Shown: piece by piece, positions 1 to 64,000 of the stretch
Layout of the letters: each line of letters opens with the position of its first letter
Numbering within the stretch: the first letter of the stretch is position 1
Assembly (NCBI GenBank): GCA_964016885.1
Contig: OZ024744.1
Coordinates: forward strand, 115,258,001 to 115,322,000
Direction: 5' to 3'
DNA from: Eledone cirrhosa
Taxonomy: Eukaryota
DNA length: 64,000 bases
Notes under the pieces: model-generated
What the model was told of the DNA's origin: nothing
Databases searched by the model: none
What the model saw: the letters and a program-made list of their open reading frames with translations, nothing else
Program-made: the position numbers and the translations under genes

Positions 1-85
1 TGTATATTTATTTAAACAAAGAGAAGTGGAAGTAAAGAGAGGAGATGGAGAGATATGAAAACGAAAAGAAAGAAAGAAAGAAGTC

Positions 86-132
86 TAAGTAGTAGTAGTA
101 ATAGTGGTAGTAGTAGTAATAGTAGTAGTAGT
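86..132. repeat. (TAG)n microsatellite
   Basis: agtagtagta run; it produces the spurious poly-Thr tail of ORF 85..966. Confidence 0.9.
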
Positions 133-227
133 GAGCCGTGGGAGAAAGGGACTATGCAAAGTAGTGAGAGTTACGAGAGCAAAGTAAGTTAGTCCTGCAA
201 AGACCTTTGGTGCTGACCGATGATTAC

Positions 228-935
228 CTGTCGATAGAGCTGACTGAAAATCTGACCAATTCTCAGTGGTGTTCTGGTCACCTGACTCTCTACTATCAAC
301 CGATGTACTATCAAATTTCTCCTTCAATGTAGATGATGCACTCGAGACAGACATAGATTGCAAGTCGTCCTCAATGGAGTTTAATTGCCTCAAGACAGCA
401 TATTTGTCTAACTGGTTTGTCGCCATTTCAATCTCCTTCTTCATAGAATGTATTATCGGAGCGGCCTTGAAGTCAGAATATTCATCTTCCACAGCGTTAA
501 GATCTGCCGTTTTGAACTCAGTGCATCCAGCATTTTTCTTGGCCTTTATTGAACTTAAGTTGGCAAAAGAGCCAACTTTTACAGTGCTGGCTAAATTATT
601 TGCTCCCGGGGGTTTACTTAATAGAGGGGGAACTACTTCTTTTGAAGGATGTGGGGCAGTAATGGTTGGACTAGGACTTTTGGAAGGGTCATCTGGGTTG
701 CTTGAAAATAATGTATTCCCTAAGTGTAAAGATCTGCGCGTGGAAGATAAATTTGGGGAGGGAACCTGCTGCATCTTTCGGCGGCTCTTAAAATCGTCAA
801 CATAAAGATCGAGGGCTTTAAAGTCCTCACCCTCGGACTGCTCCGAAGTGCTGAACTGGCTGGTATCATCACTGGGTTTACTGTCAGCAGACTTGAAGTC
901 GTCATAATCATCATCAAAGCTATTAGTCGAGGTAC
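228..935 (-). CDS. SYNRG: Internal coding exon (708 bp, phase 1-1) of a synergin gamma-like AP-1/clathrin accessory protein
   Basis: Lies within ORF 85..966(-). Acceptor tttcttattattcag|GTACC at 935, donor ACAG|gtaatc at 228. Acidic, Ser-rich sequence with gamma-ear-binding-type motifs (DDDYDDFK, EDEYSDFK, ENWSDFQ) and DKYAVLRQL, resembling the DKY repeats I recall from synergin gamma. Gene identity rests on motif recognition only; aftiphilin-like is the alternative. Confidence 0.65.
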
Positions 936-1382
936 CTGAATAATAAGAAATTGCACCTCTAAACACTTTTAAATCATGTTTTAATATTTAAAAACTATTT
1001 AAAAATTAGAAAAAAAAATTAAAATATTAAAAATTTATAATTAAATGGTTTTTACATTTAAAAATAAAATATATAAAATAATAAATATATTTTTGAAAAT
1101 ACATAAACCAATTTGTTAATTAAAAATAAATCAATTATGAGTAAATCAAATCTAAGAGACTTCTTTTTGTTATTTAGCCCCATCTTGTCCCTAATTAATC
1201 ATACATATTATTAAAGACATTCCAGTCGTGACCGTCCAGTCATTTTCCTAGACAGTGAACCCAGGATCGTATTAACCAATGTGTCCTTTACTAAGGCAGT
1301 TAGGAGGGATTTGAAAGAGATTAGATGTTATTTCTAGCAGATCAAGAAAGTAGGCCCCACCACTGTTTCAGATAGATGCCAA

Positions 1383-1642
1383 GCCAGTGTCTTGCTTTAT
1401 GGTGTCAATGTATGTGACATGATGTCCAGAGTCACTACTATGTCCACCATTGCAATCTTCAGTTTCTGGCCAGTGTCCTCACTTAGGCTGTCAATGTATC
1501 TGACATGATGTCCACATTTCTCTGTCCATCATTACCATCTTCAGTTCCAGGCCAGTATCCAGCTTCAAATGGTCAATATATGTGACATGACATCCACTAT
1601 ACTTCCCCACATTGTCATGTGAATCCCACAAGACCAGCATCC
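1383..1642. repeat. Old, diverged minisatellite, ~82-86 bp x ~3
   Basis: Recurrent ccagt...gtcaatRtatStgacatga...tcca blocks starting near 1383, 1469, 1551 and 1633. Confidence 0.7.
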
Positions 1643-1811
1643 ATGCTCCTTCTTCTGGATGTCATGCACAATTTCCTGATAGACTAAGTGAATTTTCTCT
1701 GAACCTCTAACATTTGGGATCACTCAATACAGGCATCCATTTGTCATATGCTGCTGCTGCAAATAGGAGAGATTTATGAGTCCTGTTTAGAAACACAACA
1801 GAAAACCAGTG

Positions 1812-3041
1812 GAAGATCTGGTCTTGTGACATGTTAAACCTAATGTTACCATATTCCAGAAGATCTGGTCTTATGACATGTTAAACCTAATGTTACCATA
1901 TTCCAGAAGATCTGGTCTTATGACATATTAAACCTAATGTTACCATATTCCAGAAGATCTGGTCTTATGACATGTTAAACCTAATGTTACCATATTCCTG
2001 AAGATCTAGTCTTATGAGATGTTAAACCTAATGTTACCATATTCCAGAAGATCTGGTTTTATCAGATGTTAAACCTAATGTTACCATATTCCTGAAGATC
2101 TGGTCTTATGACATATTAAACCTAATGTTACCATATTCCAGAAGCTCTGGTCTTATGAGATGTTAAACCTAATGTTACCATATTCCAGAAGATCTGGTCT
2201 TATGACATGTTAAACCTAATGTTACCATATTCCAGAAGATCTGGTCTTATGACATGTTAAACCTAATGTTACCATATTCCAGAAGATCTGGTCTTATGAC
2301 ATATTAAACCTAATGTTACCATATTCCAGAAGATCTGGTCTTATGACATGTTAAACCTAATGTTACCATATTCCTGAAGATCTGGTCTTATGACATGTTA
2401 AACCTAATGTTACCATATTCCAGAAGCTCTGGTCTTATGAGATGTTAAACCTAATGTTACCATATTCCAGAAGATCTGGTCTTATGACATGTTAAACCTA
2501 ATGTTACCATATTCCTGAAGATCTGATCTGGTCTTACGACATGTTAAACCTAATGTTACCATATTCCAGAAGATCTGGTCTTATGACATGTTAAACCTAA
2601 TGTTACCATATTCCAGAAGATCTGGTCTTATGACATATTAAACCTAATGTTACCATATTCCAGAAGATCTGGTCTTATGACATGTTAAACCTAATGTTAC
2701 CATATTCCAGAAGATCTGGTCTTATAATATGTTAAACCTAATGTTACCATATTCCAGAAGATCTGGTCTTATCAGATGTTAAACCTAATGTTACCATATT
2801 CAAGAAGATCTGGTCTTATGACATGTTAAACCTAATGTTACCATATTCCAGAAGATCTGGTTTTATCAGATGTTAAACCTAATGTTACCATATTCCTGAA
2901 GATCTGGTCTTATGACATGTTAAACCTAATGTTACCATATTCCAGAAGATCTGGTTTTATCAGATGTTAAACCTAATGTTACCATATTCCAGAAGATCTG
3001 GTTTTATCAGATGTTAAACATAATGTTACCATATTCCAGAA
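1812..3041. repeat. 47-bp tandem satellite, ~26 copies
   Basis: Unit gaagatctggtcttatgacatgttaaacctaatgttaccatattcca. Confidence 0.97.
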
Positions 3042-3429
3042 ATGTTACGGTTACAAAGCATTTTATATTCATTTGTCTATAGATTTTTTAATCTGTTGCT
3101 GTTGGATGAAGCCCAAGCAACTATGCCAGTTTTTAAACCTACTTGTCCTTGCTGTCCATGTGTGGCTTGGACACAAGACACGTAGCAGAATTTGAACCTA
3201 GATTATCAAGAAAGAGAGAGCAAAGAAACTTGTCCAACATTGTAACACTTGTGCTTATTCACGGCATCTTGATTGTTACTTTGTGTTTGTTTTATCAACC
3301 AGAGAAGGATAAACAGCAGAGTTGAGCTGAGCAGGATTAGAACTCAAAGAGCAGAGATCCAGAACAAAGACCACAAAATCTATAATCTGACACTCTTATG
3401 CCAACAACAGAGATATTTAAACAGGTTCA

Positions 3430-3652
3430 AACACACACATTCAAACGTACATGCACAGACATTCAAGCACACACACACACACACACACAAAGATACATAT
3501 GCACACAGACATACATTCAAACATACACACACACACACACTCAAACATACATAGACTTACACACACAAACACACACACTCAAACATACACACTTAAACAT
3601 ACAGACATACATACATGCACACATATAAACATACAATCATACACACACAGAC
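3430..3652. repeat. Degenerate (CA)n microsatellite
   Basis: CA-rich runs. Confidence 0.9.
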
Positions 3653-3750
3653 ATTATATAGTACTCAATATTCATCATCAACTACTGTGTGACAGAGTCC
3701 CAGGCCTGACAGAATATATTGTGTCTATTTGTTGGTCAGTTTAAAATTAT

Positions 3751-5792
3751 ACAACCACTACCACCACCACAACCACTACCGCCACCATCACTACCACCCC
3801 AACAACCACTACCACAACAACCACTACCACCACAACAACCACTACCACCCCAACAACAACCACCACCCCAACAACCACTACCACCCCTACAACCACTACC
3901 ACCACTACCACCCCACCAACCACTACCACCACAACAACAACAACCACCCCAACAACCACTACCACCCCAACAACAACCACTACCACCCCAACAACCACTA
4001 CCACCCCAACAACCACAATCACCCCAACAACCACCACCACAACAACCACTACCACCCAAACAACCACTACCACCACAACAACCACTACCACCACAACAAC
4101 AACAACCACCACACCAACCACTCCAACAATCACTACCACTCCAACAACCACTACCACCCCTACAACCACTACTACCACTACCACCCCACCAACCACTACC
4201 ACCCCAACAACCACTACCACCCCAACCACAACAACAACCACTACCACCCCAACAACCACAATCACCCCAACAACCACCACCACAACAACCACTACCACCC
4301 AAACAACCACTACCACCACAACAACCACTACCACCACAACAACAACAACCACCACACCAACCACTCCAACAATCACAACCACCCCAACAACCACTACCAC
4401 CCCTACAACCACTACCACCCAAACAACCACTACCACCACAACAACCACTACCACCCCAACAACAACCACCACCCCAACAACCACTACCACCCCAACAACC
4501 ACTACCACCACAACAACCACTACCACCACAACAACCACTACCACCCAAACAACTACCACAACAACCACTACCACCACAACAATCACTGCCACCCCAACAA
4601 CCACTACCACCACAACAACCACTACCACCCCAACAACCACTTCCACCCAAACAACCACTACCACCCCAACAACCACTACCACCACAACAACCACTACCAC
4701 CCCAACAACCACTTCCACCCAAACAACCACTACCACCCCAACAACCACTACCACCACAACAACCACTACCACCACAACAACCACTACCACCCAAACAACC
4801 ACTACCACCCCAACAACCACTACCACCCCAACAACCACTACCACCCAAACAACCACTACCACCACAACAACCACTACCACCCCAACAACCACTACCACCA
4901 CAACAACCACTACCACCCCAACAACCACTACCACCCAAACAACCACTACCACCCCAACAACCACTACCACCCAAACAACCACTACCACCCCAACAACCAC
5001 TACCACCCAAACAACCACTACCACCCCAACAACTACTACCACCCCAACAACCACTACCACCACAACAACCACTACCACCCCAACAACCACTACCGCCCCA
5101 ACAACCACTACCACCCAAACAACCACTACCACCCAAACAACCACTACCACCACAACAACCACTACCACCCAAACAACCACTACCACCCCAACAACTACTA
5201 CCACCCAAACAACCACTACCACCCAAACAACCACTACCACCCAAACAACCACTACCACCCCAACAACCACTACCACCCAAACAACCACTACCACCCCACC
5301 AACCACTACCACCCCAACAACCACTACCACCCCAACAACCACTACCACCCAAACAACCACTACCACCCAAACAACCACTACCACCCAAACAACCACTACC
5401 ACCCCACCAACCACTACCACCCCAACAACCACTACCACCCAAACAACCACTACCACCCCACCAACCACTACCACCCCAACAACCACTACCACCCCAACAA
5501 CAGCAACCACCCCAACAACCACCACAACAACCACTACCACCACAACAATCACTGCCACCCCAACAACCACTACCACCACAACAACAACAACCACTCCAAC
5601 AACCACTACCACTCCAACAACCACTACCACCACAACAACCACTGCCACCCCAACAACATCTACTACCACAACTACCACCACAACAACAACAACCACTACC
5701 ACCACAACAACCACCCCAACAACCATTACCGCCCCAACAACCATTACCACCCTAACAACCACAACCACAACAACAATAACCACAACAACAAC
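3751..5792. repeat. 18-bp minisatellite built from CAA/CCA/CTA triplets (caacaaccactaccaccc)
   Basis: Regular 18-bp period in the centre and looser triplet mixtures at the edges; almost no G on the + strand. Confidence 0.95.
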
Positions 5793-5956
5793 TACACTCT
5801 ATTGCTTATCACATTGACCTCATAGACCCTTAATGTTGCAATGTCACAATGTTTTTACCTTAAACTCTTCATACCTTAGCTTAATTGACCCCTCTCACCT
5901 GCAATATCTTCACAATCTGATATCTAAAAATATTAAACAACTTTATTTTTCCCAAA

Positions 5957-6996
5957 CAAGATCTGGAGTTAAATGAAGGTTTGATAGATGTTAACAGATG
6001 TTCAAGATCTGGAGTTAAATGAAGGTTTGATAGATGTTAACAGATTTTCAAGATCTGGAGTTAAATGAAGGTTTGATAGATGTTAACAGATGTTCAAGAT
6101 CTGGAGTTAAATGAAGGTTTGATAGATGTTAACAGATGTTCAAGATCTGGAGTTAAATGAAGGTTTGATAGATGTTAACAGATGATCAAGATCTGGAGTT
6201 AAATGAAGGTTTGATAGATGTTAACAGATGTTCAAGATCTGGAGTTAAATGAAGGTTTGATAGATGTTAACAGATGTTCAAGATCTGGAGTTAAATGAAG
6301 GTTTGATAGATGTTAACAGATGTTCAAGATCTGGAGTTAAATGAAGGTTTGATAGATGTTAACAGATGTTCAAGGTCTGGAGTTAAATGAAGGTTTGATA
6401 GATGTTAACAGATGTTCAAGATCTGGAGTTAAATGAAGGTTTGATAGATGTTAACAGATGTTCAAGATCTGGAGTTAAATGAAGGTTTGATAGATGTTAA
6501 CAGATGTTCAAGGTCTGGAGTTAAATGAAGGTTTGATAGATGTTAACAGATGTTCAAGATCTGGAGTTAAATGAAGGTTTGATAGATGTTAACAGATGTT
6601 CAAGATCTGGAGTTAAATGAAGGTTTGATAGATGTTAACAGATGTTCAAGATCTGGAGTTAAATGAAGGTTTGATAGATGTTAACAGATGTTCAAGATCT
6701 GGAGTTAAATGAAGGTTTGATAGATGTTAACAGATGTTCAAGATCTGGAGTTAAATGAAGGTTTGATAGATGTTAACAGATGTTCAAGATCTGGAGTTAA
6801 ATGAAGGTTTGATAGATGTTAACAGATGTTCAAGATCTGGAGTTAAATGAAGGTTTGATAGATGTTAACAGATGTTCAAGATCTGGAGTTAAATGAAGGT
6901 TTGATAGATGTTAACAGATGTTCAAGATCTGGAGTTAAATGAAGGTTTGATAGATGTTAACAGATGTTCAAGATCTGGAGTTAAATGAAGGTTTGA
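5957..6996. repeat. 46-bp tandem satellite, ~22 copies, highly homogeneous
   Basis: Unit agatctggagttaaatgaaggtttgatagatgttaacagatgttca (starts at 6005, 6051, ...). Confidence 0.97.
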
Positions 6997-7154
6997 TGGG
7001 TGTCTAAGAAAGTGGTACAGGTAGAACCACATTTGGTAACAAAAAAAATAATGCAAATACAAAGAATAAAAACAATGGTCTGAAAATGATTTTTTCTGAA
7101 ATGTTTTTCAAATGTCTTTTAGTAAGAGTATACTATTAATTATATCACGTGATG

Positions 7155-7345
7155 AGGGCGGTGGATTGGCAGTATCGGTAGAGAGTCGGACGCCATGCTT
7201 TCCAGCATAGTTACGTCCCTTTATGTTGTGAGTTCAAATCCCGCCGAGGTTGACTTTGCCTTTCATCCTTATGGGGTCGATAAAATAAAGTACCAGTAAT
7301 GCGGTGGGTAATTGCTGGCCTTGTGCCAAAAGTAGAAACAATTAT
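7155..7345 (+). mobile_element. tRNA-derived SINE with Nin/Deu-like central domain
   Basis: A-box-like tggcagtatcgg, B-box gagttcaaatcc, then ctttgcctttcatccttatggggtcgataaaataaagtaccag. Several more copies occur in this window. Confidence 0.85.
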
Positions 7346-7582
7346 ATCATGTGATGTACCTGCTCATTATATCAAGGTGTGTACCTGGTAATTATATCAA
7401 GGTGTGTACCTGGTAATTATATCAAGGTGTATACCTGGTAATTATATCAAGGTGTGTACCTAGTAATTATATCATGTGATGTACGTGGTAATTATATCAA
7501 GGTATGTACCTTGTAATTATATCAAGGTGTGTACCTGGTAGTTATATCAAGGTGTGTACCTAGTAATTATATCAAGATATGT
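7340..7582. repeat. 25-bp minisatellite, ~9-10 copies
   Basis: Unit aattatatcaaggtgtgtacctggt. Confidence 0.9.
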
Positions 7583-7587
7583 AAGGT

Positions 7588-7890
7588 CCACCCTGTAAGG
7601 TGGTTGTGTTGGTGACACAATGAAAAAGCATCCATTTCACACTGTAAGTTCTTAGTTTTGGTGTCATGAAATAAAAGTACCCAGGCCACACTGTAAATGT
7701 GGTTTGTGTTAGGAGAGACATACAGCTGTAGAAACCAATCTAGAAACAGTTCTGTATGAGGAAGACACGTTGATCTGATCTGATTTGTCTCATGCCAGGA
7801 AAACTCATCTAACCCACGCTAGCGTGGAAAATGGACGTTAAACAGTGGTGATAATGATGATGATGATGTTGATGATGATGATGATGATGA
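7588..7890 (+). mobile_element. RTE-LINE 3'UTR-derived fragment with (GAT)n tail
   Basis: cacactgtaaa repeats, cagctgtagaaacc and ctagcgtggaaaatggacgttaaac + (GAT)n; matches the 3' ends of the RTE copies at 39432-39830 and 58370-58563. Confidence 0.75.
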
Positions 7891-7929
7891 ACCTGACTTG
7901 TTAATTATATTGATTTTGACAATTTATTG

Positions 7930-8042
7930 CCACCACCACCACCACCACCATCATCCTCATCACCATCATCACCATCATTTTCATCACCACCACCATCATC
8001 ATCACCATCATCCTCATCACCACCACCACCACCATCATCATC
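7930..8042. repeat. (CAC/CAT)n microsatellite
   Basis: Triplet run giving a spurious poly-His ORF. Confidence 0.9.
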
Positions 8043-8153
8043 TCTATTTACCACAAGGGCAAAGATTAAAGAAACATTATAGGCACGAGTTGGGATTTTT
8101 ACACTGAAATAAAAGGAGTTAAGAAAGCAATATTAGTCGTAGAATAGAAGCCT

Positions 8154-11100
8154 CAGCAACATTAAAGCAATGAACCCTTTCAAAAGTAGTTATGTTGTCC
8201 CTAGTCTACAGCAACATTAAAGCAATGAACCCTTTCAAAAGTAGTTATGTTGTCCCTGGTCTACACCAACATTAAAGCAATGAACCCTTTCAAAAGTAGT
8301 TATGTTGTCCCTAGTCTACACCAACATTAAAGCAATGAACCCTTTCAAAAGTAGCTATGTTGTCCCTGATCTACACCAACATTAAAGCAATGAACCCTTT
8401 CAAAAGTAGCTATGTTGTCCCTAGTCTACACCAACATTAAAGCAATGAACACTTTCAAAAGTAGTTATGTTGTCCCTAGTCTACACCAACATTAAAGCAA
8501 TGAACCCTTTCAAAAGTAGTTATGTTGTCCCTGGTCTACAGCAACATTAAAGCAATGAACCCTTTCAAAAGTAGTTATGTTGTCCCTAGTCTACAGCAAC
8601 ATTAAAGCAATGAACCCTTTCAAAAGTAGCTATGTTGTCCCTAGTCTACACCAACATTAAAGCAATGAACCCTTTCAAAAGTAGTTATGTTGTCCCTGGT
8701 CTACACCAACATTAAAGCAATGAACCCTTTCAAAAGTAGTTATGTTGTCCCTGGTCTACACCAACATTAAAGCAATGAACCCTTTCAAAAGTAGTTATGT
8801 TGTCCCTGTTCTACAGCAACATTAAAGCAATGAACCCTTTCAAAAGTAGTTATGTTGTCCCTGGTTTACAGCAACATTAAAGCAATGAACCCTTTCAAAA
8901 GTAGCTATGTTGCCCCTGGTCTACAGCAACATTAAAGCAATGAACCCTTTCAAAAGTAGTTATGTTGTCCCTAGTCTACAGCAACATTAAAGCAATGAAC
9001 CCTTTCAAAAGTAGTTATGTTGTCCCTGGTCTACAGCAACATTAAAGCAATGAACCCTTTCAAAGGTAGTTATGTTGTCCCTGGTCTACACCAACATTAG
9101 AGCAATGAACCCTTTCAAAAGTAGTTATGTTGTCCCTGGTTTACAGCAACATTAAAACAATGAACCCTTTCAAAAGTAGTTATGTTGTCCCTGGTCTACA
9201 GCAACATTAAAGCAATGAACCCTTTCAAAAGTAGTTATGTTGTCCCTAGTCTACACCAACATTAAAACAATGAACCCTTTCAAAAGTAGTTATGTTGTCC
9301 CTGGTCTACAGCAACATTAAAGCAATGAACCCTTTCAAAAGTAGTTATGTTGTCCCTGGTCTACACCAACATTAAAGCAATGAACCCTTTCAAAAGTAGT
9401 TATGTTGTCCCTAGTCTACACCAACATTAAAGCAATGAACCCTTTCAAAAGTAGTTATGTTGTCCCTGGTCTACAGCAACATTAAAGCAATGAACCCTTT
9501 CAAAAGTAGTTATGTTGTCCCTGGTCTACAGCAACATTAAAACAATGAACCCTTTCAAAAGTAGTTATGTTGTCCCTGGTCGACAGCAACATTAAAGCAA
9601 TGAACCCTTTCAAAAGTAGCTATGTTGTCCCTAGTCTACACCAACATTAAAGCAATGAACCCTTTCAAAAGTAGTTATGTTGTCCCTGGTCTACACCAAC
9701 ATTAAAGCAATGAACCCTTTCAAAAGTAGTTATGTTGTCCCTGGTCTACACCAACATTAAAGCAATGAACCCTTTCAAAAGTAGTTATGTTGTCCCTGGT
9801 CTACAGCAACATTAAAGCAATGAACCCTTTCAAAAGTAGTTATGTTGTCCCTGGTTTACAGCAACATTAAAGCAATGAACCCTTTCAAAAGTAGATATGT
9901 TGTCCCTGGTCTACAGCAACATTAAAGCAATGAACCCTTTCAAAAGTAGTTATGTTGTCCCTGGTTTACAGCAACATTAAAGCAATGAACCCTTTCAAAA
10001 GTAGCTATGTTGTCCCTGGTCTACAGCAACATTAAAGCAATGAACCCTTTCAAAAGTAGTTATGTTGTCCCTCGTCTACAGCAACATTAAAACAATGAAC
10101 CCTTTCAAAAGTAGTTATGTTGTCCCTGGTCTACAGCAACATTAAAGCAATGAACCCTTTCAAAAGTAGTTATGTTGTCCCTAGTCTACACCAACATTAA
10201 AGCAATGAACCCTTTCAAAAGTAGTTATGTTGTCCCTGGTCTACACCAACATTAAAGCAATGAACCCTTTCAAAAGTAGTTATGTTGTCCCTGGTCTACA
10301 CCAACATTAAAGCAATGAACCTTTCAAAAGTAGTTATGTTGTCCCTGGTCTACACCAACATTAAAGCAATGAACCCTTTCAAAAGTAGTTATGTTGTCCC
10401 TAGTCTACACCAACATTAAAGCAATGAACCCTTTCAAAAGTAGTTATGTTGTCCCTGGTCGACAGCAACATTAAAGCAATGAACCCTTTCAAAAGTAGCT
10501 ATGTTGTCCCTAGTCTACACCAACATTAAAGCAATGAACCCTTTCAAAAGTAGTTATGTTGTCCCTAGTCTACACCACCATTAAAGCAATGAACCCTTTC
10601 AAAAGTAGTTATGTTGTCCCTGGTCGACAGCAACATTAAAGCAATGAACCCTTTCAAAAGTAGCTATGTTGTCCCTAGTCTACACCAACATAAAAGCAAT
10701 GAACCCTTTCAAAAGTAGTTATGTTGTCCCTGGTCTACACCAACATTAAAGCAATGAACCCTTTCAAAAGTAGTTATGTTGTCCCTGGTTTACAGCAACA
10801 TTAAAGCAATGAACCCTTTCAAAAGTAGCTATGTTGTCCCTGGTCTACAGCAACATTAAAGCAATGAACCCTTTCAAAAGTAGTTATGTTGTCCCTAGTC
10901 TACAGCAACATTAAAGCAATGAACCCTTTCAAAAGTAGTTATGTTGTCCCTGGTCTACAGCAACATTAAAGCAATGAACCCTTTCAAAAGTAGTTATGTT
11001 GTCCCTGGTCTACAGCAACATTAAAGCAATGAACCCTTTCAAAAGTAGTTATGTTGTCCCTGGTCTACACCAACATTAAAGCAATGAACCCTTTCAAAAG

Positions 11101-14100
11101 TAGTTATGTTGCCCCTGGTTTACAGCAACATTAAAACAATGAACCCTTTCAAAAGTAGTTATGTTGTCCCTGGTCTACAGCAACATTAAAGCAATGAACC
11201 CTTTCAAAAGTAGTTATGTTGTCCCTAGTCTACACCAACATTAAAACAATGAACCCTTTCAAAAGTAGTTATGTTGTCCCTGGTCTACAGCAACATTAAA
11301 GCAATGAACCCTTTCAAAAGTAGTTATGTTGTCCCTGGTCTACACCAACATTAAAGCAATGAACCCTTTCAAAAGTAGTTATGTTGTCCCTAGACTGCAC
11401 CAACATTAAAGCAATGAACCCTTTCAAAAGTAGTTATGTTGTCCCTGGTCTACAGCAACATTAAAGCAATGAACCCTTTCAAAAGTAGTTATGTTGTCCC
11501 TGGTCTACAGCAACATTAAAACAATGAACCCTTTCAAAAGTAGTTATGTTGTACCTGGTCGACAGCAACATTAAAGCAATGAACCCTTTCAAAAGTAGCT
11601 ATGTTGTCCCTGGTCTACAGCAACATTAAAGCAATGAACCCTTTCAAAAGTAGTTATGTTGTCCCTGGTCTACAGCAACATTAAAACAATGAACCCTTTC
11701 AAAAGTAGTTATGTTGTCCCTAGTCTACACCAACATTAAAGCAATGAACCCTTTCAAAAGTAGTTATGTTGTCCCTGGTCTACACCAACATTAAAGCAAT
11801 GAACCCTTTCAAAAGTAGTTATGTTGTCCCTGGTCTACACCAACATTAAAGCAATGAACCTTTCAAAAGTAGTTATGTTGTCCCTGGTCTACACCAACAT
11901 TAAAGCAATGAACCCTTTCAAAGGTAGTTATGTTGTCCCTAGTCTACACCAACATTAAAGCAATGAACCCTTTCAAAAGTAGTTATGTTGTCCCTGGTCT
12001 ACACCAACATTAAAGCAATGAACCCTTTCAAAAGTAGTTATGTTGTCCCTGGTCTACACCAACATTAAAGCAATGAACCCTTTCAAAAGTAGTTATGTTG
12101 TCCCTAGTCTACACCAACATTAAAGCAATGAACCCTTTCAAAAGTAGTTATGTTGTCCCTGGTTTACAGCAACATTAAAGCAATGAACCCTTTCAAAAGT
12201 AGCTACATTGTCCCTGGTCTACAGCAACATTAAAACAATGAACCCTTTCAAAAGTAGTTATGTTGTCCTTGGTCTACAGCAACATTAAAGCAATGAACCC
12301 TTTCAAAAGTAGCTATGTTGTCCCTGGTCTACAGCAACATTAAAACAATGAACCCTTTCAAAAGTAGTTATGTTGTTCCTGGTCTACACCAACATTAAAG
12401 CAATGAACCCTTTCAAAAGTAGCTATGTTGTCCCTGGTCTACAGCAACATTAAAACAATGAACCCTTTCAAAAGTAGCTATGTTGTCCCTGGTCTAGAGG
12501 AACATTAAAGCAATGAACCCTTTCAAAAGTAGCTATGTTGTCCCTGCTCTACAGCAACATTAAAGCAATGAACCATTTCAAAAGTAGTTATGTTGTCCCT
12601 GGTCTACACCCACATTAAAACAATGAACCCTTTCAAAAGTAGTTATGTTGTCCCTGGTCTACAGCAACATTAAAGCAATGAACCCTTTCAAAAGTAGCTA
12701 TGTTGTCCCTGGTCTACACCAACATTAAAGCAATGAACCCTTTCAAAAGTAGTTATGTTGTCCCTGATCTATAGCAACATTAAAGCAATGAACCCTTTCA
12801 AAAGTAGCTATGTTGTCCCTGGTCTACAGCAACATTAAAGCAATGAACCCTTTCAAAAGTAGCTATGTTGTCCCTGGTCTACAGCAACATTAAAGCAATG
12901 AACCCTTTCAAAAGTAGTTATGTTGTCCCTGGTCTACACCAACATTAAAGCACTGAACCCTTTCAAAAGTAGTTATGTTGTCCCTGGTCTACACCAACAT
13001 TAAAGCAATGAACCCTTTCAAAAGTAGCTATGTTGTCCCTAGTCTACACCAACATTAACGCAATGAACCCTTTCAAAAGTAGTTATGTTGTCCCTAGTCT
13101 ACACCAACATTAAAGCAATGAACCCTTTCAAAAGTAGCTATGTTGTCCCTAGTCTACACCAACATTAAAGCAATGAACCCTTTCAAAAGTAGTTATGTTG
13201 TCCCTGGTCTACACCAACATTAAAGCAATGAACCCTTTCAAAAGTAGTTATGTTGTCCCTGGTCTACACCAACATTAAAGCAATGAACCCTTTCAAAAGT
13301 AGCTATGTTGTCCCTAGTCTACACCAACATTAAAGCAATGAACCCTTTCAAAAGTAGTTATGTTGTCCCTAGTCTACACCAACATTAAAACAATGAACCC
13401 TTTCAAAAGTAGTTATGTTGTTCCTGGTCTACACCAACATTAAAGCAATGAACCCTTTCAAAAGTAGTTATGTTGTCCCTGGTCTACACCAACATTAAAG
13501 CAATGAACCCTTTCAAAAGTAGTTATGTTGTCCCTGGTCTACAGCAACATTAAAGCAATGAACCCTTTCAAAAGTAGCTATGTTGTCCCTGGTCTACAGC
13601 AACATTAAAGCAATGAACCCTTTCAAAAGTAGTTATGTTGTCCCTGGTCTACAGCAACATTAAAGCAATGAACCCTTTCAAAAGTAGTTATGTTGTCCCT
13701 AGTCTACAGCAACATTAAAGCAATGAACCCTTTCAAAAGTAGTTATGTTGTCCCTGGTCTACAGCAACATTAAAACAATGAACCCTTTCAAAAGTAGTTA
13801 TGTTGTTCCTGGTCTACAGCAACATTAAAGCAATGAACCCTTTCAAAAGTAGTTATGTTGTCCCTGGTCGACACCAACATTAAAGCAATGAACCCTTTCA
13901 AAAGTAGCTATGTTGTCCCTGGTCTACAGCAACATTAAAACAATGAACCCTTTCAAAAGTAGCTATGTTGTCCCTGGTCTACAGCAACATTAAAGCAATG
14001 AACCCTTTCAAAAGTAGCTATGTTGTCCCTGGTCTACACCAACATTAAAGCAATGAACCCTTTCAAAAGTAGCTATGTTGGCCCTGCTCTACACCAACAT

Positions 14101-17100
14101 TAAAGCAATGTACCCTTTCAAAAGTAGTTATGTTGTCCCTGGTCTACACCAACATTAAAACAATGAACCCTTTCAAAAGTAGTTATGTTGTCCCTGGTCT
14201 ACAGCAACATTAAAGCAATGAACCCTTTCAAAAGTAGTTATGTTGTCCCTAGTCTACAGCAACATTAAAGCAATGAACCCTTTCAAAAGTAGCTATGTTG
14301 TCCCTGGTCTACACCAACATTAAAGCAATGAACCCTTTCAAAAGTAGATATGTTGTCCCTGATCTATAGCAACATTAAAGCAATGAACCCTTTCAAAAGT
14401 AGCTATGTTGTCCCTGGTCTACAGCAAATATTAAAACAATGAACCCTTTCAAAAGTAGCTATGTTGTCCCTGGTCTACAGCAACATTAAAGCAATGAACC
14501 CTTTCAAAAGTAGTTATGTTGTCCCTGGTCTACACCAACATTAAAGCATTGGACCCTTTCAAAAGTAGTTATGTTGTCCCTTGTCTACACCAACATTAAA
14601 GCAATGAACCCTTTCAAAAGTAGCTATGTTGTCCCTAGTCTACACCAACATTAAAGCAATGAACCCTTTCAAAAGTAGCTATGTTGTCCCTGGTCTACAG
14701 CAACATTAAAGCAATGAACCCTTTCAAAAGTAGTTATGTTGTCCCTAGTCTACACCAACATTAAAGCAATGAACCCTTTCAAAAGTAGTTATGTTGTCCC
14801 TGATCTATAGCAACATTAAAGCAATGAACCCTTTCAAAAGTAGTTATGTTGTCCCTGGTTTACAGCAACATTAAAACAATGAACCCTTTCAAAAGTAGTT
14901 ATGTTGTCCCTGGTCTACAGCAACATTAAAGCAATGAACCCTTTCAAAAGTAGTTATGTTGTCCCTAGTCTACACCAACATTAAAGCAATGAACCCTTTC
15001 AAAAGTAGTTATGTTGTCCCTGGTCTACACCAACATTAAAGCAATGAACCCTTTCAAAAGTAGTTATGTTGTCCCTGGTCTACAGCAACATTAAAGCAAT
15101 GAACCCTTTCAAAAGTAGTTATGTTGTCCCTAGTCTACAGCAACATTAAAGCAATGAACCCTTTCAAAAGTAGTTATGTTGTCCCTGGTCTACAGCAACA
15201 TTAAAACAATGAACCCTTTCAAAAGTAGTTATGTTGTTCCTGGTCTACAGCAACATTAAAGCAATGAACCCTTTCAAAAGTAGTTATGTTGTCCCTGGTC
15301 TACACCAACATTAAAGCAATGAACCCTTTCAAAAGTAGCTATGTTGTCCCTGGTCTACAGCAACATTAAAACAATGAACCCTTTCAAAAGTAGCTATGTT
15401 GGCCCTGCTCTACACCAACATTAAAGCAATGTACCCTTTCAAAAGTAGTTATGTTGTCCCTGGTCTACACCAACATTAAAACAATGAACCCTTTCAAAAG
15501 TAGTTATGTTGTCCCTGGTCTACAGCAACATTAAAGCAAGGAACCCTTTCAAAAGTAGTTATGTTGTCCCTAGTCTACACCAACATTAAAGCAATGAACC
15601 CTTTCAAAAGTAGCTATGTTGTCCCTAGTCTACACCAACATTAAAGCAATGAACCCTTTCAAAAGTAGTTATGTTGTCCCTGGTCTACACCAACATTAAA
15701 GCAATGAACCCTTTCAAAAGTAGTTATGTTGTCCCTGGTCTACACCAACATTAAAGCAATGAACCCTTTCAAAAGTAGCTATGTTGTCCCTAGTCTACAC
15801 CAACATTAAAGCAATGAACCCTTTCAAAAGTAGTTATGTTGTCCCTAGTCTACACCAACATTAAAACAATGAACCCTTTCAAAAGTAGTTATGTTGTTCC
15901 TGGTCTACACCAACATTAAAGCAATGAACCCTTTCAAAAGTAGTTATGTTGTCCCTGGTCTACACCAACATTAAAGCAATGAACCCTTTCAAAAGTAGTT
16001 ATGTTGTCCCTGGTCTACAGCAACATTAAAGCAATGAACCCTTTCAAAAGTAGCTATGTTGTCCCTGGTCTACAGCAACATTAAAGCAATGAACCCTTTC
16101 AAAAGTAGTTATGTTGTCCCTGGTCTACAGCAACATTAAAGCAATGAACCCTTTCAAAAGTAGTTATGTTGTCCCTAGTCTACAGCAACATTAAAGCAAT
16201 GAACCCTTTCAAAAGTAGTTATGTTGTCCCTGGTCTACAGCAACATTAAAACAATGAACCCTTTCAAAAGTAGTTATGTTGTTCCTGGTCTACAGCAACA
16301 TTAAAGCAATGAACCCTTTCAAAAGTAGTTATGTTGTCCCTGGTCTACACCAACATTAAAGCAATGAACCCTTTCAAAAGTAGCTATGTTGTCCCTGGTC
16401 TACAGCAACATTAAAACAATGAACCCTTTCAAAAGTAGCTATGTTGTCCCTGGTCTACAGCAACATTAAAGCAATGAACCCTTTCAAAAGTAGCTATGTT
16501 GTCCCTGGTCTACACCAACATTAAAGCAATGAACCCTTTCAAAAGTAGCTATGTTGGCCCTGCTCTACACCAACATTAAAGCAATGTACCCTTTCAAAAG
16601 TAGTTATGTTGTCCCTGGTCTACACCAACATTAAAACAATGAACCCTTTCAAAAGTAGTTATGTTGTCCCTGGTCTACAGCAACATTAAAGCAATGAACC
16701 CTTTCAAAAGTAGTTATGTTGTCCCTAGTCTACAGCAACATTAAAGCAATGAACCCTTTCAAAAGTAGCTATGTTGTCCCTGGTCTACACCAACATTAAA
16801 GCAATGAACCCTTTCAAAAGTAGTTATGTTGTCCCTGATCTATAGCAACATTAAAGCAATGAACCCTTTCAAAAGTAGCTATGTTGTCCCTGGTCTACAG
16901 CAAATATTAAAACAATGAACCCTTTCAAAAGTAGCTATGTTGTCCCTGGTCTACAGCAACATTAAAGCAATGAACCCTTTCAAAAGTAGTTATGTTGTCC
17001 CTGGTCTACACCAACATTAAAGCATTGGACCTTTTCAAAAGTAGTTATGTTGTCCCTTGTCTACACCAACATTAAAGCAATGAACCCTTTCAAAAGTAGC

Positions 17101-20100
17101 TATGTTGTCCCTAGTCTACACCAACATTAAAGCAATGAACCCTTTCAAAAGTAGCTATGTTGTCCCTGGTCTACAGCAACATTAAAGCAATGAACCCTTT
17201 CAAAAGTAGTTATGTTGTCCCTAGTCTACACCAACATTAAAGCAATGAACCCTTTCAAAAGTAGTTATATTGTCCCTGATCTATAGCAACATTAAAGCAA
17301 TGAACCCTTTCAAAAGTAGTTATGTTGTCCCTGGTTTACAGCAACATTAAAACAATGAACCCTTTCAAAAGTAGTTATGTTGTCCCTGGTCTACAGCAAC
17401 ATTAAAGCAATGAACCCTTTCAAAAGTAGTTATGTTGTCCCTAGTCTACACCAACATTAAAGCAATGAACCCTTTCAAAAGTAGTTATGTTGTCCCTGGT
17501 CTACACCAACATTAAAGCAATGAACCCTTTCAAAAGTAGTTATGTTGTCCCTGGTCTACAGCAACATTAAAGCAATGAACCCTTTCAAAAGTAGTTATGT
17601 TGTCCCTAGTCTACAGCAACATTAAAGCAATGAACCCTTTCAAAAGTAGTTATGTTGTCCCTGGTCTACAGCAACATTAAAACAATGAACCCTTTCAAAA
17701 GTAGTTATGTTGTTCCTGGTCTACAGCAACATTAAAGCAATGAACCCTTTCAAAAGTAGTTATGTTGTCCCTGGTCTACACCAACATTAAAGCAATGAAC
17801 CCTTTCAAAAGTAGCTATGTTGTCCCTGGTCTACAGCAACATTAAAACAATGAACCCTTTCAAAAGTAGCTATGTTGGCCCTGCTCTACACCAACATTAA
17901 AGCAATGTACCCTTTCAAAAGTAGTTATGTTGTCCCTGGTCTACACCAACATTAAAACAATGAACCCTTTCAAAAGTAGTTATGTTGTCCCTGGTCTACA
18001 GCAACATTAAAGCAAGGAACCCTTTCAAAAGTAGTTATGTTGTCCCTAGTCTACAGCAACATTAAAGCAATGAACCCTTTCAAAAGTAGCTATGTTGTCC
18101 CTGGTCTACACCAACATTAAAGCAATGAACCCTTTCAAAAGTAGTTATGTTGTCCCTGATCTATAGCAACATTAAAGCAATGAACCCTTTCAAAAGTAGC
18201 TATGTTGTCCCTGGTCTACAGCAACATTAAAACAATGAACCCTTTCAAAAGTAGCTATGTTGTCCCTGGTCTACAGCAACATTAAAGCAATGAACCCTTT
18301 CAAAAGTAGTTATGTTGTCCCTGGTCTACACCAACATTAAAGCACTGAACCCTTTCAAAAGTAGTTATGTTGTCCCTGGTCTACACCAACATTAAAGCAA
18401 TGAACCCTTTCAAAAGTAGCTATGTTGTCCCTAGTCTACACCAACATTAAAGCAATGAACCCTTTCAAAAGTAGCTATGTTGTCCCTGGTCTACAGCAAC
18501 ATTAAAGCAATGAACCCTTTCAAAAGTAGTTATGTTGTCCCTAGTCTACACCAACATTAAAGCAATGAACCCTTTCAAAAGTAGTTATGTTGTCCCTGAT
18601 CTATAGCAACATTAAAGCAATGAACCCTTTCAAAAGTAGTTATGTTGTCCCTGGTTTACAGCAACATTAAAACAATGAACCCTTTCAAAAGTAGTTATGT
18701 TGTCCCTGGTCTACAGCAACATTAAAGCAATGAACCCTTTCAAAAGTAGTTATGTTGTCCCTAGTCTACACCAACATTAAAGCAATGAACCCTTTCAAAA
18801 GTAGTTATGTTGTCCCTGGTCTACACCAACATTAAAGCAATGAACCCTTTCAAAAGTAGTTATGTTGTCCCTGGTCTACACCAACATTAAAGCAATGAAC
18901 CTTTCAAAAGTAGTTATGTTGTCCCTGGTCTACACCAACATTAAAGCAATGAACCCTTTCAAAAGTAGTTATGTTGTCCCTAGTCTACACCAACATTAAA
19001 GCAATGAACCCTTTCAAAAGTAGTTATGTTGTCCCTGGTCGACAGCAACATTAAAGCAATGAACCCTTTCAAAAGTAGCTATGTTGTCCCTAGTCTACAC
19101 CAACATTAAAGCAATGAACCCTTTCAAAAGTAGTTATGTTGTCCCTGGTCTACACCAACATTAAAGCAATGAACCCTTTCAAAAGTAGTTATGTTGTCCC
19201 TGGTCTACACCAACATTAAAGCAATGAACCCTTTCAAAAGTAGTTATGTTGTCCCTGGTCTACAGCAACATTAAAGCAATGAACCCTTTCAAAAGTAGTT
19301 ATGTTGTCCCTGGTTTACAGCAACATTAAAGCAATGAACCCTTTCAAAAGTAGTTATGTTGTCCCTGGTCTACAGCAACATTAAAGCAATGAACCCTTTC
19401 AAAAGTAGTTATGTTGTCCCTGGTTTACAGCAACATTAAAGCAATGAACCCTTTCAAAAGTAGCTATGTTGTCCCTGGTCTACAGCAACATTAAAGCAAT
19501 GAACCCTTTCAAAAGTAGTTATGTTGTCCCTAGTCTACAGCAACATTAAAGAAATGAACCCTTTCAAAAGTAGTTATGTTGTCCCTGGTCTACAGCAACA
19601 TTAAAGCAATGAACCCTTTCAAAAGTAGTTATGTTGTCCCTGGTCTACAGCAACATTAAAGCAATGAACCCTTTCAAAAGTAGTTATGTTGTCCCTGGTC
19701 TACACCAACATTAAAGCAATGAACCCTTTCAAAAGTAGTTATGTTGTCCCTGGTTTACAGCAACATTAAAACAATGAACCCTTTCAAAAGTAGTTATGTT
19801 GTCCCTGGTCTACAGCAACATTAAAGCAATGAACCCTTTCAAAAGTAGTTATGTTGTCCCTAGTCTACACCAACATTAAAACAATGAACCCTTTCAAAAG
19901 TAGTTATGTTGTCCCTGGTCTACAGCAACATTAAAGCAATGAACCCTTTCAAAAGTAGTTATGTTGTCCCTGGTCTACACCAACATTAAAGCAATGAACC
20001 CTTTCAAAAGTAGTTATGTTGTCCCTAGTCTACACCAACATTAAAGCAATGAACCCTTTCAAAAGTAGTTATGTTGTCCCTGGTCTACAGCAACATTAAA

Positions 20101-23100
20101 GCAATGAACCCTTTCAAAAGTAGTTATGTTGTCCCTGGTCTACAGCAACATTAAAACAATGAACCCTTTCAAAAGTAGTTATGTTGTCCCTGGTCGACAG
20201 CAACATTAAAGCAATGAACCCTTTCAAAAGTAGCTATGTTGTCCCTGGTCTACAGCAACATTAAAGCAATGAACCCTTTCAAAAGTAGTTATGTTGTCCC
20301 TGGTCTACAGCAACATTAAAATAATGAACCCTTTCAAAAGTAGTTATGTTGTCCCTGGTCTACAGCAACATTAAAGCAATGAACCCTTTCAAAAGTAGTT
20401 ATGTTGTCCCTGGTCTACAGCAACATTAAAACAATGAACCCTTTCAAAAGTAGTTATGTTGTCCCTGGTCGACAGCAACATTAAAGCAATGAACCCTTTC
20501 AAAAGTAGCTATGTTGTCCCTGGTCTACAGCAACATTAAAGCAATGAACCCTTTCAAAAGTAGTTATGTTGTCCCTGGTCTACAGCAACATTAAAATAAT
20601 GAACCCTTTCAAAAGTAGTTATGTTGTCCCTGGTCTACAGCAACATTAAAGCAATGAACCCTTTCAAAAGTAGTTATGTTGTCCCTAGTCTACACCAACA
20701 TTAAAGCAATGAACCCTTTCAAAAGTAGTTATGTTGTCCCTGGTCTACACCAACATTAAAGCAATGAACCCTTTCAAAAGTAGTTATGTTGTCCCTAGTC
20801 TACACCAACATTAAAGCAATGAACCCTTTCAAAAGTAGTTATGTTGTCCCTGGTCTACACCAACATTAAAGCAATGAACCTTTCAAAAGTAGTTATGTTG
20901 TCCCTGGTCTACACCAACATTAAAGCAATGAACCCTTTCAAAAGTACTTATGTTGTCCCTAGTCTACACCAACATTAAAGCAATGAACCCTTTCAAAAGT
21001 AGTTATGTTGTCCCTGGTTTACAGCAACATTAAAGCAATGAACCCTTTCAAAAGTAGCTATGTTGTCCCTGGTCTACAGCAACATTAAAACAATGAACCC
21101 TTTCAAAAGTAGTTATGTTGTCCCTGGTCTACAGCAACATTAAAGCAATGAACCCTTTCAAAAGTAGCTATGTTGTCCCTGGTCTACAGCAACATTAAAA
21201 CAATGAACCCTTTCAAAAGTAGTTATGTTGTTCCTGGTCGACACCAACATTAAAGCAATGAACCCTTTCAAAAGTAGTTATGTTGTCCCTGGTCTACAGC
21301 AACATTAAAACAATGAACCCTTTCAAAAGTAGCTATGTTGTCCCTGGTCTAGAGCAACATTAAAGCAATGAACCCTTTCAAAAGTAGCTATGTTGTCCCT
21401 GCTCTACACCAACATTAAAGCAATGAACCCTTTCAAAAGTAGTTATGTTGTCCCTGGTCTACACCCACATTAAAACAATGAACCCTTTCAAAAGTAGTTA
21501 TGTTGTCCCTGGTCTACAGCAACATTAAAGCAATGAACCATTTCAAAAGTAGTTATGTTGTCCCTAGTCTACAGCAACATTAAAGCAATGAACCCTTTCA
21601 AAAGTAGCTATGTTGTCCCTGGTCTACACCAACATTAAAGCAATGAACCCTTTCAAAAGTAGCTATGTTGTCCCTGGTCTACAGCAACATTAAAGCAATG
21701 AACCCTTTCAAAAGTAGTTATGTTGTCCCTGGTCTACACCAACATTAAAGCACTGAACCCTTTCAAAAGTAGTTATGTTGTCCCTGGTCTACACCAACAT
21801 TAAAGCAATGAACCCTTTCAAAAGTAGCTATGTTGTCCCTAGTCTACACCAACATTAAAGCAATGAACCCTTTCAAAAGTAGTTATCTTGTCCCTAGTCT
21901 ACAGCAACATTAAAGCAATGAACCCTTTCAAAAGTAGTTATGTTGTCCCTGGTCTACAGCAACATTAAAGCAATGAACCCTTTCAAAAGTAGTTATGTTG
22001 TCCCTGGTCTACACCAACATTAAAGCAATGAACCCTTTCAAAAGTAGCTATGTTGTCCCTAGTCTACACCAACATTAAAACAATGAACCCTTTCAAAAGT
22101 AGTTATGTTGTTCCTGGTCTACACCAACATTAAAGCAATGAACCCTTTCAAAAGTAGTTATGTTGTCCCTGGTCTACACCAACATTAAAGCAATGAACCC
22201 TTTCAAAAGTAGTTATGTTGTCCCTGGTCTACAGCAACATTAAAGCAATGAACCCTTTCAAAAGTAGCTATGTTGTCCCTGGTCTACAGCAACATTAAAG
22301 CAATGAACCCTTTCAAAAGTAGTTATGTTGTCCCTGGTCTACAGCAACATTAAAGCAATGAACCCTTTCAAAAGTAGTTATGTTGTCCCTAGTCTACAGC
22401 AACATTAAAGCAATGAACCCTTTCAAAAGTAGCTATGTTGTCCCTAGTCTACACCAACATTAAAGCAATGAACCCTTTCAAAAGTAGTTATGTTGTCCCT
22501 GGTCTACACCAACATTAAAGCAATGAACCCTTTCAAAAGTAGTTATGTTGTCCCTGGTCTACACCAACATTAAAGCAATGAACCCTTTCAAAAGTAGTTA
22601 TGTTGTCCTTATTTACAGCAACATTAAAGCAATGAACCCTTTCAAAAGTAGTTATGTTGTCCCTGGTCTACAGCAACATTAAAGCAATGAACCCTTTCAA
22701 AAGTAGCTATGTTGTCCCTGGTCTACACCAACATTAAAGCAATGAACCCTTTCAAAAGTAGTTATGTTGTCCCTGGTCTACACCAACATTAAAGCAATGA
22801 ACCCTTTCAAAAGTAGTTATGTTGTCCCTGGTCTACAGCAACATTAAAGCAATGAACCCTTTCAAAATTAGTTATGTTGTCCCTAGTCTACACCAACATT
22901 AAAGCAATGAACCCTTTCAAAAGTAGCTATGTTGTCCCTGGTCTACAGCAACATTAAAGCAATGAACCCTTTCAAAAGTAGTTATGTTGTCCCTGGTCTA
23001 CAGCAACATTAAAACAATGAACCCTTTCAAAAGTAGTTATGTTGTCCCTGGTCTACAGCAACATTAAAACAATGAACCCTTTCAAAAGTAGTTATGTTGT

Positions 23101-26100
23101 CCCTGGTCTACAGCAACATTAAAGCAATGAACCCTTTCAAAAGTAGCTATGTTGTCCCTGGTCTACACCAACATTAAAGCAATGAACCTTTCAAAAGTAG
23201 TTATGTTGTCCCTGGTCTACACCAACATTAAAGCAATGAACCCTTTCAAAAGTAGTTATGTTGTCCCTAGTCTACACCAACATTAAAGCAATGAACCCTT
23301 TCAAAAGTAGTTATGTTGTCCCTAGTCTACACCAACATTAAAGCAATGAACCCTTTCAAAAGTAGTTATGTTGTCCCTAGTCTACACCAACATTAAAGCA
23401 ATGAACCCTTTCAAAAGTAGTTGTGTTGTCCCTAGTCTACACCAACATTAAAGCAATGAACCCTTCCAAAAGTAGCTATGTTGTCCCTGGTCTACACCAA
23501 CATTAAAGCAATGAACCTTTCAAAAGTAGTTATGTTGTCCCTGGTCTACACCAACATTAAAGCAATGAACCCTTTCAAAAGTAGTTATGTTGTCCCTAGT
23601 AAATACCAACATTAAAGCAATGAACCCTTTCAAAAGTAGTTATGTTGTCCCTAGTCTACACCAACATTAAAGCAATGAACCCTTTCAAAAGTAGCTATGT
23701 TGTCCCTGGTCTACAGCAACATTAAAACAATGAACCCTTTCAAAAGTAGTTATGTTGTCCCTGGTCTACAGCAACATTAAAGCAATGAACCCTTTCAAAA
23801 GTAGCTATGTTGTCCCTGGTCTACAGCAACATTAAAGCAATGAACCCTTTCAAAAGTAGTTATGTTGTCCCTGGTCTACAGCAACATTAAAACAATGAAC
23901 CCTTTCAAAAGTAGTTATGTTGTTCCTGGTCTACAGCAACATTAAAGCAATGATCCCTTTCAAAAGTAGTTATGTTGTCCCTGGTCTACACCAACATTAA
24001 AGCAATGAACCCTTTCAAAAGTAGCTATGTTGTCCCTGGTCTACAGCAACATTAAAACAATGAACCCTTTCAAAAGTAGCTATGTTGTCCCTGGTCTACA
24101 GCAACATTAAAGCAATGAACCCTTTCAAAAGTAGCTATGTTGTCCCTGGTCTACACCAACATTAAAGCAATGAACCCTTTCAAAAGTAGTTATGTTGTCC
24201 CTAGTCTACAGCAACATTAAAGCAATGAACCCTTTCAAAAGTAGCTATGTTGTCCCTGCTCTACACCAACATTAAAGCAATGAACCCTTTCAAAAGTAGT
24301 TATGTTGTCCCTGGTCTACACCAACATTAAAACAATGAACCCTTTCAAAAGTAGTTATGTTGTCCCTGGTCTACAGCAACATTAAAGCAATGAACCCTTT
24401 CAAAAGTAGTTATGTTGTCCCTAGTCTACAGCAACATTAAAGCAATGAACCCTTTCAAAAGTAGCTATGTTGTCCCTGGTCTACACCAACATTAAAGCAA
24501 TGAACCCTTTCAAAAGTAGTTATGTTGTCCCTGATCTATAGCAACATTAAAGCAATGAACCCTTTCAAAAGTAGCTATGTTGTCCCTGGTCTACAGCAAC
24601 ATTAAAACAATGAACCCTTTCAAAAGTAGCTATGTTGTCCCTGGTCTACAGCAACATTAAAGCAATGAACCCTTTCAAAAGTAGTTATATTGTCCCTGGT
24701 CTACACTAACATTAAAGCACTGAACCCTTTCAAAAGTAGTTATGTTGTCCCTGGTCTACACCAACATTAAAGCAATGAACCCTTTCAAAAGTAGCTATGT
24801 TGTCCCTAGTCTACAGCAACATTAAAGCAATGAACCCTTTCAAAAGTAGTTATGTTGTCCCTGGTCTACACCAACATTAAAGCAATGAACCCTTTCAAAA
24901 GTAGTTATGTTGTCCCTGGTCTACAGCAACATTAATGCAATGAACCCTTTCAAAGGTAGTTATGTTGTCCCTAGTCTACAGCAACATTAAAGCAATGAAC
25001 CCTTTCAAAAGTAGTTATGTTGTCCCTAGTCTACACCAACATTAAAGCAATGAACCCTTTCAAAGGTAGTTATGTTGTCCCTGGTCTACATCAACATTAA
25101 AGCAATGAACCCTTTCAAAAGTAGTTATGTTGTCCCTGGTCTACACCAACATTAAAGCAATGAACCCTTTCAAAAGTAGTTATGTTGTCCCTGGTCTACA
25201 CCAACATTAAAGCAATGAACCCTTTCAAAAGTAGTTATGTTGTCCCTGGTCTACAGCAACATTAAAGCAATGAACCCTTTCAAAAGTAGCTATGTTGTCC
25301 CTGGTCTACACCAACATTAAAGCAATGAACCCTTTCAAAAGTAGTTATGTTGTCCCTGGTCTACAGCAACATTAAAGCAATGAACCCTTTCAAAAGTAGT
25401 TATGTTGTCCCTGGTCTACAGCAACATTAAAGCAATGAACCCTTTCAAAAGTAGTTATGTTGTCCCTGGTCTACACCAACATTAAAGCAATGAACCCTTT
25501 CAAAAGTAGTTATGTTGTCCCTGGTCTACAGCAACATTAAAGCAATGATCCCTTTCAAAAGTAGCTATGTTGTCCCTGCTCTACACCAACATTAAAGCAA
25601 TGAACCCTTTCAAAAGTAGTTATGTTGTCCCTGGTCTACAGCAACATTAAAGCAATGAACCCTTTCAAAAGTAGCTATGTTGTCCCTGGTCTACACCAAC
25701 ATTAAAGCAATGAACCCTTTCAAAAGTAGTTATGTTGTCCCTAGTCTACACCAACATTAAAGCAATGAACCCTTTCAAAAGTAGTTATGTTGTCCCTAGT
25801 CTACACCAACATTAAAGCAATGAACCCTTTCAAAAGTAGTTATGTTGTCCCTAGTCTACACCAACATTAAAGCAATGAACCCTTTCAAAAGTAGTTGTGT
25901 TGTCCCTAGTCTACACCAACATTAAAGCAATGAACCCTTCCAAAAGTAGCTATGTTGTCCCTGGTCTACACCAACATTAAAGCAATGAACCTTTCAAAAG
26001 TAGTTATGTTGTCCCTGGTCTACACCAACATTAAAGCAATGAACCCTTTCAAAAGTAGTTATGTTGTCCCTAGTAAATACCAACATTAAAGCAATGAACC

Positions 26101-29100
26101 CTTTCAAAAGTAGTTATGTTGTCCCTAGTCTACACCAACATTAAAGCAATGAACCCTTTCAAAAGTAGCTATGTTGTCCCTGGTCTACAGCAACATTAAA
26201 ACAATGAACCCTTTCAAAAGTAGTTATGTTGTCCCTGGTCTACAGCAACATTAAAGCAATGAACCCTTTCAAAAGTAGCTATGTTGTCCCTGGTCTACAG
26301 CAACATTAAAGCAATGAACCCTTTCAAAAGTAGTTATGTTGTCCCTGGTCTACAGCAACATTAAAACAATGAACCCTTTCAAAAGTAGTTATGTTGTTCC
26401 TGGTCTACAGCAACATTAAAGCAATGATCCCTTTCAAAAGTAGTTATGTTGTCCCTGGTCTACACCAACATTAAAGCAATGAACCCTTTCAAAAGTAGCT
26501 ATGTTGTCCCTGGTCTACAGCAACATTAAAACAATGAACCCTTTCAAAAGTAGCTATGTTGTCCCTGGTCTACAGCAACATTAAAGCAATGAACCCTTTC
26601 AAAAGTAGCTATGTTGTCCCTGGTCTACACCAACATTAAAGCAATGAACCCTTTCAAAAGTAGTTATGTTGTCCCTAGTCTACAGCAACATTAAAGCAAT
26701 GAACCCTTTCAAAAGTAGCTATGTTGTCCCTGCTCTACACCAACATTAAAGCAATGAACCCTTTCAAAAGTAGTTATGTTGTCCCTGGTCTACACCAACA
26801 TTAAAACAATGAACCCTTTCAAAAGTAGTTATGTTGTCCCTGGTCTACAGCAACATTAAAGCAATGAACCCTTTCAAAAGTAGTTATGTTGTCCCTAGTC
26901 TACAGCAACATTAAAGCAATGAACCCTTTCAAAAGTAGCTATGTTGTCCCTGGTCTACACCAACATTAAAGCAATGAACCCTTTCAAAAGTAGTTATGTT
27001 GTCCCTGATCTATAGCAACATTAAAGCAATGAACCCTTTCAAAAGTAGCTATGTTGTCCCTGGTCTACAGCAACATTAAAACAATGAACCCTTTCAAAAG
27101 TAGCTATGTTGTCCCTGGTCTACAGCAACATTAAAGCAATGAACCCTTTCAAAAGTAGTTATATTGTCCCTGGTCTACACTAACATTAAAGCACTGAACC
27201 CTTTCAAAAGTAGTTATGTTGTCCCTGGTCTACACCAACATTAAAGCAATGAACCCTTTCAAAAGTAGCTATGTTGTCCCTAGTCTACAGCAACATTAAA
27301 GCAATGAACCCTTTCAAAAGTAGTTATGTTGTCCCTGGTCTACACCAACATTAAAGCAATGAACCCTTTCAAAAGTAGTTATGTTGTCCCTGGTCTACAG
27401 CAACATTAATGCAATGAACCCTTTCAAAGGTAGTTATGTTGTCCCTAGTCTACAGCAACATTAAAGCAATGAACCCTTTCAAAAGTAGTTATGTTGTCCC
27501 TAGTCTACACCAACATTAAAGCAATGAACCCTTTCAAAGGTAGTTATGTTGTCCCTGGTCTACATCAACATTAAAGCAATGAACCCTTTCAAAAGTAGTT
27601 ATGTTGTCCCTGGTCTACACCAACATTAAAGCAATGAACCCTTTCAAAAGTAGTTATGTTGTCCCTGGTCTACACCAACATTAAAGCAATGAACCCTTTC
27701 AAAAGTAGTTATGTTGTCCCTGGTCTACAGCAACATTAAAGCAATGAACCCTTTCAAAAGTAGCTATGTTGTCCCTGGTCTACACCAACATTAAAGCAAT
27801 GAACCCTTTCAAAAGTAGTTATGTTGTCCCTGGTCTACAGCAACATTAAAGCAATGAACCCTTTCAAAAGTAGTTATGTTGTCCCTGGTCTACAGCAACA
27901 TTAAAGCAATGAACCCTTTCAAAAGTAGTTATGTTGTCCCTGGTCTACACCAACATTAAAGCAATGAACCCTTTCAAAAGTAGTTATGTTGTCCCTGGTC
28001 TACAGCAACATTAAAGCAATGATCCCTTTCAAAAGTAGCTATGTTGTCCCTGCTCTACACCAACATTAAAGCAATGAACCCTTTCAAAAGTAGTTATGTT
28101 GTCCCTGGTCTACAGCAACATTAAAGCAATGACCCTTTCAAAAGTAGCTATGTTGTCCCTGGTCTACACCAACATTAAAGCAATGAACCCTTTCAAAAGT
28201 AGCTATGTTGTCCCTAGTCTACACCAACATTAAAACAATGAACCCTTTCAAAAGTAGCTATGTTGTCCCTAGTCTACACCAACATTAAAACAATGAACCC
28301 TTTCAAAAGTAGCTATGTTGTCCCTAGTCTACACCAACATTAAAGCAATGAACCCTTTCAAAAGTAGTTATGTTGTCCCTGGTTTACAGCAACATTAAAG
28401 CAATGAACCCTTTCAAAAGTAGTTATGTTGTCCCTGGTCTACAGCAACATTAAAGCAATGAACCCTTTCAAAAGTAGTTATGTTGTCCCTGGTTTACAGC
28501 AACATTAAAACAATGAACCCTTTCAAAAGTAGTTATGTTGTCCCTGGTCTACAGCAACATTAAAGCAATGAACCCTTTCAAAGGTAGTTATGTTGTCCCT
28601 GCTCTACAGCAACATTAAAGCAATGAACCCTTTCAAAAGTAGCTATGTTGTCCCTGGTCTACAGCAACATTAAAGCAATGAACCCTTTCAAAAGTAGTTA
28701 TGTTGTCCCTGGTCTACAGCAACATTAAAACAATGAACCCTTTCAAAAGTAGTTATGTTGTCCCTGGTCTACAGCAACATTAAAGCAATGAACCCTTTCA
28801 AAAGTAGCTATGTTGTCCCTGGTCTACACCAACATTAAAGCAATGAACCTTTCAAAAGTAGTTATGTTGTCCCTGGTCTACACCAACATTAAAGCAATGA
28901 ACCCTTTCAAAAGTAGTTATGTTGTCCCTAGTCTACACCAACATTAAAGCAATGAACCATTTCAAGAGTAGTTATGTTGTCCCTAGTCTACACCAACATT
29001 AAAGCAATGAACCCTTTCAAAAGTAGTTATGTTGTCCCTAGTCTACACCAACATTAAAGCAATGAACCCTTTCAAAAGTAGCTATCTTGTCCCTGGTCTA

Positions 29101-32100
29101 CACCAACATTAAAGCAATGAACCTTTCAAAAGTAGTTATGTTGTCCCTGGTCTACACCAACATTAAAGCAATGAACCCTTTCAAAAGTAGTTATGTCGTC
29201 CCTAGTCTACACCAACATTAAAGCAATGAACCCTTTCAAAAGTAGTTATGTTGTCCCTAGTCTACACCAACATTAAAGCAATGAGCCATTTCAAAAGTAG
29301 TTATGTTGTCCCTAGTCTACACCAACATTAAAGCAATGAACCCTTTCAAAAGTAGCTATGTTGTCCCTGGTCTACACCAACATTAAAGCAATGAACCCTT
29401 TCAAAAGTAGTTATGTTGTCCCTGGTCTACACCAACATTAAAGCAATGAACCCTTTCAAAAGTAGTTAATTTGTCCCTAGTCTACACCAACATTAAAGCA
29501 ATGAACCCTTTCAAAAGTAGTTATGTTGTCCCTGGTTTACAGCAACATTAAAGCAATGAACCCTTTCAAAAGTAGCTATGTTGTCCCTGGTCTACAGCAA
29601 CATTAAAACAATGAACCCTTTCAAAAGTAGTTATGTTGTCCCTGGTCTACAGCAACATTAAAGCAATGAACCCTTTCAAAAGTAGCTATGTTGTCCCTGG
29701 TCTACAGCAACATTAAAGCAATGAACCCTTTCAAAAGTAGTTATGTTGTCCCTGGTCTACAGCAACATTAAAACAATGAACCCTTTCAAAAGTAGTTATG
29801 TTGTTCCTGGTCTACAGCAACATTAAAGCAATGAACCCTTTCAAAAGTAGTTATGTTGTCCCTGGTCTACACCAACATTAAAGCAATGAACCCTTTCAAA
29901 AGTAGCTATGTTGTCCCTGGTCTACAGCAACATTAAAACAATGAACCCTTTCAAAAGTAGCTATGTTGTCCCTGGTCTACAGCAACATTAAAGCAATGAA
30001 CCCTTTCAAAAGTAGCTATGTTGTCCCTGGTCTACACCAACATTAAAGCAATGAACCCTTTCAAAAGTAGTTATGTTGTCCCTAGTCTACAGCAACATTA
30101 AAGCAATGAACCCTTTCAAAAGTAGCTATGTTGTCCCTGGTCTACAGCAACATTAAAGCAATGAACCCTTTCAAAAGTAGCTATGTTGTCCCTGCTCTAC
30201 ACCAACATTAAAGCAATGAACCCTTTCAAAAGTAGTTATGTTGTCCCTGGTCTACAGCAACATTAAAGCAATGAACCCTTTCAAAAGTAGCTATGTTGTC
30301 CCTGGTCTACACCAACATTAAAGCAATGAACCCTTTCAAAAGTAGCTATGTTGTCCCTAGTCTACACCAACATTAAAGCAATGAACCCTTTCAAAAGTAG
30401 TTATGTTGTCCCTAGTCTACAGCAACATTAAAGCAATGAACCCTTTCAAAAGTAGTTATGTTGTCCCTGGTCTACACCAACATTAAAGCAATGAACCCTT
30501 TCAAAAGTAGTTATGTTGTCCCTGGTCTACAGCAACATTAAAGCAATGAACCCTTTCAAAGGTAGTTATGTTGTCCCTGGTCTACAGCAACATTAAAGCA
30601 ATGAACCCTTTCAAAAGTAGTTATGTTGTCCCTAGTCTACACCAACATTAAAGCAATGAACCCTTTCAAAGGTAGTTATGTTGTCCATGGTCTACAGCAA
30701 CATTAAAGCAATGAACCCTTTCAAAAGTAGTTATGTTGTCCCTGGTCTACACCAACATTAAAGCAATGAACCCTTTCAAAAGTAGTTATGTTGTCCCTGG
30801 TCTACACCAACATTAAAGCAATGAACCCTTTCAAAAGTAGTTATGTTGTCCCTGGTCTACAGCAACATTAAAGCAATGAACCCTTTCAAAAGTAGCTATG
30901 TTGTCCCTGGTCTACACCAACATTAAAGCAATGAACCCTTTCAAAAGTAGTTATGTTGTCCCTGGTCTACAGCAACATTAAAGCAATGAACCCTTTCAAA
31001 AGTAGTTATGTTGTCCCTGGTCTACAGCAACATTAAAGCAATGAACCCTTTCAAAAGTAGTTATGTTGTGCCTGGTCTACACCAACATTAAAGCAATGAA
31101 CCCTTTCAAAAGTAGTTATGTTGTCTCTGGTCTACAGCAACATTAAAGCAATGAACCCTTTCAAAAGTAGCTATGTTGTCCCTGCTCTACACCAACATTA
31201 AAGCAATGAACCCTTTCAAAAGTAGTTATGTTGTCCCTGGTTTACAGCAACATTAAAACAATGAACCCTTTCAAAAGTAGTTATGTTGTCCCTGGTCTAC
31301 AGCAACATTAAAGCAATGAACCCTTTCAAAGGTAGTTATGTTGTCCCTGGTCTACAGCAACATTAAAGCAATGAACCCTTTCAAAAGTAGCTATGTTGTC
31401 CCTGGTCTACAGCAACATTAAAGCAATGAACCCTTTCAAAAGTAGTTATGTTGTCCCTGGTCTACAGCAACATTAAAACAATGAACCCTTTCAAAGGTAG
31501 TTATGTTGTCCCTAGTCTACAGCAACATTAAAACAATGAACCCTTTCAAAAGTAGCTATGTTGTCCCTGGTCTACAGCAACATTAAAACAATGAACCCTT
31601 TCAAAAGTAGTTATGTTGTCCCTGGTCTACAGCAACATTAAAGCAATGAACCCTTTCAAAAGTAGTTATGTTGTCCCTGGTCTACACCAACATTAAAGCA
31701 ATGAACCCTTTCAAAAGTAGTTATGTTGTCCCTAGTCTACAGCAACATTAAAGCAATGAACCCTTTCAAAAGTAGTTATGTTGTCCCTGGTCTACACCAA
31801 CATTAAAGCAATGAACCCTTTCAAAAGTAGCTATGTTGTCCCTAGTCTACACCAACATTAAAGCAATGAACCCTTTCAAAAGTAGCTATGTTGTCCCTGG
31901 TCTACAGCAACATTAAAGCAATGAACCCTTTCAAAAGTAGTTATGTTGTCCCTGGTCTACAGCAACATTAAAGCAATGAACCCTTTCAAAAGTAGTTATG
32001 TTGTCCCTGGTTTACAGCAACATTAAAACAATGAACCCTTTCAAAAGTAGTTATGTTGTCCCTGGTCTACAGCAACATTAAAGCAATGAACCCTTTCAAA

Positions 32101-34609
32101 AGTAGCTATGTTGTCCCTGGTCTACAGCAACATTAAAGCAATGAACCCTTTCAAAAGTAGTTATGTTGTCCCTGGTTTACAGCAACATTAAAGCAATGAA
32201 CCCTTTCAAAAGTAGTTATGTTGTCCCTGGTTTACAGCAACATTAAAACAATGAACCCTTTCAAAAGTAGTTATGTTGTCCCTGGTCTACAGCAACATTA
32301 AAACAATGAACCCTTTCAAAAGTAGTTATGTTGTCCCTGGTCTACAGCAACATTAAAGCAATAAACCCTTTCAAAAGTAGCTATGTTGTCCCTGGTCTAC
32401 AGCAACATTAAAGCAATGAACCCTTTCAAAAGTAGTTATGTTGTCCCTGGTTTACAGCAACATTAAAGCAATGAACCCTTTCAAAAGTAGTTATGTTGTC
32501 CCTGGTTTACAGCAACATTAAAACAATGAACCCTTTCAAAAGTAGCTATGTTGTCCCTGGTCTACAGCAACATTAAAGCAATGAACCCTTTCAAAAGTAG
32601 TTATGTTGTCCCTGGTCTACAGCAACATTAAAGCAATGAACCCTTTCAAAAGTAGCTATGTTGTCCCTGGTCTACACCAACATTAAAGCAATGAACCCTT
32701 TCAAAAGTAGTTATGTTGTCCCTAGTCTACAGCAACATTAAAGCAATGAACCCTTTCAAAAGTAGCTATGTTGTCCCTGGTCTACAGCAACATTAAAGCA
32801 ATGAACCCTTTCAAAAGTAGCTATGTTGTCCCTGGTCTACACCAACATTAAAGCAATGAACCCTTTCAAAAGTAATTATGTTGTCCCTGATCTATAGCAA
32901 CATTAAAGCAATGAATCCTTTCAAAAGTAGCTATGTTGTCCCTGGTCTACAGCAACATTAAAGCAATGAACCCTTTCAAAAGTAGCTATGTTGTCCCTGG
33001 TCTACAGCAACATTAAAGCAATGAACCCTTTCAAAAGTAGTTATGTTGTCCCTGGTCTACACCAACATTAAAGCACTGAACCCTTTCAAAAGTAGTTATG
33101 TTGTCCCTGGTCTACACCAACATTAAAGCAATGAACCCTTTCAAAAGTAGCTATGTTGTCCCTGGTCTACAGCAACATTAAAGCAATGAACCCTTTCAAA
33201 AGTAGTTATGTTGTCCCTGCTCTACAGCAACATTAAAGCAATGAACCCTTTCAAAAGTAGTTATGTTGTCCCTGGTCTACACCAACATTAAAGCAATGAA
33301 CCCTTTCAAAAGTAGTTATGTTGTCCCTGCTCTACAGCAACATTAAAGCAATGAACCCTTTCAAAAGTAGTTATGTTGTCCCTGGTCTACACCAACATTA
33401 AAGCAATGAACCCTTTCAAAGGTAGTTATGTTGTCCCTGGTCTACACCAACATTAAAGCAATGAACCCTTTCAAAAGTAGTTATGTTGTCCCTGGTCTAC
33501 AGCAACATTAAAGCAATGAACCCTTTCAAAAGTAGCTATGTTGTCCCTAGTCTACACCAACATTAAAACAATGAACCCTTTCAAAAGTAGTTATGTTGTC
33601 CCTAGTCTACAGCAACATTAAAGCAATGAACCCTTTCAAAAGTAGCTATGTTGTCCCTGGTCTATACCAACATTAAAGCAATGAACCCTTTCAAAAGTAG
33701 CTATGTTGTCCCTAGTCTACACCAACATTAAAGCAATGAACCCTTTCAAAAGTAGTTATGTTGTCCCTGGTCTACAGCAACATTAAACCAATGAACCCTT
33801 TCAAAAGTAGTTATGTTGTCCCTGGTCTACACCAACATTAAAGCAATGAACCCTTTCAAAAGTAGCTATGTTGTCCCTGGTCTACAGCAACATTAAAGCA
33901 ATGAACCCTTTCAAAAGTAGCTATGTTGTCCCTGGTCTACAGCAACATTAAAGCAATGAACCCTTTCAAAAGTAGCTATGTTGTCCCTGGTCTACACCAA
34001 CATTAAAGCAATGAACCCTTTCAAAAGTAGCTATGTTGTCCCTGGTCTACACCAACATTAAAGCAATGAACCCTTTCAAAAGTAGCTATGTTGTCCCTGG
34101 TCTACACCAACATTAGAGCAATGAACCCTTTCAAAAGTAGCTATGTTGTCCCTGATCTACAGCAACACTAAAGCAATGAACCCTTTCAAAAGTAGCTATG
34201 TTGTCCCTGGTCTACACCAACATTAAAGCAATGAACCCTTTCAAAAGTAGCTATGTTGTCCCTGGTCTACACCAACATTAAAGCAATGAGCCCTTTCAAA
34301 AGTAGCTATGTTGTCCCTGGTCTACACCAACATTAAAGCAATGAACCCTTTCAAAAGTAGCTATGTTGTCCCTGGTCTACACCAACATTAAAGCAATGAG
34401 CCCTTTCAAAAGTAGCTATGTTGTCCCTGGTCTACACCAACATTAAAGCAATGAACCCTTTCAAAAGTAGCTATGTTGTCCCTGGTCTACACCAACATTA
34501 AAGCAATGAGCCCTTTCAAAAGTAGCTATGTTGTCCCTGGTCTACACCAACATTAAAGCAATGAACCCTTTCAAAAGTAGCTATGTTGTCCCTGGTCTAC
34601 AGCAACATT
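8154..34609. repeat. Giant intronic 55-bp satellite, ~480 copies, 26.5 kb
   Basis: Unit attaaaRcaatgaaccctttcaaaagtagYtatgttgtccctRgtctacaScaac (attaa at 8161, 8216, ...); uninterrupted, with four common binary variant sites. Confidence 0.99.
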
Positions 34610-34721
34610 CTCTGATGAGATCCAGTTACTCACACTATATTGTCCTCATTCACACAAATTTTCATAAATCTATTAGAATCTTTCAGCAACTTTAATTTTT
34701 TTCAGGTATATTGTATTTCTT

Positions 34722-36040
34722 TTTCTTTTACTACTTTCAGTCATTAGACTGTGGCCATGCAGGAGCATCAAATTCTCTTATTCTTTTACTGTTTTTAGTC
34801 ATTAGACCATGGCCATGCTGGGGCATCAAATTCTTTTATTCTTTTATTGTTTTTAGTCATTAGACTGTGGCCATGCTGGGGCATCAAATTCTTTTATTCT
34901 TTTACTGTTTTTAGTCATTAGACTGTGGCCATGCTGGGGCATCAAATTCTTTTATTCTTTTACTGTTTTTAGTCATTAGACCATGGCCATGCTGGGGCAT
35001 CAAATTCTTTTATTCTTTTACTGTTTTTAGTCATTAGACTGTGGCCATGCTGGGGCATCAAATTCTTTTATTCTTTTACTATTTTAAGTCATTAGACTGT
35101 GGCCATGCTGGGGCATCAAATTCTTTTATTCTTTTACTATTTTTAGTCATTAGATTGTGGCCATGCTGAGGCATCAAATTCTTTTATTCTTTTACTATTT
35201 TAAGTCATTAGACTGTGGCCATGCTGGGGCATCAAATTCTTTTATTCTTTTACTGTTTTTAGTCATTAGATTGTGGCCATGCTGGGGCATCAAATTCTTT
35301 TATTCTTTTACTGTTTTTAGTCATTAGACTGTGGCCATGCTGGGGCATCAAATTCTTTTATTCTTTTACTGTTTTTAGTCATTAGACTGTGGCCATGCTG
35401 GGGCATCAAATTCTTTTATTCTTTTACTATTTTAAGTCATTAGACTGTGGCCATGCTGGGGCATCAAATTCTTTTATTCTTTTACTGTTTTAGTCATTAG
35501 ATTGTGGCCATGCTGGGGCATCAAATTCTTTTATTCTTTTACTGTTTTTAGTCATTAGACTGTGGCCATGCTGGGGCATCAAATTCTTTTATTCTTTTAC
35601 TGTTTTAGTCATTAGATTGTGGCCATGCTGGGGCATCAAATTCTTTTATTCTTTTACTGTTTTTAGTCATTAGACTGTGGCCATGCTGGGGCATCAAATT
35701 CTTTTATTCTTTTACTATTTTAAGTCATTAGATTGTGGCCATGCTGGGGCATCAAATTCTTTTATTCTTTTACTGTTTTTAGTCATTAGACTGTGGCCAT
35801 GCTGGGGCATCAAATTCTTTTATTCTTTTACTATTTTAAGTCATTAGACTGTGGCCATGCTGGGGCATCAAATTCTTTTATTCTTTTACTGTTTTAGTCA
35901 TTAGATTGTGGCCATGCTGGGGCATCAAATTCTTTTATTCTTTTACTGTTTTTAGTCATTAGACTGTGGCCATGCTGGGGCATCAAATTCTTTTATTCTT
36001 TTACTACTTTAAGTCATTAGATTGTGGCCACGCTGAGGCA
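34722..36040. repeat. 58-bp satellite, ~22 copies, SINE-derived
   Basis: Unit tcattagactgtggccatgctggggcatcaaattcttttattcttttactgtttttag; the last unit runs on into non-repeated SINE-like sequence (36040-36125). Confidence 0.95.
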
Positions 36041-36273
36041 TGGCCTTTAAAGAAATTTAGTTGATCATATCAACCCCAGTACAAATTATTTACTTTTTAA
36101 AGTGTAGTCCTTATTTTATTGATTGTAGAAAGTATAAATATAGTGATATTGAGGTTGAAAGCACATGGTTGGGAACCAAAGTCTTAACCACACAACCATG
36201 ACTTTACCTATTTCATACAAAACTAGACTCATGCTGGACTGGGATGGTGGGTAATGGTAAGAGTGTGTATATG

Positions 36274-36277
<4 letters not shown>

Positions 36278-36318
<41 letters not shown>
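36278..36318. repeat. (GA)n microsatellite
   Basis: Pure GA run. Confidence 0.95.
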
Positions 36319-36320
<2 letters not shown>

Positions 36321-36436
36321 TAAAGGAAGAAAGAGAGAGAAAAGCATGACTATATATAGAGAGAGAAAGAGTAGTAGTGGCAATACCATGAAATTTATTC
36401 TGTTTTAAATTTCAGATGTATATAATACTTGTTTGT

Positions 36437-36495
<59 letters not shown>

Positions 36496-36518
36496 TGTAT
36501 ATATACATATATATAAAC

Positions 36519-36578
<60 letters not shown>

Positions 36579-36584
<6 letters not shown>

Positions 36585-37006
36585 ACGCGATATAACGGTC
36601 GTCGAGTAATCTTTGAAGTGTAGTGACTGCTGGAAAGCTGCCATTACTCATACTTCTCGCCTCCTTTACCACCTCTTCTACGGCTTCGATATAAATACCC
36701 CCTCCGCCTCCGTGGTATTTTCTTCGGGGTTATAAGAGGCTTAGCTCTGTTTCTCGACCGTTATATCGCGTGACTATCTCCCCCTCCGCCTTTTGGGATT
36801 CTTTCTCACGTCGTGTAGACGCGTTCTTGAAGCTATAAAATGAGGTATCCTCTTGATAAGTCGGCAGACCTCGCAAAGGCTCTATATCTTTATGATGTAC
36901 TGTTTTTGTTTATGCCACGAAACTACGTAGTCGAGGAATCTAGGAGCAGTTTAGGTATGATACATTTTATTACTAATTATATCTAAATGTTCCTTCTCTC
37001 TTCATA
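36579..37006 (+). mobile_element. ~430-bp non-coding element inside (TA)n, with a 23-bp inverted repeat and a hammerhead ribozyme (Penelope pLTR/retrozyme-like)
   Basis: Flanked by TA runs 36438-36580 and 37006-37250; CpG-rich. Perfect IR atagtcacgcgatataacggtcg (36579-36601) / cgaccgttatatcgcgtgactat (36755-36777). Confidence 0.7.
36848..36937 (+). ncRNA. Type I minimal hammerhead ribozyme, U3-A8 core variant
   Basis: Stem I tcctc/gagga; core TTGATAA (36853-59); stem II gt(c)ggca/tgccac; GAAA (36919-22); palindromic stem III ctacgtag; GUC triplet with predicted cut after 36932. Confidence 0.8.
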
Positions 37007-37034
37007 ATATATATATATATATGTATATATATAT

Positions 37035-37089
<55 letters not shown>

Positions 37090-37249
37090 TATATACATAT
37101 ATATATACATACATATATATATATATAGATATATAGATATATATACATATATATATATACATATATATATACATATATATATATACATATGTATATATAT
37201 ATATACATATATATATATGTATATATATATATACATATGTATATATATA

Positions 37250-38166
37250 TGAGAGTAAATCTAGCTAAGACAAAAGTGTTGATGAGTAGAAAAGAGGACA
37301 AAACCCTGATTCCGTCAGGGAAATGGCCATGTTCGATATGCAGAAAAGGAACTGGCATAAATTCTATAAAATGCACACAATGTAGGTCCTGGGTACACAA
37401 GAGATGTAGCGGGATAGCAGGCAAACTAACAGGTAGGGAGAAATATGTATGCAGTAGATGTACAGGGAAATTAGACAGTAGAAGTCGCACTGATAGACAC
37501 ATTTTTCAAATGCGAGAGGGCGCTATAGAAGTGGTGGATAGCTTCCGGTACCTAGGAGATCAGATTAGCATGGGAGGAGGGTGTTCCGAGGCCATAGTAT
37601 CTAGAATAAGGACGGGTTGGAAGAAGTTTAGGGAGCTGCTTCCTCTGTTGACGAAGAAGGGTTTCTCCCTGCGTACGAAAGGCCGGTTGTATGATGCCTG
37701 TGTGAGGAGCGCGATGCTGCATGGTAGTGAGACATGGGCAGCTACCGCAGAAGATATGCGACGGCTGGAGAGAAATGAGGCAAGCATGCTCCGTTGGATG
37801 TGCAGTGTAAATGTGCGTGAACGACCCAGCATAAATGTGTTGAGAGAGAAACTGTGTCTGAGAGGGATAGAATGTAGTGTACGGGAGAGGAGACTGAGGT
37901 GGTATGGACATGTGATGCGCATGGAGGATGACCGATGGGTGAAGAAGTGCCAGGAAATGCCAGTTGAAGGAAGACGTAGTAGAGGTAGACCACGAAAAAC
38001 ATGGGCGGAGGTGGTGAGAACAGACCTCAGATCATTGAAGCTCACGGTGGAGATGACGAGGGACCGTGACGAGTGGAGAGATGCTGTGCTGAATAAGACC
38101 CGTCCCACCCTTGCAAGCAGGGAAAGGCGGACGTAAAATGATGATGATGATGATGATGATGATGAT
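37250..38166 (+). mobile_element. 5'-truncated RTE-clade LINE (second subfamily), reading frame still open
   Basis: [10 protein letters not shown]...C4HC3 finger...VDSFRYLG...RLRWYGHVMRM...RGRPRKTW; homologous to the C-terminus of the 39827 ORF. The stop is followed directly by a (GAT)n tail; inserted in a TA/CA microsatellite. Confidence 0.93.
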
Positions 38167-38406
<240 letters not shown>

Positions 38407-38471
38407 CTACTTTGTTTTCATATTTGTTTTGCAAGATTTTTAATGTAAAAACATGTGGTATTTGAATATAT

Positions 38472-38676
38472 ATACTTATAGAGGATCATGCACCAATAAA
38501 AACACATGCACCTGTTGGGTTTCATCATGAGTGACAAAAGAGCTTTAACAATTAATAACTAAAGAACCATCTGGTCTGGTCATAAAAATCACCAACTGGA
38601 AATTATTATAATAAATTGAAGTAAAATCCAACAGGTGTGTATGTGCTTTTATTGGCAGCATGGCCTGCCAAAGTAT
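38472..38676. mobile_element. ~205-bp fold-back (MITE-like) element with ~50-bp imperfect terminal inverted repeats
   Basis: catgcaccaataaaaacacatgcacctgttggg versus tccaacaggtgtgtatgtgcttttattggcagcatg; TA-flanked. Confidence 0.65.
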
Positions 38677-38685
38677 AACAATATA

Positions 38686-39030
38686 TCATCATCATCATCA
38701 TCATCATCATTTCATTTTATGTCCGCTTTTTCCCTGCTTGCAAGGGTGGGACGAGAACTGATTTTGGCTTGATTTCTACAGTTGGATGCCCTTCCTAACA
38801 CCAACCTCATTTACAGTGAGTGCTGGGTGCTTTTTTACCGTGGCACCTACACGACCACTTTGCAGTGGAATGATAGGGACCCCAGTCCCTATCATTTCAT
38901 TTGTACAGCTGAGTAAACTGGAGCAATGTGAAATAAAGTGTCTTGTTCAAGGAAACAACACATCACCCGGTCTGAGAATTGAACTCACAACCTTTCAATT
39001 GCAAGGCCAATGCTCTAACCACTAAGCCAT
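38686..39030 (-). mobile_element. Composite SINE: tRNA head + CORE-like domain + RTE-derived 3' tail
   Basis: On the minus strand: tggcttagtggttagagc (A box), gagttcaattc (B box), tccttgaacaagacacttt (CORE-like), then cgtcccacccttgcaagcagggaaa + (GAT)n, matching the tail of the LINE at 38101-38166. Confidence 0.8.
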
Positions 39031-39271
39031 ATATATATATATATATATATTCTTATAAATAAAACATTTAACATATCATATTGATCTTTAATATTTGGTG
39101 ATTGTTTCTAATTAAACTGAAATTTCCATGAGGTTAGCTAGTTAGCATTAATTAGTGTTATATCGTTATTACTTATATGGTAGTAAAGTGATGAGGTCAG
39201 CTCTGTTTCTATTAAATTAAAGAATTACAACAAAATTATGCGAGGAATGAAAAGATAATGAAATTGTTTAC

Positions 39272-39375
39272 CTGAAGAATCACTGCAGAAGAAATTTCTA
39301 ACATTAGAATATTTGTCCTCAGCGCTTAGCTCTGGTAATGCTTCAAAACCAACTTTGGTAACAGTTGTGATGGAA
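39272..39375 (-). CDS. SYNRG: 104-bp internal exon of the same gene (SITTVTKVGFEALPELSAEDKYSNVRNFFCSDSS)
   Basis: Acceptor atatttacag|TTCC, donor TTCAG|gtaaac. No stops. Phase 2 start and phase 1 end join in frame to both neighbouring exons (AA|T = Asn; G|GT = Gly). Contains a second DKY motif. Confidence 0.7.
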
Positions 39376-39431
39376 CTGTAAATATATTAAAAACAGGTCA
39401 TAAAAATAGAAGTAACTACACACATGCATAT

Positions 39432-42400
39432 ATCATCATCATCATCATCATCATCAACGTTTAACGTCCGTGTTCCACGCTTGCATGGGTTTGGACGGGG
39501 GTAGTCCCACTTGAGGCAAGAGTGATTGTCTTGCTCGCATAGGACTGTCTGGCAGGTTTTCTACAGTTGGATGCCCTTCCTAACACCAACCACATTTACA
39601 GTGTGGGTCTGGGAGGTTTTTACCGTGTTGCCTACACGGCCACATTACAGCGTGGACTGTGTGTTTTTTGTCGTGACACCTACACGATCTCATTTGTTTC
39701 GGCCTCGATGGCGCGGCACCAACATAACTTTACATAGAACGGGGTGGTGTGGATGGGGTGGTGGTGGTGGGACGGGGTGTATTTTGTTAGAGATGCCTAC
39801 TGGCTGTAGTAGGTTTTACTATATATTTAGGTAAGGCGGGTCTTCTCTGCTACTGAGTACCGCCAAAGGTCTCGGTCCAGTGACATTGTCTTGGAGAGGT
39901 GTAAGTGTGTGATGTCGGAGTTTATCAGCTCGTCCCAGGTTTTTCTAGGTCTGCCTATTCCGTGACTACCGTCTATCTTTATTGCCCTGCACTTTGTTAT
40001 ACAGCTATCGACTTTCATGCGCATCACGTGTCCATACCAACGTAGCCTTCTCTCGAGTAAACAACATCTGATCCCTCTTATCTCTAATTTTTTCCTTAGT
40101 TCGTTTATGCTTTGCCGTTCACGTATATTACTGTTACACATCCAGCGGAGAATGCAAGCTTCGTTCCTCTCTAGTCTGCGTATATCCTCTGCACACAATG
40201 CCCAGGTCTCACTGCCATGCAGCATTGCTGTTCGTATGCAGGCATCGTACAACCTGCCTTTCATTTTTAGTGAGAACCCTTTAGCAGCTAATAGTGGTAT
40301 AAGCTCTCTGAACTTTTTCCAACCAGTTCTGACTCTAGCTACAGTACTTTCAGAGCACCCTCCCCCACTGCTGATTTTATCGCCCAGGTAACGGAAGCTG
40401 TCCACTATTTCTATAGAACCCTCTGCGCAATTGAAAGAGCTAGTATTTTGTGGGCACTTGCTGCTACTTATTGCACCAGAGCACCGGCCACATGTAAAAT
40501 CTATGTTCTTAGTTAGCTTACCTGTGATCCCACTACATCTTTTATGCACCCATACTTTGCATTTAGGACATAAAATGGAGTTTCTCCCTACGCCTTTCCT
40601 ACACACCGAGCACGACCATTTCCCAGAAGGGACCGCCGCCTTGTTTTCTTTCCTACAAACTAGTACTTTGGTCTTAGCCAGGTTAATTTTAAGTCCTTTT
40701 GACTCTAGGCCGTGCTTCCATGTTTGGAATTTCTTCTCTAGCTCGGCCATTGATTCCGCTATGAGTGTCAGGTCGTCTGCGTATAGGAGTTCCCATGGGC
40801 AGCCTGTCTTGAACTCCTCTGTTATAGCCTGAAGGGCAATAATAAATAGTAGTGGGCTGAGAACAGAGCCCTGATGGACGCCAACTTTTACGCTAAACTC
40901 TTCACTATATTCGTTGTTAATTCTAACCTTGCTGACTGTTTCTTTATACATGGCTTGTATAGCCCTCACAAGCCATTCGTCAACGCCTAGTTTTCTAAGA
41001 GCCCACCAGATAATGGAGCGGGGGACTCTGTCGAAGGCTTTCTCCAAGTCGACAAAAGCTAAGTAGAGGGGTTTACCTTTAGCTAGGTACTTCTCCTGTA
41101 GTTGTCGTACTATGAAAAGAGCGTCTGTGGTACTTTTGCCTGACACAAACCCGAACTGCATTTCATCTAGGTCAATTGTCTCTCTGATTAGTTGCGCTAT
41201 TACTTTTTCCGTGACCTTCATGACCTGGTCGATTAATTTAATGCCTCTATAGTTACTCCTATCTAGGGCGTCTCCTTTACCCTTATAACAGTTAACGATG
41301 ATGCTGCTATGCCAGTCCTTCGGAACAACCCCATTCTGTACGACTTGGTTAACTATGCGGGTGACCATGGTGTGTCCCACCGTGCCAGATGCCTTCAGCA
41401 TCTCAGCAACTATTTCCGAAGGCCCAGCCGCCTTACCCGTCTTCATATCCTTGATTGCCTTACTTATTATACTCCCCTCGACTAACACTGCTGGTCCCTC
41501 TATTGGGTCGATATGGGGGAGACTGTCTTTCTCCCATTTATTCTCCTCATTTAGTAGCCTTTCATAGTGACACTTCCAAGCTACCTTCTTATCAGCGTCG
41601 GTGATGGCAAGTGTACCATCGTCGTTTAGTACACACTTCTCCCCGACAATATCACAGTTTTCCTTGACGCATTGCCTAGCAATCCTGAACACCTCACGTT
41701 TTTGGTCATCGCGTTGTAGAACATGCTTGAACTTTCTTTCCTCAGCTTCCCTTCTTGCTAAGTACACTTGTCTCCTAGCTTCCCTCCTGGCCACTTGATA
41801 GTCCTCTCTACTTCCCCCATCCCGCCATACTTTCCAAGCCTGCTTTTTGGCCTTAATTGACCCCTCCACCTTACTGTTCCACCACCATGTTACTCTCCTC
41901 CTGCCTACAGGCCTGCTCCAGCCACAGACTTCGTCTGTCGCCAACAGCAGGTTTGCTTTCAGAAATTCCCACTCTCCCTCTATATTGTCCGACTCTAAAT
42001 GTTCTTCCTTACTGTCGAAAGCATCAAGTAATATGCTTTGAAATTTATTCCTGGCTGTGGGGTCCTTTAGCTTCCATATTTTTCTCCTGAGGATAGTCCT
42101 CTTCTGCTGTCGAGTACGTCTCGTCCTGACTATGAGGTCGCTAATTATCAGTCTATGTTGGGAGGTGCATTCTTCATGGGGGAGGGATTTAGTGTTTACA
42201 ACAGACACTCTGTCACGTCTTCTGGTAAGGATATAATCTACCTGGCTTGTGTGTTCCCCGGATCTATAGGTGATCAGGTGATTGTCACATTTTTTGAAGT
42301 TAGTGTTACAGATAGTTAGGTTATTTGCATCACAGAATTCCAGGATTCTGGAGCCTTCCTCATTTCTAGTACCAAACCCATAGCCTCCATGGATTTCGTC

Positions 42401-43253
42401 GTAGCCGTCACAATGTTGTCCAACGTGACCATTTAGGTCGCCTGCGATAATTATATAGTCACTGTCGGATATTTGGGAGGTAGTTAGCATCAGTGTCTCA
42501 TAGAATCTGTCTTTTATAGTGCCGGGCAGTCCGGATTGGGGTGCGTACGCAGATATTACTGTCACCGTAGTTCTATTGAGGACAAGTCGTATTTTAATTA
42601 TTCTGTCGTTCACTCTATTTACGTCTATTATCTTATCTGCCCACTTTTCTGCTACCATGATTCCTACTCCACCCAGCCCATCGTCGTTTCCCACCCAGAA
42701 AAGCTTATAACATCGTTTTTTACCCTCAATGAACCTAGCAGACCCACCCCTCCACCTGGTCTCTTGAATACAACAAACATCGACCTCCTTACGTTCAAGC
42801 ATTTCTACAACCTCGTTAGCGCGACCCTTTAGGGTGCCTACATTTATGGTACCAACTCTGAAGTTTTGGATTGCGTTTGGGGGTTGGGGGCGGTGGGGGG
42901 CGGGGGGCGATGGGGTTATGTTAGCCGTCCGCGGTCGAAACAATGAGGAGTGCTCGCATTCTCGTCCAAGAGGTGAATTTGTCTTTATCTTTGGCATTGT
43001 CGCTGAGCGTCCAGATTTTTCTCTCTCTCTCCTCCACTCTCCAGGATTCCGCAGTCCATCCATCATATTGAGAGGCAACCAGGCAAGCGATAGTATAGGC
43101 CTCTGGCTTCTGATTGGTCCGCGTAATAATAATGGTGATGCGTGGGGGCTCTGTTTTATGATTGGTCCACGTAATAGCAATGGTGGTGCGTGGGGGTGGG
43201 GGGAGGGGGAGGGGTGGGGGGAGCTAGCTAGAAGGTAATGATTGAATGGGGTC
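39432..43253 (-). mobile_element. Apparently full-length RTE-clade LINE
   Basis: Single uninterrupted APE+RT ORF, ~400-bp 3'UTR ending ggacgttaaacgtt(GAT)n at 39432-39460, and a GC-rich 5' region. The 5' boundary is uncertain (43253 or 43760). Confidence 0.93.
39827..43066 (-). CDS. RTE LINE ORF: APE endonuclease + reverse transcriptase + PHD-like zinc finger
   Basis: APE motifs GTINV, CIQETRW, SAYAPQ, GDLNGH, VDY, SQH; RT motifs NYRGIKL, QFGF, FVDLEKAFDRV, GVHQGSVLSP, LLYADD, FRYLG. The true start is probably ATG 43066 or 42997 rather than the track's 43330. Confidence 0.95.
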   Translation of the reverse strand: MMDGLRNPGEWRREREKSGRSATMPKIKTNSPLGRECEHSSLFRPRTANITPSPPAPHRPQPPNAIQNFRVGTINVGTLKGRANEVVEMLERKEVDVCCIQETRWRGGSARFIEGKKRCYKLFWVGNDDGLGGVGIMVAEKWADKIIDVNRVNDRIIKIRLVLNRTTVTVISAYAPQSGLPGTIKDRFYETLMLTTSQISDSDYIIIAGDLNGHVGQHCDGYDEIHGGYGFGTRNEEGSRILEFCDANNLTICNTNFKKCDNHLITYRSGEHTSQVDYILTRRRDRVSVVNTKSLPHEECTSQHRLIISDLIVRTRRTRQQKRTILRRKIWKLKDPTARNKFQSILLDAFDSKEEHLESDNIEGEWEFLKANLLLATDEVCGWSRPVGRRRVTWWWNSKVEGSIKAKKQAWKVWRDGGSREDYQVARREARRQVYLARREAEERKFKHVLQRDDQKREVFRIARQCVKENCDIVGEKCVLNDDGTLAITDADKKVAWKCHYERLLNEENKWEKDSLPHIDPIEGPAVLVEGSIISKAIKDMKTGKAAGPSEIVAEMLKASGTVGHTMVTRIVNQVVQNGVVPKDWHSSIIVNCYKGKGDALDRSNYRGIKLIDQVMKVTEKVIAQLIRETIDLDEMQFGFVSGKSTTDALFIVRQLQEKYLAKGKPLYLAFVDLEKAFDRVPRSIIWWALRKLGVDEWLVRAIQAMYKETVSKVRINNEYSEEFSVKVGVHQGSVLSPLLFIIALQAITEEFKTGCPWELLYADDLTLIAESMAELEKKFQTWKHGLESKGLKINLAKTKVLVCRKENKAAVPSGKWSCSVCRKGVGRNSILCPKCKVWVHKRCSGITGKLTKNIDFTCGRCSGAISSSKCPQNTSSFNCAEGSIEIVDSFRYLGDKISSGGGCSESTVARVRTGWKKFRELIPLLAAKGFSLKMKGRLYDACIRTAMLHGSETWALCAEDIRRLERNEACILRWMCNSNIRERQSINELRKKLEIRGIRCCLLERRLRWYGHVMRMKVDSCITKCRAIKIDGSHGIGRPRKTWDELINSDITHLHLSKTMSLDRDLWRYSVAEKTRLT

Positions 43254-44239
43254 CTTGCATTTAACAAGCGATTAACAAAAATACAAAATTTGTTCTGTTG
43301 AATACGACCAAAAACTTTCGTATTTAACAATTAATAGAAACAGAAAATGTAGTTTGTTTTAGCGATAGATTGGATATTTGGACTTGATACGAAATATGGA
43401 TTGTTTTGAAAATACGCTAGAATTAGAATTAAAATACGCTAGAATCAGGATTTGTGGAGGGAGAGAAATGAAATCTGTACATTACGTTACATGAATATCG
43501 TGGGGTCGAGACAGCAAGCAATGAAATTTGGCGAAGTGAATTCCTATCATATATATATATATATAGAGGGGGGGGGGTGGCCGCATGATGGTTGTGTGTG
43601 TTAGGCGTTTGACCGCCCCATGCCTTCGAAGAAGGAAGAAGGAAAGGATTTTGTTTTTTTGTTTTGAAGATACGCTAGAATTAGGGATTGAGGTTTGAAA
43701 ATACGTTAGGAATTAAGGCTTGAAAATATGCTAGCTAGAAGGTAATGATTGAATGGGGTCACATACACACACATATCTACAACAAGACGAAGAAATTTAT
43801 GTGTACATAACACACACACATATATAAACATACGATCACACACACGTGTATATACACACACATATAACAAAGTGAAGAAAATTATGTGTATATATACACA
43901 CACATACACACACAAACACATAACAAGGTGAAGAAAGTTGTGTGTTGAAGGTTTCAAGCTGAACATAGTTTCACAATCAAATAAACAGGGTACAGTCTAG
44001 AGTATTAGGAATTAAACAGGGTACAGTCTATAAAGAATTAGGAATAAAACAGGGCACAGTCTATAGAGTATTAGGAATTAAACAGGGTACAGTCTAGAGT
44101 ATAAGGAATTAATCATTATCTTGGCAGAGTTGCCGGAAAATTCGTTCGTTGAGGGAATGCTGTTTGATAAAATTGATGACATCAATGGCCACCTGCTAGG
44201 ACTTGCTCAGAGGCTTGCTGAGTTTCTTCACAGCCAAGT

Positions 44240-44578
44240 GTATGTATCACCTGCTTATGTGTTGTATGTGATCCTAGATGTGTGTATTACCTGCTTGTGT
44301 GTTGTATGTGGTCCTAGATGTGTGTGCTACCTCCTTATATGTTGCATGTGGTCCTAGATGTATGTATTACCTGATTATGTGTTGTATGTGATCCTAGATG
44401 TGTGTATTACCTGCTTGTGTGTTATATGTGGTCCTAGATGTGTGTGCTACCTCCTTATATGTTGCATGTGGTCCTAGATGTATGTATTACCTGATTATGT
44501 GTTGTATGTGATCCTAGATGTGTGTATTATCTGATTGTGTTGTATGTGGTCCTACATGTGTGTGCTACCCGCTTCTGT
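44240..44578. repeat. 40-bp minisatellite with 120-bp (3-mer) higher-order structure
   Basis: Unit tatgtattacctgattatgtgttgtatgtgatcctagatg; 44281-44400 and 44401-44520 are near-identical. Confidence 0.9.
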
Positions 44579-44989
44579 GTTTTTTTATTTTTTTTATTTG
44601 TAATATTATTTATCCAATTGGGAATAAAATAGATCTACATAGTGTTAACTCGTTACGGTTGAGTCAATAATTTCAGACATGAAATACATTGTTATCAATG
44701 AAGGAAAGACAAGGCTGCGCTCGAAGTGTCCTTGACCCAGTTGACTGTGGGTTTTTCCATTGTTAGGATCCCAATTACCGGTTAATGTCTAGACACACCT
44801 GCACACCAGCTCATACATGCGGTCAGACCAGAGTTATGCTATCTGCATGCTCATTCAAATGCATTCACACTGGCTGTCTAAAAGACATACAAATATGGCT
44901 TATAAAACTTACCAAAGTAAAGAGCCTTCCAGTGCCCCACAAAGTACCAAACGCCCCCTTGCATATGCCCCCCATTGAGAAACTTTGGT
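44579..44989 (-). mobile_element. Probable poly(A)-tailed retroposon 3' fragment
   Basis: T-rich run at 44579-44600 reads as an A-rich tail on the minus strand; unique sequence inserted in the satellite. Family not recognised. Confidence 0.35.
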
Positions 44990-47900
44990 AGGGTACAGTC
45001 TAGAGCATTAGAAATTAAACAGGGTACATTCTATAGAGTATTAGGAATTAAACTGGGTACAGTCTATAAAGTATTAGGAATTACGCAGGGTGCAGTCTAA
45101 AGTATTAGGAATTAAACAGGGTACAGTCTATAGAGTGTTAGGAATTAAACAGGGTAAGTCTATAGAGTGTTAGGAATTAAACAGGGTACAGACTATTAAG
45201 TATTACGAATTAAACAGGGTGCAATCTAGAGTATTAGGAATTAAACAGGGTACAATCTATAGAGTAGTAGGAATTAAACAGAGTACAGTCTATAGAGTTT
45301 AAGGAATTAAACAGAGTACAGTCTCTCAAGTATTAGGAATTAAACAGGGTAGTCTATAGAGTATTAGGAATTAAACAGGGTACAGTCTAAACTATTAGGA
45401 ATAAAACAGAGTACATTCTGTAGAGTATTAAGAATCAAACAGGGTACAGTATATAAGGTATTAGGAATTAAACAGGGTACAGTCTATAGGGTATTAGGAA
45501 TTAAACAGGGTACAGTCTAGAGTATTAGGAATTAAACAGGGTACAGTCTAGAGTATTAGGAATGAAACAGGGTACAGTCTAGAGTATTAGGAATTAAACA
45601 GGTTACAGTCTATAGAGTATAGCGGATGAAACAGGGTACAGTCTATAGAGTATTAGGGATTAAACAGAGTAGAGTGTATCGAGTATCAAGAATTAAACAG
45701 GGTACAGTACTATAGAGTATTAGGAATTAAACAGGGTACAGTCTAGAATGTTAGGAATTAAACAGGGTACAGTCTAGAATATTAGTAATTAAACAGGGTA
45801 CATTCTATAGATTATTAGGAATTAAACAGGGTACAGTCTATAAAGTATTAAGAATTAAACAGGGTACAGTCTAGAGTATTAGGAATTAAACAGGGTTAGG
45901 TCTAGAGTAATAGGAATTAAACAGGGTACATTCTATAGAGTATTAGGAATTAAACAGGGTACAGTCTAGAGTATTAGGAATTACAGAGGGTACAGTCTAA
46001 AGTATTAGGACTTAAACAGGGTACAGTCTAGAGTATTAGGAATTAAACAGGGTACAGTCTAGAGTAATAGGAATTACACAGGGTGCAGTTTAAAGTATGA
46101 GGAATTAAACAGGGTACAGTCTAGAGTATTAGGAATTAAACAGGGTACAGTACTATAAAGTATTAGGAATTAAACAGGGTACAGTCCATAGAGTATTAGG
46201 AATTAAACAGGGTACAGTCTAGAGTATTAGGAATTAAACAGGGTACAGTCCAGAGTATTAGGAATTAAGCAGGGTTCAGTCTAGAGTTTAAGGAATTAAA
46301 CTGGGTACAGTCTAGAGTATTAGGAATTAAACAGGGTACAGTCTAGAGTATTAGGAATTAAACAGGGTACAGTCTATAGAGTATTAGAAATTAAACAGGG
46401 TACATTCTATAGATTATTAGGAATTAAACAGGGTACAGTCTATAAAGTATTAAGAATTAAACAGGGTACAGTCTAGAGTATTAGGAATTAAACAGGGTTA
46501 GGTCTAGAGTAATAGGAATTAAACAGGGTACAGTCTAGAGTATTAGGAATTACAGAGGGTACAGTCTAGAGTATTAGGAATTAAACAGGGTACAGTCTAG
46601 AGTAATAGGAATTACACAGGGTGCAGTTTAAAGTATGAGGAATTAAACAGGGTACAGTCTAGAGTATTAGGAATTAAACAGGGTGCAGTACTATTGAGTA
46701 TAAGGAATTAAACAGGGTTAGGTCTAGAGTATTAGGAATTAAACAGGGTACATTCTATAGAATATTAGGAATTAAACAGGGTACAGTCTAGAGTATTAGG
46801 AATTACAGAGGGTACAGTCTAAAGTATTTGGACTTAAACAAGGTACAGTTTAGATTATTAGGAATTAAACAGGGTTAGGTTTAGAGTGTTAAGAATTAAA
46901 CAGGGTTAGGTCAAGAGTATTAGGAATTAAACAGGGTACAGTCTAGAGTATTAGGAATTAAACAGGGTTAAGTCTAGAGTATTAGGACTTAAACAGGGTA
47001 CAGTCTAGAGTAATAGGAATTACACAGGGTGCAGTTTAAAGTATGAGGAATTAAACAGGGTACAGTCTAGAGTATTAGGAATTAAACAGGGTACAGTACT
47101 ATAAAGTATTAGGAATTAAACAGGGTACACTCCATAGAGTATTGGGAATTAAACAGGGTACAGTCTAGAGTATTAGGAATTAAACAGGGTACAGTCTAGA
47201 GTATTAGGAATTAAACACGGTACAGTCTATAGATTATTAGGAATTAAACAGATTAAATTCTATAGAGTATTAGGAATTAAACAGGGTAGAGTCTATAGAG
47301 TATTTGGGATGAAACAGGGTTCAGTCTATAAAGTTTTAGGAATTACACAGGCTACAGTCTAAAGTATTAGGAATTAACCAGGTACAGTCTAGAGTATTAA
47401 GAATTAAACAGGGTACAGTCTATAGAGGATTAGGAATTAAACAGGGTACAGTCGAGAGTATTACAAATTAAACAGGGTACAGTCTATACAGTATTACAAA
47501 TTAAACAGGGTACAGCCTATAGATTATTGGGAATTAAACGGGGTACAATCTATAGTGTTAGGAATTAAACATTGTACAGTCTATAGATTATTAGGAATTA
47601 AACAGGGTACAGTTTATAAAGTATTAGGAATTGAACAGGGTACAGTTTATAGATTATTAGGAATTAAACAGGGTAGCGTCAATATTAGGACTTAAACAGG
47701 CTACAGTACTATAGAGTATTAGGAATTAAACGGGGGAACAGTCTAGAGTGTTAGGAATTAAGGAGGGTACAGTCTAGAGTATTACGAATTGTACAGTGTA
47801 CAGTATTAGGAATTAAACAGGGTACATTCTATAGAGTATTAGGAATTACACAGGGTACAGTCTATAGATTATTAGGAATTAAACAGGGTACAGACTATAG

Positions 47901-49404
47901 AGTATTAGGAATTAAACAGGGTACAGTCTAAAGTATTAGGAATTACACAGGGTACAGTCTATAGATTATTAGGAATTAAACAGGGTACAGTCTAAAGTTT
48001 TAGGAATTAAACAGGGTACAGTCTATAGAGTATTAGGAATTACATAGGGTACAGTCTAGAGTATTAGGAATTAAACAGGTTACAGTCTATAGAGTATAGC
48101 GGATGAAACAGGGTACAATCTATAGAGTATTAGGGATTAAACAGAGTAGAATGTATCGAGTATCAAGAATTAAACAGGGTACAGTACTATAGAGTATTAG
48201 GAATTAAACAGGGTACAGTCTAGAATGTGAGGAATTAAACAGGGTACAGTCTAGAGTATTAGGAATTAAACAGGGTACATTCTATAGAGTATTAGGAATT
48301 AAACAGGGTACAGTCTAGAGTATTAGGAATTAAACAGGGTACATTCTAGAGTATTAGGAATTAAACAGGGTACAGTCTAGAGTATTAGGAATTAAACAGG
48401 ATACAGTCTAGAGTATTAGGAATTAAACAGGGTACAGTCTATAGAGTATTAGGAATTAAACAGGGTACATTCTAGAGTATTAGGAATTAAGCAGGGTATA
48501 GTCTATAGTGTATTAGGAATTAAGCAGGGTATAGTCTATAGTGTATTAAGAATTAAACAGGGTACAGTCTATAGAGTATTACGAATTAAACAGGGTACAG
48601 TCTAGAGCATTAGAAATTAAACAGGGTACAGTCTAAAGTATTAGGAATTAAACAGGGTACATTCTATAAAGTATTAGGAATTACACAGGGTACAGTCTAG
48701 AGTTTTAGGAATTAAACAGGGTACAGTCTATAGAGTATTAGGAATTACACAGGGTACAGTCTATAAAGTATAAGGTATTTCACAGGGTACAGTCTAAAGT
48801 TTTAGGAATTAAACAGGATACCGTCTATAGAGTATTAGGAATTAAACTGGGTACATTCTATAGAGTATTAGGAATTAAGCAGGGTTCAGTCTAGAGTATT
48901 AGGAATTAAAAAGGGTACAGTACTATAGAGTATTAGGAATTAAACAGGGTACAGTCTAGAGATTTGGGAATTAAACAGGATACAGTCTATAGAGTATTAG
49001 GAATTGAACAGGGTACAGTATATAGAGTATTAGCAATTAAGCACGGTTCAGTCTAGATTACTAGGAATTAAACAGGGTACACTCTGTAGAGTATTTGGAA
49101 TTAAACAGGGTACAGGGTATAAGGTATTAGGTATTAAACAGGGTACAGTCTATAGGGTATTAGGAATTAAACAGGGTAGAGTCTATAGAGTATTAGGAAT
49201 TAAACAGGGTACAGTCTAGAGTATTAGGAATCAAACAGAGTATAGTCTATAAAGTATTTGGAATTAAACAGGGTACAGTCTATAGAGTATTAGGAATTAC
49301 ACAGGGTACAGTCTAAAGTATTAGGAATTAAACAAGGTACACTCTATAGAGTATTGGATAAGCAGGTTAACTTTAAAAGTAAACTTAAACTCAAAATGTA
49401 ATGG

Positions 49405-49855
49405 GACGTAACTCTATGTCACAAAGCATGTTGTCTGAAGCTCTACCAATTATTGCCAATCCACCGCCCTTAGCGATAATAATTGTTTCTACTTTTAACA
49501 CAAGGCCAGCAGTTATCCCAGAGTATTACTGGTACTTTATTTTATCCACCCCCGCAAGTATGAAAGGCAAATTTAAACTCGGCAGGATTTGAACTCAGAA
49601 CGTAAAGAACCATAACTCTGTGCTGTAAAGCATGGTGTCTGACACTCTACCGATGCTGCCAATTCACCGCCTTTGGGAGTGTCAGACACCCTGCTTTGTA
49701 GCACAGAGTTATGGCCTTTTATGTTCTGAGTTCAAATCCTTAGCATAGATAATAATTTTCTATTTTAGGCACAAGGCCAGCAATTACCCAATACATTACT
49801 GGTACTTTATTTTACCGACCCTGTAAGGATGAAAGGCAAAGTTAACCTCGGCGGG
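49405..49855 (-). mobile_element. Cluster of tRNA/Nin-type SINEs: head fragment 49405-49471, full copy 49476-49672, rearranged copy 49677-49855
   Basis: Reverse complements of the SINE at 7155; the third copy has its head segment in + orientation. Confidence 0.85.
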
Positions 49856-50044
49856 AAGATAAAAAAGTTAAGACATTTTATTCATCTTACGTGAGTTTCT
49901 ATAAGAATTAGAAGGAAAATAGGAATGGTGAAAAACCTTGCTTAAGCTCGTTAATGTATTTAAATGTACCCTTATATATTACAATCTCAGTATTGACTTG
50001 AGGATTTTGTGATTAAATATTGATTTCACTCCCACAGGATCTTC

Positions 50045-50365
50045 CACAACAAATCTTATGTTTTGGACCCTAAAAGAAGCACACACCTCTTGGTAGTATT
50101 CCCATGATTCCTCAAAGACTCCTCACAGTTTGAATATTTGATCAGCTGTGTTGCATCTGGGGAGAAAACTACACTATGCATTAGCTAGCTTGGACTCAAC
50201 AATCTCTCTGCATCTCTTTGCCAGACACATAGTATAGACAAGGGAGGCTTAACAAGGAGATCCCTCTGTAACGGGAACAATCTCACTTGTCTCACTTTTT
50301 AAAAATTGGGATTATCACTCCTGATTGCCATTGGTTAGGTGCCGTTCTAAGGATCCAGGTCACTA
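50045..50365 (-). pseudogene. Decayed RT fragment of another RTE-type LINE
   Basis: Manual minus-strand translation: WQSGVIIPIFKK*DK*DCSRYRGISLLSLP / CLAKRCREIVESKL / TADQIFKL*GVFEESWEY (N-terminal RT motifs) with stops and frameshift. Confidence 0.8.
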
Positions 50366-50384
50366 GTTTATCATCATTATATTG

Positions 50385-50768
50385 TGGATTGGCAGTATTG
50401 GTAGAGGGTCGGACGCCATGCTTTGACGTATAGAGTTACGGTCCTAGCCATTCTGAGTTCAAATCCCGCCGAGGTTAACTTTGCCTTTCATCCTTACGGG
50501 GTCGATAAAATAAACTACCAGTAATGCACTGGGTAAATGCTGGCCTTGTGCCAAAAGTAGAAACAATTATATCGTGGATTGGCAGTATCAGTAGAGGGTC
50601 GGACACCATGGTTTGCAGCATAGATTTACAGCCCTTTACAGTCTGAGTTCAAATCCTGCTGAGGTTAAGTTTGTCTTTCATCCATACGGTGTTGATAAAA
50701 TAAAGTACCAGTAATGCACTGGGGTAATACTTTGTGCCATAAGTAGAAACAATTATTATTATTATTAT
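50385..50768 (+). mobile_element. Tandem pair of tRNA/Nin-type SINEs (50385-50570, 50573-50768)
   Basis: Each has gtggattggcagtat...gagttcaaatcc...ctttcatcc...gataaaataaa...agtagaaacaattat. Confidence 0.88.
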
Positions 50769-53700
50769 TGCACATCATTACTGCTTTACCGAGCACAGCT
50801 CTGAGACCTTGGGTATGTGCAGTATAGTTGCTGGCTGATGTTGTTTCTATTGTATTGATAGTACATTTCGTAATATGTGTGTAGTGCCTAGTAGTGCTAT
50901 CTTTTGTATGTTGTATATATTTGTAAGTACTGTGGTACGCTATATAATATATACACAGTACCTAGTAGTGCTATCTTCTGTATGTTGTATATATTTGTAA
51001 GTCCTGTGCTACTCTATATAATATATATACAGTACCTGATAGTGGTATCTTTTGTATGTTGTATATATTTGTAAGTCCTGAGGTACTCTATATAATATAT
51101 ACATACAGTACCTAGTAGTGCTATCTTTTGTATGTTGTATATATTTGTAAGTCCTGAGGTACTCTATATAATATATATATACAGTACCTAGTAGTGCTAT
51201 CTTTTGTATGTTGTATATATTTGTAAGTCCTGTGGTACTCTATATAATATACATACAGTACCTAGTAGTGCTATCATATGTATGTTTTATATATTTGTAA
51301 GTCCTGTGGTACTCTATATAATATATATACAGTACCTAGTAGTGCTATCTTTTGTATGTTGTATATATTTGTAAGTCCTGTGGTACTCTATATAATATAT
51401 ATACAGTACCTAGTAGTGCTATCTTTTGTATGTTGTATATATTTGTAAGTCCTGTGGTACTCTATATAATATATATACAGTACCTAGTAGTGCTATCTTT
51501 TGTATGTTGTATATATTTGTAAGTCCTGTGGTACTCTATATAATATATATACAGTACCTAGTAGTGCTATCTTTTGTATGTTGTATATATTTGTAAGTCC
51601 TGTGGTACTCTATATAATATATATACAGTACCTAATAGTGCTATCTTTTGTATGTTGTATATATTTGTAAGTCCTGTGGTACTCTATATAATATATATAC
51701 AGTACCTAGTAGTGCTATCTTTTGTGTGCTGTATATATTTGTAAGTCCTGTGGTACTCTATATAATATATATACAGTACCTAGTAGTGCTATTTTTTGTG
51801 TGCTGTATGTATTTGTAAGTCCTGTGGTACTCTATATAATATATATACAGTACCTAGTAGTGCTATCTTCTGTATGTTGTATATATTTGTAAGTACTGTG
51901 GTATGCTATATAATATATACACAGTACCTAGTAGTGCTATCTTCTGTATGTTGTATATATTTGTAAGTACCGTGGTACGCTATATAATATATACACAGTA
52001 CCTAGTAGTGCTATCTTCTGTATGTTGTATATATTTGTAAGTCCTGTGGTACTCTATATAATATATATACAGTACCTAGTAGTGCTATCTTTTGTATGTT
52101 GTATATATTTGTAAGTCCTGTGGTACTCTATATAATATATATACAGTACCTAGTAGTGATATCTTTTGTATGCTGTATATATTTGTAAGTCCTGTGGTAC
52201 TCTATATAATATATACACAGTACCTAGTAGTGCTATCTTTTGTATGTTGTATATATTTGTAAGTCCTGTGGTACTCTATATAATATATATATACAGTACC
52301 TAGTAGTGCTATCTTTTGTATGCTGTATATATGTGTAAGTCCTGTGGTACTCTATAATATATATACAGTATATATTTGTAAGTCCTGTGGTACTCTATAT
52401 AATATATATACAGTGCCTAGTAGTGCTATCTTTTGTATGCTGTATATATGTGTAAGTCCTGTGGTACTCTATAAAATATATATACAGTACCTAGTAGTGC
52501 TATCTTTTGTATGTTGTATATATTTGTAAGTCCTGTGATACCCTATATAATATATATACAGTACCTAGAAGTGGTATCTACTGTATGCTGTATATATTTG
52601 TAAGTCCTGTGCTACTCTATATAATATATATACAGTACCTAGTAGTGCTATCTTTTGTGTGCTGTATATATTTGTAATTCCTGGGGTACTCTATATAATA
52701 TATATACAGTACCTAGTAGTGCTATCTTTTGTGTGCTGTATATATTTGTAAGTCCTGTGGTACTCTATATAATATATACACAGTGCCTAGTAGTGCTATC
52801 TTCTGTATGTTGTATATATTTGTAAGTACTGTGGTACGCTATATAATATATATATACAGTACCTAGTCATGCTATCTTTTGTATGTTGTATAAATTTGTA
52901 AGTCCTGTGGTACTCTATATAATATATATACAGTACCTAGTAGTGCTATCTTTTGTATGTTGTATATATTTGTAAGACCTGTGGTACTCTATATAATATA
53001 TATACAGTACCCAGTAGTGCTATCTTTTGTATGCTGTATATATTTGTAAGTCCTGTGGTACTCTATAATATATATACAGTATATATTTGTAAGTCCTGTG
53101 GTACTCTATATAATATATATACAGTGCCTAGTAGTGCTATCTTTTGTATGCTGTATATATGTGTAAGTCCTGTGGTACTCTATATAATATATATACAGTA
53201 CCTAGTAGTGCTATCTTCTGTATGTTGTATATATTTGTAAGTCCTGTGGTACTCTATATAATATATATACAGTACCTAGTAGTGCTATCTTTTGTATGTT
53301 GTATATATTTGTAAGTACTGGGGTGCTCTATATAATATATATACAGTACCTAGTAGTGGTATCTTTTGTATGTTGTATATATTTGCAAGTCCTGTGGTAC
53401 TCTGTATAATATATATACAGTACCTAGTAGTGCTATCTTTTGTATGCTGTATATATTTGTAAGTCCTGTGGTACTCTATATAATATATATACAGTACCTA
53501 GTAGTGCTATCTTTTGTATGTTGTATATATTTGTAAGTACTGTGGTACTCTATATAATATATATACAGTACCTAGTAGTGCTATCTTTTGTATGTTGTAT
53601 ATATTTGTAAGTACTGGGGTGCTCTATATAATATATATACAGTACCTAGTAGTGCTATCTTTTGTATGTTGTATATATTTGCAAGTCCTGTGGTACTCTG

Positions 53701-54202
53701 TATAATATATATACAGTACCTAGTAGTGCTATCTTTTGTATGTTGTATATATTTGTAAGTACTGTGGTACTCTGTATAATATATATACAGTACCTAGTAG
53801 TGGTATCTTTTGTATGTTGTATATATTTGTAAGTCCTGTGGTACTCTGTATAATATATATACAGTACCTAGTAGTGGTATCTTTTGTATGTTGTATATAT
53901 TTGTAAGTCCTGTGGTACGCTATATAATATATACACAGTGCCTAGTAGTGCTATCTTTTGTATGTTGTATATATTTGTAAGTCCTGTGGTACTCTATATA
54001 ATATATATACAGAACCTAGTAGTGCTATCTTTTGTATGTTGTATATATTTGTAAGTCCTGTGGTACTCTATATAATATATATACAGAACCTAGTAGTGCT
54101 ATCTTTTGTATGCTGTATATATTTGTAAGTCCTGGGGTTTGGCTATTTATTTGTGTGTGAGTTTTCATCATTCCGAGAGCACTTATTATTATAGGTATTG
54201 TT
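50755..54202 (-). mobile_element. 3' end of an R4/Dong-like (RLE) non-LTR element split by an internal 74-bp satellite
   Basis: Minus translation TIPIIISALGMMK...TPGLTN (54200-54121) resumes after the array as LTNIYNIQKIALLGTTHILRNVLSIQ* (50928-50849), followed by a 3'UTR and (AAT)n tail. Confidence 0.75.
50882..54134. repeat. 74-bp satellite, ~44 copies
   Basis: Unit cctagtagtgctatcttttgtatgttgtatatatttgtaagtcctgtggtactctatataatatatatacagta (gtcctg at 51301, 51375, 51449). Confidence 0.97.
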
Positions 54203-54204
54203 AT

Positions 54205-56717
54205 TAACGCAGAACATGAAGGCTGTGTTTAAGCCATTCTATGGGCCCAAGTGGCGGAGCTGCATCGTGGCAACAAAGTCACAATCTGTTAATTGGAGGA
54301 CCATGAAGAGTGCATGCTACTCGATCCCGGGCAAACATGTGCGGCTTTTCAGCAACTCTTTACTCAGCTGTTCGAGGGAAGCGGTGGGTCGGATGGCAGG
54401 ATGGACTTTAGTGCCTACCTCGACGGACTACCGCGGCACCCAGCCACTGAGGCAGAGTGTTGCGAAATGCCAATAACAGCTGCTGAAGTACGGGAGGTAA
54501 TAACTGGCTGGCTGCACAATAGGTGAATCGCCTGGTTCGATGGCCTGCCCTATCAGCTTTACGTAAACATGCTTGACCTGTTCGGAGACCTCTTGGCGGA
54601 CATCTACTGCAACTGGCAGCAAACCGGAGAATTCCCAGCTCTGTGAGCCGAGGAGCGGTGGCGCTGCTGAGAAAGGATCCGAACAAGGGGGATAACATAG
54701 ATAATTTCAGGCCCATAACTCTGCTAAACAGAGAGTTCAAGATTTTAGCCAAGGTGCTAGCAAAGAGGTTGGCGCTTGTCGTTGGTGGTCTGGTGGGAGA
54801 GGTGCAGACATGCGCCATTCCCGACAGATCCATCCATGACAACCTCCACCTCATGCGATACATCGTCAAGATGGTCGACCATCGTTATGTGGCGGCAGTC
54901 CTGAGGGCGGCTGGCTTTGGGCCCGTCTTCAGAGGCTAGATTGCTGCCATGCAGAGCGACATCTGCTCTGTAGTGAGAGTGAACGGTCACCTTTCGGAAC
55001 CGTTCAACATCATGTGCTCGGTCCGCCAGAGATGTCCTCTCTCGTCCCTCTTGTATGTATTGACTCTCGAGCCATTACTGCACAAACTGGAGACGTTGAG
55101 GGGCGTCCTGCTTGAACTAGGATGCGGAAGAATCGTGTCAGCATATGCAGACGACGTCACCGTAGTGGTGTCTAACGCCAAACACATCGAGGCAATCGGC
55201 ACCACACTAAGAGAATGGTGACAGGAAGAGTCAGTGGGCCTGCAGCTCGGCACCTGGAGAGGCATGTCCATGCTGTCCAACAGCGTGTCGAGTGCTGGAG
55301 AGATGGACCGGTGAAATTGCTAGGGGTCTCGTTTGGTCCGGACCTTCAGACAGACAAAAACTGGGACGAGGTGACGAGCAGGGTGGCCTCTCTCACCCAG
55401 AAATGGGCAGAGAGGAAGCTATCCCTAAAAGGTCAAGCGGAGGTGGCGAATGCATACATAGCGTCCGTCATCTACTACTGCCTGACTTTTGTGCCTTGTC
55501 CTAAGCCTCGCCTGACAGCATTGGAGCATTTGCTCTTTTACTTTTTGTGGAAGGGACGCGCTCCGATGGTCAGGCAGTCCATCTGCTGTCAATACCCGCT
55601 ACGCGGAGGGCTGGACATATCATGGCTGATGATGTGCAAACATGTGCTCAGGCTACAGCATCTCCACCTTCCTCGACGGTGATCAGGTGTGGTTGTCATT
55701 TGCTAGACGTGTGTTTCCCCAGCTCGTCGCCTTGACGGAACTGCAGTCCTGGAAGCGCTTGGAGACTGGAATGTCTTCAGGCGCTCACAGCCTTCGACCA
55801 ATCGGACAATGCAATCAGTGGCAACTCCACCTCGGCATTCTATAGAGGGTTAGTGGAGGGAGAGAGCAACAATGTCCTTGGGGAGATTCTGGGCATCGAC
55901 AAAAATCAACTAGCCAATCTCTTTGAGAGAACTTTCAGGTCAGGGTCCATGGACAACTTCCAGAAATCCATGGCCTGGCAGTGCTACCGAGGAGCTTTGC
56001 CAGTTCGGGATAATCTCTACAGGCATGGAAGTGCCGTCAGCTGGGCTTGTCCGAGATGTGCGTAGGGTGACAAAACCGTCCTGCATGCACTCGTCCAATG
56101 TCCGAGCATTGCTGACTTGTGGGTTTATGTCGAACATCTGCTGTCGCATGTAGGATGGATCCGCCTATCAGCTGAGTCCATCGTGAGGATTGTCCCGCCA
56201 CCTTCCTTTAGCCTGGAAGGGCAGGCAGTTTTTATCTGTCTGGTGGCCATGGCGAAAGAGATAGTATGGTGGACATGTTTAAAAGGGCTGAAGACAAGCA
56301 CTTACCTCTTTGGTGATGCCCTGATTAACTTTTTCAAATTTTATTTGAAAAGGAAAATCAGGGTACAGAGGGAAGTGCTCTCTTCCCAGCAATTTGTTGA
56401 AAGATGAGTGAGAGAGGCAAGAATGGCCAGAGTGAATGGACCTACTCTGAGTATGTGCCTGTTATATTGTAGGTGGAAGACTGGAAGAGGGCGTTTACCC
56501 TGGCGGTCAGGGTAACCGTGGCTTTTTTTTTTAGGTCTTTCTCCAGGAGTGACCCTCGGAGGTCTCCCCCTATTGTTACATCACTTTTTATTTTGTTTTT
56601 TACACACAGAAATGCCCATTTGTACCATCCTGTATTGTCCTGTGCTGTCCTTAATGTTATACTTTATGTCAACCCTTGTGGTTAATAATGAACGCGTTAT
56701 TATTATTATTATTATTA
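54205..56717 (+). mobile_element. Decayed, 5'-truncated L1/Tx1-clade LINE
   Basis: Frameshifted pieces: SPGxDGLP, NFRPITLLNREFKILAKVLAKRL, SVRQRCPLS, SAYADDVT, KLLGV, RKLSLKG, CPRC..TVLHALVQC; ends in (TTA)n. Confidence 0.9.
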
Positions 56718-56719
56718 TA

Positions 56720-56917
56720 AAGGGCGGTGGATTGGCAGTATCGGTAGAGGGTTTGACACCATGCTTTGCAGCAAAGAGTTACGGCCCTTTATGATCTAAG
56801 GTCAAATCCCACTGAGGTTAACTTTGCCTTTCATCCTTACGGGGTCGATAAAATAAAGTACCAGTAATACATTGGGTAATTGCTGGCCTTGTGCCTAACG
56901 TAGAAACAATTATTATT
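56720..56917 (+). mobile_element. tRNA/Nin-type SINE
   Basis: Same family as the SINE at 7155-7345. Confidence 0.88.
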
Positions 56918-57345
56918 GTTGTTCTTTTTGTAAATTTCAAACACTTAGATGTTAAATTAGGGAGCAGTCAACAAGTTGACAAAGGTTCTTTACTGCATCC
57001 TCACCTGTGTCTTACATAGACATGACTTTCCATAAATTCCTTGCTCTACCAAGAAGTGCTGTCTTCTGTATGACTTGTAACCTTGCATCAATTCCGATTC
57101 TATTTATAGTCCTAAAAACTGTCCAATATTCAACCCAGCGCTGCAATCACCCCTGGAATCACTAAAACCTTCTTCATCTCCAACAACTTTTAAACCTCCC
57201 CCTTCAGTGGCTCAATAATTTGGGTCTCTTTTTTCTTCTTGTTCACAATTAAATTGTCTGGCCTTCTTGCCTCAATCATTTTATCTCGTTGAATGGTGAA
57301 GTCACACAAAAGCTTAAATTTGTCATTCTCTTCCACCCATTCTAA
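56908..57345 (-). mobile_element. 3' fragment of a second R4/Dong-like element (restriction-like endonuclease domain)
   Basis: Minus translation VEENDKFKLLCDFTIQRDKMIEARRPDNLIVNKKKK...QKTALLGRARNLWKV, typical of the R4/Dong RPD..D region and C-terminus. Confidence 0.8.
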
Positions 57346-57349
57346 TACC

Positions 57350-58563
57350 ATTTACTGTCCCGGTGCAACTGCTACATATAAAGCCTACATTCTTAGTTAA
57401 GCTTCCTGAGATCCCACTACATCTATTGTGTACCTATAGTTTGCATTTAGGGCAGAGGATGGAATTTCTAACTACACCTTTCCTACATACTGAGCAAGAC
57501 CATGGGTACACAAGAGATGTAGTGGTATCTCAGGAAGTTTAGCTAAGAACATAGGTTTTACATGTAGCTGTTGCACTGGAGCAGTAAGCAGCAAATGGCC
57601 ACAGAAAGCAAGCACTATCAAACTCTGAGAGGGCTCTGTAGAAACAGTAGACAGCTTTTGCTAACTAGGTGACCAAATTAGCAGTAGAGGTGGGTGTTCG
57701 GAAAGTACAGTCACAAGGGTAAGAACGGGATGGAAGAAGTTCAGGGAGCTACTACCTCTGTTAGCTACAAAAGGCTTTTCCCTCAAAATAAAAGGCAGAT
57801 TGTATGATGCGTGCATACGAACAGCAATGTTACATGGTAATGAGACCTGGGCGTGTGTAGAAGATTTGCGTAGATTAGAAAGAAATGAAGCCTGCATGCT
57901 CCGATGGATGTGTAATAGTAATATACGCGAACGGCAAAGCATAAATGAACTGAAAGAGAAACTAGGCATAAGAGGAATCAGATGCAGTGTGCAGGAGAGG
58001 AAATTGCATTGGTATGGTCATGTGATGCATATGAAGTATGACAGCTGCATAAAAAGGTGCAAGGAACTCAAAGTTCATGAAAGCTATGAAAGAGGAGGAC
58101 CTAGGAAAGCTTAGGATGAGGTTGATAAAAGCTGACCTTGCACAATTGCACCTCTCAAAGGTGATGACACTGGATAGAGATCTTTGTCATTGCGCAGTAA
58201 TACAGAAAACCTAACTTCTCTTGTACATGGGTTGAAGCATACATCTTGTATGCACCACCTCCACCTCTCATATCAGAACACCACACCCATGACCTAACAC
58301 CTCAACCATCACCTATGTCCCTAGATCTACCTCCCCAATCCCCCCACACACCCCATCCAAGTCCCTAGCCCACACTGTAAAGTGGTTATGTAGGTGTCAT
58401 GACAAAAAGCACCTAGTACTCACTGTCAATGTGGCTGGTGTTAGGAAAGGCATCCAGCTGTAGAAACCAAGCCCAAAACAGTTCTGTATGAGTAAGACAT
58501 GGTCACCTGACCAGACTTGTCTAACCAGTGCTAGTATGGAAAATGGACATTAAACAGTGATGA
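57350..58563 (+). mobile_element. Decayed 5'-truncated RTE LINE with an inverted 5' segment (57350-57502)
   Basis: 57503-58215 is closely similar to the C-terminus of the 39827 ORF; 3'UTR ends ggacattaaacagtgatgat; 57350-57502 is the zinc-finger region in opposite orientation. Confidence 0.9.
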
Positions 58564-58580
58564 TATATATATATATATAT

Positions 58581-58900
58581 CTTTTACCTTGTGTCATGAG
58601 ATTGACGTTAACTTATGTTCCCATCCCTTTCTGTTTTCATTTATCTGACCGGTAGTAGCATACTATAAACTTTAGCCACGTCACTCCAGGGCGACCGGCT
58701 GAGAGTGAAGGAACAGAATAGCGGTCACCCTCGGGTACTCGATTTTCAGCCCCATGGATTTTATCTATTACATTCACGTATTATATTTCGAATACCTGAT
58801 GATGTCACCGGATTCATACGGAACCCGGTCATTGAAATGATCATAGTATAATAAACCTTTCAAGGATTTACACAAATCCAGCCTCCTGTCATTTCATTAT

Positions 58901-58906
<6 letters not shown>
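58581..58906 (+). mobile_element. ~325-bp non-coding element inside (TA)n carrying a hammerhead ribozyme (Penelope pLTR/retrozyme-like)
   Basis: TA runs at 58563-58580 and 58907-58939; internal hairpin agggcgaccg/cggtcaccct; HHR followed by AATAAA. Confidence 0.65.
58792..58849 (+). ncRNA. Type I minimal hammerhead ribozyme
   Basis: Stem I atac/gtat; CTGATGA (58796-802); stem II accgg..ttc/gaa..ccggt with an imperfect base; GAAA (58834-37); palindromic stem III tgatca; AUA triplet with predicted cut after 58845. Confidence 0.72.
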
Positions 58907-58937
<31 letters not shown>

Positions 58938-58942
<5 letters not shown>

Positions 58943-59250
58943 GATGCAGCATAAATACTGTTACAAAATAAATGCTTATAACTCCTTAAATATTTATTGT
59001 TTCTAGCTAAAATTGTGGCACAAAGTAATTGATAAAATGTTGATTAACCCCATAAAATCTTATTCTATATGCTTTCCTATTGCTCTCACAACACCTTGAA
59101 TCTCTTAGGAAAAGCCTGTATGGTGACGCACATAGTTTCAATTCAAATATTGTTCCGTACTTTCACCAATTTTGCCTTCAGAGACTCAATATTGTGATGC
59201 AGAGTAGAGCAGGTTTCATTCTCAAAAATTGACTATAAGGAATAGTCAAG
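58938..59250 (-). mobile_element. Tc1/mariner-superfamily transposon 3' remnant
   Basis: Minus translation LDYSL*SIFENETCSTLHHNIESLKAKLVKVRNNI*IET...FPKRFK...GKHIE*; ends at ta|caggatg, a TA-flanked TIR-like end. Confidence 0.7.
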
Positions 59251-59440
59251 ATTTTGACTTGGTTTCTACAGCTGAATGCCCTTCCTAACACCAATCTCAT
59301 TTACAGTGAGTACTGGGTGCTTTTTGTCATGACACCTAAATGACCACTTTACAGTGGGAGGGGGTGTGGGGCATACTGTCTATATGCTTCAGCTTGTACC
59401 CATGGGAAGTTGGGTCTTCTGTATTACTGTGTAATAAAAC
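59251..59440 (-). mobile_element. RTE LINE 3' end fragment
   Basis: cagtaatacagaagacccaactt...cactgtaaagtgg...cagctgtagaaaccaag aligns by eye to 58195-58475. Confidence 0.8.
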
Positions 59441-59447
59441 TTGGACA

Positions 59448-60650
59448 CTATCTCCCAGCTCCTTTCTCTCTTGTCTTAACTTCATCCAAATATTGTTCAA
59501 AGCCAGATTCCTGCAGTGGGTAACGATATTCTTCATACAAATCAGACTCAACCAGTTGCTTTCTAAATTCCTTCACAGTCGAAGTCCTGTCTTCCCTGTT
59601 CTGGTATTTTATCTCCTTGCAGAAATTGTATCCATCCATATTCAAATGAGACACCCCCAAGTCGTTCAAAAGAGCCTTGTGATGAATCTCAGCCGAGGTT
59701 TTATGGTCATATTTGCTTTGAAGCATGCAATCAACATCCAGTTTTACAACAATTTCATTAAATTTCTTCATTGCCATTTCTTTCCCTCCATTAAACAGAT
59801 CGCAGTGTGCCAGCCACATGTAAATATTCACATATATATAATGTTTTGACTTTGTCTCCTTCATTATATCAGCTGCAGTTTCCAGACATTCCATACCATT
59901 TTTCAGATGTCTCATCCTGATGTAGATCTTTGCTTTAGCCAAGAATATCCTAGCAAAATTGATATGTCTGCAGCAAAATTCCCTTCAGACATCATTGATG
60001 ATCATTGTATAAATCAGACTCTATGTCAGCAATATAACACATGAGCACGCTCCAACAATGCCTTTTCAGTTCCTCCAGAGACAATTTGTAACATGTTAAT
60101 GCTTCTTCTAGGTTCCCTAGCAGAAATTCTGTCCAAGCCAATGTACTTACAACAATGCCATATGTCGGATGGTCTGAATATTTGGGATCGTCATACAATT
60201 CTTTGGCAATTTCATGACCTCTGGCAGTTTCACCCAAACATAAGGAGTTGTATGAAGCGAAGTTCAAGACGTAATACAAATTAAACCTCACAACTTCATT
60301 GTCTTTATCAACTATCGTTAGTTTACATGCCTCTTTGTAACACCTGTCAGTTTTCTTGTCTTCAACTTGCCAATACGAGCAGAGGGCTAAAGCATTATAT
60401 GTATTGAGACATTTGGGTTTCATATTCAACTCCTATCTAGAGCCTTCTCACAATGTTGCGCACCTTCGGCCAGATTACTGTTAGCTGAGCTTTTTATCAT
60501 AGTTTGACCCATTCACAACTGCAATAATGCCTTTTGATCCTTTCTTCCAAAGTAGCAAGAATTATCATAACATATTTGCTAAGTCTCAGAAGCTTCTCCT
60601 GGGAAGAGAGTGATAGATTGATATGCCATATCAGCAATTTGATAATGTCT
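59448..60650 (-). pseudogene. Intronless, disrupted TPR-like helical-repeat protein sequence nested in the intron
   Basis: ORFs 59992..60429 and 59448..59942 in different frames, plus a stop-containing upstream frame (KALLQL*MGQTM...AEGAQHCEKAL). TPR-like patterns: STLAWTEFLLGNLEEALTCYKLSL, LAKAKIYIRMRHLKNGMECLETA. Confidence 0.6.
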
Positions 60651-60669
60651 TTAATATATATATATATAT

Positions 60670-60800
60670 GTCATCATTATCACTACCATTTAACGTCCAT
60701 TTTCCCACCGTTTAACGTCTATTGGAATGGATTAGACAAGTTATCCTGTTGTGGGCAATGCTAGGTTTAGGTCAGGTGACCATGTTATGCTCATACAGAT
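60670..60800 (-). mobile_element. RTE-tail fragment
   Basis: tttaacgtccattttcc next to (CAT)n, and ggtcaggtgaccatg. Confidence 0.6.
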
Positions 60801-60900
60801 ATATATATTTATAGTAAGGGGTTAACCGAAAAAGGATGTGTGGGCCACATAGTGGTCTGTCAGTTGTGAAGTAGATAAAAGAAAGCACTCAATGGCCTGT

Positions 60901-61192
60901 ATATATTAATAAAAAATCCGAGGCTATATTAATTTGGTTTTGTTTTATCAAAATCCGTAATGTATCAGTTCTGGCAGCCAGAACTTCTCAGATGGTAAAC
61001 CTATAAAGCAATGAAATAATAAACCTTTAAGTTTGTTTGGAAAAGGTTTACTTTTATTGATACAGGGACCGACCGGGCATATGATGTTATTTCTTCCACG
61101 GTTGACCCCTGACAGTTCTCAGCAAAATGTACATTACAGATTTTAATAAACCAAAACCAAATGAATATGGCCTCAAAGTTTTATTGATATAT
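60901..61192. mobile_element. ~290-bp fold-back (MITE-like) element with ~64-bp imperfect terminal inverted repeats, TA-flanked
   Basis: 60901-60964 versus the reverse complement of 61130-61192 (gaggcYatattMatttggttttgKtttatYaaaatcYgtaatgta). Confidence 0.75.
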
Positions 61193-61197
61193 ATATA

Positions 61198-61363
61198 TCA
61201 TCATCATCATCATCATCATCACTGTTTTACATCCAATTTTCCATGCTAGCATGGGTTAGATGAGTTTCCTGTTGTGGACAATGCCAGGTCAGGTGACCAT
61301 GTCTTGCTTATAACAGAACTATTTTTGGCTTGATTATTACAGCTGGGTGTCCTTCCTAACACC
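61198..61363 (-). mobile_element. RTE-tail fragment with (GAT)n tail
   Basis: (CAT)n, ttttccatgctagcatgggttaga, tacagctgggtgtccttcctaacacc. Confidence 0.7.
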
Positions 61364-61456
61364 ATATATATATATATAGAGGGGAGGGGGGTATTTATTA
61401 AATAAGCACAACTGATAATTTTATTTGGAAATCAATCATTGAAACCAATAACTTAC

Positions 61457-61514
61457 TTGCAATTTATCTGGTTGACATCTGTAACAGGTGACATATTGAA
61501 TTGCTCCAAAGATT
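61457..61514 (-). CDS. SYNRG: 58-bp internal exon of the same gene (SLEQFNMSPVTDVNQINC)
   Basis: Acceptor ttcttcttttag|AATC and consensus donor GCAA|gtaagt. Open frame whose phase-2 end matches the 39375 exon. Confidence 0.6.
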
Positions 61515-61639
61515 CTAAAAGAAGAAGAATAGTTTATTTTTTCTTTAGTATTATCAAATAGCAACATAACTACATAACTTATTATGTAAACATTATAAAG
61601 AGAGTTTGGTATTTTTTCTGGAACTAAGAGGAGGATGCA

Positions 61640-61880
61640 TAGTTTGTAATTATCAGGTCCTGGGGTTCACAGCATCTTGTGGCATCTTGGGTGTCATTTA
61701 CTGTAGACACAGGTCAACACAAGCCTTGTCAGTGAAATTGGGTAGATGGAAACAGCATGGAAGCCCATGAGATGGATTGTATTTGTAATTCAAAGGTCCA
61801 ATGTTGTCACATACTGTGTCACACTGAATCTCCCTGAGAACTATGGGTACATAAGTATGTGGAATACTCAGTCACTTACT
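61640..61880 (+). mobile_element. Decayed SINE-like fragment
   Basis: aagccttgtcagtgaaattgggtagatggaaac and tgtcacactgaatctccctgagaacta resemble octopus SINE segments from memory; single copy here. Confidence 0.45.
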
Positions 61881-61954
61881 CTATAATTGTTTCTACTTTA
61901 CTCTATAATGATAAATAAAGAGTACCTCTAATGCAAAGGTTCAGCCATGTCACA

Positions 61955-64000
61955 TTGGAGGTGAATATTACACCTGTTTCACTTTGGAGGTCAATATTAC
62001 ACCTGTTTCACTTTGGAGGTGAATATTACACCTGTTTCACTTTGGAGGTGAATATTACACCTGTTTCACTTTGGAGGTCAATATTACACCTGTTTCACTT
62101 TGGAGGTCAATATTACACCTGTTGTACTTTGGTGGTCAATATTACACCTGTTATACTTTGGTGGTCAATATTACACCTGTTTCACTTTGGAGGTGAATAT
62201 TACACCTGTTATACTTTGGTGGTCAATATTACACCTGTTATACTTTGGTGGTCAATATTACACCTGTTTCACTTTGGTGGTCAATATTACACCTGTTATA
62301 CTTTGGAGGTCAATATTACACCTGTTATACTTTGGAGGTCAATATTACACCTGTTATACTTTGGTGGTCAATATTACACCTGTTTCGCTTTGGAGGTGAA
62401 TATTACACCTGTTTCACTTTGGAGGTCAATATTACACCTGTTTCACTTTGGTGGTCAATATTACACCTGTTATACTTTGGAGGTGAATATTACACCTGTT
62501 ATACTTTGGTGGTCAATATTACACCTGTTATACTTTGGTGGTCAATATTACACCTGTTTCACTTTGGTGGTCAATATTACACCTGTTATACTTTGGAGGT
62601 CAATATTACACCTGTTTCACTTTGGAGGTCAATATTACACCTGTTATACTTTGGTGGTCAATATTACACCTGTTATACTTTGGTGGTCAATATTACACCT
62701 GTTATACTTTGGTGGTCAATATTACACCAGTTTCACTTTGGAGGTCAATATTACACCTGTTTCACTTTGGTGGTCAATATTACACCTGTTTCACTTTGGT
62801 GGTCAATATTACACCTGTTATACTTTGGTGGTCAATATTACACCTGTTATACTTTGGTGGTCAATATTACACCTGTTTCACTTTGGTGGTCAATATTACA
62901 CCTGTTATACTTTGGAGGTCAATATTACACCTGTTATACTTTGGTGGTCAATATTACACCTGTTTCGCTTTGGAGGTGAATATTACGCCTGTTTCACTTT
63001 GGAGGTCAATATTACACCTGTTATACTTTGGTGGTCAATATTACACCTGTTATACTTTGGTGGTCAATATTACACCAGTTTCACTTTGGAGGTCAATATT
63101 ACACCTGTTTCACTTTGGTGGTCAATATTACACCTGTTTCACTTTGGTGGTCAATATTACACCTGTTATACTTTGGTGGTCAATATTACACCTGTTTCGC
63201 TTTGGAGGTGAATATTACACCTGTTTCACTTTGGAGGTGAATATTACACCTGTTTCGCTTTGGTGGTCAATATTACACCTGTTTCACTTTGGTGGTCAAT
63301 ATTACACCTGTTATACTTTGGTGGTCAATATTACACCTGTTATACTTTGGTGGTCAATATTACACCTGTTATACTTTGGAGGTCAATATTACACCTGTTA
63401 TACTTTGGTGGTCAATATTACACCTGTTATACTTTGGAGAGGAATATTACACCTGTTTCACTTTGGAGGTGAATATTACACCTGTTTCGCTTTGGAGGTG
63501 AATATTACACCTGTTTCACTTTGGTGGTCAATATTACACCTGTTATACTTTGGTGGTCAATATTACACCTGTTTCACTTTGGTGGTCAATATTACACCTG
63601 TTATACTTTGGTGGTCAATATTACACCTGTTTCGCTTTGGAGGTGAATATTACACCTGTTTCACTTTGGTGGTCAATATTACACCTGTTATACTTTGGTG
63701 GTCAATATTACACCTGTTTCACTTTGGTGGTCAATATTACACCTGTTATACTTTGGTGGTGAATATTACACCTGTTATACTTTGGTGGTCAATATTACAC
63801 CTGTTATACTTTGGTGGTCAATATTACACCTGTTATACTTTGGAGAGGAATATTACACCTGTTTCACTTTGGTGGTCAATATTACACCTGTTATACTTTG
63901 GTGGTCAATATTACACCTGTTTCACTTTGGAGAGGAATATTACACCTGTTTCACTTTGGAGAGGAATATTACACCTGTTTCACTTTGGAGGTCAATATTA
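61955..64000. repeat. 29-bp satellite, >=70 copies, runs off the window end
   Basis: Unit ttggWggtSaatattacacctgtt(tc/at)act. Confidence 0.97.

Follow-up and report, generated by a model that had tools for sequence, protein, structure and literature searches.

A U3-A8 hammerhead ribozyme of Eledone cirrhosa and the insertion record of the retrozyme-like repeat that carries it

The hammerhead motif and its repeat unit

A 64,000-nt stretch of the Eledone cirrhosa genome (contig OZ024744.1, forward strand, positions 115,258,001 to 115,322,000; the whole stretch is called the window and its numbering is used here) contains a hammerhead-like arrangement in which the usual CUGANGA of the core is replaced by UUGAUAA. 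This locus raises the question whether a ribozyme with such a core is real and how it came to lie between two arrays of TA repeats. The type I motif, which extends from stem I to stem I at 36848-36937 (+), is real, and all letters of the topology claimed in the original prediction were found in place. Stem I is formed by UCCUC (36848-52) and GAGGA (36933-37). The core 5' strand UUGAUAA (36853-36859), with U3 at 36853 and A8 at 36858, is followed by an extended stem II (36860-36918) that starts with the G10.1-C11.1 pair (36860/36918), by the GAAA strand (36919-22) and by stem III (36922-36931), a perfect 10-nt palindrome (ACUACGUAGU) that is dimer-capable according to the fold calculation. With the GUC triplet at 36930-32, core numbering puts the predicted scissile bond GUC/G at 36932/36933. 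The conserved core thus has a Watson-Crick 3-8 pair (in its U3-A8 variant), GAAA and UH, and is surrounded by three helices, with stem I open, which are supported by covariation. A strict descriptor permitting C3-G8 or U3-A8 matched only once on the two strands of the window and not at all in 100 base-shuffled 16-kb samples. The expectation that standard models would miss the motif also held, as Rfam searches with the region and with the full repeat unit returned no hammerhead family at E ≤ 10, likely because of the long stem II and the core change. The U3-A8 core by itself is already known, natural hammerheads of this kind having been published (PMC4209133, PMC3088659).

The original prediction did not recognise that the motif belongs to a mobile unit present in thousands of copies. 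In the 3.0 Gb genome, 6,077 matches to the core pattern were counted (reversed control, 0), of which 6,051 combine U3 and A8; 12 lack U3, 14 lack A8 and none has C3 and G8. A word at q15-32 of the unit is found 7,519 times (unit numbering q1-q592, q1 being the base 3' of the predicted cut, so that the scissile bond is q592/q1). The unit is about 590 nt long (580-597, reference period 592 nt), has a GC content of 42.9% and is arranged in tandem elsewhere in the genome; its subfamilies span 77-100% identity to the reference unit. No ORF of at least 150 amino acids derived from the unit was found. In the window, the motif sits in a 434-nt island flanked by two (TA)n arrays (36439-36581 and 37007-37250). 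The island consists of the sense arm of a truncated copy (36601-37012, +; q261-q592, then q1-q80), which ends at the site termed A below, and of a short inverted arm placed head-to-head with it (36579-36601, -; 23 nt, q415-437), which ends at a minor site. Target site duplications are unreadable, because the insertions lie inside (TA)n. Judged by its sequence, the unit can be classed as a non-LTR retrozyme, in other words as a non-autonomous Penelope-like element: its tandem units each carry a type I hammerhead, do not code for protein, are low in GC and pair strongly with themselves. The Penelope link drawn in the original prediction is supported by partial tandems, head-to-head inverted copies, a tail on one end and variable 5' truncation.

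Several other repeats are present in the window. A 26-kb satellite at 8154-34609 comprises 481 copies of a 55-nt unit with 95% matches, and further arrays have units of 47, 46, 58, 31, 74 and 29 nt. An open frame of 1,167 codons with endonuclease and reverse transcriptase (RT) motifs (39827-43330, -), which we take to be an RTE-like LINE, has fragments of its type at 37129-38136 (+) and 57665-58114 (-). The broken RT frames at 54408-56407 (+) presumably resemble an L1/Tx1-type element. Two short protein-like frames, helical-repeat-like by eye, lie end to end on opposite strands (59448-59984, + and 59992-60432, -).

Folding and conservation of the ribozyme

The original prediction described an unusually long loop II (~46 nt) and a minimal hammerhead with a loop-less stem III; neither description withstood folding. 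The supposed loop forms 7 + 6 additional base pairs with internal loops, so that stem II consists of 5-6 proximal base pairs, an internal loop and two distal helices (7 bp, 36874-80/36902-08; 6 bp, 36883-88/36894-99; +). Stem III can close as a monomer with 3 bp and a 4-nt loop (+1.5 kcal/mol in isolation) and forms a 10-bp duplex at -12.9 kcal/mol. With its extended stem II and monomer-closable stem III, the motif cannot be called minimal, nor is it loop-less in the strict sense. The predicted dimer potential was supported: two copies cofold as a double hammerhead via the 10-nt palindrome (-62.3 kcal/mol, compared to twice -24.3 kcal/mol for separate monomers). For the monomer, the active fold is 1.1 kcal/mol less stable than the minimum, and the unit folded as a circle is more stable than its shuffles (z -5.3).

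An additional interaction is predicted between UGAGGU 5' of stem I (36841-46) and ACCUCG in the first internal loop of stem II (36868-73), together spanning 36841-36873 (+). The two strands (UGAGGU and ACCUCR) are complementary over 5-6 bp in the near and in the distant family (by eye in the latter), with one double change. Probably the two strands form a pseudoknot between stems I and II like those of PMC3088659, with which they share a potential of 5-6 bp between a stem I-adjacent strand and a stem II loop; unlike in those hammerheads, the predicted partner strand lies in an internal loop within the long stem II. A competing helix is the alternative, and in the RNAalifold fold that uses the UGAGGU helix the hammerhead is absent. 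An extension of stem I predicted for the window copy was dropped, since other copies do not conserve it.

Two groups of relatives were used to judge conservation. The older 580-nt subfamily is 76% identical over the aligned part, and its sister pattern has 274 genome matches (100 with U3 and 99 with A8 among the first 100 listed). The distant and much older sister family (L281:610-875, L289-L294), with 1,200 first-look candidates and a period of ~762 nt in a single locus (L292), has the same U3-A8 core (U3 in 56 of 56, A8 in 50 of 56), stems with compensatory changes and, as stem III, a palindrome of 8 nt that differs in sequence from the 10-nt palindrome of the near family. Across ten natural copies (four near, six distant), 94.8% of cells were paired, compared to 33-49% in slid controls of the same alignment. 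Double-sided changes were found at 9 of 23 pairs (two in stem I, one at 10.2-11.2 and six in distal stem II, where 6 of 13 pairs changed on both sides across the families); they reflect mainly one family split (four versus six rows), not independent events. The covariation signal depends on including the distant family, and 14 near copies, from young and old subfamilies alone, showed covariation not above shuffles. In 69 full units of five clusters, 6 of the 42 core sites were variable, compared to 183 of 538 outside the core, a count that takes in alignment-edge artefacts and two single-copy clusters. Taken with the pairing data, core and stems are kept relative to their flanks; the motif thereby withstood the original prediction's own refuting condition, a failure of other genomic copies to conserve them.

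The double-sided changes and the different palindrome in the sister family indicate that the structure is under selection. The covariation claimed for the 3-8 pair in the original prediction is not borne out: the C3-G8 pattern for the retrozyme lineage had no genome match, and no C3-G8 relative was found in the near, 580-nt or distant families. By its distribution, U3-A8 goes back to a single change in the ancestor, passed on to all copies, and does not represent repeated covariation. A dead relic, spread at the DNA level as part of a satellite or foldback element, would be compatible with the missing Rfam match and with a 106-nt segment that is no more stable than shuffles (z -1.04). Such an origin is very improbable in view of the compensatory changes and the re-made palindrome, and of the fixed 3' ends with variable 5' truncation, the dispersed (TA)n insertion and the geometry like that of RT-encoding elements detailed below.

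Insertion anatomy and the template

The 3' ends of the copies fall at two AU-rich sites, A at q~74-80 (counted over q70-82) and B at q~242-246 (counted over q231-254). In a first sample of 56 loci, drawn from the first 100 core matches on C1 after removal of one duplicate, 84 3' ends were uncut. Of these, 41 were located at A and 40 at B, and TA repeats follow in 79 of the 81. Half of the loci (28 of 56) are head-to-head inversions, and the single-orientation loci comprise 14 ending at A, 13 at B and one elsewhere. The 5' ends in this sample are scattered over the unit without a promoter-like pile-up. A larger set (L001-127 and L178-267, de-duplicated) contained 108 distinct inverted loci; some locus sets were picked by a query that fixes the end of one arm, the end of the other arm staying free. 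Among the 95 classifiable inverted loci, 88 have one arm ending at A and the other at B, while seven are A+A or B+B (p 6e-19 versus 50:50). The remaining 13 of 108, including the window copy, have an end elsewhere.

The two arms of a locus share private variants and differ at 61 of 7,630 sites (0.8%), units within an arm differ at 72 of 20,506 sites (0.35%), and arms of different loci differ by 2.7% (median). The low divergence within loci implies that each locus was derived from one template. Unit junctions are free of indels in 270 of 272 cases, and the longest arms reach 2,907 nt.

The 5' ends at the predicted cut site were counted with patterns requiring a break near the site and tallied by eye in the first 100 rows. 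Upstream (first 100 of 118 matches), 20 breaks were located at q1 compared to a mean of 4.5 (0-9) at the 14 positions q579-592, with 12 rows at q578 (another footing) and five indels set aside. Downstream (first 100 of 202 matches; 17 indels set aside), 14 breaks at q1 compare to a mean of 4.9 at q2-15 and to an expectation of 6.6 at q1 after footing correction. The corresponding Poisson tails (7e-8 and 0.008, respectively) are too generous given overdispersion. A first test with seven matches from one subfamily had given no pile-up at q1 and was replaced by the modest peak of these wider tests. Some copies consist of exactly q1-80 joined to TA, solo q1-243 copies are present as well, and in some loci both arms start at q1. 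The peak hints at cleavage in vivo, and cut linear RNA probably exists, as far as genomic copies can tell; a pause of the polymerase at stem I could produce the peak instead. Only ~40 of 7,519 passes (~0.5%) stop at the cut site and ~99.5% read through, so that nearly all templates must have been continuous across the site, either as ligated circles or as uncut multimers.

The reading we prefer, at a probability of roughly 0.58, is that ribozyme-cut unit RNAs close to circles and are copied by a Penelope-like RT-endonuclease from both ends of a DNA break. The course we infer would begin with transcription of a locus with two ribozymes into a multi-unit RNA, which the ribozymes would cut, probably as a dimer via the palindrome and aided by the pseudoknot. 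The unit RNA would then ligate into a stable circle. A borrowed Neptune/Nematis-like RT-endonuclease would break (TA)n, and one broken end would prime at A and the other at B of the same RNA. Both cDNAs may be extended by strand displacement past the junction and halt at random, after which the two truncated cDNAs would be joined head to head, or a single cDNA joined to the target. The mixed A+B rule is simply explained in this way, because one circle has one A and one B. The full version, in which a single ribozyme-made circle copied from both (TA)n ends accounts for tandems, inversions and one-sided tail and the q1 peak is a record of cleavage in vivo, falls somewhat short of even odds. For A to be paired with B, a single RNA or complex is needed but no circle, and the same rule would follow from a protein dimer bound to a single tail of a linear RNA.

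Published data on related elements bear on both steps. A Penelope-like element of the anole has two internal start sites, the distance between which equals the tail, its protein is a predicted dimer, and both strands are cut and extended; in vitro it works on unprocessed RNA and does not depend on cleavage by the hammerhead (PMC11167929). For the hammerheads of Penelope elements, low activity has been reported and a circle model proposed (PMC4209133). In Xenopus, eight of nine retrozyme dimers were without cleavage (bioRxiv 10.64898/2026.07.22.740005), and circular RNA was demonstrated for other retrozymes (PMC7229834). For Penelope-like elements, tails often present at one end only are described, and head-to-head inversions have been ascribed to other mechanisms (PMC8557442, PMC3846280).

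The same element with two-site priming might also use an uncleaved linear multi-unit transcript, with the hammerhead cutting only occasionally, e.g. to release the RNA from host read-through transcripts or once a protein is bound. We regard this as rather unlikely, even though it agrees with the ~99.5% of passes that cross the cut site and with unprocessed RNA as the main in vitro substrate of the anole element (PMC11167929). Uniform arms would likewise be expected from young source arrays whose units are nearly identical, and arm counts drop steeply with unit number (76, 28, 4 and 1 of 85 arms cross at least one, two, three and four junctions), a decay that does not discriminate a circular from a linear template. 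On the other side, most loci have just one or two units, so that arrays copied only linearly should become shorter; nevertheless, arms of about five units are present, and several subfamilies have followed one another. The scatter of 5' ends along the unit without a promoter-like pile-up also argues against a linear template. An RT jumping from the 5' end of one ribozyme-made linear monomer to the 3' end of another could build tandems as well and would account for the 5'-end peak exactly at q1, including the solo q1-80 and q1-243 copies and the loci with both arms at q1. This is improbable, since ~99.5% of the jumps would have to be successful, with 270 of 272 junctions free of indels, and every jump would have to land on the same variant (divergence 0.35% in arms, 2.7% between loci).

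Autonomous elements and known systems

GIY-YIG frames beside some retrozyme copies led to two autonomous families, among ~59,000 first-look candidates of autonomous Penelope-like families. In the older, abundant one (L128-L177), a clean C3-G8 hammerhead with a long stem II and a palindromic stem III is located ~1.1-1.3 kb after the ORF; its two 3' ends are ~96 nt apart, and all six resolvable inverted loci are mixed. The younger one (L288:503-2800, +; L268-L287) has many open frames of 781 codons with a 765-amino-acid ORF from ATG, a tandem period of 3,115 nt and copies 94-100% alike over the part searched. Its two 3' ends are 108 nt apart (both resolvable inverted pairs are mixed), and it carries a hammerhead-like core in which stem II is very long and stem III palindromic, but no clear stem I is seen. 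By eye, the 765-amino-acid ORF contains RT motifs, a cysteine-rich linker motif as well as a GIY-YIG at the C-terminal end; a Pfam search for the autonomous Penelope-like protein gave no match. The cysteine-rich linker suggests an affiliation to Neptune or Nematis (PMC8557442). Homology between the unit and the terminal repeat of an autonomous helper was looked for in these two families and not found. Copies of the retrozyme and of Penelope-like elements are inserted into the (TA)n arrays that flank one another, which gives rise to clusters of insertions (L005, L024/L270, L026/L128 and L281).

Like metazoan non-LTR retrozymes (PMC7229834; bioRxiv 10.64898/2026.07.22.740005), the repeat has ORF-less tandem units with one type I hammerhead each, a GC content below 45%, strong self-pairing, thousands of copies and coexisting Penelope-like elements. 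Its unit (580-597 nt; 762 in the distant family) is longer than the typical 150-450 nt (PMC7229834) but within the 51-972 nt given in the bioRxiv report. It differs from these retrozymes by the U3-A8 core, the long stem II with predicted pseudoknot and the dispersed short arrays in (TA)n with inversions; here the family is known from DNA and circles are predicted. The Cercyon hammerheads of Schistosoma mansoni (about 1,300 matches) have the same U3-A8 change and a palindromic stem III region, but are minimal, heterogeneous and mostly single, whereas the present retrozyme is extended, homogeneous, tandem and ORF-less (PMC4209133). With EN+ Penelope-like elements of the Neptune/Nematis type and Naiad it shares partial tandems, an inverted 5'-truncated copy, a tail that is often confined to one end, a pair of internal start sites and the (TA)n preference, while its unit has no ORF and its tail is ~163 nt instead of 30-40 nt (PMC8557442, PMC3846280, PMC11167929). 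The start sites have TA-like microhomology to the target, in contrast to the anole element, which starts at a non-homologous site (PMC11167929).

Among the openly accessible papers covered by the literature search, no description of this retrozyme family, and neither a counted A/B rule nor twin priming for Penelope-like elements, was found; supplements may list related motifs. The accessible part of PMC13282606 mentions neither ribozyme nor hammerhead. The origin of Penelope-like tandems, inversions and tails and the cutting of hammerheads in vivo are stated as open questions (PMC8557442, PMC11167929, PMC4209133).

The repeat is an abundant new retrozyme lineage with a selected hammerhead, and its insertion record is worth more than the core change. 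A whole abundant lineage of retrozymes escapes CUGANGA descriptors and Rfam. Its thousands of young, short copies allow rules to be counted, namely one arm per priming site and a peak at the cut site, and the intact young autonomous element in the same genome is a source of protein for a direct test.
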